Part shown: positions 1 to 64,000 of the stretch, one piece after another
How positions within the stretch are numbered: the first letter of the stretch is position 1
How the letters are laid out: each line of letters starts with the position of its first letter
DNA from: Candidatus Woesearchaeota archaeon
GTDB taxonomy: Archaea > Nanobdellota > Nanobdellia > Pacearchaeales > GW2011-AR1
Assembly: GCA_964428325.1 (NCBI GenBank)
Contig: CAYRXU010000002.1
Span: 8,505-72,504 of the forward strand
Direction: 5' to 3'
DNA: 64,000 nt
Program-made: the position numbers and the translations under genes
The notes under the pieces: generated by a model
Databases searched by the model: none
What the model was told of the DNA's origin: nothing
Seen by the model: the letters and a program-made list of their open reading frames with translations, nothing else

Positions 1-476
1 AGATAATAATCGAAACCGGGCCACATAAAGAAGTCTGCAGAGATATCAATGTTGAAGCAGATTCAGACACACTCAACGTACATACACTATGGAGTCCGAC
101 AAAAAGTCGTACAGTTGAAACATTCACCCTTAATTCTGAAGAAACAAATATCAAAATCGCTCACCCTACAAAAATCGCAGGACCAAGAACACAATTCAAA
201 ATATGCATAGAAATATTAGATAATTACTCTCATTACGGACTCATAACAATAGAAGATCCAACAAAACACGCAGGCCTAGGTATCTGGTTCATTATCAATC
301 CTGACAATCCAGAAAAAAGAACTCTCAAAAGAACAATCACAGGTAACGCCATTAAAGATAGTCAGCAAGAACAAGAAAGTGTCGATCTGACGGTCTATTT
401 TATGCTAGGAACAACACTTCTCACACTGGCACTTGCATTTCTCATCATCAAGATCCGTAAAAAAGCAAGACCCTAA
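1..476 (+). CDS. 3' end of a surface/secreted protein that starts upstream of the window; C-terminal TM anchor
   Basis: The frame containing nt 3 is open from the window edge to TAA at 474-476. It ends ...LGTTLLTLALAFLIIKIRKKARP (hydrophobic helix plus basic tail). It is absent from the ORF track because there is no in-window start. Confidence 0.5.
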   Translation, partial: IIIETGPHKEVCRDINVEADSDTLNVHTLWSPTKSRTVETFTLNSEETNIKIAHPTKIAGPRTQFKICIEILDNYSHYGLITIEDPTKHAGLGIWFIINPDNPEKRTLKRTITGNAIKDSQQEQESVDLTVYFMLGTTLLTLALAFLIIKIRKKARP

Positions 477-513
477 CCCCAACCCTTATTAACCCACTTT
501 AAATCCATTAATT

Positions 514-1608
514 ATGGATGACAAACAGAAACTTCACCTTGAAGAACAAATAGCAGAGCTCGAGTCTGTTCGAGGCCAACACACCGAACTCGTTACGGTG
601 ATGATACCTGGAGGTTTCAATATCCACGCCGTATCAAAGCAACTTGAAGCAGAAGCATCTACAGCTGAAAACATCAAATCAAAGCAAACCAGAACAGCAG
701 TTATCGATGCTATAGACACCATTGTTCGCGAGTTGAAAAAATATAAACAAACTCCGAAGAACGGCCTAGCGCTCTTCGCAGGTAACGTTTCAGAAAAAGA
801 AGGCGGACAAGACATCAGGATTTGGGCAATCGAGCCTCCAAAAGAACTCCGCGTTCGAATTTACCGCTGCGACAAGACATTCATTGTTGAGCCCCTAAAA
901 GACATGCTCCAAACTGAAGAAGTTTATGCTCTTCTCGTCATGGACCGAAGAGAGGCAACCATGGGTCTTCTTGAAGGCAAGAAGATCTCTGTACTAAGAC
1001 ATTTAACTTCAGGCGTTCCAGGTAAAATCAAGGCCGGCGGTCAGTCCGCTCAGCGATTCGAACGCATTACCGAAGGTCTTGCAAAAGAATTCTTCAAGCG
1101 CGTAGCAGAAGGCATGAAGGAAATCTTCTTTGATATGCCTCGCCTCAAAGGAATTCTTATCGGAGGGCCTATCCCTACAAAAGAAGAATTCCTTGAGTTC
1201 GGAGAACTAGTAACAAAGCTGAAGGAAAAGGTCATTGCAATCAAAGATATTGGTTACACAGACGAGCACGGTCTCAAGCTCCTAGTAGAAGCTTCAGAAG
1301 AAGACATTGCGGAACAAGAAATCATCAAGGAAAAGAAAATCCTCGAGCGATTCTTCACAACTCTAGGCAAGCACTCAAGCAAGGCAGCCTACGGAGAAGA
1401 ACGCGTCAATCTAGCTCTAGAAAGAGGAGCCGCAGAACTAATTTTAATCTCTAACAAGCTAGACAAGGCAAAAATAGCCGAATTCGAGAAGAAAGCTGAA
1501 AACATTAGTGCAGAAGTCGTCCTAATCTCAACAGAAACCCAGGAAGGAGAACAATTCCTCAACCTAACCAAGGGCCTGGCCGCCATCCTAAGATTTGCCT
1601 TAGAGTAG
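514..1608 (+). CDS. prf1: archaeal peptide chain release factor aRF1
   Basis: NIKS motif (TAENIKSKQTR) and GGQ motif (KAGGQSAQRF), with eRF1-like three-domain layout. At 364 aa it is short for the family. Confidence 0.9.
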   Translation: MDDKQKLHLEEQIAELESVRGQHTELVTVMIPGGFNIHAVSKQLEAEASTAENIKSKQTRTAVIDAIDTIVRELKKYKQTPKNGLALFAGNVSEKEGGQDIRIWAIEPPKELRVRIYRCDKTFIVEPLKDMLQTEEVYALLVMDRREATMGLLEGKKISVLRHLTSGVPGKIKAGGQSAQRFERITEGLAKEFFKRVAEGMKEIFFDMPRLKGILIGGPIPTKEEFLEFGELVTKLKEKVIAIKDIGYTDEHGLKLLVEASEEDIAEQEIIKEKKILERFFTTLGKHSSKAAYGEERVNLALERGAAELILISNKLDKAKIAEFEKKAENISAEVVLISTETQEGEQFLNLTKGLAAILRFALE

Positions 1609-1632
1609 GCACGCAGATCTCTGCAACAATTC

Positions 1633-1641
1633 TTATATATA
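1633..1641 (+). promoter_or_regulatory. TATA-like box upstream of mcm
   Basis: TTATATATA is centred about 30 nt upstream of the ATG at 1667, which implies a leaderless or very short-leader mRNA. Confidence 0.45.
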
Positions 1642-1666
1642 GCATCTTCGCCCCATAATTATACTC

Positions 1667-3673
1667 ATGGAAGCAAAGAAAAGAGAAGAATTATTACAAG
1701 AGGCAAAGAACTTCTTCGAAGCACACAAATCGCATATTATAGGCGAGTCTATGCGCGAGCAGCAAAACGTAGTCAAGCTTTCTCTCAAAACACTAGCCGA
1801 ATTCTCACCAGAACTAAGCGATAATGTAATTACATCTCCGGTAGACACTCTCGCCCTGCTAGAGGACGCCCTTGCACAACTAGGTCTCCAAAAGAATCCA
1901 CGAATCCGTTTCACAGAAGTTCCAGATACAGTCAGAGAAAAAATAAGAAACATTAGAGCAAAACACCTAGACCAGTTCCTTTGGGTTGAGGGGATTGTGA
2001 GACAAGCGTCAGATGTCAGACCTCAAGTAGTAAACGCTAGATTCGAATGTCCTACCTGCGGAGCTATTCTATCTGTCTTGCAAATCGACAAGAAATTCCG
2101 CGAACCATCACGTTGCTCATGTGGCAGAAAAGGTCAATTCAAAACACTCTCAAAGGAAATGGTAGACGCTCAACGCCTAGTCATCGAAGAAGCTCCAGAT
2201 GCGCTTGAAGGCGGAGAACAACCAAAACGCATTAGCGTATTTCTGCAAGAAGATCTAGTAGAGCCACAAATCGAAGAGCGAACAACTCCAGGAGCCAGAG
2301 TAAGAATCTTCGGCGTTCTAAAAGAAGTGCCCGTACCCTTGCAAACAGGAGCAATTTCCACAAGATTCGATATCGCCATTGAAGCCAACAATACTATTCC
2401 ATTAGAAGAAACATTTGCAGACCTAAAGATCACAGAAGAAGATGAAAGGCAAATCCTCGAGCTTTCAACAGACCCACAATCATTCCACAAACTTTCAAAG
2501 AGCATCGCACCAAGCGTATACGGATTCGAGAAAGTAAAAGAAGCTCTTCTTCTGCAACTCTTTTCAGGTGTAAAGAAGAAAAAATCAGACGGCGGTTTCA
2601 CAAGAGGAAACATGCACATTCTTCTTGTAGGAGATCCCGGCGTAGCAAAATCAGTCACCCTCAAATTTATGTCACGTATTGCCCCAAAAGGCCGGTACGT
2701 GTCAGGTAAGGCTACGACGGGCGCAGGTCTCACAGCGGCCGTAGTAAAAGACGAATTCCTGAAAGGCTGGTCTCTAGAAGCAGGAGCCATGGTTCTCGGT
2801 AACAAAGGAATGGTGTGTGTGGACGAAATTGAAAAAATGGACGAACACGACCGAAGCACAATGCACGAAGCCATGGAACAACAAACAGTTACAATTTCCA
2901 AGGCGAACATTCAAGCAACACTACGTTCAGAGACCTCAGTACTTGCAGCAGGAAACCCAAAAATGGGAAGATTTGATCCATTCACACCAATCCCACAACA
3001 AATCGACATCTCCCCGGCACTACTTAGCCGCTTCGACGTTATTTTCGTTCTAAGGGATATCCCAAACAAAAACCAAGATGAAGCTATTGCATCACACGTT
3101 CTTCAAGAACATAAGCAGGAAGTCATTCGCGAAGTAGTAGATCCGTCACTCTTAAGAAAATATGTTGCATTTGCCCAACGCCTCTCACCAAAACTCACAG
3201 ATGAAGCAATTAATGAGATAAAGAACTTCTACGTCCATTTGAGAAATCAATCTGTCTCAACAGATAAAGACATCAAACCAATCCCAATCACGGCACGTCA
3301 GCTAGAAGCAATCATCCGTCTATCTGAAGCCTGCGCTCGCATCAGACTCAGTGAAAAGGTAATGGCAAGTGACGCAAAACGCGCTATTGATCTTCTCAAA
3401 TACTCTCTCCTTCAAGTTGGCTATGATGAAGAGACAAAAACCTTCGACATCGATCGCATCGGGGGCATGCCAACTGCAAAGCGTAGCAAAATCGTCCTCA
3501 TAAGGGACGCCATTGCAAGATTACAAGCAAAGATGGGCAAACTCATCCCGATGGAAGAACTCCAGAAGGAATTACCAGACATGCAACCCCACGATATGGA
3601 AGAGGCCATATCAGAGCTGAAAAAGAAAGGAGACCTCTTTGAGCCAAAACATGGCTATATCCAGGTCACATAA
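1667..3673 (+). CDS. mcm: MCM replicative helicase
   Basis: Zn finger CPTCG...CSCG, Walker A GDPGVAKS, Walker B VCVDEIEKM, arginine finger SRFD, and a C-terminal winged-helix-like tail. Confidence 0.95.
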   Translation: MEAKKREELLQEAKNFFEAHKSHIIGESMREQQNVVKLSLKTLAEFSPELSDNVITSPVDTLALLEDALAQLGLQKNPRIRFTEVPDTVREKIRNIRAKHLDQFLWVEGIVRQASDVRPQVVNARFECPTCGAILSVLQIDKKFREPSRCSCGRKGQFKTLSKEMVDAQRLVIEEAPDALEGGEQPKRISVFLQEDLVEPQIEERTTPGARVRIFGVLKEVPVPLQTGAISTRFDIAIEANNTIPLEETFADLKITEEDERQILELSTDPQSFHKLSKSIAPSVYGFEKVKEALLLQLFSGVKKKKSDGGFTRGNMHILLVGDPGVAKSVTLKFMSRIAPKGRYVSGKATTGAGLTAAVVKDEFLKGWSLEAGAMVLGNKGMVCVDEIEKMDEHDRSTMHEAMEQQTVTISKANIQATLRSETSVLAAGNPKMGRFDPFTPIPQQIDISPALLSRFDVIFVLRDIPNKNQDEAIASHVLQEHKQEVIREVVDPSLLRKYVAFAQRLSPKLTDEAINEIKNFYVHLRNQSVSTDKDIKPIPITARQLEAIIRLSEACARIRLSEKVMASDAKRAIDLLKYSLLQVGYDEETKTFDIDRIGGMPTAKRSKIVLIRDAIARLQAKMGKLIPMEELQKELPDMQPHDMEEAISELKKKGDLFEPKHGYIQVT

Positions 3674-3703
3674 TACTTAAAAACTAACACGCCAAAAAAC
3701 AAT

Positions 3704-4318
3704 ATGCCAGACCAAGAATTCAAACGTCATATAGCACACAAGAAGAGAATCGGAGATATTCTCACAGGTCAAGTTATCATGGAGGGCGACAAATTCAAAT
3801 GCCTAGAACTAGGCGGAGAGCAAATCGTCAGAACTAACATCATTGCAAACATTGTTGACAAATACGTTCAGGACGGAGAAAAGAAATTCGCATCTATAAC
3901 ACTAGATGATGCTACAGGACAAATCAAGCTCAAGGTATTCGGAGAAGACATAAAGAAATTCGAAGCATTCTCACAAGGAGACACTATTATTACCATCGGT
4001 CTTTTGCGTGCATGGAACAATGAGCTCTACCTATCGCCAGAAATAATGAAAAAGCGCGAACCAGCTTATCTTGTAGTAAGAAAGCTTGAACTCGACTCCG
4101 AGAAGCCAAAAATCGTAGAGAAAGGTGAACTCACAAACGTGCGCAATCAAATCCTTCAAACAGTAAAAGCACAAGATGAAAATGGTGGAATAGATGTAGA
4201 GCGAATGATTCTCGACCTAAAGGCCTCCCCAGACATTATCAACAATGAAATCAGAAAACTATTGGAAGAAGGTCTCGTTTACGAGCCTCGCCCAGGTAAA
4301 CTGAGATATCTAGGATAA
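3704..4318 (+). CDS. OB-fold ssDNA-binding (RPA-like) protein with C-terminal winged-helix-like domain
   Basis: OB-like core (IIANIVDKY...ITLDDATGQIKLKVFGE...TIGLLRAWNNELYL) lies directly downstream of mcm. The assignment is tentative. Confidence 0.5.
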   Translation: MPDQEFKRHIAHKKRIGDILTGQVIMEGDKFKCLELGGEQIVRTNIIANIVDKYVQDGEKKFASITLDDATGQIKLKVFGEDIKKFEAFSQGDTIITIGLLRAWNNELYLSPEIMKKREPAYLVVRKLELDSEKPKIVEKGELTNVRNQILQTVKAQDENGGIDVERMILDLKASPDIINNEIRKLLEEGLVYEPRPGKLRYLG

Positions 4319-4789
4319 ATGGAAGACGCAAAGCAGAAAGCCCATTATATTGCCGTCACAGGCATCGTAACAAACAAAGAAGGCAAATATCTTCTATGCA
4401 AACGCAGCCCAAGTGAAAAAGCATTTCCAAACAAGTGGTGCTTTCCTGGTGGAAAAATAGAGCAATCAGATTTCATCAACACAAAAAAAGATACAAGCGA
4501 TCATTGGCTTGACATTTTTGAAAAAACTTTAAAGAAAGAGATAAAGGAAGAAACAGGCCTTACAATTAAGCCCACAGATTACATCGCAAGCCTTGTATTC
4601 ATCCGTCCAAATGGATTTTCTACAGTTATTGTCAATCTCCTAGCAGAATACGAATCAGGAGAACTTAAACTACAGCAAAGCGAACTAGTAGACGCCGCTT
4701 GGGTAACACTGGAAGAAGCAAAAAATTACGATCTCATAGAGAACATCTATGATCAACTCGAGAAAGCGGATAGGAAACTGAGAAACTAA
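4319..4789 (+). CDS. NUDIX-family hydrolase (non-canonical box)
   Basis: PGGKIE...LKKEIKEETGL. The Nudix box is interrupted by a roughly 20-aa insert and has K for the usual R. The start abuts the previous stop (TAAATG). Confidence 0.65.
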   Translation: MEDAKQKAHYIAVTGIVTNKEGKYLLCKRSPSEKAFPNKWCFPGGKIEQSDFINTKKDTSDHWLDIFEKTLKKEIKEETGLTIKPTDYIASLVFIRPNGFSTVIVNLLAEYESGELKLQQSELVDAAWVTLEEAKNYDLIENIYDQLEKADRKLRN

Positions 4790-5874
4790 ATCCTCCTCAC
4801 AACACCAGTAGCTGCATCCAACTCAATCATCTCGCCTTCCTTCAGAATACTAGTATCTCCAACACCAACAACGCACGGCTTGCCTAACTCCCGCGCAACG
4901 ATAGCCGCATGAGATAACATGCCTCCTCCAGAAGTAATAATACCTCCTGCCTGTTGCATCAAAACAAAATAATCTGGCGTCATCATATCACAAACAAGAA
5001 TATCTCCCCAGCTCAGCTCCGTTTTTGCAACATTCTCACTCGAAACAAATCGTACGCGACCTTTCGCCTTGCCATTACTAGCGACCTGCCCCTTGACAAG
5101 AGTTGGCACATTAGCACTCTGAAGAGGAACGAAATCAGCATACAAATCTCCTATTGTTTTATTGTAATCAATAAACCAAGTCCCAAACTCTGCAGATTTA
5201 ACCGTTTCAAAATACCCCCTCATGTACTCTCCCAAGAAAGTTGCACCCGCATTTTTCTCAAGCACCCATCTCTTTTGCTGATTATCAACTTTAATGTAAC
5301 GCACTATCTCCTGCACATGTTCACGCACATCAGGTCTATTCTCACTGAACGTCCATCCGTGTAGGTCAAACGAGAACGTTATGGGCTTGCCGTTCTCGTG
5401 CACACCTTGAGTCAATTGATGGTGCCCGCCTCGAATAATTTCCCCAAAAATGCCCTTATTATTCACAACAAAAATAGTACTCCACAAAGCAGTTTCCGGG
5501 TGAGGTACAAAGTCGGCCAGATAGTCCTCTGGTTTTATCTTCTGCTCCTTAAACCAAACTAGAGCATCTTTGACAGTTTTCCCACGCATTCTCAACTTAG
5601 GCAAAGATGCGTCTCTCGGCATAAGCCTCAATTCACACAACTCCTTTCCATGTTCACGTACGAATTGTTTGAATTCAAAGCTTTCTAACGCAATATCATT
5701 TGCAGAAAAAGAGTGCGGCTTATCAAACGGCAAGTCAATAATCGTATTGATGGTAGCAAGTTTCTCTCGTTTAACATTATCCTCTGCGCGAAGTTTCTCC
5801 GTATGTTCATGCTTGATATTCGCAAACCATTCGGTTATTGAAATCTGCTTTTCGTATAAATTATCAATCGCCAT
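4786..5874 (-). CDS. PEP-utilising-enzyme mobile (swivelling His) domain protein with unknown N-terminal domain
   Basis: The C-terminus GGIITSGGGMLSHAAIVARELGKPCVVGV is the phospho-His swivel domain of PEP synthase/PPDK-type enzymes. No PEP/pyruvate TIM-barrel domain is present. Confidence 0.7.
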   Translation of the reverse strand: MAIDNLYEKQISITEWFANIKHEHTEKLRAEDNVKREKLATINTIIDLPFDKPHSFSANDIALESFEFKQFVREHGKELCELRLMPRDASLPKLRMRGKTVKDALVWFKEQKIKPEDYLADFVPHPETALWSTIFVVNNKGIFGEIIRGGHHQLTQGVHENGKPITFSFDLHGWTFSENRPDVREHVQEIVRYIKVDNQQKRWVLEKNAGATFLGEYMRGYFETVKSAEFGTWFIDYNKTIGDLYADFVPLQSANVPTLVKGQVASNGKAKGRVRFVSSENVAKTELSWGDILVCDMMTPDYFVLMQQAGGIITSGGGMLSHAAIVARELGKPCVVGVGDTSILKEGEMIELDAATGVVRRI

Positions 5875-5929
5875 CTTTTCGCGAGTTGTAATCTAAGAGT
5901 TAATACTTAAGGATTATTGTGCCGAGAAG

Positions 5930-6529
5930 TTACTTCTTTCCAAAACCAAAGAAACCTTTCTTCTTCTGAGAATTAAGTCTTATAGTGATCCAAATAAGAA
6001 GCACGAGCGCTCCAAGCAAAAGGAGGAATCTCCAAATGTTGCTAAGATTAGACCAATTTCTCATAGAACCATACACTAAAGCCCCAACTCCCGAAGCCAT
6101 AAGTGCGCTTCCAACTGGCTCAATAGTCAAAATAGTATATCCGATAATAATTGTAATAATACCTGCTATAATAGAAATGATGAAAACTCTCTGACCATGT
6201 TCTTTTTGAGCATCAGCAAGATTCTTCTGGCACATATCACACACGAAACTTGCAGGACATCCTGCAGCATCATAAGTTCCCGCAATCAGATTTCCCCCAT
6301 CATTCATACAAATATTCTGCTCCTGTGGTGTAGGAGACAAAGTACAATTCACCCCGCCAGCACCCTTAACAGCAGCAAGTTCAGGATAGCTCGGGTAGTA
6401 ATACTGTTGCTGGCCCGTGCAGAAATCTTCGTACCTAGGCTCATCATAGAACGCCTGGATACCAAAATTCAACACAAGAAGATAAACAATAAAGATGCCC
6501 ACTCCAAGGACAAGGTTCTTCACATTCAT
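5930..6529 (-). CDS. membrane protein, Cys-rich extracellular segment
   Basis: N-terminal TM (LVLGVGIFIVYLLVL), eight Cys in the central region, and three C-terminal TM helices. Confidence 0.55.
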   Translation of the reverse strand: MNVKNLVLGVGIFIVYLLVLNFGIQAFYDEPRYEDFCTGQQQYYYPSYPELAAVKGAGGVNCTLSPTPQEQNICMNDGGNLIAGTYDAAGCPASFVCDMCQKNLADAQKEHGQRVFIISIIAGIITIIIGYTILTIEPVGSALMASGVGALVYGSMRNWSNLSNIWRFLLLLGALVLLIWITIRLNSQKKKGFFGFGKK

Positions 6530-6623
6530 AACGAGCTATAGCCAAATCTCTTTATAAAACTACGTAACACTCCAAACTACTTCATATAGAGAACTTTAAA
6601 AACACCCTCAAACCCATTAGATT

Positions 6624-7034
6624 ATGGAAACCTATGAACAACTCCTCGACCGAGCTTACAAGAATCTCAAGGTCGCAACCTCCACAGGCGAGCGATTCGA
6701 AATACCAAAAGTACAAGGCCAGATCTCAGGAAAGAACACAATAATCACAAATCTCGCAGCCATAGCTTCACACATCCGCAGACCTGCAGAACATCTGGGC
6801 AAATTCCTCCTTAAAGAACTAGCAGCACCAGGTTCAGTCGAAGGCGAGCGTCTCATACTAAAGACGAAACTCAATTCAGCCCGAGTAAACGAAAAAGTAG
6901 AAATGTACGTCAAAGATTTTGTTTTGTGCCCAGAATGTAAGAAGCCCGATACAGAAATAGTGAACGAAAAAGGCATCAAGTTCAAACACTGTCTTGCATG
7001 CGGCGCCAAGACCCCTATCAAGAGCAAGATTTAA
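6624..7034 (+). CDS. eif2b: translation initiation factor aIF2 beta subunit
   Basis: Typical aIF2-beta length (136 aa) and C-terminal zinc ribbon CPECKKPDT...CLACG. Confidence 0.9.
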   Translation: METYEQLLDRAYKNLKVATSTGERFEIPKVQGQISGKNTIITNLAAIASHIRRPAEHLGKFLLKELAAPGSVEGERLILKTKLNSARVNEKVEMYVKDFVLCPECKKPDTEIVNEKGIKFKHCLACGAKTPIKSKI

Positions 7035-7826
7035 GTGGCTCTTACACTTCTAGCTTTTATGGAAAAGCCGATATCGTTCAAAAACAAAAAAGGAATCACT
7101 CTGCGCGGTTTCTTACACATTCCAAAGAAATACAACACGGCAATTATCTTCTGCCACGGTTTTCCAAGCAGTGCTATAGGTCCAAGCAGCGCCCGCATAG
7201 GCAAAACATTTGAAAAACTAGGATATCTCACGCTTAGATTCAGCTTTAGCGGCACTCCTCCTTCAGATGGAAAGTTTGAAGACAAATTAATGAGCCAAGA
7301 ATCCGCGGAGATAGGTGACGCGATTAATTTTATAACAAAAAACTACATCTTCAAGAAACTAGTAATTTTCGGACACTCAACAGGCTCTATCGACCTTGCT
7401 CTGTACGCTCATAAAGACAAACGTATATCAAAGGTAATCCTTAGCGGTGCCGTGAGTCATCTTGATGAGGCAGTCAGTTATGATTTCACAGACAACCAAG
7501 TGCATTCATTCTGGACAAAAGGATACATCACATACAGTCGCCCAGGCAAGTGGACCCACGGAAAGAAACTCAAGAAAGCATTCTATGATGAATTCTTCAC
7601 ACTCGACATACCAAAGGCAATAAGCAAGTTAAAACGTCCTGTTCTTATAATCCATGGTGAAAAAGACGAGCTCGTACCTTCACACAAAGACCCGCTAGAG
7701 CTATACACCTTAGCGAATAAGCCAAAGAAACTAGTTATCATCAAAGGTGCAGACCATTCATTCTCACAAGAAAAACACTGGAAACAAGTCGTAAAACACA
7801 TCAAATCATTCATAGAAAAGAGATAA
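7035..7826 (+). CDS. alpha/beta-fold hydrolase
   Basis: Nucleophile elbow GHSTGS, and IIHGEKDELVP...ADH late in the protein. The start is GTG at 7035 or ATG at 7059. Confidence 0.75.
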   Translation: MALTLLAFMEKPISFKNKKGITLRGFLHIPKKYNTAIIFCHGFPSSAIGPSSARIGKTFEKLGYLTLRFSFSGTPPSDGKFEDKLMSQESAEIGDAINFITKNYIFKKLVIFGHSTGSIDLALYAHKDKRISKVILSGAVSHLDEAVSYDFTDNQVHSFWTKGYITYSRPGKWTHGKKLKKAFYDEFFTLDIPKAISKLKRPVLIIHGEKDELVPSHKDPLELYTLANKPKKLVIIKGADHSFSQEKHWKQVVKHIKSFIEKR

Positions 7827-7888
7827 ACCTCTCTTCGCAACCTTTATAATCCCTCGAACCAAAACACCATTAGCAAAGGAGGAAACCA

Positions 7889-8041
7889 ATGGCAACAAAA
7901 GGATATTGCGTAAAATGCAAAGCCCAGGTGGATATCAAGAATCCAGTTGAATCTACAACGTCTAAAGGCACAAAGATTGCGAAAGGCAAGTGCCCTAACT
8001 GTGGAACGACGGTCTGTAGAATGGGCGGCATTACAAAGTAA
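7889..8041 (+). CDS. small zinc-ribbon protein (DUF5679-like), 50 aa
   Basis: MATKGYCVKCKAQVDIKNP...GKCPNCGTTVCRMGGITK. AAAGGAGG lies 6-13 nt upstream. It falls below the ORF-track length cut-off. Confidence 0.7.
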   Translation: MATKGYCVKCKAQVDIKNPVESTTSKGTKIAKGKCPNCGTTVCRMGGITK

Positions 8042-8048
8042 GAAGCTC

Positions 8049-8348
8049 ATGATTTTGGTAAAGGTCCACAAGGCCTACCGTAACGTAGTTGCCGTGTGCG
8101 ACTCCGAGTTGGTCGGAAAATACCTTGAAGAAGGCAAACGAGAGCTCAGAGTAGGAGAACATTTCTTTAAAGGGGAAGAGAAGACGCATGAAGAAATGGT
8201 CGCTTTTCTCCAATTATACTCCGAAAATGACTCCACCTTCAATATAGTAGGCCCTAAGTCGATAAAGGCAGCCCTCGATGCAGGCATAATAACAAAAGAA
8301 GGCATCTCTCACATTCAAGACGTGCCTTTTGCACTCGTTCTTCTTTAA
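8049..8348 (+). CDS. DUF424-like protein
   Basis: MILVKVHKAYRNVVAVCDSELVGKYLEEGK... The track ORF 7947..8348 overlaps the zinc-ribbon gene, so the internal ATG at 8049 is preferred. Confidence 0.55.
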   Translation: MILVKVHKAYRNVVAVCDSELVGKYLEEGKRELRVGEHFFKGEEKTHEEMVAFLQLYSENDSTFNIVGPKSIKAALDAGIITKEGISHIQDVPFALVLL

Positions 8349-8355
8349 GCAAGCC

Positions 8356-8363
8356 TTTAAATA
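8356..8363 (+). promoter_or_regulatory. TATA-like box upstream of aIF1A
   Basis: TTTAAATA is centred about 25 nt upstream of the ATG at 8385 and no SD is present, consistent with a leaderless mRNA. Confidence 0.45.
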
Positions 8364-8384
8364 AGATATTTCGTCCCTTGTAAT

Positions 8385-8765
8385 ATGGCTCAAGACTATG
8401 GTGATTTTGAAGAAGTAGAACAACCTGGTGCAGCAACAGCTAACAAAAACACGCCAGATAGCACTCAGGGATATGCTCCAGCCCGAGCAAGAATGCCACA
8501 TGGCAGACAAATAATCGGAACCGTAGTGCAAAGACTGGGAGGCAATCGAATGGAAGTCGCATGTACAGATGGGAAAACAAGAAATTGTCGCGTTCCTGGA
8601 AGATTCAAAAGAACTCTCTGGCTTCGCCTCAATGATACTGTAATGATAGAAAGATGGGAACACGATGACGATAAGGGAGATGTCATCTACAAATATAATT
8701 CATCAGAGATCACGCAGCTCCGCAAGCGCGGCATGCTAGCATCACCAGATAGCAATAAGTTCTAA
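8385..8765 (+). CDS. eif1a: translation initiation factor aIF1A
   Basis: S1-like OB core GRQIIGTVVQRLGGNRMEVACTDGKTRNCRVPGRFKRTLWLRLNDTVMIERW. Confidence 0.9.
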   Translation: MAQDYGDFEEVEQPGAATANKNTPDSTQGYAPARARMPHGRQIIGTVVQRLGGNRMEVACTDGKTRNCRVPGRFKRTLWLRLNDTVMIERWEHDDDKGDVIYKYNSSEITQLRKRGMLASPDSNKF

Positions 8766-8767
8766 GC

Positions 8768-9262
8768 ATGGAAACAATCTATTTCGACAGGCTTACCGAG
8801 CTAAAGCGCACTCATGATGAGCTCGAAAAGCGCCTTAAGGTATCTATATCTATTGAAGGCAGAAAAGTCACAATTAAAGGAAACACCTTTGAAGAATTCG
8901 AAGCCCTCACAGTTCTCGAAGCCATGAATTTCGGTTTCTCAGCCCACACAGCGCTTATGTTAAAAGATGATGATATCGTATTTCAAAAGCTCCCTATCAA
9001 GAACTTCACCCGAAGAAAAGATCTCGAAACGGTCAAAGCTAGAATCATCGGCACTCAAGGCCGCACAAAGAGAACTATCGAGAACCTTGCAGACTGTCAG
9101 GTGATGGTAAAAGGTAATGAAGTTGGAATCATCTGTCCTGCGGAAGAAATTGATTACGTCGTAACAGGAATGGCGAACCTCATTCGCGGTTCGAAGCAAG
9201 CGAATGTGTATAAATTCCTTGAGAGAATCAACACGTCAAGAAAAAATAAAAATAAAGAATAA
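8768..9262 (+). CDS. KH-domain RNA-binding protein (Dim2/PNO1-like)
   Basis: Two KH-like modules. IIGTQGRTKRTIENL carries the GxxG loop. Confidence 0.7.
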   Translation: METIYFDRLTELKRTHDELEKRLKVSISIEGRKVTIKGNTFEEFEALTVLEAMNFGFSAHTALMLKDDDIVFQKLPIKNFTRRKDLETVKARIIGTQGRTKRTIENLADCQVMVKGNEVGIICPAEEIDYVVTGMANLIRGSKQANVYKFLERINTSRKNKNKE

Positions 9263-9530
9263 AAAAAGAAAACAGAAGAAGTTATCTCTTCTTTTTCTTT
9301 TTTGTAGCAGCTTTTTTCTTTTTCATTGCTGGTTTACAGCGCCTCTTTTATCATTCACTAAGAACAACTTTCTATATAAACGTTTCTAAAAAATTCACAA
9401 ATTTTTCATTTTAGAAAAAACTGGAAAAAATCTATCGACGATAAAAAATATTCATAAAAAATATCTTCATTCGTAACGTTTAAACATCTAAAATCTAAGA
9501 TTTTAGTGGCTTAAAAGTCACTTCAGTAAC

Positions 9531-9539
9531 TTTTAAATA
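9531..9539 (+). promoter_or_regulatory. TATA box of tRNA-Asn
   Basis: TTTTAAATA is centred 28 nt upstream of tRNA position 1. Confidence 0.55.
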
Positions 9540-9562
9540 ACGTTTCTCGTTCACTTTACTAA

Positions 9563-9635
9563 GTCCCCTTAGCTCAGCAGGTAGAGCACGTGACTGTTAA
9601 TCATGGGGTCGCTGGTTCGAGTCCAGCAGGGGACG
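9563..9635 (+). tRNA. tRNA-Asn (anticodon GTT)
   Basis: Hand-folded cloverleaf: acceptor GTCCCCT/AGGGGAC, anticodon arm CGTGA-CTGTTAA-TCATG, T arm GCTGG-TTCGAGT-CCAGC. No encoded CCA. Confidence 0.9.
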
Positions 9636-9661
9636 TTCTCGTCGATACTATCATTTATAAT

Positions 9662-10759
9662 ATGAAAAGCACAATCAGTACAATGAATCCACAAAAAACC
9701 GTTCTTCTCGGACTTTCAGGAGGAGTAGATTCTGCTGTTGCAGCCTTGCTCTTAAAAAAACAAGGCTATCGAGTCATCGGCGCATTCATGAAGAACTTTT
9801 CAGAATTCAAGAACAAGCTCACAGGTGAATGTAATTGGGTCGATGAAAAGCGTATGGCTCAAAAAATGGCAGCCCATCTGGAAATCCCTTTTATCGTCCT
9901 GGATTTTGAGAAAGCTTACACTTCTAAAGTCATCAAACCCATGATTAACGCCTATAAGCAAGGATTCACACCGAATTCAGACGTGTGGTGCAACACAATC
10001 GTCAAGTTCCCTCTCCTCTGGAAAGAAGCCAGAAAAATAGGCGCAGATTATATCGCAACAGGTCATTACGCCCGCATAAAGAAAAAAGATAGCTATCAGC
10101 TTCTAGCAGGTAAAGACAAAACAAAAGACCAATCTTACTTCCTTTCTGAACTCACGCAAGCAGATCTCGAGCATACTATCTTCCCGCTTGGCAATATGAC
10201 AAAAGAACATGTAAGAACTATTGCCCACAAGCACAAATTCCCAAACGCTGACAAGCCAAGCACGCGAGGCATCTGTTTCGTCGGCAAGGTATCCATGAAA
10301 GCCTTCCTCAAAAATTACATAACATTCAAGTCGGGACCAGTCATCACCCCGGCAGGCCTTGAAATAGGGACGCACGAAGGTTCACAACTTTACACTATCG
10401 GCGAGCGCGTTGGCACAAGCATTGGCATTCACCTCAATAACGCTGCGTCCAGTAAAAAATGGTACGTTGCTGCAAAGAACACAAAAACAAACACGCTCCT
10501 TGTAGCTCCAGAAGACCATCCACTCTTAAAAAGAAAAGAATTTCTTGTCCACAACATTCACTTGCTCGCCAAACCAAAGAGCTCACTCAAGGTACGCATC
10601 CGTCACTTGGGCCCTCTTATGCCCTGCACACTAAAGAAAAAAGCAAAGAGTTTCTCATGTATGCTGAAAAAAGAATCAGCAGGGATTGCAGACGGTCAGT
10701 ACGCAGTATTCTATCATAAAGACCAAGTAATAGCGTCTGGCGAAATAAGATTCAGATAG
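9662..10759 (+). CDS. mnmA: tRNA-specific 2-thiouridylase MnmA (bacterial type)
   Basis: PP-loop LGLSGGVDSAV and catalytic Cys context (GICFVG). The start was moved to ATG 9662 because the track ORF begins inside tRNA-Asn. Confidence 0.85.
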   Translation: MKSTISTMNPQKTVLLGLSGGVDSAVAALLLKKQGYRVIGAFMKNFSEFKNKLTGECNWVDEKRMAQKMAAHLEIPFIVLDFEKAYTSKVIKPMINAYKQGFTPNSDVWCNTIVKFPLLWKEARKIGADYIATGHYARIKKKDSYQLLAGKDKTKDQSYFLSELTQADLEHTIFPLGNMTKEHVRTIAHKHKFPNADKPSTRGICFVGKVSMKAFLKNYITFKSGPVITPAGLEIGTHEGSQLYTIGERVGTSIGIHLNNAASSKKWYVAAKNTKTNTLLVAPEDHPLLKRKEFLVHNIHLLAKPKSSLKVRIRHLGPLMPCTLKKKAKSFSCMLKKESAGIADGQYAVFYHKDQVIASGEIRFR

Positions 10760-10789
10760 ACTTTTATAGCACAAGCCCCATAAACAGAT

Positions 10790-11353
10790 ATGAAGCTAAC
10801 AGACGCCATTGAAAAGCGAATGTCAATCCGTAAGTTCAAAGACAAAAAAGTTGACTTTGGAGATGTTCTAGAAATTATTAACTCTTCTCTCCAAACTCCT
10901 CTTGCAGGCAATATCTCCACTCTAAAGTTCGTCATAGTGACAGAACCTGACATGAAACAGAAAATAGCCGAATACTCCGACCAGCTCTGGATTTCAGAGG
11001 CAGATACTGTCATTGTGGTCTGCTCTAACACTTCGCGACTCAAGGCTCTCTACGACAATCGGGCTAAAGACTACGCAAGGCAGCAAGTAGGTGCAGCAAT
11101 CCAGAACTTCCTTCTACGTGCAACAGACATGGGTCTGGCAAGCTGTTGGGTCGGAGCTTTCACAGAAAGTGAAATCGCTAGCGCCCTTTCTATCAAAGGA
11201 GACGATATATCCATAGAAGCTATTCTGCCCCTAGGTTATCCTGCTGAAAAACCGATGGCAAAAAAGAAAGTATCGCTTGAAAACGCAATCTTCTGGGAAA
11301 AGTGGGGACAAACCAAGAAACCAACACTGAGAAAAGATCCTACAACTCGCTAG
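10790..11353 (+). CDS. nitroreductase-family protein
   Basis: N-terminal AIEKRMSIRKF, with overall length and pattern typical of the family. Confidence 0.75.
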   Translation: MKLTDAIEKRMSIRKFKDKKVDFGDVLEIINSSLQTPLAGNISTLKFVIVTEPDMKQKIAEYSDQLWISEADTVIVVCSNTSRLKALYDNRAKDYARQQVGAAIQNFLLRATDMGLASCWVGAFTESEIASALSIKGDDISIEAILPLGYPAEKPMAKKKVSLENAIFWEKWGQTKKPTLRKDPTTR

Positions 11354-11375
11354 GAAAAAATAAAGATCAAATTAA

Positions 11376-11639
11376 TTATCTATCAGTATAAGGAGGCCCG
11401 TAATCAACTCCCTTGGACAAATCCCTTCTAACTGCAGCCAGATATCTCTCAGAAGTCAAAAAAGTTGCGCCTAGGTCATTAGAAATTGCCGCAACGTTAT
11501 TATTCTCAACACGATTACTAGAAGAACACAAGCGGGCAGGAAGATGTGATAATGGAACAGGTTTTTCATCCGCAGACCCATCTTTATGATTTACAATCCT
11601 CTTCACTGTGAAACCATCAGGAACGTGCTCTTCACGCAT
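11376..11639 (-). CDS. hypothetical protein
   Basis: Open frame with ATG at 11639 and TTTTAAAAA about 30 nt upstream. No recognisable motif. Confidence 0.35.
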   Translation of the reverse strand: MREEHVPDGFTVKRIVNHKDGSADEKPVPLSHLPARLCSSSNRVENNNVAAISNDLGATFLTSERYLAAVRRDLSKGVDYGPPYTDR

Positions 11640-11686
11640 CAATAAACTACTAATTTACGATTTTTAAAACTTTAGGAAGAATAGAA

Positions 11687-11708
11687 GGGAGGCGTTTTAC
11701 CGCCTCCC
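11687..11708 (-). terminator. GC-rich hairpin downstream of ftsZ
   Basis: GGGAGGCG-TTTTAC-CGCCTCCC, a perfect 8-bp stem about 36 nt after the ftsZ stop. Confidence 0.5.
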
Positions 11709-11743
11709 GAAGATGAAAGATAAAAAAATAAAGTCTAACAGTT

Positions 11744-12826
11744 TTATCTGAAGACTTCTATACCCAGATCAGACATTTCCGATCGGTGTCCAGGTGCGTT
11801 TGTAGGTTCACGGTCTCTTCCAAGGACGTAAGGGGATTTGACACCAGTCATAATTGTAATGACTCGTACCTTTCCGCCGAATTCCTTATTGATACGTGCT
11901 CCAATGATAACGTTAGCGTCTGGGCTCAAGTTCTCAGTAACCAATTGTCCAACACTTGAAAATTCATCAAGCTTGAAGTCAGGGCCAACTGTAACGTGAA
12001 TCAGAGCTCCTGTAGCACCTCGGTAGTCCACATCCAACAAAGGATGTGTCAAGGCCTGTCTAACAGCTTCGTCAACGCGATTCGATGTGTCGCTCTCGCC
12101 AACGCCAATAACTGCTACGTCGCCACCCTTCATAATTGCCGAAACGTCAGCGTAGTCCAAGTTAATCAATGAAGGCAGGGTAATGGTTTCCACAATTCCC
12201 TTAATCATTGTACTCACTAGCTCGTTTGCAACTGCGAAAGCTTGCTCCATAGGTAAGTTACCTGCAATGTCTACTAGTCGATTGTTATCGATCACAATAA
12301 CGGTGTCAGTCACTTCCCTTAGCTCCTGAAGACCAAATTCAGCCTTATCGATACGTGCCTTCTCACATTCAAACGGCATAGTTACCACTCCGATAACTAC
12401 AGCTCCGCTCTCCTTTGAAAGCTGTGCAACAACAGGGGCGCTACCTGTACCAGTGCCTCCACCCATACCTGCACAAATGAATACCATATCAGCTTGACCG
12501 ACTGCCTTCTTCAATTCTGAGCCAGATTCCTTTGCTGCTTCGCGTCCCTTTTGTGGGAAGCCACCGCAACCAAGACCTCGTGTGATTTCCTTACCGATAA
12601 GAATCTTCTCATCAGCTTTGGTAATACTCAAGTGAAGTGCGTCTGTGTTGATGCCATAGATTGTAGCTCCATTAATGCCTTTGTTGAAAAGCCATGTAAT
12701 AGTGTTACATCCCGCACCACCGCAGCCGAAGACCTTAATGTTTGCCTTTCCAGCACGCAACTCATCAAAGTTGATACTGTATTGGCTCGCATTCTGGATT
12801 GCCTCTTTTGCAAAATCAAGTACCAT
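11744..12826 (-). CDS. ftsZ: cell division GTPase FtsZ
   Basis: Tubulin signature [12 protein letters not shown] and N-terminal [15 protein letters not shown] upstream. Confidence 0.95.
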
Positions 12827-12959
12827 TTTCTCAACCTCCTTTCATCTTGTGTTTCTGCAATATCTTTTCTCTTTAAATAATTGATGTCACTCCAGAAAAC
12901 ACAATAAAGCTGAAAAAAGGGTTAAAAAGCGCGCTTACCAATTAACAGTTGCATAGAAG

Positions 12960-13574
12960 ATGGTGAGACTCGTAGAGAGAATTACTGGAAGAGATATAAG
13001 ACGTATTGCAGAGGGAGACCATAATCAATTAGCTAAGGTAAGAGGTTACGTCTATAATGCTATAACTTCACAAGTGAAAGGAAGAGCAGACGAGGCTACA
13101 ATAGATGACCTGACACAAGAAACCATTTTAAGAATAGTCGGAAACGCTGATAAATACGACCCTCGATACGCTCCATTAACTTTTGTAGGCCTTATGATAA
13201 GAAGATCTGTACAAGGATGGGCTCAGAGTTATTGGAAAAGAAGAGCGATTACTAATCAAGGATATTTCAGCGATGGAGAACAAAACAATGGAGAGTCAGT
13301 AAATAATAGGATGAATAGGTGCGATAGATATACCCCAATTGATAGACTGATTGACCAAGAAGAATGTGAGAGAGGAAGAAATCAAGCTGAAGAAAGAATA
13401 AAAAAGCTAAGAAAGGCCCTAGGCGAAGATAATTATGAAATATTATTTGAGCATTATGGGCTGGGAGTTCCGCAATCAAGCATAGCCTTTGCTAGAAATG
13501 TGTCTTTAAGTGCAATTAAATCAAGATTCCATAGAATGAGAGTTAAAGCTCAATCGGTAGAAGACATAGATTAA
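12960..13574 (+). CDS. sigma-70 family (ECF-like) region2/region4 protein
   Basis: Region-2-like IDDLTQETILRIVGNADKYDPRYAPLTFVGLMIRRSVQGWAQSYWKRR. Region-4.2-like HTH YEILFEHYGLGVPQSSIAFARNVSLSAIKSRFHRMRVKA. Confidence 0.7.
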   Translation: MVRLVERITGRDIRRIAEGDHNQLAKVRGYVYNAITSQVKGRADEATIDDLTQETILRIVGNADKYDPRYAPLTFVGLMIRRSVQGWAQSYWKRRAITNQGYFSDGEQNNGESVNNRMNRCDRYTPIDRLIDQEECERGRNQAEERIKKLRKALGEDNYEILFEHYGLGVPQSSIAFARNVSLSAIKSRFHRMRVKAQSVEDID

Positions 13575-14554
13575 TTCTTAGCAAACGTCTCGGCAACCAT
13601 CAAAGGAAATACGATTGTAGCATCAGCAAATACCTTCACGCTTTTCGCTCCAGAAGTCAACTTACCCCACGATACGGCCTCGTCAGGCATAGCTCCGGCA
13701 TCGCTACCATCAAATTCTTGTGCCGTATTCACATACACTGCATAATCTGCGCCATTGCGCAACATATTCGCATTCAAGATAGCATGCTTTACAAGACCAC
13801 TACCAAGAACGATAACGCCACTCTTCTTCAGGCCAATAGTTGTATTGTTAAATTCAACAACATCCTCGCCCACATCTAGCACAAAATCAGGATGTTTGAA
13901 CTTGAAGAAGTAAATATTATCTCCAAGTGCGCCATCGGTAATAACGGGACAATACACCTGCACATTATTCTTGGCAGCCCAATAGTAGATGCTCTGTTTG
14001 TCATTGATCTTCTCACCTAGAGCGCGAATAATATCGCTGGCCCTTGTGGCCTTCCCACTTTCCTTCTGTTTCTTGTACAATCCCTCAAGAATCGGCTGTA
14101 CAAATCGCTCAAAAGCAACATACCGATTATTAGGCACGAGCACGTTTCCAATACGATTAATGCCTCTCTTGCGCAACTCTACTCCAGAAAGTCTAAAGTC
14201 TCCAATAGTAAAGTCACCAAGACACTTGATAATATCCTCTTCAATACCGCCAGTCGTTGTCACAACAACATTCACCTTCTTATGCTCAACAAGCCATCTG
14301 AACGTCTCTCTCAAGCCAGAGCTCACCATATTGCTAGTATAACCCAGAAAAATAAACGCCTTCTCCTTGATCATCTCGTTCATAACACCAATAGCTCGAG
14401 ACAGATGTGTTGCCTGAAAGCCAGTCGAGTTGTAACTCTTAACAATTGCCTCATAATCAACACCTTTATTGAAATCATAACCTCGCACACCAATACCTTT
14501 ACTCTCCCCACTTCGGCGAAGCAAGTTCTTCTTTGCAATTTTTTCTTTATCCAT
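13571..14554 (-). CDS. dys: deoxyhypusine synthase
   Basis: GYTSNMVSSGLRE, TTTGGIEEDIIK and LGSGLVKH blocks typical of DHS. 327 aa. Confidence 0.85.
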   Translation of the reverse strand: MDKEKIAKKNLLRRSGESKGIGVRGYDFNKGVDYEAIVKSYNSTGFQATHLSRAIGVMNEMIKEKAFIFLGYTSNMVSSGLRETFRWLVEHKKVNVVVTTTGGIEEDIIKCLGDFTIGDFRLSGVELRKRGINRIGNVLVPNNRYVAFERFVQPILEGLYKKQKESGKATRASDIIRALGEKINDKQSIYYWAAKNNVQVYCPVITDGALGDNIYFFKFKHPDFVLDVGEDVVEFNNTTIGLKKSGVIVLGSGLVKHAILNANMLRNGADYAVYVNTAQEFDGSDAGAMPDEAVSWGKLTSGAKSVKVFADATIVFPLMVAETFAKN

Positions 14555-14584
14555 AGAAAATTCACTAAAAGAGCGTTTTTAAGG

Positions 14585-15622
14585 CTATGCTTTAACGCCT
14601 AGTCGCTTCCTAAATTCTCCTAGATATTTTGCAGGAAAACGTCCGCCCGCAGCAGCCACATGTCCGCCACCATCAGCACCATCCATTCCCTTAAGCAATC
14701 TCTTGGCGAAAGCATCCATATCAACTTTCTTATCCTGTCTTCGCAGGCTTATCTTGTACAACTTCTTATCCGCTGTAGGTGAAAGCATAACAAGCGTTTT
14801 GTCCTCATATTTACCCGAAATAATGCTACCTGCCATACTGCCACATGCAAACTTTGGATCAGACATAAAGAGGTATCCATCTGAAAAAGATTCCTTTTCC
14901 TTCTCAAACAGATTCACAAGGCGATTAATTTCTTTACGCACTTCATCGGCATGAGCTGCGAGTTTTCCAATGTCTCCAAAGCGAGTTCCAATCTCTTCAA
15001 AAACCAGATTCAAGTCATCTTTGAAATAAATTAAAGCAAGTGAAAGTGTTTCTTGCAAATCCCAAATACGTCCTGACGTCCTTACATAGCGTCCAACCTG
15101 TTCAAACCTGTCCCCATACTTATCAAATATCTGCTCAAGCCACGCAGCAGGCTTAATATGGCAATAGTCAGACACGCATGAACACGCTACAATCCAATCA
15201 AGTGCTTCAATATTAGCTACTTCAGAGAACAATCGATAACACAGATAACCTGCACAATACCCTGGTTCACACTTAATGAACGTTGTACGTTTTGAATTCC
15301 AATCTTCCTCAGCAAGATGATGGTCTATGATAAGAATCTCAGCAAAATCCTCTAGAGGTTTTAGGAAATCCCGAGCTTTGATATACAAATCGCTAAAAAT
15401 AACCTTAGTCATGCCTGCTAGTTTTAACTCCTCAGCCAGGTGCGAGTTAAGCTCATCGTAATTAACGAATTTCACGACATCCGCCTTAACAACTGCAGCA
15501 ATAATTTTCGCAGCAGCCATACCATCCATGTCAGTATGGCTCACAATAGCAATTTTATCATTCTTAGAAATACCCTTCATAAAATCTAGAAATCGCGCGT
15601 TAGTGCCAAAATCAAGTTTCAT
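14585..15622 (-). CDS. DHH/DHHA1 phosphoesterase (RecJ/GAN-like)
   Basis: SHTDMDG, IIDHH and GGGHVAAAG motifs. Confidence 0.75.
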   Translation of the reverse strand: MKLDFGTNARFLDFMKGISKNDKIAIVSHTDMDGMAAAKIIAAVVKADVVKFVNYDELNSHLAEELKLAGMTKVIFSDLYIKARDFLKPLEDFAEILIIDHHLAEEDWNSKRTTFIKCEPGYCAGYLCYRLFSEVANIEALDWIVACSCVSDYCHIKPAAWLEQIFDKYGDRFEQVGRYVRTSGRIWDLQETLSLALIYFKDDLNLVFEEIGTRFGDIGKLAAHADEVRKEINRLVNLFEKEKESFSDGYLFMSDPKFACGSMAGSIISGKYEDKTLVMLSPTADKKLYKISLRRQDKKVDMDAFAKRLLKGMDGADGGGHVAAAGGRFPAKYLGEFRKRLGVKA

Positions 15623-16308
15623 ATCTTCTCCAGGATTTGTGCATGAATATTCCGCTCTTTACACAGTTCAACAAACCGCTGTGCATCTTCAACACTTCCT
15701 ACGACGCCAGCCCCATAATGCATCGGTATCGCCACATCAGGATGCAAAACATCTGCAGCCTCCGCAGCCTCATCAGCATCCATCACATACGTACCAGACA
15801 CAGGCAACAAAGCGATAAACTTGTTATCTTTCTTACTATATCCGCTCAACTTCTGCATTTCAGGAATAAAGTCTGTATCGCCAGTATGGTAAATAATCAC
15901 ATTTCCCAGTTTCACCACATATCCTACATAGCCTTCGCTCTTAGGATGAAATACAACCTTCTTCACAGGATCACGATATTTATTCACATTATACGCTGGT
16001 ACAACTTCAATCTTCACATCCTCAATCTCAAGCTTATCCCCCACTTCAACAGGGTGCACTTCAATCCCCTGAATCTTCATCACAGCACTCTGCACATGAG
16101 GAGGGCCAATGACGAGCGTGCCTTGCTTCACCAGCCGCTCAATATCCTGCACACTGCAATGATCGTGATGATCATGCGTCAGCAATACAATATCGACCGG
16201 TTTAACATGATGAGACACATGATACGGATCAATAACAATCCGCTTTCCATTAGCTATCAGAAACCCGTCATGTCCAAGAAAATCAAGATTTACGTTTCCT
16301 ATCTTCAT
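15619..16308 (-). CDS. metallo-beta-lactamase-fold hydrolase
   Basis: LLTHDHHDH motif. There is a 4-nt overlap with the downstream DHH gene. Confidence 0.75.
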   Translation of the reverse strand: MKIGNVNLDFLGHDGFLIANGKRIVIDPYHVSHHVKPVDIVLLTHDHHDHCSVQDIERLVKQGTLVIGPPHVQSAVMKIQGIEVHPVEVGDKLEIEDVKIEVVPAYNVNKYRDPVKKVVFHPKSEGYVGYVVKLGNVIIYHTGDTDFIPEMQKLSGYSKKDNKFIALLPVSGTYVMDADEAAEAADVLHPDVAIPMHYGAGVVGSVEDAQRFVELCKERNIHAQILEKI

Positions 16309-16386
16309 ATAAGTCCATCACAAACCCAATTTTTAAAGATGATGTCACTGAAGAGATTTCTCTATCTCTCGTGCTATATCTGAGCC

Positions 16387-17700
16387 TTATCTCTTAAGAC
16401 GAGGATTTAGCGAATGGCTTATCTCATTCGCTATACTCATCATTTTGCCCTCATTGCCCTTAGCACAGATAACCTGCATACCAACAGGCTTTCCATCAAT
16501 CTCACCAATAGGAATAGATACGGCGCACACTTCTGCAAGGTTACTTGGAATAGTAAGCGTGTCCACGGCATAAAGCGCTTCAATACTCATCTTCGCTCCA
16601 AGCTTCCAAGGCAAAATAGGTACAGTCGGCATGATAATACAATCAACATCTTCAAGCACTCGCTCAAACTCCTGTTTGATCAACTCCTTAACTTCTCGCG
16701 CCTTATGATAATAACGTCCAGCAAACTCGGCCTTCGCAATCTCACTACCGCCGTAAATTCTCCTCAAAACTTCGCGCCCAGCACTTTCCTCAATTTTCAA
16801 GCCATAGCGTCTACCATCAAACCTTCTCGTAGCAGAGAAGAACTCTGTCCATACCAGTGGATGATAAGTCTCAATAGAGAGATCGATGTGTCCAAGAGCA
16901 ATATCATTCATCTTATGTTTACCTTTCTTAGCATAATCAGCAACAACCTTATCGACAATAGTCTGAATGCGCTTGTCAACTCCATCAACAGCAATAGTAC
17001 CAATCTTCAAACTCTTAACAGGCACATGTATCGGTGAAGAAGTTTCAAAGGTGGTCGTATCATGTTCATCCTTGCCACGAATTACATCGAGCACGAGAGC
17101 TGCTTCTTCAACCGTGCGCGCAATCGGACCAATCTGGTCAATACTCATGCACAAATCAATCAATCCATGACGAGAAACGCAACCATAACTTGGTTTCACA
17201 CCAACAACACCGCAAAATGAAGCAGGCACGCGGATACTTCCACCAGTATCACTTCCCAAAGCAACATCACAGAAACCAGCAGCCACAGCAGCAGCACTAC
17301 CTGAACTCGAACCTCCAGGCACATGCCCTTTCACAACAGGATTCTCAGTAGCACCAAACGCACTAAACTCACCAGAAAATCCACACGCAAACTCATCGCA
17401 ATTCAACATGCCAATAATAACTCCATCTTCTGCCTTAATCCGTTCAATCACAGTCGCATCATACGTCGATTTGTAGTTCTCAAGGGTCTTACTCGCACAC
17501 GAAGCAGTCAAACCCTTCGTATTGATATTACTCTTCACTCCAATAACCACGCCATAAAGTCTGCCTTTCTTCTTCTTAGCATCAATAGCCCGTGCCTCTT
17601 CAAGCGCACGCTCGTTTAGCTCAAGAACAGCATTAATTCTCTTATTGTCCTTCTTAATGGCATCCAGATACTTCTTGACCTTCTGCTCAACGCCCACCAT
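16387..17700 (-). CDS. gatA: Asp/Glu-tRNA amidotransferase subunit A
   Basis: Amidase signature GGSSSGSAAAVAAG. It lies downstream of a gatC-like gene. Confidence 0.9.
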   Translation of the reverse strand: MVGVEQKVKKYLDAIKKDNKRINAVLELNERALEEARAIDAKKKKGRLYGVVIGVKSNINTKGLTASCASKTLENYKSTYDATVIERIKAEDGVIIGMLNCDEFACGFSGEFSAFGATENPVVKGHVPGGSSSGSAAAVAAGFCDVALGSDTGGSIRVPASFCGVVGVKPSYGCVSRHGLIDLCMSIDQIGPIARTVEEAALVLDVIRGKDEHDTTTFETSSPIHVPVKSLKIGTIAVDGVDKRIQTIVDKVVADYAKKGKHKMNDIALGHIDLSIETYHPLVWTEFFSATRRFDGRRYGLKIEESAGREVLRRIYGGSEIAKAEFAGRYYHKAREVKELIKQEFERVLEDVDCIIMPTVPILPWKLGAKMSIEALYAVDTLTIPSNLAEVCAVSIPIGEIDGKPVGMQVICAKGNEGKMMSIANEISHSLNPRLKR

Positions 17701-17706
17701 ACAATC

Positions 17707-17976
17707 CTACCAGCTTACCTTCTCACACGGACGTGGTTGATACATAACACCCTTCACCAATTCGTAAAACTGCAACGTTTCCTCAACTTGATCATCAAAA
17801 TAACGCAACTGATAATCTACATCAGTTTTAGGATCAAAGAGCTCAATTCCCATTTCCTTAGTACGTCCATGATCTATCAACAATACGACAGCGTCTACCT
17901 CATACTTCTTACCGTCAATAGTGACTATATCGCCCTTCGCGAGTTTGGCAATCGGTTTAGAACCTTTTACGTGCAT
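17707..17976 (-). CDS. small beta-rich protein of unknown function, between gatC-like and gatA
   Basis: 89 aa, with a 6-nt gap to gatA. It ends ...PCEKVSW, the same terminus as the gatC-like product (...AEKASW). Confidence 0.6.
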   Translation of the reverse strand: MHVKGSKPIAKLAKGDIVTIDGKKYEVDAVVLLIDHGRTKEMGIELFDPKTDVDYQLRYFDDQVEETLQFYELVKGVMYQPRPCEKVSW

Positions 17977-18014
17977 ATACTGAAAAGAAAAATCACGTTT
18001 TTAAGCATTATGCT

Positions 18015-18257
18015 TCACCATGAAGCTTTCTCAGCAATAATGCAATCCTCATCCTTTTGAGCGGCATTAGCAAACATTCGCTTCCTAAAATCAGCATCGG
18101 GTCTTGAGCTTCCTCTCTCCGTTCGAGTCCCAACATCATTACCGCCCACATTTCGTTCCTTAGGAGTCTTTACTTTATCAAGAGTCTTAGCAAACTTATC
18201 CAAAATTCCTCGCGCTTCAGCACGAATAGCTTCCTTCTCACTTTCACTTACCATCAC
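18015..18257 (-). CDS. gatC: GatC-like amidotransferase subunit
   Basis: 80 aa. N-terminal helix SEKEAIRAEARGILDKFAKTLDKV and C-terminal FANAAQKDEDCIIAEKASW resemble GatC. Operon position is upstream of gatA. Confidence 0.6.
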   Translation of the reverse strand: MMVSESEKEAIRAEARGILDKFAKTLDKVKTPKERNVGGNDVGTRTERGSSRPDADFRKRMFANAAQKDEDCIIAEKASW

Positions 18258-18271
18258 TCCACAGAGGAAAA

Positions 18272-19108
18272 CTATCTTATAAACTTCACCTTAACACGTT
18301 TCTCATCAAGTGTAATAATAGCAGCCTCACCTTCATGCGCGGCTCCAGGATTCACGCACGTCGTCTTACCAAGCTTCTGCATCCCGCGACCTTCATGAAT
18401 GTGTCCGCCAATATGCACGAGTGGCTGCCACTTATCTATCGTCCTTCGCACAAGCTTGGAGCCGTAATGCTTTCCTCGCACCCTAACATGGGCCTTCATA
18501 CCGATCTTGTCTAACTTAGTATTATGGGGCACGTTATGGCTGACAAAAATTATATTTTCCTTCTCATGATTTCTAAATAAAACATCCAGCATCTTCTTAT
18601 GTTTCTTATAAGAAACGCTCTTGACTTGTCCGGGGCTTGTTCCCCCACGAGCGCCAATAAGAACGTAATCCCCAAACTGAATGGCAGAATAATCAAATCG
18701 CTTGATATGTGAATACTTTTTCAAGAAAGGCAACATGAAATTCTGGTCGTACCATTTCCATCCAGACTTGCCCCATGTTTTCGCGCTATATTGATCATTA
18801 TAAGCTGCGCCCATGTGATCAATATTGCCTAAGACAGTCAAGACAGGAACAGACAACTTATTCAACTTTCTGAGAGCTACCTCTCCCAATCTCAAGTCTT
18901 TCTCAATAAGCTCTCGTGTCTTAGCCTTTCCAATAGCCTCCCACAACTCCGTCTTCTTGCCATAACAATGTTCAAACCAAAGTTTTCTGTAATGAAAAGG
19001 AAATAAATCCCCATTAGAAACGACAAGATCAATCCTCTCTTTCTTAATCAGTTTCTCAAACTTCCGTGGAAAAGTTCCATGAAAATCTCCTATCGCAAGA
19101 AGCCTCAT
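18272..19108 (-). CDS. calcineurin-like metallophosphoesterase
   Basis: AIGDFHG, NGDLF, GNIDH, SHNVPH and GGHIHEG motifs. ATG 19108 is preferred over the longer track start. Confidence 0.8.
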   Translation of the reverse strand: MRLLAIGDFHGTFPRKFEKLIKKERIDLVVSNGDLFPFHYRKLWFEHCYGKKTELWEAIGKAKTRELIEKDLRLGEVALRKLNKLSVPVLTVLGNIDHMGAAYNDQYSAKTWGKSGWKWYDQNFMLPFLKKYSHIKRFDYSAIQFGDYVLIGARGGTSPGQVKSVSYKKHKKMLDVLFRNHEKENIIFVSHNVPHNTKLDKIGMKAHVRVRGKHYGSKLVRRTIDKWQPLVHIGGHIHEGRGMQKLGKTTCVNPGAAHEGEAAIITLDEKRVKVKFIR

Positions 19109-19138
19109 AAACAAAAATAGTTGAAGCAATTAATAAGG

Positions 19139-19720
19139 TTATGCACCTACAAAAGCAGATTTACCGAATTTTTCCCTATTATAAATTATTAAATCAAGAG
19201 GTTTAGCTCCGGAATTTACAGGAGCTCGAACCGTTAGGTTAAATCTGGCCAAACAAGTAAGATCTTTTCCAGCAAGAGTAGTTGGGACGTAACTTCCCTG
19301 AAGCCGGTTGCCTTCAGATACATTAAATCTGACCTGATAATCTAAAGACTCTCCGTCTATTGTAGCATTCGCAGTATAATCAAATAAAGACTCTGCTCCT
19401 TCTGATGAAGATCTAAGGCGTTTAACTAAATCAGAAACATCATTCATTTTCCCCACAGCCACTAAATCTACATCTGAATAAGCATGAGTCCATCCCTTAA
19501 ACAACGGATGAGTAAGAGCTGTGCCTGCAAGATAAACTTCCAACCCTCTTTCATTCAATTTAGATACAACAGGCTTAACCTTGGCATAATCTACGTCTCT
19601 TAACAAATGCTTACAGTTAAAATCAAGGCTCCTTGCCAGTCCGCCATCATTCTGACTAATCAAGAGAAGAGGAGCTGTGCGTTTTTCATCTAAAATAACA
19701 ACCTTCCTTGGGTTTTTCAT
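19139..19720 (-). CDS. putative Pol-beta-superfamily nucleotidyltransferase-like protein
   Basis: YLAGTALTHPLFKGWTHAYSDVDLVAVG fits the G[ST]-x(10-13)-DxD pattern. The rest of the protein is unassignable. Confidence 0.4.
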   Translation of the reverse strand: MKNPRKVVILDEKRTAPLLLISQNDGGLARSLDFNCKHLLRDVDYAKVKPVVSKLNERGLEVYLAGTALTHPLFKGWTHAYSDVDLVAVGKMNDVSDLVKRLRSSSEGAESLFDYTANATIDGESLDYQVRFNVSEGNRLQGSYVPTTLAGKDLTCLARFNLTVRAPVNSGAKPLDLIIYNREKFGKSAFVGA

Positions 19721-19781
19721 AAGAAAAGCCAGAAAAATGGATATTTAAATCTTACTACATGTCGTATAAAATCGCGCTTAA

Positions 19782-21098
19782 CTAAGGAGTCAGTCTATCT
19801 CTATCTCGTGGGAACATAGTAGCTTCGCGAATATTATCCAGCCCACAAATTAACAAAGTCATTCTCTCAAGTCCAATACTCCAACCTGCATGTGGAGGCG
19901 CTCCAAACCTGAAACTGTTGATATAATCAGAAAAATGCTCAGGATTCAATCCCTTCTTCTTCACGCGCTCAATCAATAGTTCAGGCAAATGTACTCTCTG
20001 CCCGCCAGATGAAATTTCCAGTCCCCTATAGATCGCATCAAAACCTTCTGTATACTCTGCATCTTTCTTTTGTCCAACTGGCATAACATAAAATGGTCTA
20101 CAGGAAGTAGGCCATTGATAAACGAACACAATAGTATCGGGAAATAATTCGCCAAGCTTCTTCTCGGCCTCTGGCGTTAAATCGTCTCCAAGCTGTAATT
20201 TGATTCCATTCTTTTGCAACAACTTAATAGTCTCTTCATATTTCATATACTTAGCCCCAGGAACTTTCACCTTAGCACCCAATAGTTCCAAATCAGCAGC
20301 GTTGTTCTTCAAAACCTCGGAAATCATATGCTTCACAACGGCTTCCTGATAATGCATAACAGTCATAGTATCAGCAAATCCGACTTCAATATCCATCTGT
20401 CTAATTTCGTTGATGTGTCTGACAGTATTGTGCTTTTCAGCGCGCCAGACAGGGGTAATCATAAATGTCTTCTCCATGGAACAAGCCAACATCTGCTTGT
20501 ACAACTGCGGACTCTGCGCAAGATATGCCTTCTTCTCAAAATACTTTACTTCAAACAGGTCCGTACCTCCTTCAGAAGCAGCTCCGATTACACAAGGAGG
20601 CTGCATCTCAACAAATCCCTTCTCATAGAAGAAGTTTCTGAATGAATTTGCAATTGTGCTTTGAATCTTGAAAATAGCCTGCGTCCTTCTACGATGCATA
20701 TCAAGGAAGCGATAGTCCAATCTTTTCGGCAACTCGGTCTTTGAAAAGTCAGAAGTATCTATAGGGATAGGTTGCTCTGCTTCGCCTACAACAACAAAAC
20801 TTTCAGGCACAATCTCACGTCCACCTGGCGCCTTAGGGCTCTTCTTCACAATACCGCTAATAACAACAGAACTCTCCCGCGATACCTTGCCCATCAAGTC
20901 AAATATTTCCTTACTTACATCTCCCTTAAAACCAGTTACTTGCATCTCTCCGCTCAAATCACGCACCACAACAAATCGAATCTTTCCAAGGTCACGCAAA
21001 TCATAAACCCAACCAGCAATAGTTGCTTTCTTACCATCTTCCTTAGCAGACAAATCAGCGATCGCCTTGCGCTCTTTCTGCATATGTTCAAAATCCAT
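19782..21098 (-). CDS. aspS: aspartyl-tRNA synthetase, archaeal type (probably non-discriminating)
   Basis: N-terminal OB domain, class II motifs (FRAE-like VWRAEKHNT, GAPPHAGWSIGLERM), 438 aa. GatCAB and tRNA-Asn are in the same window. Confidence 0.9.
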   Translation of the reverse strand: MDFEHMQKERKAIADLSAKEDGKKATIAGWVYDLRDLGKIRFVVVRDLSGEMQVTGFKGDVSKEIFDLMGKVSRESSVVISGIVKKSPKAPGGREIVPESFVVVGEAEQPIPIDTSDFSKTELPKRLDYRFLDMHRRRTQAIFKIQSTIANSFRNFFYEKGFVEMQPPCVIGAASEGGTDLFEVKYFEKKAYLAQSPQLYKQMLACSMEKTFMITPVWRAEKHNTVRHINEIRQMDIEVGFADTMTVMHYQEAVVKHMISEVLKNNAADLELLGAKVKVPGAKYMKYEETIKLLQKNGIKLQLGDDLTPEAEKKLGELFPDTIVFVYQWPTSCRPFYVMPVGQKKDAEYTEGFDAIYRGLEISSGGQRVHLPELLIERVKKKGLNPEHFSDYINSFRFGAPPHAGWSIGLERMTLLICGLDNIREATMFPRDRDRLTP

Positions 21099-21122
21099 AT
21101 GTGCTAAAGAAAAACCTCGTTT

Positions 21123-22442
21123 TTAAGGATTGTTATAAGGTCGTAAAGCCTTGAAAAGAGCTGCCGGAGGTTCCCGATGGACGATCGAAGCCTCAGTCAT
21201 ACCTGCACCCACAGAAACCAAATTCAGATACTCTCCTGCTCCAATTCTATGGTTTTCTAACTCACCACGATACAGCCTATTAACAACATGTAAAACACTA
21301 CCGCCTGAGAAATTACCTGTGCGACATAAAATCAAAGGCATAAGTAAGGCGCTCTGTCCCGGAGACAATCCGAGACCAGCCATCAACTCATCGTTGAGAT
21401 ATTTATTTGCCTGATGTGCGGCAACAACACTCACCTGATCCAAACCAACACCTGCACGTTGAAGACCTTCTCGAATAGTATCAGGCACCGTACTTACGGC
21501 ATGCGTCTTAACACCCGGCCCATCCATCTTAAGGAATATGCTTTCTCCAAAATCACGTCGCAGAGACGGGCCAAGCGTAAGAAGCCCTGATTTATCAGAA
21601 TAAGTTTTGTGTGCATAACCCAGAATACCAAAGTCTCCCTCTCCCTCAACTCGTTCTAGAATAAAGGCTCCACCGCCATCAGCATAAAGAAGGCTATCTT
21701 TATCATGAGGGTCGCAAAGGCGAGAAAGCACTTCGGCAGAAGCTATAGCGACCTTGCGAGCCTGTCTATTCTTGATAAGCTCGTAACCGATAATAGTAGA
21801 TTCGAGTCCTCCTGCACATCCCGCAATAACATCAAAGGCAGGCACCTTGGCATCAATGCCAAGTTTTCTTTTAACGCGTTCGGCAACGCTTGTTCCTCGA
21901 TCAAGAGCAGCCCGATGAACCATATAATCTGGCAAAGAATCCCCTAATTCTGCTGGAGAAGAAAGCTCGTTGCAATCTCCGGCATATAATCTTCGGGCAA
22001 GTCCTGTTTTCGAAAGAGCATCACTAACAGAATCCCACGTTTCGCCATCGCAAAGCACGTCAATAGCAACAATGCGAGGGTCATTAATGCCGAGCCTATG
22101 CTTAGCAACAGAAGCTCCGCTTGGCAACCAATTAACTTCGGGTTGGCCGAGATGCATTGTATCCCCAAAATTATGTGCAACAATAAGGTAATCTAATCCC
22201 TTCAAAGAATCACCAGTACCGAGAAGCGACGCTGCTGCAAGATCCGTAGTACACTCGTCAGCAAGGGCATACCTTCTTTCTAGAATGCCAGAACGTTGTG
22301 CAAATTTCTCAAGGATCCTGTCAATAGGTTTCGGATCGCGTTCACCGTTCTTCTCATAAAAAGTATGTTGGCTAAAATCGCCATTAGGGACAATACGTGA
22401 TCCAAGCACTCCACCAGTACAGGCAATAACAACGTTCACCAC
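21123..22442 (-). CDS. KAS III / type III PKS-like thiolase-fold condensing enzyme
   Basis: Cys in VIAGCAGGLES, His in AAHQANKYLN and Asn in TGNFSGGSV form a FabH/CHS-type triad. GTG start, 439 aa. Confidence 0.65.
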   Translation of the reverse strand: MVNVVIACTGGVLGSRIVPNGDFSQHTFYEKNGERDPKPIDRILEKFAQRSGILERRYALADECTTDLAAASLLGTGDSLKGLDYLIVAHNFGDTMHLGQPEVNWLPSGASVAKHRLGINDPRIVAIDVLCDGETWDSVSDALSKTGLARRLYAGDCNELSSPAELGDSLPDYMVHRAALDRGTSVAERVKRKLGIDAKVPAFDVIAGCAGGLESTIIGYELIKNRQARKVAIASAEVLSRLCDPHDKDSLLYADGGGAFILERVEGEGDFGILGYAHKTYSDKSGLLTLGPSLRRDFGESIFLKMDGPGVKTHAVSTVPDTIREGLQRAGVGLDQVSVVAAHQANKYLNDELMAGLGLSPGQSALLMPLILCRTGNFSGGSVLHVVNRLYRGELENHRIGAGEYLNLVSVGAGMTEASIVHREPPAALFKALRPYNNP

Positions 22443-22514
22443 ACCAATACCCGTACAATTCGCTATAAAAATATATGGCAGAAGGTCTTAAAACCCGAAA
22501 CGCGGTATGATGTT

Positions 22515-23732
22515 ATGAAACCACTAAGATTTGAGATCACAGCGAAAGACAAGAAAACACGGGCACGTGCAGGCATTATCCACACACCTCATGGAAAAAT
22601 AGAAACTCCCTATCTTATTCCTGTTGCTACACGCGCACGGATAGAAGCTCTGAGTTCCACCGACCTCAAAAGATTAAAGGTCCAAGCATTACTCTCCAAT
22701 ACGTACCACCTCCATTTTCAACCGGGTGAAAAGAAGATAAAAAGAAAAGGCGGTCTGCGTGGATACATGGGTCTCAAAGTACCCTTCTTCACAGACTCAG
22801 GAGGATTCCAGGCCATGTCCTTAGGCGACACATTGGCAGATGGGTTCAGCAAGCTAGGCAAAAATGCACAAAGAGTAAAAGAAAGAAAAGAGTCGTTCAT
22901 AAAAATAACAGATAAAGGTGTCCACTTCAAATCCATCTACGATAATAAATGGTCCTTCCTTGACGCAAAGAAATCAATGCAGATACAATCTGACCTTGGC
23001 GCAAACGCGATCATGTCATTTGACGAATGCACTGCGGCCAACAAATCACATGAATATCAAAAACAAGCTCTAGAAAGAACAAAGAAGTGGGGGATACAAT
23101 CTCTCAAATATCACGATAAAAAACAGGCCCTATACGGCATAATCCAAGGAGGACAATTCAAGGATCTTCGACTTGAAAGCACCAAATTCGTCTCAAATTT
23201 GCCATTCGATGGCATTGCAGTAGGAGGCAGTTTTGGCGAGTCCTACGGAGACTCAAAGAAAGCCATGCATCAAATATTGGAATGGATCATGCTCGAACTC
23301 GAAAAAAACCAAGAAAGTTATGATAAGCCCCGTCATATGTTGGGCATCGGATGGATAGACGACTTATTCGAATGCGTTGAGCGAGGCATGGATACATTTG
23401 ATTGTGTAGAAATGACTCGCATTGCCCGACATGGAAACGTATTCGTAAGTCCAGAAGGCGGTGGAAATTTAAAAAACAAATTCAGAATATCCATAAAAGA
23501 AAGTGACGCTCTAAAGAAACCAATAGATCCGAAATGTTCTTGTTCAACATGCAAAAAATATACGCGAGCAGATCTCTACAGATTAAAACTAAAATACAAG
23601 GAAGGCATCAAGGAATTCGGCCGTTTGACAACTATACACAACATCCATTTCATGCAAGATCTATGTGCACAGATAAGAAAGTCAATCAAGGCAGGCACCT
23701 TCAGAAAACTCAAGAACAAGTGGATAAAGTAA
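22515..23732 (+). CDS. tgt: tRNA-guanine transglycosylase, bacterial (queuine) type
   Basis: FTDSGGFQ, GIAVGG, MLGIGWIDDLFECVERGMDTFDCV and zinc site CSCSTC...H. 405 aa, with no PUA or C-terminal ArcTGT domains. Confidence 0.8.
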   Translation: MKPLRFEITAKDKKTRARAGIIHTPHGKIETPYLIPVATRARIEALSSTDLKRLKVQALLSNTYHLHFQPGEKKIKRKGGLRGYMGLKVPFFTDSGGFQAMSLGDTLADGFSKLGKNAQRVKERKESFIKITDKGVHFKSIYDNKWSFLDAKKSMQIQSDLGANAIMSFDECTAANKSHEYQKQALERTKKWGIQSLKYHDKKQALYGIIQGGQFKDLRLESTKFVSNLPFDGIAVGGSFGESYGDSKKAMHQILEWIMLELEKNQESYDKPRHMLGIGWIDDLFECVERGMDTFDCVEMTRIARHGNVFVSPEGGGNLKNKFRISIKESDALKKPIDPKCSCSTCKKYTRADLYRLKLKYKEGIKEFGRLTTIHNIHFMQDLCAQIRKSIKAGTFRKLKNKWIK

Positions 23733-23765
23733 TATATACATTAGATAATATATTTAGCAATATAT

Positions 23766-25208
23766 CTATTTGACTATCCTTTCAAGCAACTCCATCGCCT
23801 TCTTGGCATCAACCTTGCCCTTGAGTTTAGCCATAACCATCCCCATATAAGCGTTCGGTCTCAATCCTGGTTTTTCCTTAACAATAGCACGTACTTCGGC
23901 TTCAAGCTCATTATCATCGACTTTCTCAATCTTGGAAGCTTTCTCAATATCCTGCCCTTCAGCAACACGCACCATAACTGTCTTCACATCGCCAACAGAT
24001 AACGCCCCCTTAGCTACACGCTCAATAATCTTCTCAAGCATACGTTCACTCAGTACCCCCTTAATCTCATCCACATTCTTGCCCTGCTTAGTAGCGATCT
24101 CATTTCTCCAGAGAGTCACCATCTTACCAACAAGATTTGCATCCCTATCATACACGCTCATAAGCGCATTAAACTCATCAAGCGTCTCATGCTTGTCCAA
24201 CACAAGTTCGATCAGCTCATCATGCAATCCTTTCTTTTTCAACTCCGTGCGTATATCCCCCTTCAATTTAGGCAAGCTCTTCTTCAATCGGTTAATATGT
24301 TCCAATCCGATACGCAACAATTCCAAATCAGTCTCAGGATACATTCGCGCTTTACCAGGCATAGGTCTCAAGAACTCAGTCGTACCATCTGGCAGGGCGT
24401 TTCTCACTCCCCCCTCAGTCTTCTTTACTTTAATCTCAGCCTGTTGTCTCTCAATCTCGCGTAATATTGTACTCACGAACATAGCAGGATCTTGGAAACC
24501 CTTTATCTCAACGCGATCATGTCCTTTTATGGAAACATTAACGTCCTGTCTAATAGTTCCAATACCGCGCTTAACCTTACAAGCACGCAAAATCTCGCCA
24601 ATCTTCAGTGCAGCCTCCTTAACTTGCTCGGCACTTACCATAGCAGGAGCAGTAGCAATCTCAACAAGAGGAATACCGAGTCTGTCTAAGCGATAAACTG
24701 CCTTATTCTCATCACGTGAAATAATACGTGCAGAATCCTCTTCAAGACAAACACTCTCAACAGGAACTTTTCCAAAGCTCGTCTCAATAAAGCCATCATG
24801 CGCAATGAGCAAAGTCCTCTGAAATCCACTCGTGTTGCTTCCATCAATAACAGTCTTGCGCATAACCTGAGTCACAGGATAAATATCACAATTTAGCAAC
24901 AAAGCAACTTGCAAAGCAACATCAAGCGCCTCGCCATTTATCGATCTTGGAGGCTCTTCATCCAATTCTACAAGAGAAATAGTATCATTATAACCCTCAT
25001 ACAAAAAATCTTTCTCAAGAGAAGCTTCATGTGCTGCAGCAACATCCACAACGCCACTCTCACCAGCAACAGCATGTAATTTGCGTTTGATAGTATAATG
25101 TGGTTCGTCATTTCTCAAAAAAGAAGGTGCTCCAGAAAACAACTTAGGAGTATCAAGTTGCTGGTGGATTTCCAATCCAGCCTTAAAGCCTAATTTCAAA
25201 TAGTCCAT
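23766..25208 (-). CDS. gatE: Glu-tRNA(Gln) amidotransferase subunit E, short form
   Basis: GLEIHQQLDT, IDGSNTSGFQRT, LDRLGIPLVEI, RQDVNVSI and a C-terminal YqeY-like tail. It is 480 aa versus about 620 typical. Confidence 0.8.
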   Translation of the reverse strand: MDYLKLGFKAGLEIHQQLDTPKLFSGAPSFLRNDEPHYTIKRKLHAVAGESGVVDVAAAHEASLEKDFLYEGYNDTISLVELDEEPPRSINGEALDVALQVALLLNCDIYPVTQVMRKTVIDGSNTSGFQRTLLIAHDGFIETSFGKVPVESVCLEEDSARIISRDENKAVYRLDRLGIPLVEIATAPAMVSAEQVKEAALKIGEILRACKVKRGIGTIRQDVNVSIKGHDRVEIKGFQDPAMFVSTILREIERQQAEIKVKKTEGGVRNALPDGTTEFLRPMPGKARMYPETDLELLRIGLEHINRLKKSLPKLKGDIRTELKKKGLHDELIELVLDKHETLDEFNALMSVYDRDANLVGKMVTLWRNEIATKQGKNVDEIKGVLSERMLEKIIERVAKGALSVGDVKTVMVRVAEGQDIEKASKIEKVDDNELEAEVRAIVKEKPGLRPNAYMGMVMAKLKGKVDAKKAMELLERIVK

Positions 25209-25256
25209 AAAGAAGATTGCAAATTTGGTTATTTATAGATTTAGTCTATGCCCTGA

Positions 25257-26036
25257 CTAACCGAGAGTGGCATAAACAGATGTGCGGTAAGCACTACGCA
25301 CAGACGTAAGGATGTTACTAAGAGACTCGTCAACTTTGCCGCCTATGAAATTAACAAACCTCTTCTGACCTTCCTCCAGACCATCGCGCATCGAAACAAG
25401 AGCACTTTCCAAAATGGATAGATAGTTATGTCGTTCAAAGGCTGGAATAATAGCAGGAGGTAAATGAGCATCATACAGTATCTTCGATTGGATAAGTCGG
25501 GCAATGCGCTTATTCCCTGCATTAAATGGCTGTATCCCTACGAGCCTAAGATGTGCAAGCGCGGCACGTTCGACAGGATGTTCTCTATCGCCAGAAACAG
25601 AGGCTTCACTTAGAGCGGCAGCGACTAAAAATGGTACCTTAAGAGGATTTGGAGGGACATAAGAATTCAACTGAAGGCTAACACGTTCAACACGATAACC
25701 CTTATTATTAGAATGAGGTTCAACTTTTCTGGCCACTCCATGTAAGGCTTCTTCAGATAACGGTTTATCATGGCCAACCAAATAATGCCAAGCATCGTCA
25801 AGACGGCTTACTGCTTCACGTGCACATCTGATAAGTCTTCCGCGCTGGAGTTGAGTTGCCGAAGCGCATCGGGAAGCGTGCCTTATATCTGGATGTTCAA
25901 TAGGCCAAGAAAAGGGCTTATTTTCAGAGGTGAATGCACCGCGGATGCGTGCTTCTCTTTGAAGATGAAAAAGAGGGTCTTCGACAAGAGAGTCATGCTT
26001 AGACTTGATAGACTGGACAAGCCCCCTATCCAACAT
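25257..26036 (-). CDS. Fic/Doc-family protein with substituted catalytic His
   Basis: Core HLRLVGIQPFNAGNKRIARLIQSKILYDAHLPP matches HxFx[DN][AG]N[GK]R, except that Q (CAG, 25530-25532) replaces H. Confidence 0.65.
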   Translation of the reverse strand: MLDRGLVQSIKSKHDSLVEDPLFHLQREARIRGAFTSENKPFSWPIEHPDIRHASRCASATQLQRGRLIRCAREAVSRLDDAWHYLVGHDKPLSEEALHGVARKVEPHSNNKGYRVERVSLQLNSYVPPNPLKVPFLVAAALSEASVSGDREHPVERAALAHLRLVGIQPFNAGNKRIARLIQSKILYDAHLPPAIIPAFERHNYLSILESALVSMRDGLEEGQKRFVNFIGGKVDESLSNILTSVRSAYRTSVYATLG

Positions 26037-26081
26037 AGATAAATTAAATATGAAGGGTTTTTAAATTTATAACTTGCAAGA

Positions 26082-27335
26082 CTACTCATTCAAAATCGGA
26101 TTGAACTCTCCAGCTACATTCTCAAGCATCTTTTCACTGGCCTTATCCTTCCACCCTCTATGGCCCAATATCCATCCAAGCTTCACAAAAGCCGTCTCGC
26201 TCAACATGTCCTCAAGAGCAACAACGCCAATAGCACTCAATCCCCTTCCTGTCGAATAAACTTTCGGGTTTAAACGACCAAAAATAGTTTGCGCCGTAGT
26301 ACAAACAACACAACCTTCACGAATAAGTTTCTTCAAGGCAGGAATCCAGCTATGTTCAACATCCGCACTTGGTAAGTTACCAAGCCCGTACGCTTCAATA
26401 ATCAATCCCTTGTAACCATGCATGCGATAATAATCAACGATGTCAGAACTCTGCCCAGGATAAAATTTCACGACCGCAACCTTATCATTGAAAACAGCAT
26501 CAAGTTCTGTCTTTCCGTTATGCTTAGCTTTGAAATGAGAAAGAAATTCAACTCTATCAGGCCAAACCTTAGCGACAGGCCCACAATTAACGCTTTTGAA
26601 CGCATCACGTCGTGAAGCGTGCAATTTGCGCACCTTAGTTCCACGCAAAGCATGGCAATAATCATCATTCATACTTGCGTGTCCCACAAGCATAACTTCA
26701 GCGCAATTGCTCAAAGCGAATCGTGCAGCACATCGTAGATTAAGATCTGCATCGCTACTTCCACGATCGATACTTCGTTGCGCATAAGTCAACACAACAG
26801 GTTTGTTCAAATCTTTCAAAAAGAAAGAAAGCGCAGCGGCAGTGTAATGCAGCGTATCCGTTCCATGCGTTACAACAACCCCTTCAATATCAGGATCATC
26901 AAGCAATTTCTTCACAGCCCGGGCAATTTCAATCCATTTATCAGGACTCATATTCTCAGACAAAGTCATAAACGGAATTTCAATAGATTTCACATTAACC
27001 ATCTCAAAAAGCCCAGGATAAAACTGCGCAAACGAGTTAACATCTGTAAGAGCGTTCACCCCCCCAGTCTTAGGGTCGGTGCGTGAAGCAATTGTCCCTC
27101 CCGTCATCACAAGTCCAATAGAAGACAGACCCTTTCTCTTTGGGGCTTCTGGCGCAACAGCCCTGGCTGCCGCTTTACGCAACACATGTTCTCCAAGAAT
27201 ATGATCCTTCGGAATGCCGATATTATATCCAGAACTCAATTTCACAAGAACAATATCACTCTCATGGCTCTCAAGAATAGTACACTCAAGTTCATCTCTT
27301 GCAAGACGCAATTTCACGAAATCCCCAGGCTCCAT
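26082..27335 (-). CDS. gatD: Glu-tRNA(Gln) amidotransferase subunit D
   Basis: Asparaginase motifs MTGGTIASR and THGTDT, with an N-terminal small barrel domain. The start lies 1 nt after the proS stop. Confidence 0.9.
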   Translation of the reverse strand: MEPGDFVKLRLARDELECTILESHESDIVLVKLSSGYNIGIPKDHILGEHVLRKAAARAVAPEAPKRKGLSSIGLVMTGGTIASRTDPKTGGVNALTDVNSFAQFYPGLFEMVNVKSIEIPFMTLSENMSPDKWIEIARAVKKLLDDPDIEGVVVTHGTDTLHYTAAALSFFLKDLNKPVVLTYAQRSIDRGSSDADLNLRCAARFALSNCAEVMLVGHASMNDDYCHALRGTKVRKLHASRRDAFKSVNCGPVAKVWPDRVEFLSHFKAKHNGKTELDAVFNDKVAVVKFYPGQSSDIVDYYRMHGYKGLIIEAYGLGNLPSADVEHSWIPALKKLIREGCVVCTTAQTIFGRLNPKVYSTGRGLSAIGVVALEDMLSETAFVKLGWILGHRGWKDKASEKMLENVAGEFNPILNE

Positions 27336-27336
27336 C

Positions 27337-28785
27337 CTAGTAACTCCTGCCTACATACACCACTTTGCTAGCATTCTCGCCACAAACAACGCACTTACCT
27401 GAAGCCTTCTCGGCCTTCAAATTAGTGCCCCTCACTTGTGCCCCTGTCGCCTCAGCAAGCTTGTCAGCACACCTAGTGCCTTCACTTCCAGTAGAGCAGA
27501 AACCACAACGCGCAACTTTCCCATCTTCAACGAGTTTCTTTACATCTGCAACAGATTTAGCATCCTTAATACGTCCTTCAAACAATTTATCAGCTTCTTT
27601 CGTAAGATGAGGCGTATATTGTTCTGCCGCTTTCTCCACGTACTCGACAAGTTCTTTCTCGCCGATCAATTCCTTCTTATTCGTATCCCTTCTAAACACG
27701 CTCAATTTCTTCTCTTTCAATTCTTTATCTCCAAGATCGATACGCAAAGGCACGCCCTTCAACTCCCACGTGTGGAATTTCTCGCCAGGACTATTTTCAC
27801 TCACATCAATATGAACACGATAACCTTCAAGCTGCTCTTTTAGTTTCTCGGCGTTCTCACGGGCCTTCTCACTCAAAGGTACAATTACAACCTGATAAGG
27901 AGCAATATCCCAAGGTAATCGCAAGCCCTTATCATCACCATGGACGATAATTACACTCGCAAAAATACGAGAAACAGCAGGACCATAACACGTAGAATAA
28001 GGAGTCTTATCCTTCCCATCTTTATCCTTATACGTTACGCCAAATGCCTTCAAGAAATCCTGCTTGATCATATGAGTCGAAGGCTGTTGTACAAACTTTC
28101 CATCAGGATTCAGCACATCTGCAGCAAAAGTTCTATCTGCTCCAGGAAACTTATCCCAATAAGGCCTCTCAAAGAAGATAAAAGGCAGCCCAAGAGTATC
28201 ATGTAAAACTTCCTTAGTAGTATCCATATCTTCATGCACTTGCTCCATCGCCTTCTCGCTGCTATTGAAAAGACAGTGGGTCTCAATCCAATGGAATTCG
28301 CGTGATCTCAAGAAGGGTCGAGTCGCTTTGGTCTCGTATCTAAAAACTTGCGCACGTTGATAGCTCTTGAAAGGTAATTGCTTATACGATCTAAGCCATA
28401 GCGCGAACATCTGATAGAAAGCAGTCTCAGAGGTAGGTCTCAAGGCAAGTTTCTCTTCAAATTTGCTATCTCCACCCTGTGTAATCCAAAATACTTCAGG
28501 AGTGAATCCCTTGATATGTGAACTTTCTCTTGTTAAATTTCCTTCAGGAATAACAGTAGGAAACCAATAAGGTTCATGTCCCTTACGTCTCAATACTTGC
28601 TCCAAATGAGAATAAATCAATTCCATTGCTCTAACAGACCAAGGCTGAAACACAAGAAAACCCTTTACATTATAACGCAAGTCAGCAAGTTCGGCTTTCT
28701 GAACAACATCTGAAAACCAGTTGGAAAAATCTCCAGATTTCGTCGCAGACAAACCCTTTACATCTTTACCAGCCATAGAAAACAA
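27337..28785 (-). CDS. proS: prolyl-tRNA synthetase, archaeal/eukaryotic type
   Basis: Class II motifs, C-terminal Zn domain (CGFCSTG...CVVCGE) and terminal ...YVGRSY. Confidence 0.9.
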   Translation of the reverse strand: MFSMAGKDVKGLSATKSGDFSNWFSDVVQKAELADLRYNVKGFLVFQPWSVRAMELIYSHLEQVLRRKGHEPYWFPTVIPEGNLTRESSHIKGFTPEVFWITQGGDSKFEEKLALRPTSETAFYQMFALWLRSYKQLPFKSYQRAQVFRYETKATRPFLRSREFHWIETHCLFNSSEKAMEQVHEDMDTTKEVLHDTLGLPFIFFERPYWDKFPGADRTFAADVLNPDGKFVQQPSTHMIKQDFLKAFGVTYKDKDGKDKTPYSTCYGPAVSRIFASVIIVHGDDKGLRLPWDIAPYQVVIVPLSEKARENAEKLKEQLEGYRVHIDVSENSPGEKFHTWELKGVPLRIDLGDKELKEKKLSVFRRDTNKKELIGEKELVEYVEKAAEQYTPHLTKEADKLFEGRIKDAKSVADVKKLVEDGKVARCGFCSTGSEGTRCADKLAEATGAQVRGTNLKAEKASGKCVVCGENASKVVYVGRSY

Positions 28786-28827
28786 AAGAAAAAATCCTTA
28801 TTAAACGTTGTTATACTCTAACCAAGC

Positions 28828-29787
28828 TTAAGACAAATCCTGTATCTCATCGGCACTCAATGCGCGATTGTAAAGTCTCAAATCATCAATGCTTCCTCCA
28901 ATGCCAATGCGTGAATCGCCCCATGTGGCATTTACAACGCGTCCAACCATAAGAGGGCCGTTGCTATTATGAATGCCTGAAGCTAATGTTGGCTGTGAGC
29001 ATGTCTGTACAAGGTCTCCATCAACATAAATCTTCATGGTCTGGTCGTCCCCATTAGCAACAGCAGCAAGATGTACCCATCTATTGAAAGGTACGCTGCC
29101 TGTAGAAAGAAGACAGTCTACCTTACCGGTGCCAAAGCGATTTGCAGGAGTAACATCAAATTCAGCACCACCATCATTGCGGACCCAAAGTCCATATTCA
29201 CGATTGCTGCAATCATTAGGAGCCCGACAATCCAGAGTCCCATCATTCTTAAGAACGATAGCCCCCCAAGTCGAGCGGATTGAATTAACATGAACCCATG
29301 TTGCGATGCTAACGCTTGAAGAAGGATGTAAACTCGAATCATCATTCGCCAAAAGAATATTATCAAATCCGTCGAAGACGGCAGCCCGACCTATCCGACC
29401 ATCAGCAGTTGCAGGACAAGCATTTCCAGAACAGGTAAGACTATTGCCTTCCCCAGAAGAGTCGCCAAAGGACGTAACGTTTCCACTTTCATCAAACTTA
29501 AACCATGCGAACAATCCCTCAGTCAGAGAGTCTCTCTCAGATCCTGAACTTCTATGGCGTCTAGTTTGAGGAAACAGTGTAGAAGGATAAGGGTCGTTAC
29601 TTGCATCATATATTAAGGGTATATTAGACCTTGCTGAAACAAAAATGTAATCCGGCTCAACAACAGTCTTTTTTACAGGAACAGGATCACCTAGTAAAAG
29701 GAAAAAAGAGAAAAGCAAGACTCCAAGAATGAAAAGAGCAACCAATCCAACAAGCAAAATAACAGCGCGACCTTGTGATGTCATCAA
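28828..29787 (-). CDS. membrane-anchored LamG/concanavalin-like lectin-domain protein
   Basis: N-terminal TM. The C-terminal IDDLRLYNRALSADEIQDL is typical of the LamG_3 domain. Confidence 0.65.
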   Translation of the reverse strand: MMTSQGRAVILLVGLVALFILGVLLFSFFLLLGDPVPVKKTVVEPDYIFVSARSNIPLIYDASNDPYPSTLFPQTRRHRSSGSERDSLTEGLFAWFKFDESGNVTSFGDSSGEGNSLTCSGNACPATADGRIGRAAVFDGFDNILLANDDSSLHPSSSVSIATWVHVNSIRSTWGAIVLKNDGTLDCRAPNDCSNREYGLWVRNDGGAEFDVTPANRFGTGKVDCLLSTGSVPFNRWVHLAAVANGDDQTMKIYVDGDLVQTCSQPTLASGIHNSNGPLMVGRVVNATWGDSRIGIGGSIDDLRLYNRALSADEIQDLS

Positions 29788-29849
29788 AACTCGTTCATTA
29801 ATAACTATATAAAGATTACGTGTGTAACTCTTGTATAATTACTACAGAA

Positions 29850-29921
29850 TGGGCCCAGGAGGAATCGAACCCCCGTCAACGGATCCGAAGTCCGCTATTC
29901 TATCCACTAAACTATGGGCCC
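29850..29921 (-). tRNA. tRNA-Arg (anticodon TCG)
   Basis: Hand-folded: acceptor GGGCCCA/TGGGCCC, anticodon arm GCGGA-CTTCGGA-TCCGT, T arm GGGGG-TTCGATT-CCTCC. Confidence 0.85.
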
Positions 29922-29944
29922 TTGAATGATGTGATTAAAATGGG

Positions 29945-29952
29945 TTTTTAAG
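29945..29952 (-). promoter_or_regulatory. TATA-like box of tRNA-Arg(TCG)
   Basis: CTTAAAAA on the minus strand, centred about 27 nt upstream of the tRNA. The same octamer precedes tRNA-Met. Confidence 0.5.
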
Positions 29953-30562
29953 CATGCTGTTTACGCTTGCTCGACTGTAAAAGTAATTGCTGTTCAAGCA
30001 CATCCTGTTCGCTCTTAGTCAAGGTAAAATTCCTGCCAGAAGCCATACGCTGTCTTGTTAATTCAGCCAAAAAGGTAGCTGCAGCCACACTCACGTTTAG
30101 ACTCTCAAGCATCCCTAGCATAGGAATCTTAACTAGGGCATCGCACAATTTCTGCGCCTCAGCAGACATCCCCGAATGTTCATTTCCGACAATAAGCGCA
30201 ACCTTTTTGTGTTTGGCAAAATCATGCGAATAAAGATTAAGTGCCTTGTCATCCAAAACACTTCCAATAATAAAGTATCCTTCCTTCTTCAAAGCAGAGA
30301 CGCATTCAGAGATGGAAGAATGTCCAAAGAAGCTGAGCCATTTGTGTGCAGACGAAGAGCTCGACTTCCCTATCTTCCTAGGATTCCAAGGCTTTTCTTT
30401 CGCGAAAACAAGATGCACATTCTGCACCCCGAAAGCATCGCAGCTCCGAAATATCGCCTCAGCATTGTGAGGATCATGAATATCTTCAATGACAACTGCG
30501 AGTCCATGATGGCGATTGCGCACAACAGTACGTACACGCTCAAGTCTTTTTTCAGAAACCAT
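29948..30562 (-). CDS. SpoU/TrmH-family RNA 2'-O-methyltransferase
   Basis: HDPHNAEAIFRSCDAFGV, VGNEHSGMS and IPMLGMLESLNVSVAAA motifs. The start is set at ATG 30562. Confidence 0.8.
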   Translation of the reverse strand: MVSEKRLERVRTVVRNRHHGLAVVIEDIHDPHNAEAIFRSCDAFGVQNVHLVFAKEKPWNPRKIGKSSSSSAHKWLSFFGHSSISECVSALKKEGYFIIGSVLDDKALNLYSHDFAKHKKVALIVGNEHSGMSAEAQKLCDALVKIPMLGMLESLNVSVAAATFLAELTRQRMASGRNFTLTKSEQDVLEQQLLLQSSKRKQHA

Positions 30563-30643
30563 TAGATAGTATCTCCATAACAATCATAAGATGTTAGGTG
30601 CAAACATTTAATAATTTTTCTCAGTCGAAGATAAAAAAGAGAA

Positions 30644-31657
30644 ATGAACTTACTTATCCATAAAAAAGAAGGAATATACTGCCCTGAAGGCCAGTTCCAT
30701 ATAGACCCTTCCAGTAGTGTAGAAACTGCGTTAATAACGCATGGGCACACAGATCATGTGAGAAAGGGTAGCAAGCACTATATCTGTGCAGAGCCACTTG
30801 AAGAAATTCTAAGACATCGTGTAGGCAAAAAGCCGACCATAACAACCATGCCCTACGGCAAAAAAATAAATCTCAATAACACAACAGTCTCCTTCCATCC
30901 TGCTGGTCACATGCTCGGCTCGTCTCAAATCCGCGTTGAAGCAAACAAAGAAGTCTGGGTGGTTTCAGGAGACTACAAAAGAGATAACGATCCCTCATGT
31001 ACTCCTTTCGAGCCCTTAGAATGCGACGTCTTCATAACCGAAGCCACATTTGCACATCCTAAATACGTCTGGCCATCATCTGCTAGCGTAGTTAAACAAA
31101 TCAAAGGATGGTGGCGCGCGAATAGCGAACAAAATACCACATCAATTCTTCATTGCTATTCTCTTGGTAAAACCCAACGCATGTTATCAGAGCTGTACGA
31201 CAATAAAATCGGAGACATCTTTATCCATAGAGCCATGGAGGCTTTCACGCAGCATTACCGTAACGCGAAAATCAAGCTCGCCCCAGCAGAGGTCATAACC
31301 CCAGAAACATCTTCAGAAAGACTCAAGAAAGCCCTCATAATCGCTCCCCCATCAAGCAACGCAGAATATATGCATCTTCTACAAGACTACGAAGCCGCTG
31401 CAGTTTCGGGCTGGACGCTAGATAATAAGTTCGGGGCACAAGGATTCACAATATCGGACCATGCCGACTGGCCTGCTCTTCTTCACACAATAGCTCAAAC
31501 AAAAGCAAAGAGAGTTCTTGTAACTCATGGCGATCCAACTCATCTTGTTCGACACCTCACAAAACTAGGCGTAAATGCACAACCGTTCGAAAAACCAAAG
31601 ACAATCAGAACAATCCTTGCAGAAGGGCAATACACCCTAAAAAAATTCTTCAATTAA
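30644..31657 (+). CDS. MBL-fold exonuclease of the bacterial DNA-ligase-associated type
   Basis: N-terminus EGIYCPEGQFHIDPSSSVETALITHGHTDHVRKGSKHYICAEP matches the ligase-associated exonuclease family as I recall it. 337 aa. Confidence 0.6.
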   Translation: MNLLIHKKEGIYCPEGQFHIDPSSSVETALITHGHTDHVRKGSKHYICAEPLEEILRHRVGKKPTITTMPYGKKINLNNTTVSFHPAGHMLGSSQIRVEANKEVWVVSGDYKRDNDPSCTPFEPLECDVFITEATFAHPKYVWPSSASVVKQIKGWWRANSEQNTTSILHCYSLGKTQRMLSELYDNKIGDIFIHRAMEAFTQHYRNAKIKLAPAEVITPETSSERLKKALIIAPPSSNAEYMHLLQDYEAAAVSGWTLDNKFGAQGFTISDHADWPALLHTIAQTKAKRVLVTHGDPTHLVRHLTKLGVNAQPFEKPKTIRTILAEGQYTLKKFFN

Positions 31658-32999
31658 GCAACTTCTCAAGCAACTCTCTTGCAACCTTGAAATCTGCTCT
31701 TCTATTAGTTGCTTTCATGACTTCACCCATTAAAAAATTAAGCAACTGCTTCTCGCCTTTCTTGTAGCGCTCAACCTCACCCTTATGTTTTTTGATTAGA
31801 CTCTCAACAATAGGCTTCAACTCTTTCACATCATCCATTTTCTCAGCAACATTCTTCGAAGGATCAAAACTTGCAGGCACAAATTTATTCAATATCTGCT
31901 TTGCTTGTAATTCAGTAATTTTCCCTTCCTTTACAAGTTTAAGCAATGTAACAAAATGTTCAATCTTGATATCGAGTTCGCTCAACTGTTTCTTATTCCA
32001 GTTCAGCACGCGGAACAATTCAATCGTAACCCACGGCAATGCAAACCCTCCATCTATTTTGCCTGCAACTTCTTCAAAGAATACTGCAATGTCAAGATGC
32101 TTAGCCAGTACGGTAGCGTCTTTCTCATCAATTTTATACTTCTTCACAAGTTTCTTGAGCTTCTCTTCAGGCATCTCTGGCAATTCGCTATCGATCTTCT
32201 TCACAAATGATTTCTCAACAACAACCGATTGCAGATCAGGATCAACAATGAATCGATAATCATCCTGTGCTTCCTTACTGCGCATGCGTATCGTGCGCCC
32301 CTTAAGATCATCGTAGCGTCTCGTCTCTCTAACAGAACCTTCTTCGTTCTGGCGTTGCAGCTCATAATTAATCGCCTTCATCACAGCTTCAACAGAACTA
32401 ATATTCTTCACTTCAACTCTCTCAGTCTTTCCAGGAATATTCACATTCACATCACACTTAATGCCAGCATTACTGTCTGCAACCTTAAGATAAGCAAGCG
32501 CATGTGTCAATTTCTGCAACCACTCGCCAACCTCTTCAGCATAATGGAAAGCAGGAGCAGTCACAATCTCTACAAGCGGCAGTCCAGAACGATTATAATC
32601 CACACATCCGCTAGAAGGATCCCAAGAGGCAGGGTCTTCCTCAAGATGCATACTGGAAACTTCAATACCTCCAAAGTTGCCATCGACTCCCAAGGGTGTT
32701 GCATGTGCGCCACTCATAGTTGTCTGATAACCCTTCGGCATATCAGGCCAATCATAATGCTTACGCATCCATCGCATCCGCTCATTAACATTACAACCAA
32801 GCATTCGTGCAATCATCACGGCCTTCTGCACAGCTTCAGCATTTGGAGCCATTGGCTTAGCCCCCGGTTGTCCGGAGCAAACCGGGCAAATATTCACATT
32901 CGGTTTCAATCCCTTCTCGCGCGAAGCAGTACAACGGCAGAACAGTTTTTCCTTCGTAACTAAATAAGTATGTATCTCGAGACCGATAAGACCCTTCAT
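31650..32999 (-). CDS. gatB: Asp/Glu-tRNA amidotransferase subunit B
   Basis: GLEIHTYL, KLFCRCT...CPVCSGQPGAKP and a C-terminal YqeY-like domain. Confidence 0.9.
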   Translation of the reverse strand: MKGLIGLEIHTYLVTKEKLFCRCTASREKGLKPNVNICPVCSGQPGAKPMAPNAEAVQKAVMIARMLGCNVNERMRWMRKHYDWPDMPKGYQTTMSGAHATPLGVDGNFGGIEVSSMHLEEDPASWDPSSGCVDYNRSGLPLVEIVTAPAFHYAEEVGEWLQKLTHALAYLKVADSNAGIKCDVNVNIPGKTERVEVKNISSVEAVMKAINYELQRQNEEGSVRETRRYDDLKGRTIRMRSKEAQDDYRFIVDPDLQSVVVEKSFVKKIDSELPEMPEEKLKKLVKKYKIDEKDATVLAKHLDIAVFFEEVAGKIDGGFALPWVTIELFRVLNWNKKQLSELDIKIEHFVTLLKLVKEGKITELQAKQILNKFVPASFDPSKNVAEKMDDVKELKPIVESLIKKHKGEVERYKKGEKQLLNFLMGEVMKATNRRADFKVARELLEKLLN

Positions 33000-33034
33000 A
33001 AATCTAAAAGAAAAACCTAGTTTTTATACGTTAC

Positions 33035-33709
33035 TTAACAACCGCTTACAGTTCCGCGATACATCTTACCAGTAGAGTCAATACACAAATGAACACTGCC
33101 AGAGCCAGTCAAAGATGGGAACAACACATCCCCATTTCTCTTCAGTATCATCATAGGATCAGAATTAGCTCCGTTCTCCCCGATATCATAGTTAATATGG
33201 AAATCTCCGGTAGAACCAAGCTTAAGGATAGTCCATCCCCAGTAACCTCCAGCAGCATCATTATTGTAAAGCTGAATAGCCGAATTATAGGTAGTACCAG
33301 AACTCAAACGAAGAGCATTCCAATCATCTTGTCGGATATGTGTCTCAGCGCGAGGGTTCTGAGTCCAGATACCAAGTGTGCGACTCTCAGGGAAAAGAGC
33401 AACATCAACTGTCCCAGTAGGGTAAGTTCCGTTAGACAGAAGAAGAGCTCGCGAACCAGTGTTGGTAGTGCCTAAATAAAATCCTCTGCTGCTATCAGTA
33501 GCCCCGCCAAAATGCACTTGTCCTGGAAACCTCCAAACATCCCCGATAGCCCCCCCAAAAGTTCCTGGATTTATCTCTCCCGGAGTATGTCCAAAATCCT
33601 GAGGATTATTCGTACCATAAGCAGTAGCAATGAAAATTCCTCCAATCAATAAAATAAGACCTAAGAAAATGAAAGCATACTTCTTCTCAATCTTCACCTC
33701 TAATGCCAT
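33035..33709 (-). CDS. membrane-anchored secreted beta-rich protein
   Basis: N-terminal TM (YAFIFLGLILLIGGIFIATAY), Gly/Thr/Asn-rich body and C-terminal ...LCIDSTGKMYRGTVSGC. Confidence 0.5.
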   Translation of the reverse strand: MALEVKIEKKYAFIFLGLILLIGGIFIATAYGTNNPQDFGHTPGEINPGTFGGAIGDVWRFPGQVHFGGATDSSRGFYLGTTNTGSRALLLSNGTYPTGTVDVALFPESRTLGIWTQNPRAETHIRQDDWNALRLSSGTTYNSAIQLYNNDAAGGYWGWTILKLGSTGDFHINYDIGENGANSDPMMILKRNGDVLFPSLTGSGSVHLCIDSTGKMYRGTVSGC

Positions 33710-33748
33710 ACACTGCTTACAAAAAAGAACTATATAAATGTAGCGCGT

Positions 33749-34450
33749 TTACTTACCAAAGTTGCGTTTCCGTCGTCCAAATTCTTCAAGCGCTTTCCGC
33801 AATTCAGCAGGTCCAAAATCAGGAAAATGTACAGGTGAAAAGTAAAACTCTGCATATGCCGATTGAAATGGCATGAATCCGCTCAAGCGCTGCTCACCAG
33901 AAGTACGAATAATAAAATCAGGATCAGGAATGCCGCGTGTATCAAGCACGTTTTCAATATCTTTCTCATCAATCTTATTTTTCCCCTTCTTCAAAAGAGC
34001 ATTGAAAGCCCTAACAAGTTCATCTCTTCCCCCATAATCCAAACAAATCTGCACATGAGTTTGATCAAATGACTGCGTTTCTCCCTCAAGAGCTGCAAGA
34101 TCTCTGAGAATATCTTTCGGCAATCTATCCTTGCGACCAATATGTTTGAATCTAATCTTCCTCTTAGCAAATTCTTTCTTGAAATCCTTAAAACTCTCTC
34201 GAAGAAGAGAGAACAAAGCATCAACTTCGTCCTTGTCTCGTTTCCAATTCTCAGTAGAAAAAGCCCATAAAGTCACATAAAGAACTCCCTGCGCAATGCA
34301 CTCATCAAGTAAGGAAAGGATATGCTCAGAAGAAGCGGCAACCTTATGTCCCTGCCACGGTTTGAGCTTCTGCGCCTTAGCCCAACGACGATTTCCATCA
34401 GGGATTATACAGACATGGACAGGTTTGTAGATTATCTCCTTCGCCATCAA
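33749..34450 (-). CDS. uppS: cis-prenyltransferase (undecaprenyl diphosphate synthase family)
   Basis: IIPDGNRRWA, FSTENWKR and IRTSGEQRLSGF motifs. Confidence 0.9.
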   Translation of the reverse strand: MMAKEIIYKPVHVCIIPDGNRRWAKAQKLKPWQGHKVAASSEHILSLLDECIAQGVLYVTLWAFSTENWKRDKDEVDALFSLLRESFKDFKKEFAKRKIRFKHIGRKDRLPKDILRDLAALEGETQSFDQTHVQICLDYGGRDELVRAFNALLKKGKNKIDEKDIENVLDTRGIPDPDFIIRTSGEQRLSGFMPFQSAYAEFYFSPVHFPDFGPAELRKALEEFGRRKRNFGK

Positions 34451-34475
34451 AACCCTACAAAAAATGGCTTTTTAA

Positions 34476-35522
34476 TCATGTCGAAAGATACTTCTGTATT
34501 TCTGTTTTAAACCTTTCAAGATCACCAGTCTTAATACGTGCACCTACTGCCTCAGGATGTCCTCCACCGCGTCCACCCTCAAATTCTCCAATAATCTTCT
34601 CAAGAATATCACGTACCTTCGGCCCTCGTAAAGAAAGATTAGCGTAACTTCCATTTGTATAAGCCACCGCAATAACATGCTTGGGATAAAGATAGGATAA
34701 TTCGTTTGCCAAATCGGAGCTAATGCTCAACTGCCCGCCATAACTGAAAAACAACAACTTATTCCCCTTATGCGTCTTCGCTCGAGGCATAAGCTCATCA
34801 TATTTCTTCTTAATCTCGGTATATTTCCGAGCAAAAGAACTATGTCCTTCAAGCTCAAGCAACATATCATGCGCACTCTTACAGTTAACCACTAAATTCT
34901 GCAAATAAACCACATGTGTTACCGAATCCTTTAATCCGTAGCCAAGTGCTCGCGCAACCTTTCCTATATCTGTTCCGTAATAAGCATCAAAGGGGATTTT
35001 CACTTTCTTACCCCAAAGCTCAGGGTACTGGTCCTTGAAAATCGAGGCAAAATCAGGCAAGTAGTGATCTGCAATACAACCCATAATCGCAATCCAAATA
35101 TCTTCCTGCTTTTGAGTAGCTTGATAACACCAATAAGTAACGGGCTCCTCACTCTTCAACTTCCCACTATTACGCGCAGGATTAAACACGTGCACATTGT
35201 CATAAACTTCAGCAGGAACATCGTGATGATCAATCCAAACAATCGGCAACCCTAATTCACCAATTTCCTTGACGAAAGCCTCTCCTAAAAAAGGCCGATC
35301 CAGCACAAAAACATAGTCTGCATTCAACTCGCGTACCTTCCGAGCATAACCAAGTTCAATATCAGGATGAGACCTCACAGCCACACCCTTCCCCCGACCT
35401 AAAAATCTTCTCAGAAGTACAAAACTACAAAATCCATCAGCATCATTATCATAAAAGAAAATTGGATTCTGCGCTCGTTCTAAATGCTCCTTCAGCTCAC
35501 TCAACTGCTTCTCACTTAACAT
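34476..35522 (-). CDS. DHH/DHHA1 phosphoesterase (second RecJ/GAN-like paralog)
   Basis: YDNDADG, WIDHHD and GGGHPEAVG motifs. Confidence 0.75.
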   Translation of the reverse strand: MLSEKQLSELKEHLERAQNPIFFYDNDADGFCSFVLLRRFLGRGKGVAVRSHPDIELGYARKVRELNADYVFVLDRPFLGEAFVKEIGELGLPIVWIDHHDVPAEVYDNVHVFNPARNSGKLKSEEPVTYWCYQATQKQEDIWIAIMGCIADHYLPDFASIFKDQYPELWGKKVKIPFDAYYGTDIGKVARALGYGLKDSVTHVVYLQNLVVNCKSAHDMLLELEGHSSFARKYTEIKKKYDELMPRAKTHKGNKLLFFSYGGQLSISSDLANELSYLYPKHVIAVAYTNGSYANLSLRGPKVRDILEKIIGEFEGGRGGGHPEAVGARIKTGDLERFKTEIQKYLST

Positions 35523-35560
35523 TTACTCAAATGTAGCTTACTTTATTTAAGACTGCCGCA

Positions 35561-36154
35561 CTAATGTTTCTTAAACCAATTCCACAGAACAACGACACAG
35601 AGTGCACACAATGCTCCGATGAAAAACACGGCCCAAGAGTTAGGTGCATTCGCAAGAAAATGATAAAATTGATCAGAGGCAGTCATCTGTGCAACATCAG
35701 TCATTTTCATCGCGGAGGAATCATAAGCAGCAGCCATCACCGCACTCGCACCTTCAGGAATATTGGCAGCAAAAATCTTAGCCCTATAGCTCGCCTCCCA
35801 AATCTTGATCCCGAGTGCAACAACGCCCGCAACAATAACGCCAGGTACGATACCTCGCAACATACGCTTAGGCGTTATGACAATAGTTCTTTCAGACACA
35901 CGATAAACAGGAACACTCTTACCCTTGGCACTCATAAGCGAGCGTGTCTTTTCAATCAGTCCAGCACGAGCAAGTTTCTTAACATTATAATCCACCGTTG
36001 TCAAGGGCATCTTTAACTCAGAAGCAACTTCACTCGTACTTAGCTCGCTATCCGCCAATAATGAGAGAATACGTTTAGAGCTCTTATTTGTCAGTACGTC
36101 CGCTAGAACACCCATACGCGGATCATCCAGATCAATCATAACTGAGCGACTCAT
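35561..36154 (-). CDS. ArsR-type winged-helix regulator fused to TM helices
   Basis: N-terminal wHTH (RILSLLADSELSTSEVASELKMPLTTVDYNVKKLARAGLI), then two TM segments. Confidence 0.6.
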   Translation of the reverse strand: MSRSVMIDLDDPRMGVLADVLTNKSSKRILSLLADSELSTSEVASELKMPLTTVDYNVKKLARAGLIEKTRSLMSAKGKSVPVYRVSERTIVITPKRMLRGIVPGVIVAGVVALGIKIWEASYRAKIFAANIPEGASAVMAAAYDSSAMKMTDVAQMTASDQFYHFLANAPNSWAVFFIGALCALCVVVLWNWFKKH

Positions 36155-36256
36155 ATTTCCTTATGCCGCCATCGATATATAAACCATAGGAAGACTGCAA
36201 ACACAGTTGTGCTGAAGAAGAAAAACGTTTATATACCCAGGCAGAATAACTAAAAC

Positions 36257-36520
36257 ATGAACAAGTGGTCTGAATTGCTTGCAGGCGTTCTTCTTATCAT
36301 AATCCCAATTGTAATTGCGTTCTACTCAAGAGTTTGGTTCGGAGACGCATGGAACTTCTGGAGCGCAGCAGGTACATTCTTCAAAGGCGGGCTATTCTGG
36401 TTCGTTGTCATGATAGGAGTATTGTTTGTCCTTCTTGGCATCTCTGACCTTAAGGAAAACACGCCGGCTCCAATGCCAGCAAAGCCAGCTGCACCAACAG
36501 CTCCAAAGCGCAAGAAGTAA
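36257..36520 (+). CDS. small membrane protein
   Basis: Three hydrophobic helices with a Pro/Ala/Lys-rich tail. Confidence 0.5.
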   Translation: MNKWSELLAGVLLIIIPIVIAFYSRVWFGDAWNFWSAAGTFFKGGLFWFVVMIGVLFVLLGISDLKENTPAPMPAKPAAPTAPKRKK

Positions 36521-36565
36521 TTTAATTTCTTTTACTGCGCATAGTAAATTCCGAATTCACTTACA

Positions 36566-37720
36566 ATGCAATGCAGAATATGCGGAGAATACGATTGTAC
36601 AAAACACGAGTTTAGCGTAGGCAGAGTTACAAAAAAGACAAAGCTCGAAGGATCCTCTCCCCCAGAAATATTCGTAGGTCGTTGGAATTATCCGAATGTC
36701 TATGCAGGCGTTCTCGCTCCAGAAGAATATGGAGACACACATATAATGTCTTCTGCAGAAAAGTGGCACGCCAATAAACTATCTATATCGGATATCTCAT
36801 CACTCCGGCAAAAGCTAGTCTATGGTCGCACTCAAAGTCACATAAAAAAATCATCGCCCTTCGTAGGCCTCATTAAAGAGATAGCCATGACTCACAAGTC
36901 TATCGCTACCGAACTAAACTTCAAGAAACCCATCCATCCACATGCCGAGAACGACATCACTACACCACTCATCACGCAAGCTGCCCCCATTGAGTATGCA
37001 AGACTACAAGAGAACGCTCCTGTAAAGCCAAAAGTCGACTACATAGTTAATGACACAGATGCAAAGGCCAAGACATCAATCAAGGAGCTTGCAAGCGCAG
37101 GAATCCCTTCAGAAAATATCATGAAACTATTCTCAGCAGGTCTCTTGGGACAACAGTCTGCACGTAAACTAGTCCCAACGCGATGGAGCATCACCGCAGT
37201 TGACGACACATTATCAAAACAACATCTAGAAAAAATACGAGACTATCCGATCTTACAAGAAATTCAACTCTTCCACTCCAATTACCTAGGCAACTATTAC
37301 AACTTTCTAGTGCTTCCTGAAAACTTTGCTTTTGAGGTAATAGAGATATCGCACACAACCCCTACAGTCTGGCAGGATGCAGAAGGTTTCTTCGCAAGAA
37401 AGACTTACGCCGACTCCGTCACAGGAGCTTATTACGCCAATCGTCTTGCATTTACAGAATATCTCACAAAAATAAAACGCCAGGGGGCTTGTCTAGTTAT
37501 GCGTGAGATCAGACCCGAATACAATGCACCTTGCGGAGTAGGCATCTTAAGACAAGCCAGTAGAGAAGCATTCTCCAATATTCCAGAAACCTTCGAGACA
37601 ATACAGCAGGCGCTAGCAAAAGTCCAATCGCGAATGAATTTCTCCATCAACCAATACACCTCTCGTTCGCAACTCCTCAAAAACACTGGAAAACAAAAGA
37701 GACTAACACAGTTCTTCTAA
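36566..37720 (+). CDS. nreA: archaeal Nre-family DNA repair protein
   Basis: N-terminal CRICGEYDC zinc motif. Length and pattern match the Nre (DUF650/DUF651) family as I recall it. Confidence 0.6.
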   Translation: MQCRICGEYDCTKHEFSVGRVTKKTKLEGSSPPEIFVGRWNYPNVYAGVLAPEEYGDTHIMSSAEKWHANKLSISDISSLRQKLVYGRTQSHIKKSSPFVGLIKEIAMTHKSIATELNFKKPIHPHAENDITTPLITQAAPIEYARLQENAPVKPKVDYIVNDTDAKAKTSIKELASAGIPSENIMKLFSAGLLGQQSARKLVPTRWSITAVDDTLSKQHLEKIRDYPILQEIQLFHSNYLGNYYNFLVLPENFAFEVIEISHTTPTVWQDAEGFFARKTYADSVTGAYYANRLAFTEYLTKIKRQGACLVMREIRPEYNAPCGVGILRQASREAFSNIPETFETIQQALAKVQSRMNFSINQYTSRSQLLKNTGKQKRLTQFF

Positions 37721-37752
37721 GAGAAGGTAATTAAAACAGAAAATCTATAGAA

Positions 37753-38316
37753 TTATTTCTTATCGGCAATTCTCTTCAGAACAGCTTTAATGTTCTTATT
37801 CAATTGTTCCATCGCATCTTCAAGTTGTTGTCTATTCTTCGTGCCAGTACATACGAGTTTTCCATTCGAAAAAAGAAGGAAGGTCGTTGTTGGCTCATCC
37901 AACTTGTAAACGAGACCAGGGAATTGTTCTGGCTCGTACTCCGTGTTCTCCAATTCCAAAGCAAGAATGTTCAAATTCAAGTCAACATTAATAGTTCCTG
38001 AGGCCACAATGTTCTGAACAGTAATCTTAGGCTTATCAGTAATGCGCACGCCAATCTTTGCAAGCTGCTTGATAACTTGATCGATAACTTCCTTTACTTG
38101 CGCAACACTCTTTGTGCCAGTACATACAAGATTTCCAGACGAAAACACAAGAACAGCAGACTTAGGTTTTTTCACCCTCAAAACCAAACCTGGAAATTGT
38201 TCGGGATTGTATTCCGTATTGTTATAAGATTTGGCAAGCTTCGTAAGAGAAACAGGCTTACCTAGCGAAGATGTAGCTACAATGTTCTGAATTGTAAGAT
38301 TAGAATCCTTGACCAT
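37753..38316 (-). CDS. tbp: TATA-box binding protein
   Basis: Two direct TBP repeats (NIVATSSLG...EQFPGLVLR / NIVASGTIN...EQFPGLVYK). Confidence 0.95.
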   Translation of the reverse strand: MVKDSNLTIQNIVATSSLGKPVSLTKLAKSYNNTEYNPEQFPGLVLRVKKPKSAVLVFSSGNLVCTGTKSVAQVKEVIDQVIKQLAKIGVRITDKPKITVQNIVASGTINVDLNLNILALELENTEYEPEQFPGLVYKLDEPTTTFLLFSNGKLVCTGTKNRQQLEDAMEQLNKNIKAVLKRIADKK

Positions 38317-38363
38317 AGCCTTATAAATTTTATAAAGACCTTTCCTTTATAAACGTTCCGACG

Positions 38364-39134
38364 CTAAAAGTCGCAAGATTGCGCCCCGCCGCCAGCTACA
38401 GCATTAATGAGTGCCGCAGGGTCAAACTCACGTACGACACCATCACCATCAATATCTGGGCAGCTTACAGGCGTATTACAGCCATTCTCTATCATATCCC
38501 TCATCTCCTCGTTAAAATTACACGTTGTGCGCTGACCCAATGCAGCACCATTATTGTATAATATAGGGGAAGTAAGGTAGTCTACTATATCTGTCTGGTC
38601 TCCTCCGCCATCACAATTAACATCTACGCACAATGGAGGTACAGGGTATGGAGTACAATTCACAACTGCTCTCGCAGCCCCGCCACATAATTTCTTATCT
38701 GGCCCAACGAGCAAATATAGCTCTACACGATTAGGTGTGAAAGGGAAAGCATTTTTCAAGAAATAAGTCCTTTCGAGAGTTTCAAATTCTTTCAAGCTAG
38801 CATTGCGATCACGATAAGGTAGCACTTCTCCAGAATTACTAAATTGAAGCGCAACGCCAGTCATGTCACCATTGCCTTGTAGTCTTCGCAGTTTCACAAT
38901 GACTGGAACAGAAGCGTTTGCTTCTCCGAAAACAGGATCTCCTGAAAGTGGAGTTGCATATTGACACGAAAAATGATCAAAGGCCGGAGCATAACAATCA
39001 ACCACATTAGTAGTTGCTTCACCAAAATTTCTCAAAAATGGGCTGAAAAAGATCCACAATACTCCGATAAGAACAAGAGAGATAAGGATTATCAAAACTG
39101 TAATCACAATGTTGCTTATCCCATTCCGATCCAT
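38364..39134 (-). CDS. archaeal type IV pilin-like protein with two dockerin/EF-hand-like repeats
   Basis: Class III signal-like MDRNG|ISNIVITVLIILISLVLIGVL. DVNCDGGGDQTDIVDYL and DIDGDGVVREFDPAALINAV resemble dockerin Ca-binding repeats. Confidence 0.55.
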   Translation of the reverse strand: MDRNGISNIVITVLIILISLVLIGVLWIFFSPFLRNFGEATTNVVDCYAPAFDHFSCQYATPLSGDPVFGEANASVPVIVKLRRLQGNGDMTGVALQFSNSGEVLPYRDRNASLKEFETLERTYFLKNAFPFTPNRVELYLLVGPDKKLCGGAARAVVNCTPYPVPPLCVDVNCDGGGDQTDIVDYLTSPILYNNGAALGQRTTCNFNEEMRDMIENGCNTPVSCPDIDGDGVVREFDPAALINAVAGGGAQSCDF

Positions 39135-39164
39135 AGCCTCTTAACAAAAAACCAATATAATAAG

Positions 39165-40868
39165 TTAACCGACGCCTTTCTTTCTAAGACGTTGTGCACG
39201 CAATGCTTCCTTCTTTATATCTTCAAGTGTTGCGATATCACTCGTGTTGCGATCAGGACGATAGTGCGTGATGCGTGGGAAACGTAAGGCGAATCCAGAA
39301 TTATAACTCGGGCTGTGCTGAATGTTCTGGTACGTTATAGAGACAATCACCTTTGGTTTAACACGTACTGTATTTCCCTTTTCAGATAAAACAAGCGGCC
39401 GCAAAAGCGCATCAAGTTCCTTATATGTGGTTCCTTCTTCAGCTTTCTCCTTAAGCCCTGAGGACACCTTACCAATCTCAAGAAATTCACCATTATTTCT
39501 GCAAGCCACAATAAAAGATGTCAACCCGCCTGCACGCTTACCCGTCCCATACTCCGCACCCACAATCACAACATCGAGATCAGCTACCTCAGGCTTCAAC
39601 TTTGCAATATATCCTACACGTCGGCCAGCACGATAAGGCGCATCCAGTTTCTTAATCATAATACCTTCCTCCCCAAACTTAAGAGCTCCTTTGTAGAATT
39701 CATCAACTTTCTTCGGATCATCGCTTACAAACTGTCGCGTTGGCTTAATTTTCCATGCAGCCGAAGAAATGATCTTTTCAATCAGGGCTCTCCTTTGCAC
39801 AAACGGCTTGTCCAACCAACTCTCCCCTTCATAATAAACAATATCGAAAACATTAATCTCAACAGGCAACTTCTTGATAAGTGCATCGATATCATACTTG
39901 CGCTTAATCCTCTGGCTTATCGACTCAAACGGCATGTATTTTTTCTTAGCAGCATCATAACCTACAACCTCGCTATCAAGAATAAAACTATGCCCCTTAA
40001 CATGCTCTTTAATGCAGGAGATCACATCAGGAAACTGTTTAGTAACTTCCTCAAGTCGCCGCGTAAACAATCGAATCTCATTCCCATCCTTACTAATAAT
40101 CATTCTAAATCCATCATACTTATGCTCGATAGCTGCAGGCTTCCCACATATCCTAAAGGCCTCTTCAAGGTCGTTTACCTTTACAGGCAACATAACATTA
40201 ATTGGTCGACCAGGTTTAAGCCGTACATGTGCAAGCCCTTTCTCGCCTTTCTGAGCAAGATCAAAAACAAGCGCAAAATCATTCGAAAGATCATAAGCTT
40301 CTTCAAGCTTCATCTTCAATTTTTCATCACTCTCAAGGAAGGCAGATGCGAGAGCATCAATAAGTAATGCGTCGGCCACACCCACACGCAAATCATTCAA
40401 GACTGTTCGCACCAAAAATCGCGCTTCACGTGCATGTGCATGAGTCAACAACTCAACGACAATATCCACTTTCTTATCAACAGAACCCTTGCCCTCAATA
40501 TCCACAAGTTTCTGTAACTGGGTAAAAACCTTATCTACAGTCAACTCAGCAGAAAAAAGTGCATGTTGTCTCTTCTTCCCACTTAACTCAGCAGCAATAT
40601 CTCCCAGATCCCCAATTTTATTCCACATGGCAGTTACTTTCTCAGAGGTTAACCCAGAACTCTTAGCAATAGCCTTGATAGTCAATTGCGTCGACATGCC
40701 AAACTCCCTTGGATCATAATGCGGTAATACTCTTCCGCGCAAAAGATAGATCCATTGAGAATTGTTTTTTATTCGTGGCAAAAACTCGGCAAGCAATCGA
40801 GTCTTCTCAAGTTTCTTAGTTGTACTCCCCAACGATTCATACAGAGAAACAAAATCACCATACTTCAT
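39165..40868 (-). CDS. lig: ATP-dependent DNA ligase
   Basis: Adenylation motif I EHKYDGFR. Motifs III-VI and the OB domain are present. ATG 40868 (MKYGDF...) is preferred over GTG 40874. Confidence 0.9.
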   Translation of the reverse strand: MKYGDFVSLYESLGSTTKKLEKTRLLAEFLPRIKNNSQWIYLLRGRVLPHYDPREFGMSTQLTIKAIAKSSGLTSEKVTAMWNKIGDLGDIAAELSGKKRQHALFSAELTVDKVFTQLQKLVDIEGKGSVDKKVDIVVELLTHAHAREARFLVRTVLNDLRVGVADALLIDALASAFLESDEKLKMKLEEAYDLSNDFALVFDLAQKGEKGLAHVRLKPGRPINVMLPVKVNDLEEAFRICGKPAAIEHKYDGFRMIISKDGNEIRLFTRRLEEVTKQFPDVISCIKEHVKGHSFILDSEVVGYDAAKKKYMPFESISQRIKRKYDIDALIKKLPVEINVFDIVYYEGESWLDKPFVQRRALIEKIISSAAWKIKPTRQFVSDDPKKVDEFYKGALKFGEEGIMIKKLDAPYRAGRRVGYIAKLKPEVADLDVVIVGAEYGTGKRAGGLTSFIVACRNNGEFLEIGKVSSGLKEKAEEGTTYKELDALLRPLVLSEKGNTVRVKPKVIVSITYQNIQHSPSYNSGFALRFPRITHYRPDRNTSDIATLEDIKKEALRAQRLRKKGVG

Positions 40869-40902
40869 AACCACAAAAAAGTCCCGAGCTATTTAATACT
40901 TA

Positions 40903-41592
40903 TCACAACCAGCCGCGCTTCTTAATATCATCATTCGTTATAACAAAATCAAGGCGTTTCTCAGGCAAAGACCGATGCTTCCTCAGATAAGCACTGCGCT
41001 TTCCATTGTCATTCGTCAACTCAATCAAACATTTGCTCCAATATTGTAAGATGTCTCCTGCGACCATTCTACCAGAACCATTCCAATTGTAAACTTGATT
41101 AGTCACGATAATAGGAATGCCTTGCTTCCGTGCAATTTCCGCAAGCGTGCGCATCTGGCGAGCAAGTTCGGCATTGACTCCCTGCATTTCACCATTATTC
41201 TTTTCTCTCGCCTCGCCAAAATCAAGTCGGTAAAGCATCGTCATCCCATCAACAACAATCAGCCCAAAATGATCCTTCGTGACTTGCCGCAATAATTCTT
41301 TGAAAGCGTCTTTCTGTTCGACAAAATTAGTCGGTTTCAAAACAAGAATATTCTTCAGAACATCATCATACTTATCAAAGGCCAACTGTTTAACACGCTC
41401 AATAGAAAAACCTCCTTCAGTGTCAATAAACAAAACCTTATTTCCTTTAGAAGCACAAGAAACAGCAGCGAGTAGAACAAAATTAGTCTTCCCGCTTCCT
41501 GGAGGCCCATAAATAGTGGTAATGATGTCCTCCTCATAGCCTCCATAAAGCCATTTATTCAAGTCATAGCTCCCGGCTGAAACCTTCCCCAT
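40903..41592 (-). CDS. radB: RadB / KaiC-like RecA-family ATPase
   Basis: Walker A GPPGSGKT and Walker B LIVVDG. 229 aa, with no N-terminal HhH domain. Confidence 0.8.
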   Translation of the reverse strand: MGKVSAGSYDLNKWLYGGYEEDIITTIYGPPGSGKTNFVLLAAVSCASKGNKVLFIDTEGGFSIERVKQLAFDKYDDVLKNILVLKPTNFVEQKDAFKELLRQVTKDHFGLIVVDGMTMLYRLDFGEAREKNNGEMQGVNAELARQMRTLAEIARKQGIPIIVTNQVYNWNGSGRMVAGDILQYWSKCLIELTNDNGKRSAYLRKHRSLPEKRLDFVITNDDIKKRGWL

Positions 41593-41655
41593 ATCCGCAA
41601 AGGATGATAAGAATATATAAAATGTAGTAAAAAAGAAAATTAAAATTAAGCGAAA

Positions 41656-41835
41656 TTATCGCTTCTTCTTCATAGGCATATCGTTATGGCGCATGAAGCA
41701 CTGTTTACACATGAAGGAGTGTATGATCAGTACAATTGCTGCGATAACAATAATCCACTTGGAATACATAGTCTGCCATAGAGCGAATATCAAAATGACA
41801 ACGCCTAGAATGGCTTCACACCAACTTTTACACAT
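41656..41835 (-). CDS. small membrane protein, 59 aa (below ORF-track cut-off)
   Basis: MCKSWCEAILGVVILIFALWQTMYSKWIIVIAAIVLIIHSFMCKQCFMRHNDMPMKKKR. GGAGGTGA lies 4 nt upstream of the ATG. Confidence 0.55.
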   Translation of the reverse strand: MCKSWCEAILGVVILIFALWQTMYSKWIIVIAAIVLIIHSFMCKQCFMRHNDMPMKKKR

Positions 41836-41897
41836 AGGTCACCTCCACAATACATAATAGAGAAACCCCCTTATAAGCTTATCGAGAACAATAGAGA

Positions 41898-42155
41898 TTA
41901 CTTCTTCTTTACAACAGCTTCAATAGCATCAATATCCTTATGGATAGCAGCAACTGCTTCTGCAACAGCTTTCTTCACAGTTCCAGAAGCTGCCTGAATA
42001 CGCATAATAACTGGCTTAGAAGGATGCTCGCGTCTCCATGCTGCAAACTTAACGCCATGTTCATTCAGGTAAACACGCATAATCTCAGCAAGCGTAGGAT
42101 TATCAATCTTCAACTCAACATCATCTTTCTCAGCATGTACAATTTCAATATTCAT
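41898..42155 (-). CDS. rpoL: RNA polymerase subunit Rpo11 (L)
   Basis: 85 aa. ...NPTLAEIMRVYLNEHGVKFAAWRREHPSKPVIMRIQ matches the RpoL/Rpb11 fold signature. Confidence 0.8.
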   Translation of the reverse strand: MNIEIVHAEKDDVELKIDNPTLAEIMRVYLNEHGVKFAAWRREHPSKPVIMRIQAASGTVKKAVAEAVAAIHKDIDAIEAVVKKK

Positions 42156-42196
42156 ATCTATCCAGGCAAAAAACGGTTTATAAAGCTTTCTTATAC

Positions 42197-42910
42197 CTAT
42201 TCTATAATCTCAATATCATCGCCAAGTAAAGAACCTTTCTTCTCCTCGGTCGGCTTATCCTTAACCCATCGTGGCTTGCTCATCTCTTTCTGTGCAGGAG
42301 CATCCCGCGCTTTCATACTTTGCAAATCAGCAAGAGAGACATTGGCATCAAGAGGTCTCTTCGCCGGAGAGGTAGCAGGCTGTACAGCAACGGAGATAGG
42401 TTGAGGCATAGAAGAAAGCTGTGCCCTCAGAGGAACATCAAAGCTCTTACCGTCTTTTCTCAAATTGATGCGCAAATATGACTGAACCTTATTGATCAGC
42501 ACGAAATCATCCGTAGGCAATTCTCCATTCTCAAGCATCTTCACAACATTTTCACTCACACTTAGAGCGTTAGCAAGCTGCAAACGAGTCATGTTCCTCT
42601 CCTTGCGCGCCTTACCAATTTCCCAATGGAAATTATTCACAAGCTCCTTAGCAACATCGTTTTTCTTGTAATCGGGAAGGTAACTATGATGTCTTGGTAA
42701 CAGTTTAGGAGCAATAGTTGGCATATTAGCCTTCGTAGCTGCCCGCAAAGCAGGTTGCCCTGTCAAAGGCGGCGTAGCAGCAGGAGCATGCTTCTCACGA
42801 AGAATAAAAAGATCTTCAGCACGAGCTTGAACTTCAGTCACGGTTACGATCTGCCCGTCTCGTATAGCATCAACCATCTTTTCAGCCATGAAAAAACAGC
42901 GTTTACTCAT
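42197..42910 (-). CDS. XRE/MBF1-like helix-turn-helix protein
   Basis: HTH ARKERNMTRLQLANALSVSENVVKMLENGELP. The long flanking regions are unassigned. Confidence 0.6.
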   Translation of the reverse strand: MSKRCFFMAEKMVDAIRDGQIVTVTEVQARAEDLFILREKHAPAATPPLTGQPALRAATKANMPTIAPKLLPRHHSYLPDYKKNDVAKELVNNFHWEIGKARKERNMTRLQLANALSVSENVVKMLENGELPTDDFVLINKVQSYLRINLRKDGKSFDVPLRAQLSSMPQPISVAVQPATSPAKRPLDANVSLADLQSMKARDAPAQKEMSKPRWVKDKPTEEKKGSLLGDDIEIIE

Positions 42911-42951
42911 TTATATGCATTATGGCTATGAAAGATATGTAAAGAAGACTA

Positions 42952-43590
42952 CTATTCGTACCCAAGATAACTCTCAAGTTCTTCCAGGTCTTCTGGTGCG
43001 AACGGCTGACGACCATTGACCACAATAACAGGCACATTCTCAATATCGTATTGCTGCTTCAGATTCGTAATAAGCACACTGTCGAGATCCGCGTCAAATG
43101 AATAGATAATAACCTCATTCGGGTGCGTACGTTGAAGGGTAGTAAGTACGAAACCGAGGCGCTCACTTTGGCCTTGTATAAAACCATTCCGATTAGAATA
43201 GAAGAAGAAAACAGAGGTAAAGTTACTGTCGCATTCGCGATTAAAGCGTTCAGTGATAAGGAAGTGTCTGTATTCGAGATCGCTATAGTTCACCTTCACA
43301 CCGATAAGGCGAGGGTCACCCTTACCAAATCGCTTCTCAAGTAAGCTCAACTTACTAGCAATGAGATCAAATCTCGATGAAGCCGCCACATGCAGCGAAG
43401 GATCACACTGGAAGTTTGCCAACACGCCCTCGAATTGCCCCACGGAAGAGGCAATCAAATCTGTATGCCAATCTAAGCTCTGATAACTCAAATACGAAAT
43501 GCCATGGGCAAAAGCAAAGAAAACAACAAATGCGGCACTCGCTACAATAAAGGCTAATATGTAACGGCCAATAGGATGGTTCCTATTCAT
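42952..43590 (-). CDS. membrane-anchored protein of unknown function, translationally coupled to GT2
   Basis: N-terminal TM. There is an 8-nt overlap with the upstream glycosyltransferase gene. Confidence 0.5.
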   Translation of the reverse strand: MNRNHPIGRYILAFIVASAAFVVFFAFAHGISYLSYQSLDWHTDLIASSVGQFEGVLANFQCDPSLHVAASSRFDLIASKLSLLEKRFGKGDPRLIGVKVNYSDLEYRHFLITERFNRECDSNFTSVFFFYSNRNGFIQGQSERLGFVLTTLQRTHPNEVIIYSFDADLDSVLITNLKQQYDIENVPVIVVNGRQPFAPEDLEELESYLGYE

Positions 43591-44833
43591 GAACCTTCTT
43601 CCCCCACTTTACTTTACGGCCGAACAAGGTATAAACGAACGCGACAGCCCACCAAAATGCAAACAACGTAGAATAACAAATCATAAACAGAACAAAGTTA
43701 GCACTCAGGCTCTCCTTGAACTTCATCTTATTGCGCGCATAGGCGAGATAAGTCCCGGTTACAAGTATAAAGAAGAAAAGGAAAAGATAAACAGGATTGC
43801 TAAAGAACGAATAGAAGAACTGTCCAATAACATACCTATTAAACTCAAAGGCATCATAGAATCTAAAGTCAATAGCACTGAGGGATAGCAATTCAGAGCG
43901 CACTTGCCCCGCAATCTTAATCAAAGCGTACGCGACAAGCACGACTGACAAACCAATACTCAAAACAGCAGACGGCAGGATCACAGCCCCTAAAGCTCCT
44001 CTTTTCATGCCAAACAACTCGCGGTAACGGATCAGGTTATGTATCATTCCCGTGTACCATCGTCTTCTCTGGATAAGAAGTGCCTTGAAGGAATGCGGGG
44101 CTATAGTAGAAAACACGGCGCGAGGCTCGTGTTCAATAGCATAATTATTATATTGAATGCGTAATGCAACCTCAAGATCCTCGGTAATAGTCTCTGTATC
44201 AAATCCCCCATACTTTTCAAAGAAAGATTTCCTATAGGCAGAAAAAGCGCCTGGAGTGATAAATACTGCATTTGAACGACTATAAACCGTACGCAGGAAA
44301 GAACTCAAGTAATACTCAATATGTTGAATGCGTTGCCAGATCGTGCGAGGCTTGTGTACACTCATCGCAGAAGTCACGCTCATTACATTAGCATGGTGGA
44401 AGCGTGCGATCATTCTCTGTAGTGACCACACATCAACCATAGTATCAGCATCCATAGTAACCACAATCTCTCCTTTAGCGCGTTCAATACCATAATTCAA
44501 AGCAGAACCCTTGCCACCGTTCTTCTTCTTAAAAACACGCACATATGGTGATTTCATCGCCTTAGCCAACTCATAGGTATTATCAGTTGACCCGTCATCT
44601 ACAACAATGACTTCAAGCTTGTTGCGAGGATAATTCAGATCAAGGGCTGACTTGATAGTCGATTGAATGCATGGCCCCTCATTCCAAGCAGGAATAATAA
44701 TACTTACACTTTTATCGGAAGCCATTCCGCGTTCAGGTTCCTTAGTTGAAAAGAAAGTTAGAACGTAAAAGGAAACAAGAAACAATCCAATGTATGCAAA
44801 AGCATACGTCAAAAACAAGTAAACGCCAATCAT
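43583..44833 (-). CDS. family-2 processive beta-glycosyltransferase (NodC/chitin/cellulose-synthase-like)
   Basis: IIIPAWNE, VVDDGSTD, TMDADT and QRRRW motifs, with N- and C-terminal TM helices. Confidence 0.8.
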   Translation of the reverse strand: MIGVYLFLTYAFAYIGLFLVSFYVLTFFSTKEPERGMASDKSVSIIIPAWNEGPCIQSTIKSALDLNYPRNKLEVIVVDDGSTDNTYELAKAMKSPYVRVFKKKNGGKGSALNYGIERAKGEIVVTMDADTMVDVWSLQRMIARFHHANVMSVTSAMSVHKPRTIWQRIQHIEYYLSSFLRTVYSRSNAVFITPGAFSAYRKSFFEKYGGFDTETITEDLEVALRIQYNNYAIEHEPRAVFSTIAPHSFKALLIQRRRWYTGMIHNLIRYRELFGMKRGALGAVILPSAVLSIGLSVVLVAYALIKIAGQVRSELLSLSAIDFRFYDAFEFNRYVIGQFFYSFFSNPVYLFLFFFILVTGTYLAYARNKMKFKESLSANFVLFMICYSTLFAFWWAVAFVYTLFGRKVKWGKKVHE

Positions 44834-44835
44834 GC

Positions 44836-45357
44836 TTATTCAGGGCGGGCGAGTTCTCCGCCATGTACATGGAAATATTCATAGAAACTCTCGCTCAAAC
44901 TCAAATCCCAAGTATGCCCTGAGCGCTTCTTCACAATCAAACCCAACTCAGAAAAACGCTTGATATGGTCATATGCCTTATTGCCTCGAATCTTCACAAG
45001 AACGCTCTGCTTCATCGGCTGCTTGTAAGCGATAATTGCAAGACTTTCTTGCTCTGCCTTAGTGAACTCGCTAGCGCCTGTAGCCAATTTATTCACCATA
45101 TTAGCATATTCAGTAGAAACATCCATCTTCCAACTATCGCCCTTAGCCACAATCTCGATAGCAGACTCCTTGTACTTATCAGAAAGATTTCCAATCAACG
45201 TTCGAGTAAGGATAGGATTAACATCTGTGAGGGCAACAAGCTCCTTTAGGCTCAAAAACCGACCAGAAATAAAGAGTGCAGCCTCAATCTTACGTAATAA
45301 TTCCTGCTCACGAGCTTGGTCGTCAACTCCGATATTGCCAACGTCATTCATACCCAC
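44836..45357 (-). CDS. scpB: segregation and condensation protein B
   Basis: Tandem winged helices. KIEAALFISGRFLSLKELVAL is typical of ScpB. Confidence 0.7.
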   Translation of the reverse strand: MGMNDVGNIGVDDQAREQELLRKIEAALFISGRFLSLKELVALTDVNPILTRTLIGNLSDKYKESAIEIVAKGDSWKMDVSTEYANMVNKLATGASEFTKAEQESLAIIAYKQPMKQSVLVKIRGNKAYDHIKRFSELGLIVKKRSGHTWDLSLSESFYEYFHVHGGELARPE

Positions 45358-45397
45358 TCATGTCCGATGGACTTTTTAAACATTCTAGAAGACCGTT

Positions 45398-46006
45398 CTA
45401 TCCAGCAAAAGTAATCAATAAACCTTCAATAATTGCAGCCACAACAAGCAAAGGTACGACAATAACAAAAAACACTTTCACCGAATTAACAAAACGATTC
45501 TTGAAAACGTTCTTCCAATCCTTATGAAAGAAGCTCATACCTAATTTCATGCCCAATCCCGTAGCAATAAAGATAGCCGGTAATTCGAAGATACCATGAG
45601 GCACCAATCTCCATGCGATGCCCAATCCATGTGAGGGAGCCACTAGTGCCAGCACGTACCCTACAACCGTGCCGTTAAATAGAACATTAAAGAACGAGAG
45701 AGCTCCGAAGAAAATCCCCATAAACAATCCAAAGAAAGAACTCATCACATTATTGTAAAAAATATAAGCCGTTAGAGACAACCCTGACAAATTCTCAGTC
45801 TTTGCAAAAATCTCTTCAATCATTGCGTTAAGAAAAGAAAGATGCTCCGACGCAAAGAATCCAAATACTCCCGCAATAACAAAAACGAGCAGACTGGAAA
45901 GTACGTAGCCACGTGAAGCCTTCAGATAATGCCATGCGTCGCCAGCGAACTCCGAAAGAGTATGCTCTTGCTTCATTTTTTTCCCCATCATCTTGCGCCT
46001 CTTCAT
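45398..46006 (-). CDS. SpoIIM/DUF95-family membrane protein
   Basis: Multi-TM protein with the HGIFELPAIFIATG motif characteristic of the family. Confidence 0.6.
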   Translation of the reverse strand: MKRRKMMGKKMKQEHTLSEFAGDAWHYLKASRGYVLSSLLVFVIAGVFGFFASEHLSFLNAMIEEIFAKTENLSGLSLTAYIFYNNVMSSFFGLFMGIFFGALSFFNVLFNGTVVGYVLALVAPSHGLGIAWRLVPHGIFELPAIFIATGLGMKLGMSFFHKDWKNVFKNRFVNSVKVFFVIVVPLLVVAAIIEGLLITFAG

Positions 46007-46836
46007 CTTCTAAATGCCTTCCCTAGCATAGCAACCTTACGCGAATACTTCTTACGCAAATAAGCCCCATAAATCAGCCCTGCAACTAGTCCGCCGATAT
46101 GTGCAGTATTACCAATAGGCAAGGCAATAAAGAAGCTAATCACCAACAGAGGCACAATAGCAACAATAGGTGCTAGCCACAAAGGCAAATTAACAGGGAT
46201 AGCGAGTCGTCGCAGAAATACCTTACCTGAGAACATTCCTACAAGCATGAAGATAAAGAGGAAACTGATGATGAAAGACAGAATATTATTTACATTCTCA
46301 GGCAAGAAACTACCTAAGATAACTTGTGCAACAATCAGCACAAGAGGACCTACAATAAGATACACACGTTGTGAAGGAATAAGCACGGCCAACAATCCTA
46401 ACAAACCAAACAGTGCGCCGCTAGCTCCTGCAGCTCCAGTCATCGGAGAGCCAAAAAGCATCTCGCCGTGAAGAACATGTTGCCCAAGGTAAGCACCTCC
46501 GATAAAGAAGAGTGCACCCGCCACTCCAGCTATGAGATAAAACCAGAAGTATCTCTTCCTGCCAATGATCTGCTCAACAACTCTGCCCAAGAAGAAAAGT
46601 GAAAACATATTCACAAAAAGATGCACGAATTTCACATGGGCAAACATACTTGTAACAATTGTCCAAATTCTATAATCAAACAACACAAGAGAGGGTGTAA
46701 GGGATATGAATGTGTTTGCAACGGACCCTATTGGCGCGAATATAAAGACTAAAAATGAGAAAGCAACCGTTACCGTGATAATCCAATTAGTAAGCGTCCA
46801 CTGAAATCCAAACACGCCACGCGCTACCCTTCTCAT
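46003..46836 (-). CDS. rhomboid-family intramembrane serine protease
   Basis: GASGALFGL (GxSG) and AHIGGLVAGL (catalytic His helix). Confidence 0.8.
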   Translation of the reverse strand: MRRVARGVFGFQWTLTNWIITVTVAFSFLVFIFAPIGSVANTFISLTPSLVLFDYRIWTIVTSMFAHVKFVHLFVNMFSLFFLGRVVEQIIGRKRYFWFYLIAGVAGALFFIGGAYLGQHVLHGEMLFGSPMTGAAGASGALFGLLGLLAVLIPSQRVYLIVGPLVLIVAQVILGSFLPENVNNILSFIISFLFIFMLVGMFSGKVFLRRLAIPVNLPLWLAPIVAIVPLLVISFFIALPIGNTAHIGGLVAGLIYGAYLRKKYSRKVAMLGKAFRR

Positions 46837-47549
46837 TTCGCTTTCTTACCTTTCTTGGGTTTTGACGTGCTCTTAACAGAAGCTTTCTTTGCAGCAGCAG
46901 TTGCTTTGCGCTTAGCTGCGCGTTGTTCTTTCTTGCGTTTGGCTTCAGCTTTCATAGCTCTCTGTCTTAGGGCGCTATGCTTAGCATTCAAAGTATCAAG
47001 CTGTGCATCCACGCCGGCAAGTTGCTGTTTGCGCTTAGCGATGTGTGCCTCAAACTGCTGAACAAGAGGAGCATTATCTCTCAGAGTAAGAACTTCTCCA
47101 CATTCGGTACAGGTGAAATTATTCAACAACGCATTCTCTTCATCCATTTCAAGATCACAATTAGGACAATAGTAGAAACGCTGGTTCTTGCGTTCGCCAA
47201 GTTTTTGCTCAATCTGTTGCATATCCTTCATAATAGTATTTCTCAAATTAGCAAGTGACTTCGAACTATCCAGAGTCCAATAGTAAGTGTACCACCCACC
47301 ATTCTTTCTATCCTTCTTTCTTATGAAACTAACAAGCCCCTCATCGACCAGCTTATACAAAATATTACGCGTCTGATTAATATTCAGATTCAATTTCTTT
47401 GCAATGAGAAATTCATTAACATTCTTCTTGCCATAGAGCAGATCAACAAGTCCGACGGCAGCAGGGCTTGCAATAGAAGCGACAACGTCCTTCAGTAATG
47501 CGATAAGTTCTTTCTCGGCGGAAGAAGAAGGTTTTTTTCGTGAAGGCAT
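46833..47549 (-). CDS. tfe: transcription factor E alpha (TFE)
   Basis: N-terminal extended winged helix, zinc ribbon YYCPNC...CTECG, and a Lys/Ala-rich tail. Confidence 0.8.
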   Translation of the reverse strand: MPSRKKPSSSAEKELIALLKDVVASIASPAAVGLVDLLYGKKNVNEFLIAKKLNLNINQTRNILYKLVDEGLVSFIRKKDRKNGGWYTYYWTLDSSKSLANLRNTIMKDMQQIEQKLGERKNQRFYYCPNCDLEMDEENALLNNFTCTECGEVLTLRDNAPLVQQFEAHIAKRKQQLAGVDAQLDTLNAKHSALRQRAMKAEAKRKKEQRAAKRKATAAAKKASVKSTSKPKKGKKAK

Positions 47550-47649
47550 ATCGAGTTCTGAGAAGAAAGCAATAAAAACCTTTCTAAAAGGGTGTTACCA
47601 TTATAAAGTGCATATAAACCTATAAAAATCACTTTCCAGTTTAAAGGAG

Positions 47650-48210
47650 ATGTTCTGGGATAAAAAAAAGAAAGATGATGGATTGCCTGAACTTCCACGC
47701 AGCTCCTCGTTACCATTAAGATATCCTCCAATGGCAGCTACGCCTAAAGACGAATTAGACAGTGAAGACGCCGAAATCCACGAGCTTCCGGCCTTCCCTG
47801 ACTCTCCTATGCGTAAGGGTTTCAGCCAGAGTGCTATAAAAGACGCCATAACGCAAGAAGAAATCGGAGAAGAGATACCTGAACTTCCTGCAAAACATGT
47901 AATAAAACGTGTCGAGCTACAGGAATGGCAACCAAAAACATCCCCCATAGCAGACTTGCCTGTCTCTCCAATGCCGAAATCGAGAGAAAACAAGCCGATT
48001 TTCGTCCGAGTAGATAAATACCAGATCGCCCTAAGTGCTCTCGACAACGTCAAAGCAAAACTCACAGAGATAGAAGACCTCATGAAGCAAATCCGTGAAG
48101 TCAAGAGCAGAGAAGACGCCGAGTTGTCCTCATGGGAAGTTGAAATGGAAAATATCAAAGCGCGTATTCAGACTGTTATGTCAGAAATCTTTGACAAGGC
48201 AGAATACTAA
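47650..48210 (+). CDS. hypothetical protein: ELP-repeat disordered N-half plus coiled-coil C-half
   Basis: LPELP, HELPAFP and IPELP repeats, then KPIFVRVDKY followed by heptad-like sequence. AAAGGAG SD upstream. Confidence 0.6.
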   Translation: MFWDKKKKDDGLPELPRSSSLPLRYPPMAATPKDELDSEDAEIHELPAFPDSPMRKGFSQSAIKDAITQEEIGEEIPELPAKHVIKRVELQEWQPKTSPIADLPVSPMPKSRENKPIFVRVDKYQIALSALDNVKAKLTEIEDLMKQIREVKSREDAELSSWEVEMENIKARIQTVMSEIFDKAEY

Positions 48211-48533
48211 TGGAATACGTCCATATAACCCCTGAAGAGCAAAAATATGCTCAAAAAAATCTTCTCCAAAGCCAGATAGAGATTCTGACAATAATGAAAC
48301 GTTATCAGGCTTATAAACAGCTAAGAAAAAAGGAACTTATGCTCAAATCCGCGTTAAGAAGAAAAGTTACCGAGCTCAATGAAGAACTCAAAATACTTGA
48401 CCGAGCACTACCATCAGTACATACGGCAGCTCAAACCAAAGAAAAAACAAACGCTCAAATCCCTGCAAAGAAACGCAGCGACCTAGAATCCGAAATAATA
48501 GACATCAAACGCAAGCTCGAAAGACTCCAGTAA
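48210..48533 (+). CDS. hypothetical coiled-coil protein
   Basis: The start overlaps the upstream stop (TAATG). The 107-aa product is strongly helical and charged. Confidence 0.55.
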   Translation: MEYVHITPEEQKYAQKNLLQSQIEILTIMKRYQAYKQLRKKELMLKSALRRKVTELNEELKILDRALPSVHTAAQTKEKTNAQIPAKKRSDLESEIIDIKRKLERLQ

Positions 48534-48534
48534 G

Positions 48535-48993
48535 ATGAAAAAAGGGAAAATAATTGCAATAAGCATAATTTCGATTATAATAATTGGAGTGATGTGGTAT
48601 CTAGTCTCCCCACTACTCATCAATAAAAGTGTAAATGAACAATTGCCGATAGTTAATCAGGGACAAATATCTCAAATAATCTACGAGGGTCAATTCCTCA
48701 ATGCAGATAGTCTCCATAAGACCTCGGGAAAAGCTAAGATGATACAAGTAGGAGAAGAGAAATATCTCAGATTAGAGAATTTCAAGACAACAAACGGCCC
48801 AGATCTTAAGGTTTACCTGTCAAAGGATAAAGAAGCGAAAGAGTACATCTCATTAGGGGAACTGAAGGGTAATATCGGAGATCAAAACTATGAAATTCCA
48901 AGTGACGTGGATTCAGAAGATTACAACAATGTATTGATATGGTGTGAAAAATTCTCAGTTTTATTCGGTAGTGCAGAACTAGAACCTCAATAA
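48535..48993 (+). CDS. DM13-domain protein with N-terminal TM
   Basis: HKTSGKAKMIQVGEEKYLRLENFKTTNGPDLKVYLS resembles the DM13 domain. Confidence 0.55.
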   Translation: MKKGKIIAISIISIIIIGVMWYLVSPLLINKSVNEQLPIVNQGQISQIIYEGQFLNADSLHKTSGKAKMIQVGEEKYLRLENFKTTNGPDLKVYLSKDKEAKEYISLGELKGNIGDQNYEIPSDVDSEDYNNVLIWCEKFSVLFGSAELEPQ

Positions 48994-49027
48994 CAATTCT
49001 TATAAAGCTCCTTCCTGATTTTCTTAT

Positions 49028-50794
49028 ATGATAACGCGTCAGCAATTAATAGACAAGTACTTAGCATTCTTCAAGTCAAAAGACCATAAGATTATCCCTT
49101 CAGCTTCGCTCATCCCTGCAAACGATCCAACCGTCCTTTTCACAACAGCAGGTATGCATCCTCTCGTCCCCTACCTCCTCGGCGCAAAGCATCCTTCAGG
49201 AAAAAGGCTCGCGGACGTCCAAAAATGCGTGCGCACAGGCGACATCGAAGAAGTCGGCGACACAACGCACCACACGTTCTTCGAAATGTTAGGCAACTGG
49301 TCACTTGGAGATTACTGGAAACAAGAATCAATCGAGTGGAGCTTCGAGTTCCTCACTAAGGTCCTCAAACTCCCAAAGAATAAACTTGCAGTTACATGTT
49401 TCGCAGGCGACAAGAACGCTCCAAAAGACACCGAATCAGAAAAGATCTGGCTCTCCTTAGGAATGCCAAAAGAACGCATCGCATTTCTACCAAAAGAAGA
49501 CAACTGGTGGGGACCAGCCGGTCAGACAGGACCATGCGGCCCAGACACAGAGATCTTCTACTGGACAGCATCGACACCAGCTCCAAAAACGTACGATCCA
49601 AAGAACAAGAGCTGGGTAGAAATCTGGAACAACGTATTCATGGAATACGAAAAGACCTCTGATGGAAAATACATCAAAGCAAAACAGCAGAACGTAGATA
49701 CGGGAATGGGCCTTGAGCGTACACTGACTGCTCTAAACAGTCTGAAAGATAATTACGAAACCTCATCATTCACACCGTTAATTGAAGTCCTTGAGGAAAT
49801 GTCTGGGAAGACATACCAAGATAATGAAAAGGAAATGCGGGTAATTGCAGATCATTTAAGGGCAGCCATTATGATCATCGGCGATGGAGTCATACCAAGC
49901 AATGTCGAGCAAGGCTACGTTCTCAGACGACTCATAAGAAGAGCAATCGTCTACAGCAGGAAGCTAGGTATTGAACAGAGCAAGCCACTTTCAAAAACAA
50001 TGGCTGACACGGTAATCACAACATATCCAGACTATCCAGAACTCAAGGAAAAAAGAACGTTCATAGAAAAAACACTAGCGGATGAAGAGAACAAGTTCGA
50101 AAAGACATTAGTCGCAGGTATGCGCGAATTTAGCAGGTTAGCAGTTAGAGACATCTCAGGTACTGATGCATTTCTTCTTTTCCAAAGTTACGGTTTCCCA
50201 CTTGAAATGACAGTAGAACTTGCAGATGAAAAGAAGATCAAAGTGGACGTCATCGGATTCGAGAACGCATACAAAAAACACCAAGAGTTATCAAAAACGA
50301 CATCAGCAGGTGCGTTCAAATCAGGATTGGCAGACAACTCTGAACAAACAACCCGCCTCCATACCGCCACCCACATGCTCAACGAAGCGCTAAGACATGT
50401 CTTAGGCGATGATGTCAAACAACGCGGCTCAAACATCACACCAGAGCGACTACGCTTCGACTTCAACTTCGCACGCAAGCTCACTGACGAAGAAATCAAG
50501 AAAATAGAATCTCTCGTCAACAATAAAATCAAAGCTCATCTTCCAGTTGAAAGAGAAGAAGTCTCATTCAACGACGCCATCAAATCAGGCGCTCAAGCAG
50601 AATTCGGCCACAAATATCCAGAGCGCGTTTCCACCTACACCATCAAAGATGCTTCAGACAAAAGAAAGTGGTTCTCTAAAGAAATCTGCACAGGCCCACA
50701 TGTCAAGAACACCAAGGAAATTGGTCACTTCAAAATAATCAAAGAAGAATCAGCAGCCGCAGGTATTCGCAGAATTAAAGCTATTGTCGAATAG
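49028..50794 (+). CDS. alaS: alanyl-tRNA synthetase, bacterial type, short (588 aa)
   Basis: N-terminus FFKSKDHKIIPSASLIPANDPTVLFTTAGM, VDTGMGLER, editing core HTATHML...CTGPH. It ends at AAGIRRIKAIVE. Confidence 0.85.
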   Translation: MITRQQLIDKYLAFFKSKDHKIIPSASLIPANDPTVLFTTAGMHPLVPYLLGAKHPSGKRLADVQKCVRTGDIEEVGDTTHHTFFEMLGNWSLGDYWKQESIEWSFEFLTKVLKLPKNKLAVTCFAGDKNAPKDTESEKIWLSLGMPKERIAFLPKEDNWWGPAGQTGPCGPDTEIFYWTASTPAPKTYDPKNKSWVEIWNNVFMEYEKTSDGKYIKAKQQNVDTGMGLERTLTALNSLKDNYETSSFTPLIEVLEEMSGKTYQDNEKEMRVIADHLRAAIMIIGDGVIPSNVEQGYVLRRLIRRAIVYSRKLGIEQSKPLSKTMADTVITTYPDYPELKEKRTFIEKTLADEENKFEKTLVAGMREFSRLAVRDISGTDAFLLFQSYGFPLEMTVELADEKKIKVDVIGFENAYKKHQELSKTTSAGAFKSGLADNSEQTTRLHTATHMLNEALRHVLGDDVKQRGSNITPERLRFDFNFARKLTDEEIKKIESLVNNKIKAHLPVEREEVSFNDAIKSGAQAEFGHKYPERVSTYTIKDASDKRKWFSKEICTGPHVKNTKEIGHFKIIKEESAAAGIRRIKAIVE

Positions 50795-50860
50795 CATCTA
50801 TAGTTTTCTGAACTCCTAGAAGGTCTTTTTCTAAAAGAGCTTGTAGAAAACTACGGTTAG

Positions 50861-51637
50861 TTAAAAGAAAAATATCCAACTCAAAAGAGCAATAGATAGC
50901 AATAGCACATAAAATCCAAACCATCTCAAATTCTTCTTAGACGTCAAAACAAACTTCAACAACACGTGAATCGTCGCAAGACCAACAACAAAAGAGACAA
51001 GAGCAGGTAACAAGTATGATGTCGGTAACTGCGTATTCCCGAAAGATACAATATTAGCTCCAAAGATAATAGGAATGGACATCAAGAATGAAAAGCGAGC
51101 AGCTTTTCTCTGGTCGAGCCCCATAAGCACACCCGCGCACATCGTGCTTCCACTTCGAGAAATGCCCCTAAATAAAGCCGCGCACTGAGCTAGCCCAATC
51201 ACAATCGCAACACCATAACTCAATTCCTTGCGCTTAGTCTTGAAATCCAAACTCGAAATCAGGAGCATAACCCCTGTGATACCAAACCCAAAACCAAGCA
51301 AAGTCAAGTTGCTAAGAATTCCCTCAAAGAAATCGCGGAATAAGAAGCCAAGAATACCTGCAGGAATAGTTGCAAGAACAAGATAGATCGCCATCTTACC
51401 ATGTTCACTCTTGAAATTCAAGCGTAACACGTCGCGAACAATATCAGCGATATCCTTTCCAAAGTAAACAAACACTGCCATCAATGTACCAAAGTGCAAA
51501 GCCACATCAAAAGCAAGAGTATTATCAAAATTGAGCAAATGCGATACAAGCACAAGATGCCCTGAGCTCGATATCGGGAACCATTCCGATATTCCTTGCA
51601 CAATAGCTAATATGAGCGAAGCAAATAACTCATTCAT
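50861..51637 (-). CDS. uppP: undecaprenyl-diphosphatase (BacA/UppP)
   Basis: EWFPISSSGHL and GISRSGSTM motifs, with 8 TM helices. Confidence 0.85.
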   Translation of the reverse strand: MNELFASLILAIVQGISEWFPISSSGHLVLVSHLLNFDNTLAFDVALHFGTLMAVFVYFGKDIADIVRDVLRLNFKSEHGKMAIYLVLATIPAGILGFLFRDFFEGILSNLTLLGFGFGITGVMLLISSLDFKTKRKELSYGVAIVIGLAQCAALFRGISRSGSTMCAGVLMGLDQRKAARFSFLMSIPIIFGANIVSFGNTQLPTSYLLPALVSFVVGLATIHVLLKFVLTSKKNLRWFGFYVLLLSIALLSWIFFF

Positions 51638-51714
51638 AGAAACCCGACAAAAACGACCTTAATAAAGATTTCAATGGAGATAAAAAAGAAAAAAAGAGAA
51701 ACGCAATAAGGCGT

Positions 51715-51876
51715 TTACTCCCTACAATTCCAACACAACATTTTTTTCTTTCGCGCAGTCAGGGCGGATAGCGCTTCGTCGAAGCGCTCCTTGTTCGTCC
51801 CCAGATCATATCCGAGGTCAAACAAGGCCCCACATCTGCTGCACTTTTCCGGCATCAGCTGTAGTGCTTGTTGCAT
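51715..51876 (-). CDS. possible 53-aa zinc-ribbon protein (alternatively a GC-rich ncRNA)
   Basis: MQQALQLMPEKCSRCGALFDL...KKKMLCWNCRE (CxxC-x32-CxxC). TTTAATAAAAAA lies about 25 nt upstream. Local GC is about 59% in a 100-nt hand count. Confidence 0.4.
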   Translation of the reverse strand: MQQALQLMPEKCSRCGALFDLGYDLGTNKERFDEALSALTARKKKMLCWNCRE

Positions 51877-52045
51877 ATCATCTATAACCTGTTTTTTATT
51901 AAATACTCATACTGCGCCAGAACGCAATCATTCTCGCATGCTCAATACTTATATAGCGATTCACTAGAAAATAGCAAACGCATATCCGATACAAAAGTAA
52001 TCGAAGGCAAAACGCGTTACCCCTAAAAAACTAGACAAAAGAGAG

Positions 52046-52528
52046 TTATTTCTTCCAGCCAGAATGGATCTTCTGCATAAGAACAATCAAACTTTCCTTG
52101 TATTCCTCATTCCAAAATTCCAGAGCGTCGTCGATAAATTCAGCTTCAGCCTTCTTATCCTTTGTAAGCCCATTAAGCATATTCGCACTTACAAATCTCA
52201 TTGCCCCACCAATCATCTTACCGACCAATTTCTTATCTTCTTCATTAATCATCTTACTCTCATTCGCCTGGATAAGATAATGCGGATTAGGAATAATCAG
52301 ATTATGTAGATGGTTATTCCAACCCATGAACGTATCGATAATACGTGAGCAAATTTGTCTTGATAAAGCATTAGTGCTGACGAATCCAGTCTGGAGAACA
52401 GCATCATTAAGGAAGAAAGCACTATCCAACTCATCAAAGCTCGCCTTGAAACCGAGTTCTTTCTTCACAGTCGCGAACCCATCATGCAACTCCCTTAACA
52501 ATTGCTCTCTCGAAACTCCAGAACTCAT
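52046..52528 (-). CDS. hypothetical protein translationally coupled to leuS
   Basis: The ATG overlaps the leuS stop by 4 nt. 160 aa, helical, with no recognisable motif. Confidence 0.6.
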   Translation of the reverse strand: MSSGVSREQLLRELHDGFATVKKELGFKASFDELDSAFFLNDAVLQTGFVSTNALSRQICSRIIDTFMGWNNHLHNLIIPNPHYLIQANESKMINEEDKKLVGKMIGGAMRFVSANMLNGLTKDKKAEAEFIDDALEFWNEEYKESLIVLMQKIHSGWKK

Positions 52529-55461
52529 GTTGTTACATACAAGGCAGGTTTACCTGGCCGTGCCTTAGCTGCTTTACCCTCCGGATCATGTTTGCTTGGA
52601 TCATTCACAGCGAATACCTTCACATCAATACTTAAACGCTTTGATAATTCTTCTGCGTTGTACTGCTTAACCTCGGGAGGAATAGTATACATGTACAACT
52701 TTTTTGGATCCTTGCCAGTCTTCTCTTTCACGAGCCGCAAGACAATATGTATATCCCCTAGTACTCGCTCACGCGCCTGTTCAGCCAACTCAAGTTTCGA
52801 ATCAATCTTGCTTTCATCGACATGGGGCCATCGTTCCTGTACAATCAAGCTAGCTCTTCCCAACTTATGCCAATACTCTTCAGCAAGATGCGGCATCACA
52901 GGTGCAATCATCAACAAACACGTCTCAAGTACATGCCGTGGCACCTGTGGTTGTTCAGATAGAAAACCTATAAGTTCCATAAACTTCACAAGCGCACGAT
53001 TAAACTCAAAAGTATCATAGCTTTCTTCAACCAACTTCAAAACCGAATTCAACTTGTGATCCATAAGCGCGCTGCCCACTCCTCCTACTCTATCAAACAA
53101 ACTCTTGAAGCGCGTCACAAATCTATGCACACCTTCCATACCATGATCGTCCCATTCCATGTCCCTGTCAGGACTAGACACGAACAGAAGGAAGAATCTA
53201 GTCGCATCGACACCAAAACGTGCACAAGCATCCTTAGTCGTAACAACGTTACCCTTACTCTTGCTCATCTTCTCTCCGCCTTTCGCCAATACAAGACCTT
53301 GATTGAATAATTTCGTAAACGGTTCGCTAAAAGTTACCCACCCAATATCTCGTAAGAACTTTGTGAAAAATCTTGCATATAACAAATGCAAAACAGCATG
53401 CTCAATACCTCCAATGTAATAATCGACAGGCATCCAATGCTCAACTGCCTTTCTATCAAAGATATCATGCGCATGTGGCGAACAGTATCTCATATAATAC
53501 CAGCTCGAATCAAAGAATGTCGCCATAGTATCCGTCTCGCGTCTTGCTTTTCCGCCGCAACACGGACACTTCGCCTCTACAAATTCTTTATTAGTGAGAA
53601 GAGGATTACCCTTACCCGTAAACTTAACCTTATCAGGCAATTTCACAGGCAAATCTTTCTCTTCTACTGGCACGCTACCACAATCATGGCAATATACAAT
53701 AGGGATCGGCGTTCCCCAATATCTCTGACGTGAAATCAACCAATCTCGTAACTTATACTCCACAGATTTTCCACCAATGCCTTTCTTAGCAAGCGCCTCA
53801 CTAATACGGGCCCGTGCAGTTCCCGAGTCCAATCCATCAAAGATATCTGAATTAATCAATACTCCATCTTCAGTATATGCGCTTTCTCCTTCAGCATATC
53901 CTTTCCAAGCATACCTTGTACTATCAAGGTTAAAGAAATTCTTAGCATCCTTACCATCAATCCAAACCCCTACATGATTCTGAATTTCTTCTGCCTTCGG
54001 CTCAACACGCTTGCCTGATTTCAAAGTCACAATGAAAGTCTTGAAACGAGCATATCGATTAACATTCTTATGTTCAGCAAAGAAATGAGCATGGTTCTCA
54101 AATCCAACTGGCGTAACTGATTTAATATCCTGATATCCAGTCTCCTCCATAACTTCTCGAGCAGCAGCATCAGCAGGTTTTTCTCCGTTCTCAATACCTC
54201 CGATAATCGTGCTCTTCCAGCCAAACTTCTTCCAATCAAGGCAATAATACTTGTCTTCCTTCCAATGCTTCACAATAGCAAATATCGCATCTCGAGTAAC
54301 CGTCTCCTTATCTTTCCGAATAGCATCCTTACCGGTCGTTGTCGCAAAAAGCGGAGCAACCACTTGTTTGATAGGAATCTTATGCTTCTTCGCAAAGGCA
54401 AAATCACGAGTATCATGTGCAGGCACACCCATCACAGCACCAGTACCATAATCAGCAACTACGAAGTTGCCTGCATAAATTGGTACTTCTTCATTTGTCA
54501 ATGGATGAATAGCATACCGTCCTGTAAAGAACCCATGCTTTTCTTTATCCGCCTCAAGTTTTTCAGAAGCAGACATCTCCTTCACAAACTTGAGATAATC
54601 TTTCTCATGCTTTGTACCCTTGACAAGCTCGCTAACAACCTCGTGTTGCACAGCACAGGCAACAAAAGTAACACCATAGAGTGTATCAGCTCTCGTGGTA
54701 AAAACTTCAAGTGTCTTCTCACTACCCTTAATCGGAAACACAACTCTCACTCCCTCACGCCTTCCTATCCAATTGCGTTGCAACTCTTTTACACGCTCAG
54801 GCCAGTTCAACCCATTCAACCCTTCAAGCAATTCATCCGCAAACGCAGTTATACGCAAAAACCATTGCTCCAATTGTTCTATAGTAACCTCGCTACTACA
54901 ACGCCAACACTTTCCATCAATTACCTCTTCGTTAGCCAGCACCGTCTTACATGAAGGACACCAATTCACTGGAGCCTTCTTACGATAGGCGATACCTTTC
55001 TCAAGCATACGCAAGAACAGCCACTGATTCCACTTGTAATATTCAGCATCGCAAGTCGCAATCTCTCTAGACCAATCATAACTCAACCCCAACTCTTTCA
55101 TATACCCTTTAATAGTCTTGATAGCAACATCTGTGTACTTCTTCGGATGTACCTTATTCTTGATAGCTGCATTCTCGGCAGGCAATCCAAATGCGTCAAA
55201 ACCCATCGGATACATCACATTGAATCCGCGCATACGCTTGTACCTTGCAACCGAATCTCCAATCGTATAATTACGCATATGCCCCACGTGTAAAAAGCTA
55301 GCGCTTGGATAAGGAAACATCTCACAAACGTAACATTTCTTCCCGCCAGAACTATCACTGCTCTTATAAGCATCGGCACTCTCCCATGCCTTCTGCCACT
55401 TCTTTTCCATAGCTCCAAAATTCTCCATTTTTACTCCAGAACCCTTCTTAGCCTTCGCCAT
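52525..55461 (-). CDS. leuS: leucyl-tRNA synthetase, bacterial type, carrying an inserted Nudix domain
   Basis: HVGH, KMSKS, CP1 editing motifs TTRADT and GTGAVMGVPAHDTRD. The N-terminal region matches bacterial LeuRS. Nudix box at aa 421-443. Confidence 0.9.
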   Translation of the reverse strand: MAKAKKGSGVKMENFGAMEKKWQKAWESADAYKSSDSSGGKKCYVCEMFPYPSASFLHVGHMRNYTIGDSVARYKRMRGFNVMYPMGFDAFGLPAENAAIKNKVHPKKYTDVAIKTIKGYMKELGLSYDWSREIATCDAEYYKWNQWLFLRMLEKGIAYRKKAPVNWCPSCKTVLANEEVIDGKCWRCSSEVTIEQLEQWFLRITAFADELLEGLNGLNWPERVKELQRNWIGRREGVRVVFPIKGSEKTLEVFTTRADTLYGVTFVACAVQHEVVSELVKGTKHEKDYLKFVKEMSASEKLEADKEKHGFFTGRYAIHPLTNEEVPIYAGNFVVADYGTGAVMGVPAHDTRDFAFAKKHKIPIKQVVAPLFATTTGKDAIRKDKETVTRDAIFAIVKHWKEDKYYCLDWKKFGWKSTIIGGIENGEKPADAAAREVMEETGYQDIKSVTPVGFENHAHFFAEHKNVNRYARFKTFIVTLKSGKRVEPKAEEIQNHVGVWIDGKDAKNFFNLDSTRYAWKGYAEGESAYTEDGVLINSDIFDGLDSGTARARISEALAKKGIGGKSVEYKLRDWLISRQRYWGTPIPIVYCHDCGSVPVEEKDLPVKLPDKVKFTGKGNPLLTNKEFVEAKCPCCGGKARRETDTMATFFDSSWYYMRYCSPHAHDIFDRKAVEHWMPVDYYIGGIEHAVLHLLYARFFTKFLRDIGWVTFSEPFTKLFNQGLVLAKGGEKMSKSKGNVVTTKDACARFGVDATRFFLLFVSSPDRDMEWDDHGMEGVHRFVTRFKSLFDRVGGVGSALMDHKLNSVLKLVEESYDTFEFNRALVKFMELIGFLSEQPQVPRHVLETCLLMIAPVMPHLAEEYWHKLGRASLIVQERWPHVDESKIDSKLELAEQARERVLGDIHIVLRLVKEKTGKDPKKLYMYTIPPEVKQYNAEELSKRLSIDVKVFAVNDPSKHDPEGKAAKARPGKPALYVTT

Positions 55462-55513
55462 GTCTATTCTGATAAAACGATTGATTTAAAGTTTCCGATG
55501 CATGGACTGAAGA

Positions 55514-56251
55514 CTACTTACGCTTCTTGTACTCGATATAAAGATGCTTAAAGAACAATATGGAAAGAGGCATTATAAGTATCGAATTCCAAATTTGGAA
55601 GAAGGCCCCATTTACAAAATTAGAGAGTGTTTCCGGCAACACAAAAACAAATAGAACCATAACTAAAAAGAGAGGAATCAAAGAGGCAAATGCGAGAACT
55701 GAAACAAAACTCACTGCTGCAAGAGTTCTCCACCATCGACCCCTTACTAGTCGCTTACTCTCCTTTAGTGCAGCCAAGATTCCAGTTCTTTTTTCCAAGA
55801 ATACATAAATCCCAAACGCCCAGTAGACAAGAAATATCACGAAAGGGACAATCAAAAGAATAAAAAGACCTGCAAGAAATAAGAACAAAACGGTCCAGTA
55901 ACCTAAAGAACGTAGATAGACAGTTTTACCAAAAGTCAGGGCCTTATTTATTCTGAAACGATCGAGTTTAAGGGAAACCGCAATGAAAGAGAAGTAAGCA
56001 AAACTAGCCGTTAAAACATAGACGAAGAATACAAGAATGAGAAGGAGAACGGGGAAAAAGTCGAACGTGCCCGAACCAATCACCCTGGCACTAATAAGAG
56101 AGTAAACCAGAGCAGGGATAACCACAAAGAGGCCCATCAAGAAAACAATAGTCGAAAAATTAGCCCTGTAATCTTTCCAGGCCTTCCCAAAAGTAGTCCA
56201 AAATCCCATTTTAGAAAGATGATAAGATGATTTATAAAACTGTTCGTCCAT
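55514..56251 (-). CDS. polytopic membrane protein
   Basis: Six predicted TM helices. No family assigned. Confidence 0.55.
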   Translation of the reverse strand: MDEQFYKSSYHLSKMGFWTTFGKAWKDYRANFSTIVFLMGLFVVIPALVYSLISARVIGSGTFDFFPVLLLILVFFVYVLTASFAYFSFIAVSLKLDRFRINKALTFGKTVYLRSLGYWTVLFLFLAGLFILLIVPFVIFLVYWAFGIYVFLEKRTGILAALKESKRLVRGRWWRTLAAVSFVSVLAFASLIPLFLVMVLFVFVLPETLSNFVNGAFFQIWNSILIMPLSILFFKHLYIEYKKRK

Positions 56252-56259
56252 TAACCTAA

Positions 56260-56775
56260 ATGATCATCGCACATCTTTCCCAAGATACCATTACCTCGTC
56301 AAGCGAAGAAGCATTCACCATGTATGAGAAATCTCGCTGGGGTGAAAAGAAACGCTCACACATCGAGTACTCGGCAGTCGAAGCCCTTTCACTTATGCAG
56401 CACGGCAAGCTCGCACTCCAGACAAGCAATAGCAAAAAAGTCTCAGAATCAGCGCTTCTGAAAAAAATAAAGCGAAAAGACAAGAATATCGAGACCAAAC
56501 TAGCAGTCTTCTCAGACCTGAGAAAGAAAGGCTACATTGTAAAGACAGCTCTCAAATTCGGTTCAGAATTCCGCGTGTACGAAAAGGGCGTTCGTCCTGG
56601 AGAGGACCACGCATCATGGCTCTTATTCCCCTTACGCGAACATGAAACTCTAACCTGGTACGACTTTGCAGCAAAGAACAGGGTGGCCACATCAACAAAC
56701 AAAAAACTCATGTTAGCGATTGTAGACGATGAAGGCGATGTCACCTACTACGAAGTCTCTTGGTTCAGACCATAA
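56260..56775 (+). CDS. endA: tRNA-splicing endonuclease
   Basis: 171 aa. KFGSEFRVYEKGVRPGEDHASWLL carries the catalytic Tyr/His context, and the Lys lies in KKLMLAIVD. Confidence 0.8.
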   Translation: MIIAHLSQDTITSSSEEAFTMYEKSRWGEKKRSHIEYSAVEALSLMQHGKLALQTSNSKKVSESALLKKIKRKDKNIETKLAVFSDLRKKGYIVKTALKFGSEFRVYEKGVRPGEDHASWLLFPLREHETLTWYDFAAKNRVATSTNKKLMLAIVDDEGDVTYYEVSWFRP

Positions 56776-56818
56776 TAAACACAACAATCTTTATAACAAA
56801 CCTACCTCTTAAAAAAGT

Positions 56819-57748
56819 ATGATTGACGTTCAAAAAGTCAATGCCACAAAAGAGAGGATTCTAAACACGATTCGCTCTTCAGGCCCTACATTCCCTGCCA
56901 GAATAGCTCGCGAGACAAGCATTAGCCCTCTTTTCATAGGCGCACTTCTATCAGAAATGGTTGCTGAACGCAAACTAGTCATGAGCAGTATGAAAGTCGG
57001 TAGTTCGCCACTATACTTCACACCAGGGCAAGAAGCAGGCCTTGAAACATTCACCAACTACCTAAACGGCAAAGAACGAGAAGCCTTCGAACGTCTAAAG
57101 CAAGCCCAAATCCTAGACGACGAAACCCAAGACCCGGCCATCCGCGTAGCTCTAAGAAAAATCAAAGACTTCGCTCAACCTCTCCCTGCCCGAATAGGCG
57201 CAGAAGAAAAACTCTTCTGGAAATTCTTCACCACCCCGGAAGAACAAGCACATGCACTTATTGAAGAAAAAATAAATCCTCCTGCTCCAAAACACATTCC
57301 GAAGGTCAAAGAAAAAGAACAGATCACCCAAGAACTTGCAGAAACCAGGGTCCTTCCAATATCTGCAATACCTACTGCTCCTGTCGAAATAACGGTCAAG
57401 GAAAAGAAACCCAAAACTGTAAAGGAAAAAGCACCTAGCGCGTTCACCAAAGACGTCCAGGCCTATCTCCAAAGCAAGAATATGTCCCTCATACAGGAGC
57501 TCTCAACAAAAGCAAAAGAATATCATGCAAAAATCTCACTCGAAACTCCTCTCGGTCCACAAGAGCTTCTCCTCATAGCCAAAGACAAGAAAAAAGTCAC
57601 AGAAGACGACCTTGCCATAGCCCTCCATAAATCCCAAGCAGAAAAGATGCCCTCTCTGATAGTGGCCAAAGGCGACCTCGACAAAGAAGCCCAAACCTAT
57701 TTGGCCCAATGGCGTAATCTAGTGAAGTACGATAAACTAAAGCTTTAA
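56819..57748 (+). CDS. winged-helix protein with Pro/Lys-rich linker and unassigned C-terminal domain
   Basis: N-terminal wHTH-like ERILNTIRSSGPTFPARIARETSISPLFIGALLSEMVAERKL. Confidence 0.45.
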   Translation: MIDVQKVNATKERILNTIRSSGPTFPARIARETSISPLFIGALLSEMVAERKLVMSSMKVGSSPLYFTPGQEAGLETFTNYLNGKEREAFERLKQAQILDDETQDPAIRVALRKIKDFAQPLPARIGAEEKLFWKFFTTPEEQAHALIEEKINPPAPKHIPKVKEKEQITQELAETRVLPISAIPTAPVEITVKEKKPKTVKEKAPSAFTKDVQAYLQSKNMSLIQELSTKAKEYHAKISLETPLGPQELLLIAKDKKKVTEDDLAIALHKSQAEKMPSLIVAKGDLDKEAQTYLAQWRNLVKYDKLKL

Positions 57749-57772
57749 ATAACCACAAACAGAACACTAATT

Positions 57773-58045
57773 ATGGGACGAATCAAATCCACATTGATCA
57801 AGAGAACATCAAAGCAGCTCGTTAACTCAGAGTCAGCTTTCAATGAAGAATTCAATAATAATAAGAAGATCCTAGGCAGCACAATGCCGAGCAAGAAGAT
57901 GCGAAACAAAATCGCAGGTTACATTGCCCGCGTCGTACGCTTAAAGCGAGAACACGCTGTTCGCGAGCTCAAGAGAAAAGAGCAAGCTCAAGAGCGTCTT
58001 ATGCAAGAGTTGCAGCAATCGCAAGTGCCTCAATACGAGCAATAA
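57773..58045 (+). CDS. rps17e: ribosomal protein S17e
   Basis: The MGRIKSTLIKRTSKQLV start is typical of eS17. Confidence 0.85.
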   Translation: MGRIKSTLIKRTSKQLVNSESAFNEEFNNNKKILGSTMPSKKMRNKIAGYIARVVRLKREHAVRELKRKEQAQERLMQELQQSQVPQYEQ

Positions 58046-58061
58046 TTTTCTAAGCAACAAC

Positions 58062-58069
58062 CTTAAAAA
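58062..58069 (+). promoter_or_regulatory. TATA-like box of tRNA-CAT
   Basis: CTTAAAAA centred about 24 nt upstream of the tRNA. Confidence 0.5.
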
Positions 58070-58089
58070 CCATCCAAAGTTGTTAGCCT

Positions 58090-58161
58090 CGGCTCTGTAG
58101 CTCAGTGGTAGAGCACGGCTCTCATAAGGCCGGGGTCGGGCGTTCAATTCTCCCCAGAGCC
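58090..58161 (+). tRNA. tRNA with anticodon CAT (elongator Met or Ile2)
   Basis: Acceptor GGCTCTG/CAGAGCC, anticodon arm CGGCT-CTCATAA-GGCCG, T arm GGGCG-TTCAATT-CTCCC with one C:U mismatch. Confidence 0.8.
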
Positions 58162-58217
58162 ATATTTACTTTAAAATTACTACAAGTCTTTATTAATCCG
58201 CTAGGCCAAAGTATATT

Positions 58218-58583
58218 ATGACATATGTTGACGGATTCGTTTTCGCAGTTCCTAAAAAGAATATCAAAGCCTATCACAAAATGGCAAGCGATGCAGCAAA
58301 AATATGGAAGAAACATGGTGCTCTTCACTATTTCGAATGTAAAGGAGATCATATGAATCCAAAAATGGTAACCTTCACATTCCCAAAAATGCTGAAGCTC
58401 AAGCCAACCGAGACAGCCTGGTTTTCATTTATCATCTTCAAAAACAAAGCACACCGAGACAGCGTTAATGCCAAAGTCATGAAGGAAATGGAAGAGAAAT
58501 ATAAAGATCAAATGGACGCCCCAATGCCTTTCGACATGAAGCGCATGGCATACGGCGGATTCAAGACAATTGTTCAAGCGTAA
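58218..58583 (+). CDS. DUF1428-like protein
   Basis: MTYVDGFVFAVPKKNIKAYHKMASDAAKIWKKHGAL matches my recollection of DUF1428. Confidence 0.55.
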   Translation: MTYVDGFVFAVPKKNIKAYHKMASDAAKIWKKHGALHYFECKGDHMNPKMVTFTFPKMLKLKPTETAWFSFIIFKNKAHRDSVNAKVMKEMEEKYKDQMDAPMPFDMKRMAYGGFKTIVQA

Positions 58584-58585
58584 AA

Positions 58586-58990
58586 TTAAATCAAAGACCT
58601 TATCTTCTTTGCCACTTCTTGCATTTTACCTGCCGGATATTTCTGCGTAGGCCAGAAAGAAGCCAGGCCATCATTAAAATAACGAGGAACAAGATGGATA
58701 TGAAAGTGGGGCACGTCAAGTCCGACAACTGAGACAGCAACATAATCAGCACCCAAAGCCTTCTTTATAACAGGCATCAATTCCTTGGACTTCAAAAACA
58801 AGGGACCAATCATCTTGTCAGGAACATCAGCCATATAAGGAAAATGTTCCTTAGGGATTACAAGTGCGTGTCCAAAATTGACAGGATTAATATCTAAGAA
58901 AGAAATAATTTTCTCGTCTTGATAAATTATCTCAGCAGGAATATTTCCGGCAATGATATTACAGAAAATGCAATCTTTCATATTATTCAA
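58586..58990 (-). CDS. HIT-family nucleotide hydrolase/transferase
   Basis: Histidine triad HFHIHLVP. N-terminal CIFCNI. Confidence 0.85.
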   Translation of the reverse strand: MNNMKDCIFCNIIAGNIPAEIIYQDEKIISFLDINPVNFGHALVIPKEHFPYMADVPDKMIGPLFLKSKELMPVIKKALGADYVAVSVVGLDVPHFHIHLVPRYFNDGLASFWPTQKYPAGKMQEVAKKIRSLI

Positions 58991-59732
58991 TTAAAAGCAA
59001 TGCAGCCATCACAGCAACTCCCGCAATTAGACACAACAGCTGAATAAACGATTGCATTACTCGTGATTCCTTATGCAACTCAGGTATTAAATCGCTTCCT
59101 GCAATATAAAGGAAACTACCGCCTGCGAAAGCAATAGCGAAAGGCAATATTCCATCAACCTTAGCCCCAATAGCAAAAACTACAAGCGCACCAAGCACGG
59201 AAGTAAGCGCAAGTAAGAAGTTCATAAATAGCGCGCGACCCTTAGAGAATCCTCCGTGTAACAATACTCCGAAGTCTCCAATCTCCTGTGGAATCTCATG
59301 CAACAGAACAGCAGCAGTCGTTGCAAGTCCTAAAGGTATGCTCGCAAGATAACTAGCTCCAATGACAATACCATCAATAAAATTATGCACTCCATCTCCA
59401 ACAAGATTCATAACAGCGAATGGATGCGGATGTTCCTTAGAGTGCGGAACGTGGCAATGCCTCCAATGGACGAACTTCTCAATAACGAATGAAACACCAA
59501 TACCCCCAAGTGCCGTAAAAGCCAAGCTCAAACTAAAACCAGCCTCTTCAATAAGCTCAGGCAACAAATGCAGAAACACATCTCCAAGAAGTGCGCCTGC
59601 AGAGAAACTAACCAGATAAAGCAGGATCTTCTTCAGCCTGTCAGCCTGCAAGCCGAGAGTTATCACGCCAACAAAAGAAACCAAACTTACCACTAAAACA
59701 CTCAAAATTGCATATAAAAGTGCGCTCATCAT
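58983..59732 (-). CDS. ZIP-family divalent metal (zinc) transporter
   Basis: HNFIDGIVIG and HEIPQEIGDFGVL motifs. The start is set at ATG 59732, because the track extension runs through the promoter. Confidence 0.8.
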   Translation of the reverse strand: MMSALLYAILSVLVVSLVSFVGVITLGLQADRLKKILLYLVSFSAGALLGDVFLHLLPELIEEAGFSLSLAFTALGGIGVSFVIEKFVHWRHCHVPHSKEHPHPFAVMNLVGDGVHNFIDGIVIGASYLASIPLGLATTAAVLLHEIPQEIGDFGVLLHGGFSKGRALFMNFLLALTSVLGALVVFAIGAKVDGILPFAIAFAGGSFLYIAGSDLIPELHKESRVMQSFIQLLCLIAGVAVMAALLLIE

Positions 59733-59767
59733 TAAGCAAAGGAAATAGCACAATTTAAATATCTTAC

Positions 59768-59782
59768 TGATAGTGGTTATCA
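59768..59782. promoter_or_regulatory. palindromic Fur/Zur-box-like operator in divergent promoter
   Basis: TGATA-GTGGT-TATCA. It lies 9 nt upstream of the fur-like ATG and about 36 nt upstream of the ZIP ATG, next to a shared TTTAAAT element. Confidence 0.5.
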
Positions 59783-59790
59783 ATAAGAAA

Positions 59791-60162
59791 ATGGTAAAGG
59801 TTTCAAGACAAACAAAGCAGAAAGCGCTTTTAGATAAGCAAATTAAGAGCTTCAGCACATTCTTCACAGGAGAAGAACTCTATCAAAAAGTAAAATCCCG
59901 AGATCCAAATCTAGGGATAGCCACGGTATATCGCTTTCTCAAAAATCTAAAACAGCAAAATAAGCTGCATTCGTATGTGTGTGATAGAAGAGTCCTTTAT
60001 TCCAGAGAACACAAAAGCCACTGCCATTTTACTTGTGAAAAATGTGGAAAACTATCTCACATCAGTATAGAAAAATTAGATTTTATAAAGGATAAGATCG
60101 AAGGTGATATCTGTCACTTCCAACTTGATGTGTTAGGCATATGCAATAATTGCAAGAAATAA
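59791..60162 (+). CDS. Fur-family metalloregulator (Zur-like by context)
   Basis: wHTH with IATVYRFLKNL. Metal sites HCHFTCEKCG and CNNC. Confidence 0.75.
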   Translation: MVKVSRQTKQKALLDKQIKSFSTFFTGEELYQKVKSRDPNLGIATVYRFLKNLKQQNKLHSYVCDRRVLYSREHKSHCHFTCEKCGKLSHISIEKLDFIKDKIEGDICHFQLDVLGICNNCKK

Positions 60163-61647
60163 TCACTTAACTCTCGTCTCAACCAGCTTTCCGGCCTTCT
60201 CAAACTTAACATCCCCATTAACCAAATCGCGCAAAGTAGCTCTCAAATCAGCAATCTTAACTGTAATTTGTTTGGTACTATCTCTATCGCGAACAGTAAC
60301 GCTCTTCTTCTTGACACTATCTTCATCAATTGTGATACAGAAAGGCGTTCCTGCTTCGTCATTGCGTGCATAGCGCCTTCCAATACTTCCACTCTTATCA
60401 TAAAGAACATTAAACTCTTTTCTCAAATCAGCAAGAACACCATTCGACAACTTTTCGTACTCTTCACCCTTCACAATAGGCAAGACGGCAGCCTTGTATG
60501 GCGCTAGTTTTGGATTCAAATGAAGAATGATATTGTCACGTTTAGCGTCGTGCTCATACGCCTCAAGCATAAAAACAATGAAAGCTCTACCGACACCAAG
60601 TGAAGGTTCGCAAACAACTTCAGGTACAACTTTAGTCCCCTTAGTCTCGTCCACAACAACATCAAACTTCTCCTTGCTAGCAGTCTGGTGTTGCATCAAG
60701 TCGTAATTACCTCGATTAGCAATGCCTTCAAGCTCACGCCAACCCATCGGGAACTCATACTCCAGATCCCACGTGTCAACCGCATAGTGGCTCTTCTCAT
60801 CTTTCGTATGCTGTCTTGCTCTAAATTTCTCAGCGCGTGCTCCAAGTAAAGTGAAGAATGAGAATTCCTTAGCCAACCAATAAGCATGCCAATCACTCTT
60901 GATGATGCCTTTCTTCCAAGCTTGATATAAATTCATAGACTTAGCTTTCTGTTCCTTATGTTGCATCTCTTCAGTATAAAGTGCAAGTTCTACATCCTTA
61001 ATCTCATCCATAAATTCACATTTCATTCCAGGCGCAATGAAATACTCGAGCTCCATCTGTTCAAACTCGCGCGCCCTAAAAAGAAACTCTCGCGGAGCAA
61101 TCTCATTGCGGAAAGCCTTACCGATTTGTGCAATACCACACGGCAATTTCAGGCGCGCCTGCTCATAAACCAACTTGAAATTAGCAAAGATAGATTGTGC
61201 AGTCTCAGGTCGCAGATAAGCATTAATCGCATCTTTCTTAACAGGACCAACTTGTGTAGTGAACATAGGGTTGAACTCTCCAAGATTCTCATACTGTCCG
61301 CCACAATTAGAACACTTAGAATGAGCAAGTTCATGCTTATCCACTTTCGTCTTGAATCCACATTTCTTGCAAACAACAGCGACATCAACGAAATGTTTCA
61401 CATGTCCAGAAGTTTCCCACACTTTAGGGTTGCTCACAATAGAACCATCAATGCCGGCGACATCATTGCGCATCTGCACGTGGTAGCTCCACCAAGCCTT
61501 CTTCACATTATTCACAAACTCAACACCAAGAGGGCCATAATCCCAAAAGCCAGCCAAACCGCCATAAATCTCAGCAGAAGGATATGCAAATCCTTTACGC
61601 TTACAGAACATCGTCAATTCATCGATCGTAAGAGTCTTTTCCACCAT
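60163..61647 (-). CDS. glyS: glycyl-tRNA synthetase, archaeal/eukaryotic alpha2 type
   Basis: FAYPSAEIYGGLAGFWDYGPLG, class II motifs, and a C-terminal anticodon-binding domain. Confidence 0.9.
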   Translation of the reverse strand: MVEKTLTIDELTMFCKRKGFAYPSAEIYGGLAGFWDYGPLGVEFVNNVKKAWWSYHVQMRNDVAGIDGSIVSNPKVWETSGHVKHFVDVAVVCKKCGFKTKVDKHELAHSKCSNCGGQYENLGEFNPMFTTQVGPVKKDAINAYLRPETAQSIFANFKLVYEQARLKLPCGIAQIGKAFRNEIAPREFLFRAREFEQMELEYFIAPGMKCEFMDEIKDVELALYTEEMQHKEQKAKSMNLYQAWKKGIIKSDWHAYWLAKEFSFFTLLGARAEKFRARQHTKDEKSHYAVDTWDLEYEFPMGWRELEGIANRGNYDLMQHQTASKEKFDVVVDETKGTKVVPEVVCEPSLGVGRAFIVFMLEAYEHDAKRDNIILHLNPKLAPYKAAVLPIVKGEEYEKLSNGVLADLRKEFNVLYDKSGSIGRRYARNDEAGTPFCITIDEDSVKKKSVTVRDRDSTKQITVKIADLRATLRDLVNGDVKFEKAGKLVETRVK

Positions 61648-61686
61648 TTTTACATTAAATAGATACTCTATATAAAGAATGCGGGA

Positions 61687-61759
61687 AGCGCAGAGCAGGA
61701 ATTGAACCTGCGAATATTCGGGCTGCAGCCGAACGCGTTAACCACTTCGCCATCTGCGC
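61687..61759 (-). tRNA. tRNA-Cys (anticodon GCA)
   Basis: Acceptor GCGCAGA/TCTGCGC, discriminator U, anticodon arm TTCGG-CTGCAGC-CCGAA, T arm GCAGG-TTCAATT-CCTGC. Confidence 0.9.
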
Positions 61760-61805
61760 ATTTTTGCGGAGATACTGAGAACCGAAGTTCTCTACATCTG
61801 CGCAT
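61751..61805. repeat. 11-nt direct repeat of the tRNA-Cys 5' end, flanking a hairpin
   Basis: catctgcgcat occurs at 61751-61761 and 61795-61805. Between them lies GAGAAC-CGAA-GTTCTC (61777-61792), which is a UUCG loop on the minus strand. Confidence 0.8.
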
Positions 61806-61882
61806 AAATGGGCAACAAAAAAGGTTTATTTAAACCTACGTAGATCATAAAAAATAGAAGAAAAATAAAAAGAAAAATATTT

Positions 61883-62047
61883 TTATTCGCTATCCTTTTC
61901 CAGAGCAGCGATTCGTTCACCGACGCCTTTTGATTCAGCATCCAGATGCTGCTTATAGTCCTGAAGCAGCTCAATTTTCTCTTCTCTCGTCAAGAAACGT
62001 CTCCCTTCAGGAGCACAGCACGACGCTGAGTAACATGAATATCCCAT
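61883..62047 (-). CDS. 54-aa protein, tentatively DUF5320-like (below ORF-track cut-off)
   Basis: MGYSCYSASCCAPEGRRFLTREEKIELLQDYKQHLDAESKGVGERIAALEKDSE. GGAGGTGA lies 7 nt upstream. It is divergent from padR. Confidence 0.55.
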   Translation of the reverse strand: MGYSCYSASCCAPEGRRFLTREEKIELLQDYKQHLDAESKGVGERIAALEKDSE

Positions 62048-62078
62048 TTTTACTCACCTCCTTTCACAGTGTATACCA

Positions 62079-62128
62079 TATCGGATATACGATACAAGAT
62101 ATATTTAAACATATCGGTTATCCGATAT
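62079..62128. promoter_or_regulatory. two related palindromes in the divergent promoter (candidate PadR operators)
   Basis: TATCG-GATATA-CGATA (62079-62094) and ATATCGG-TTAT-CCGATAT (62111-62128). Both contain CATATCGG. Confidence 0.45.
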
Positions 62129-62159
62129 ATCAATAAATAGAAGCCTTTTTATCCTCTGT

Positions 62160-62468
62160 ATGATACAATTAACTGAAATGAAAAAGTCGTGTTGCGACAT
62201 GAGAGGTTTCCTTTCATTTCTTATCCTCTTCCTGTTGTCAAAGAAAGATATGAACGGGCAGCAAATCTCAGATGAGCTCGAAAGAAGAAAAGGCTGTAGA
62301 CCTAGCCCAGGCACAATCTATCCGGCGCTCAAATCCCTAAAAGAAGACGGTTTCATAAAAGAGACAGCAAGCGACAAAACAATCACGTACACACTAACAC
62401 CCACGGGAAAGAAAGCATTTGACGACGCAAAGACACAATTCTGCCGTACCTTCATGGACGTATTCTAA
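62160..62468 (+). CDS. PadR-family transcriptional regulator
   Basis: RGFLSFLILFLLSKKDMNGQQISDEL...GTIYPALKSLKEDGFI is a PadR wHTH. Confidence 0.8.
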   Translation: MIQLTEMKKSCCDMRGFLSFLILFLLSKKDMNGQQISDELERRKGCRPSPGTIYPALKSLKEDGFIKETASDKTITYTLTPTGKKAFDDAKTQFCRTFMDVF

Positions 62469-62469
62469 G

Positions 62470-62560
62470 CGCTCCCGACAGGATTCCTGAAACTTCGAAG
62501 AAGTGAGGGGACAGAGAATGTAGTCTCTGGATGTTCAAATCCTACGCTCCCGACAGGATT
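62470..62560. repeat. 16-nt direct repeat duplicating the 3' end of tRNA-Arg(TCT)
   Basis: cgctcccgacaggatt occurs at 62470-62485 and at 62545-62560. The second copy is the tRNA 3' terminus on the minus strand. A 59-nt spacer separates them. Confidence 0.8.
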
Positions 62561-62619
62561 TGAACCTGCGACCTGCGGATTAGAAGTCCGCTGCTCTATC
62601 CAGACTGAGCTACGGGAGC
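62545..62619 (-). tRNA. tRNA-Arg (anticodon TCT)
   Basis: Acceptor GCTCCCG/CGGGAGC, anticodon arm GCGGA-CTTCTAA-TCCGC, T arm GCAGG-TTCAAAT-CCTGT. Confidence 0.9.
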
Positions 62620-62641
62620 ATAATCATATCTAGAGAAACCG

Positions 62642-62650
62642 TATTTAAAA
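62642..62650 (-). promoter_or_regulatory. TATA box of tRNA-Arg(TCT)
   Basis: TTTTAAATA on the minus strand, centred about 27 nt upstream of the tRNA. It overlaps the stop of the upstream gene. Confidence 0.5.
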
Positions 62651-62929
62651 CCTATGTGTGTGATGTTGGCGAACATTAGTCAACTCAAAATGTTTTTGAC
62701 GTGGCAAGGGCGAGTAAGGCTGCATAATAAGCAAGATAATCAAGACACCCAACAAGAAAAGCGCAAGGAGAGGGAAAGTCGTCAGTACGGTGGCAATTCG
62801 GCTATCATTAATCACGAATCCAGTAGCAGGTGAAAGCGAAGGGTTATGCAACATAACAAACTGAATAACAGCAAGTGCTAACACAAAGAAAAACAAGACC
62901 CCGTAGAAGCGCAAAACATTACGACGCAT
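62645..62929 (-). CDS. small two-TM membrane protein
   Basis: MRRNVLRFYGVLFFFVLALAVIQ.... ATG 62929 overlaps the upstream gene end by 11 nt. It ends in QHHTHRF. Confidence 0.5.
   Translation of the reverse strand: MRRNVLRFYGVLFFFVLALAVIQFVMLHNPSLSPATGFVINDSRIATVLTTFPLLALFLLGVLIILLIMQPYSPLPRQKHFELTNVRQHHTHRF

Positions 62930-64000: not shown

Follow-up and report, generated by a model that had tools for sequence, protein, structure and literature searches.

The 64-kb window analysed here comes from a genome-reduced, symbiotic DPANN archaeon, and the gene of interest, fic, is flanked in it by gatD and gatE (Table 1). All four genes of the run proS-gatD-fic-gatE lie on the minus strand; coordinates and TIGR matches agree with the sequence-only reading that fic is wedged between the two amidotransferase genes. 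Gaps are 45 nt between gatD and fic and 48 nt between fic and gatE, leaving no room for a separate antitoxin gene next to fic. The fic frame is intact and starts with ATG. A 90-aa plus-strand ORF (25770–26042) runs antisense inside fic and was taken as a chance ORF. There is no gap between proS and gatD and no TATA of gatD's own in its upstream sequence, so these two genes are probably co-transcribed. The gatE product is short, at 480 aa, and lacks the GatE insertion domain. Replacement of the missing domain by Fic was considered and rejected, the short form being found in most of 41 relatives and Fic in few.

Table 1. Features of the fic locus, in window positions
Feature	Position	Strand	Description and basis
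gatE	23766–25208	-	TIGR00134, 405 bits in two stretches; Pfam GatB_N
gatE TATA-like box	25230–25237	-	TATAAATA; own element (upstream sequence)
fic	25257–26036	-	259-aa class II (FICD-like) Fic-fold protein, Q/K subtype; ORF, Pfam, profile alignment, AF2, Foldseek
Signature loop Q169-P-F-N-A173-G-N175-K176-R177-I-A-R180	25497–25532	-	Sequence; alignment to FICD IHPFIDGNGRTSR
Flap Y114-R115...Y126-V-P-P-N130	25647–25697	-	Target-docking hairpin; aligns with FICD RFRTTQVLVG--HHIPPHP
Inhibitory-helix motif S43-W-P-I-E47, then H-P	25896–25910	-	Homologue of class II (S/T)xxxE(G/N); profile alignment
fic TATA box	26058–26065	-	TTTAAAAA; starts 29 nt before ATG; leaderless-type promoter
gatD	26082–27335	-	TIGR02153, 422 bits; Pfam GatD_N and Asparaginase
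proS	27337–28785	-	

Residues 110–187 of the fic product matched the Pfam Fic profile PF02661 (E 4.5e-12; 47.1 bits against a cut-off of 24), upholding the Fic/Doc-like identity first proposed from sequence. A family profile aligned with FICD over its full length (E 1.2e-36). The AF2 model from a deeper alignment has the Fic fold, a bundle of helices with the signature loop lying between two of them (pLDDT 93.5, pTM 0.90), and a Foldseek search of the PDB returned FICD as the top match (TMq 0.67–0.74, prob 1.00). The protein belongs to a family of small FICD-like class II Fic proteins from DPANN archaea, in which the SxxxE of the inhibitory helix is retained along with the flap and the phosphate-binding nest. 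On sequence alignment, the putative internal helix of class II proteins is present N-terminal of the core. It was placed with a profile of 83 sequences run against PDB sequences; an hhalign comparison of a 9-sequence alignment with one canonical Fic (P0010) aligned the core only and left the helix unplaced. The family's hSvriEhp falls on HTVAIEGN of FICD, with S43-x3-E47 on T230-x3-E234. Thus, of the inhibitory helix and the adjacent antitoxin that had been suggested as things to look for, only the first was found, and the inhibitory motif lies within the protein itself. The Ser and Glu are kept in 100% of members with His and Gly at the two key signature positions (H/G) and in 88–89% of the clade with Gln and Lys there (Q/K). 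The residue after the Glu is His in this protein and Asn in some members (SWWIENP in P0009). The deeper AF2 model has a short helix at 43–47, its least confident part; in an earlier model from 9 sequences residues 38–50 were below pLDDT 50, a value raised by the deeper alignment. In the flap, R115 is 98–100% conserved, and P128/P129 are kept in both subtypes.

The signature loop departs from the Fic consensus more than had been thought. The canonical AMP-transferase signature HPFx(D/E)GNGRxxR, with its His, is not found; the loop reads QPFNAGNKRIAR, and phmmer aligned IQPFNAGNKR with IHPFIDGNGR of FICD. Measured against HxFx(D/E)(A/G)N(G/K)R there are three departures, not one: Gln169 replaces the catalytic His, Ala173 the Mg-binding Asp/Glu, and Lys176 the second Gly of the anion nest. 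The sequence and the FICD alignment bear out the Gln for His (codon CAG at 25532–25530), and the Doc-like NKR flavour of the loop was also read correctly. The claim that, save for the His, the loop matches HxFx(D/N)(A/G)N(G/K)R does not hold, the (D/N) position being Ala. The Doc motif HxFx(D/N)(A/G)NKR is likewise only partly present, with NKR in place, but Gln at the His and Ala at the D/N position.

We took a census of the two key positions in 212 family members. It gave 112 H…NGR, about 95 Q…NKR, two H…NKR and no Q…NGR; among about 100 members, one P..K and one R..K were the only exceptions to Gln plus Lys. Two members (L102 and L107) have the full Doc-like HPYxDGNKR. By column statistics, 169 and 176 are the only columns that set the groups apart. 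The main Q/K clade, with 86 members (cluster representatives) and a support of 98, contains this protein; it has Q in 97% and K in 100%, and the H/G members have H and G in 100%. The Mg-binding acid column 173 is D in 99% of H/G members and D in 58% plus E in 11% of the Q/K clade, a relaxation confined to the latter. The family tree, built from quick or FastTree searches with the motif columns taken out, has eight His/non-His changes and nine G/K changes. The switch occurred on at least five supported branches, and all five supported independent pairs went in the same direction; a sign test on five pairs has a p floor of 0.0625, and independence was judged from branch supports and the pair count. 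G to K takes two base changes. Nine homologues at 40–50% identity all keep Q169, N175, K176 and R177.

From this pattern, the Gln/Lys protein is probably a working variant of Fic. Taken as a whole, the explanation that we consider somewhat probable is that fic encodes a His-independent, Lys-dependent Fic variant, carried as optional cargo of a slot between gatD and gatE, and not a GatDE subunit. AMPylation or deAMPylation by the known Fic mechanism would be excluded because the catalytic His (the base in AMPylation and the acid in deAMPylation) and, in this copy, the Mg-binding Asp are missing; deAMPylation by FICD requires Glu234, His363 and a divalent cation (PMC8373988). The Lys side chain is predicted to sit at the canonical Fic alpha-phosphate site, as in Doc, and the ligand would therefore take a non-canonical pose. 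Canonical NTP binding is blocked when the second Gly is replaced by a residue with a side chain (PMC8401265). The passage of that source that cites Castro-Roa 2013 associates the NKR Lys of Doc with an inverted ATP, and with transfer of a phosphoryl group instead of AMP (PMC8401265). In BepC a Lys replacing the motif's Mg-binding acid touches the alpha-phosphate, and a divalent cation is apparently not needed (PMC8401265). Lys176 may serve as counter-charge to the ligand and replace the metal in part. Most likely the chemistry would be other than AMP transfer, independent of His and dependent on Lys, with the target docked at the retained flap and conserved Glu47 gating the enzyme.

The main alternative is a binding-only pseudoenzyme, without catalysis, in which the flap, the nest and Lys176 would hold a target protein or a ligand that is phosphorylated or nucleotidylated; its role would be that of a sensor, sequestering factor or regulator. 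With Gln for His there is no general base or acid, and the Mg-binding acid, relaxed across the Q/K clade, is Ala here. Phosphoryl or nucleotidyl transfer may be impossible without the base and, in this copy, the metal ligand, which would favour binding only. There is a precedent in BepC, which has a non-canonical FIC motif and no detected enzymatic activity, and which binds and relocalises GEF-H1 (PMC8401265). No second Fic-family "writer" gene is present in G000, though a binder could act without reading AMP marks. Against this stands the pattern of replacement: many substitutions could kill activity, yet the family shows Gln plus Lys each time and never Gln with Gly. N175, R177, R180, E47 and the flap are, moreover, as conserved in Q/K proteins as in the His-type enzymes. 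From these sequence features a binding-only role appears almost as likely as a His-independent enzyme; the pseudoenzyme explanation in full we regard as possible, if on the unlikely side.

A bolder extension of the enzyme reading, which we hold to be doubtful, is that these proteins add a third mode of catalysis to the two of the Fido fold, AMP-type transfer and Doc-type phosphorylation, and that the slot cargoes share a target in aminoacyl-tRNA supply. The loop Lys would do the chemistry and Gln would place the substrate or water, with no His base and largely no metal; the substrate might be a carboxylate, a phosphate or another group that does not have to be deprotonated. DPANN archaea would swap the Q/K enzyme, its His-type parent, AbiEii-type nucleotidyltransferases and others in one regulated slot, and these would share it because all act on aminoacyl-tRNA supply, for example on Glu-tRNA(Gln) or the GatDE/GluRS machinery.

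How fic is transcribed bears on its relation to gatDE. The sequence-only reading had given the gene a TATA-like element of its own about 30 nt upstream. The separate promoter stands, but its functional box is, by position, most likely TTTAAAAA, the adjacent GTTATAAAT being the less likely candidate. A start at -29 is the modal TATA position (33 of 64 family promoters), and TATA-like words were found 26–30 nt before the start codons of 20 of the 57 genes in the window, against a background of 3%. In relatives the promoter module consists of a palindrome, GTAACT-N6-8-AGTTAC, followed by a BRE and a TATA about 29 nt before the start codon; in the nearest relatives (G003/L001, L007 and L010) it reads TTGTAACT-N6-8-AGTTACA-N3-GAAAGG-TTTAAATA, with the TATA at -29. 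G003, L007 and L010 have the palindrome, as do most of the other members. Fic genes are not alone in being preceded by the palindrome-BRE-TATA module, since unrelated cargo of the slot often has it too. In the fic promoter studied here the TATA is at -29 and the GTAAC...GTTAC arms are absent or eroded; GAGTAGTCTTGCAAGTTATAA, preceding the TATA, may be an eroded remnant of the family palindrome. With the palindrome eroded, regulation of fic may differ from that in the relatives.

We examined where the family lies in other genomes. Orthologues at unrelated loci, with no link to gatDE, would have counted against the sequence-only reading. Instead, 51 of 61 family copies had gatD and/or gatE no more than 2.5 kb away on the same strand, and stood between these genes wherever both were present. 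Thirty copies were no more than 100 nt upstream of gatE, and where the gatD/gatE cluster is broken fic stays by one of the two. The same junction takes other genes. Within the genus of this archaeon its cargo is a Q-type Fic (G000, G003), an H-type Fic (G008), unrelated ORFs (G004, G005, G007) or nothing (G001); elsewhere it holds an AbiEii-type nucleotidyltransferase or a LAGLIDADG protein, with the Fic family as the commonest cargo. The gatD-gatE position is a swappable accessory-gene slot.

These data bear on a second alternative, that Fic is a dedicated GatDE or transamidation partner that modifies, regulates or scaffolds GatD, GatE, ND-GluRS or Glu-tRNA(Gln). The positional association speaks for it, as does the membership of another cargo, the AbiEii nucleotidyltransferase, in the translation-targeting toxin families; EF-Tu is a known Fic/Doc target (PMC8401265; 10.64898/2026.07.09.737422). 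Co-occurrence argues otherwise: full-length copies of the Fic family are found in only about 16% of 401 genomes of the order, and gatE is universal (40 of 41 relatives), not the pattern of a third GatDE subunit. In G001, of the same genus, gatD and gatE abut directly. Unrelated genes stand in the slot under the same promoter module, a separate TATA box precedes each of fic and gatE, and at 15 or more loci gatD is parted from fic by a DUF1003 gene on the opposite strand. That small gene, which encodes a membrane protein, was considered as a partner of fic and rejected; it is absent here. Cargo type does not follow the GatE tree and is nearly random on it: the 70-taxon tree requires 23 changes, where shuffling gives 30.7 on average. 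Because the slot is swappable, adjacency to gatDE is weak evidence for a GatDE partner. Of the earlier suggestion that the location points to a translation-related partner, the family-wide link to gatD/gatE stands, but the step to a partner is undercut by the swapping of cargo and its independence of the GatE tree. The slot model may give too little weight to a functional tie behind the strong positional link; a dedicated GatDE partner nonetheless seems to us improbable. Literature searches for Fic with GatE, DPANN or GatDE returned nothing on the family ("GatE" mostly matched the word "gate"). Under the preferred reading, of a His-independent Fic variant, the gene would be an optional, separately promoted accessory gene, neither a subunit nor an obligate partner of GatDE.

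That the gene is a recently inactivated toxin, is on its way to becoming a pseudogene, or owes its codon 169 to a wobble-base sequencing error is a reading already contradicted by conservation, and we give it almost no credence, even though a single transversion separates CAG from CAY, this genome has an eroded promoter palindrome, the Mg-binding Asp is missing from this copy, and a few relatives (G249, G194) have in-frame stops. The Gln is held in about 95 cluster representatives, down to about 25–30% identity, and is coded by both CAA and CAG, because of which a base-calling error is very unlikely. It is fixed in the 86-representative clade, has arisen repeatedly and always comes with Gly to Lys, contrary to the recent inactivation proposed in the sequence-only reading. 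The ORF is intact, the fold prediction is confident, and the protein is ordinary within its clade (3 deviations in 39, median 2). Judging from this conservation, the gene is intact and selectively maintained, and its Gln is not a recent inactivation.

Fic enzymes are defined by their catalytic His, and members without it are usually dismissed as dead. Here is a large natural family in which His has become Gln at least five times, each time with replacement of a Gly that acts through its backbone only by Lys, and with the other active-site features kept. Such a recurrent pair in a retained active site would be the signature of a selected alternative active site. Proteins of the three types (His/Gly, His/Lys and Gln/Lys), about 250 aa long, form a matched set in which to seek either chemistry new to the Fido fold or a defined function as pseudoenzyme. 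In these reduced genomes the gatD-gatE junction appears to be a regulated exchange point for accessory genes, and bears on how genome-reduced, uncultivated symbionts retain and trade optional functions. It also carries a caution, that a place inside an operon is alone no evidence of a shared pathway.

Four known systems can be compared with this protein. The closest are FICD/HYPE and other class II Fic AMPylases/deAMPylases (PDB 6I7G and 4U04; BT_2513, 3CUC; C. elegans FIC-1, 5JJ6). In addition to the full-length profile match and the best structural match (TMq about 0.7), it shares with FICD the N-terminal Ser/Thr-x3-Glu inhibitory helix, the flap (YR...PPxP), the PF, GN, R and xxR of the signature, and an upstream His162. 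Unlike FICD it has Gln for His363, Lys for Gly370 and, in this copy, Ala for Asp367, and His rather than Gly/Asn after the inhibitory Glu. It lacks the TPR and membrane anchor, and is a 259-aa archaeal protein in a gatD-gatE slot. Doc, of the Phd-Doc toxin system of phage P1 and bacteria, is an EF-Tu kinase that has Lys at the second nest Gly, as here. Doc retains the catalytic His, however, and its Fido fold is truncated to about 125 aa and has no inhibitory helix, whereas this protein resembles FICD over its full length. Doc is also neutralised by a separate Phd antitoxin; of the adjacent small antitoxin genes typical of Doc and of class I FicTA, the latter coding for an antitoxin that bears the inhibitory helix, none was found as a neighbouring ORF here. 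A third likeness is to the SoFic-type single-gene anti-phage defence Fic of PADLOC, with which it has in common the class II type, the stand-alone gene and the variable accessory locus. The PADLOC match was weak (40 bits, covering the Fic core alone), and this protein differs in lacking the C-terminal winged-helix part and the His and in having an archaeal host. Finally, the FIC domains of Bartonella Beps also have non-canonical signature motifs, and provide precedents for Lys replacing the Mg-binding acid (BepC) and for binding without known activity. In Beps a side chain at the second Gly (Glu) accompanies frequent loss of the His (PMC8401265). Beps, which a bacterial pathogen secretes as effectors, derive from class I FicTA and carry OB and BID domains, and their variants are heterogeneous, whereas in the DPANN family the exact Gln plus Lys pair recurs.

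The window gene is genuine: it encodes a conserved Q/K variant (Gln169 with Lys176, Q...NKR) of a class II Fic protein and is an optional cargo of the gatD-gatE slot. Its ORF matches the Pfam Fic profile PF02661 (47.1 bits, cut-off 24; E 4.5e-12), and in a phmmer search of PDB sequences IQPFNAGNKRIAR of the window was aligned to IHPFIDGNGRTSR of FICD. The signature loop, HLRLVGIQPFNAGNKRIARLIQ, thus differs from HPFx(D/E)GNGR by three substitutions: His to Gln169 (codon CAG at 25532-25530), Asp to Ala173 and Gly to Lys176. Its neighbours, all on the minus strand, are GatD (TIGR02153, 422 bits), GatE and ProRS. These matches bear out the sequence-only reading of a Fic-family gene with Gln at the catalytic His, flanked by gatD and gatE; that reading had registered the changes to Gln169 and Lys176 and overlooked the one to Ala173. 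The host belongs to the DPANN archaea and its genome is reduced (assembly 696 kb, 87% complete), and close homologues come from Candidatus Woesearchaeota, Pacearchaeota or Nanoarchaeota archaeon records.

A profile built from 83 family members aligns with human FICD along its entire length (E 1.2e-36; profile 5-245, FICD chain residues 88-328), with family h-S-v-r-i-E-h-p falling on FICD H-T-V-A-I-E-G-N, so that S43 and E47 are homologous to T230 and E234 of the inhibitory helix. AlphaFold2 left residues 38-50 unresolved when run from 9 sequences; with the deeper 83-member alignment it returned pLDDT 93.5, pTM 0.90 and a short helix at 43-47. Foldseek against the PDB placed FICD structures at the top (TMq 0.67-0.74), then BT_2513 and C. 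elegans FIC-1. The full-length FICD match, S43/E47 and the retained flap (YR...YVPPNP) thus identify the protein as a minimal Fic of class II that carries its inhibitory Glu internally and would need no separate antitoxin; no separate antitoxin gene fits the 45- and 48-nt gaps beside window fic.

Q169, N175, K176 and R177 are present in nine of nine homologues at 40–50% identity. Among 1.84 billion representatives a profile search found 92 proteins at E <= 1e-30, rising to 4988 at E <= 1e-3, and an order-wide scan of 401 genomes found a family match at E <= 1e-15 in 119, from which the 61 best full-length copies were retrieved. The 212 full-length members drawn from these two sources comprised 112 H...NGR (H/G), about 95 Q...NKR, two H...NKR (H/K), one P...NKR and one R...NKK, with no Q...NGR among the 212. 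By column-by-column comparison only 169 and 176 fully split Q/K from H/G members; the two groups share conserved S43, E47, R115, H162, P170, F171, G174, N175, R177, R180, E201 and Y205. The Mg-binding acid of column 173 is Asp in 99% of H/G members; in the main Q/K clade just 58% have Asp and 11% Glu, and the window has Ala. Codon counts were CAA 16 and CAG 8 for Gln, and AAA 17 and AAG 9 for Lys; Gly to Lys requires two base changes.

In a family tree made with IQ-TREE (quick) with the motif columns left out, the window Fic falls within an 86-member Q/K clade (support 98). More Q/K lineages are nested among H/G relatives, such as protein P0064, sister to an H/G protein with support 97. The H/K pair from loci L102 and L107 is sister to H/G proteins (support 93); both genes lie 4 nt upstream of gatE, and this state may be intermediate between H/G and Q/K. 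The tree needs 8 His/non-His and 9 Gly/Lys changes, and in all five supported independent pairs differing in His/Gln, Gly/Lys differs in the same direction (sign test p = 0.0625, the floor for five pairs). The His/Gln plus Gly/Lys switch is recurrent in the family, and Gln169 is conserved, no accident. The window Fic is itself an ordinary clade member, with 3 deviations at 39 conserved columns (clade median 2) and a terminal branch of 0.58 (median 0.49).

In Fic AMP transfer the signature-motif His is the catalytic residue, the general base that deprotonates the target hydroxyl. FICD cannot do without a divalent cation; its inhibitory Glu234 positions the water for hydrolysis, and His363 putatively serves as general acid (PMC8373988). 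Canonical triphosphate binding is precluded when the second nest Gly gives way to a residue with a side chain; in Doc this residue is Lys and ATP is bound in inverted orientation, accounting for the kinase activity of Doc, and in BepC a Lys in place of the Mg-binding acid touches the alpha-phosphate directly, without metal (PMC8401265). With Gln169, Ala173 and Lys176 the window Fic would run neither known FICD reaction. Because nest, flap and gate are constrained as in His-type enzymes and the exact Gln and Lys pair has been repeatedly re-selected, a specific alternative active site fits better than mere loss. A His-independent, Lys-dependent catalytic activity is our tentative proposal, at slightly less than an even chance; a binding-only role, the strongest rival, is nearly as probable. 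No second Fic gene was found in the window's genome (87% complete assembly), so the protein would neither erase nor read marks left by a second Fic 'writer' of its own cell.

The sequence-only reading was thus right in its observation and is supported only in part in its interpretation: a recently inactivated toxin is rejected, given the Q/K clade of 86, the recurrent coupled switch and the ordinary divergence of the window copy. Sequencing error at Gln169 is likewise out, with Gln conserved across about 95 members and the switch recurrent. Q/K copies away from gatD/gatE are found at L073, L075, L077, L078 and L080; those at L075 and L078 have in-frame stops and are possibly pseudogenes.

In four homologues the gene is directly upstream of gatE in every contig found, usually downstream of gatD, and most of nine GTDB genomes show this arrangement too. 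Among the 61 best full-length copies, 51 share a strand with gatD and/or gatE at a distance of no more than 2.5 kb, between both genes where both are present, and 30 are <=100 nt upstream of gatE. This location is common to His-type and Gln-type genes; the association is thus a property of the family at large, not of Q/K members alone. One locus, L099, has tandem His-type genes upstream of gatE with a 5-nt overlap. In at least 15 loci (including L071, L079, L082, L084-L086, L089, L093-L095, L100 and L107) a DUF1003 membrane-protein gene (130–170 aa, Pfam 133 bits) lies on the opposite strand between gatD and fic; it is absent from the window. The short GatE form occurs in most of 41 relatives, and a 620–635-aa GatE in G009, G024 and G032 only. 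The window tRNA-guanine transglycosylase is without a PUA extension, and its gene is kept beside the gatE cluster in relatives.

The gatD-gatE position is a swappable slot. The family is carried at 5 of 30 gatE loci of relatives. Within the window's genus, G000 (the window's genome) and G003 hold Q/K genes, G008 a canonical IHPFRDGNGR type, G004 and G005 an unrelated 243-aa ORF and G007 an unrelated 295-aa ORF; in G001 gatD abuts gatE and the slot is empty. Elsewhere, besides the cargo in the table, occupants are proteins without a recognised family. With the slot scored as His-Fic, Q/K-Fic or none on a FastTree phylogeny of 70 GatE proteins, 23 changes were counted (shuffled mean 30.7, minimum 25). 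On this tree 11 changes are required for the 13 Q/K loci, yet in their own tree the Q/K genes group as one main clade. The cargo has thus changed hands or dropped out repeatedly instead of being inherited together with gatE.

TATA-like words stand 26–30 nt before the start codons of 20 of the 57 window genes (background 3%), a pile-up that points to leaderless transcripts. A module, TTGTAACT-N6-8-(G)AGTTACA-N3-GAAAGG-TTTAAATA, stands before nearly all family genes; in 41 of 64 family promoters its TATA starts at -29 or -30. It recurs across the order in the slot upstream of gatE (family loci L063-L122). The identical palindrome-BRE-TATA module precedes non-Fic cargo at L027/L029 (G005, G004), L028 (G007), L036, L037, L043 and L044, and it looks like an operator for some regulator. 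Window fic does have a TATA box of its own, as the sequence-only reading held, and gatE a plain one; with the family module, these suggest that fic is separately promoted and not simply a gatD-gatE operon member. The window promoter is without palindrome arms, which nearest relatives (G003, L007, L010) retain, and in relatives fic is probably operator-controlled. Two loose module copies elsewhere in the window's genome precede ORFs with no assigned function. An inverted repeat overlapping the fic stop codon and ending 2 nt before the gatE TATA, CTATAAATAA, may be a terminator-like hairpin or an operator, or may have arisen by chance.

Coordinates of the window features and of related loci in other genomes
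Feature	Position	Strand	Remarks
fic ORF	window 25257-26036	-	259 aa, ATG start
fic TATA TTTAAAAA	window 26058-26065	-	at -29
Inverted repeat TTAGTC-N8-GACTAA	window 25241-25260	-	
GatE, short 480-aa form	window 23766-25208	-	TIGR00134, 405 bits in two stretches; insertion domain absent
tRNA-guanine transglycosylase, bacterial queuine type	window 22515-23732	+	TIGR00430 370 bits vs archaeosine TgtA 112 bits (cut-off 350)
Separate GatB paralogue	window about 31656-32855		
Loose module copy	G000:C3:1764	+	432-aa ORF behind
Loose module copy	G000:C4:57164	-	225-aa ORF behind
Tandem His-type Fic genes	L099 (G117) 3977-4780 and 4776-5573		
H/K Fic genes	L102 (G187) 3719-4726; L107 (G078) 3728-4741		336-338 aa; IHPYxDGNKR, His and Lys, full Doc-like motif
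Q/K copies with in-frame stops	G249:C30:4423-5105 (L075); G194:C3:2367-3104 (L078)		
AbiEii-type nucleotidyltransferase toxin homologue	L044 (G021) 2971-3774		slot cargo; 23.8 bits, barely over cut-off
NTP_transf_5-like protein	L034 (G023) 2974-3870		slot cargo; below cut-off
LAGLIDADG-domain protein	L051 (G030) 2989-4107		slot cargo

A literature search for Fic in DPANN archaea or at gatDE found no paper. The window Fic shares with Doc the NKR loop only and lacks the other defining Doc features. Among published cases, the non-canonical FIC domains of Bartonella Beps come nearest to combining a side chain at the second Gly with His loss (PMC8401265). The window Fic would work most like the class II FICD-like Fic proteins, of which it is a divergent member.
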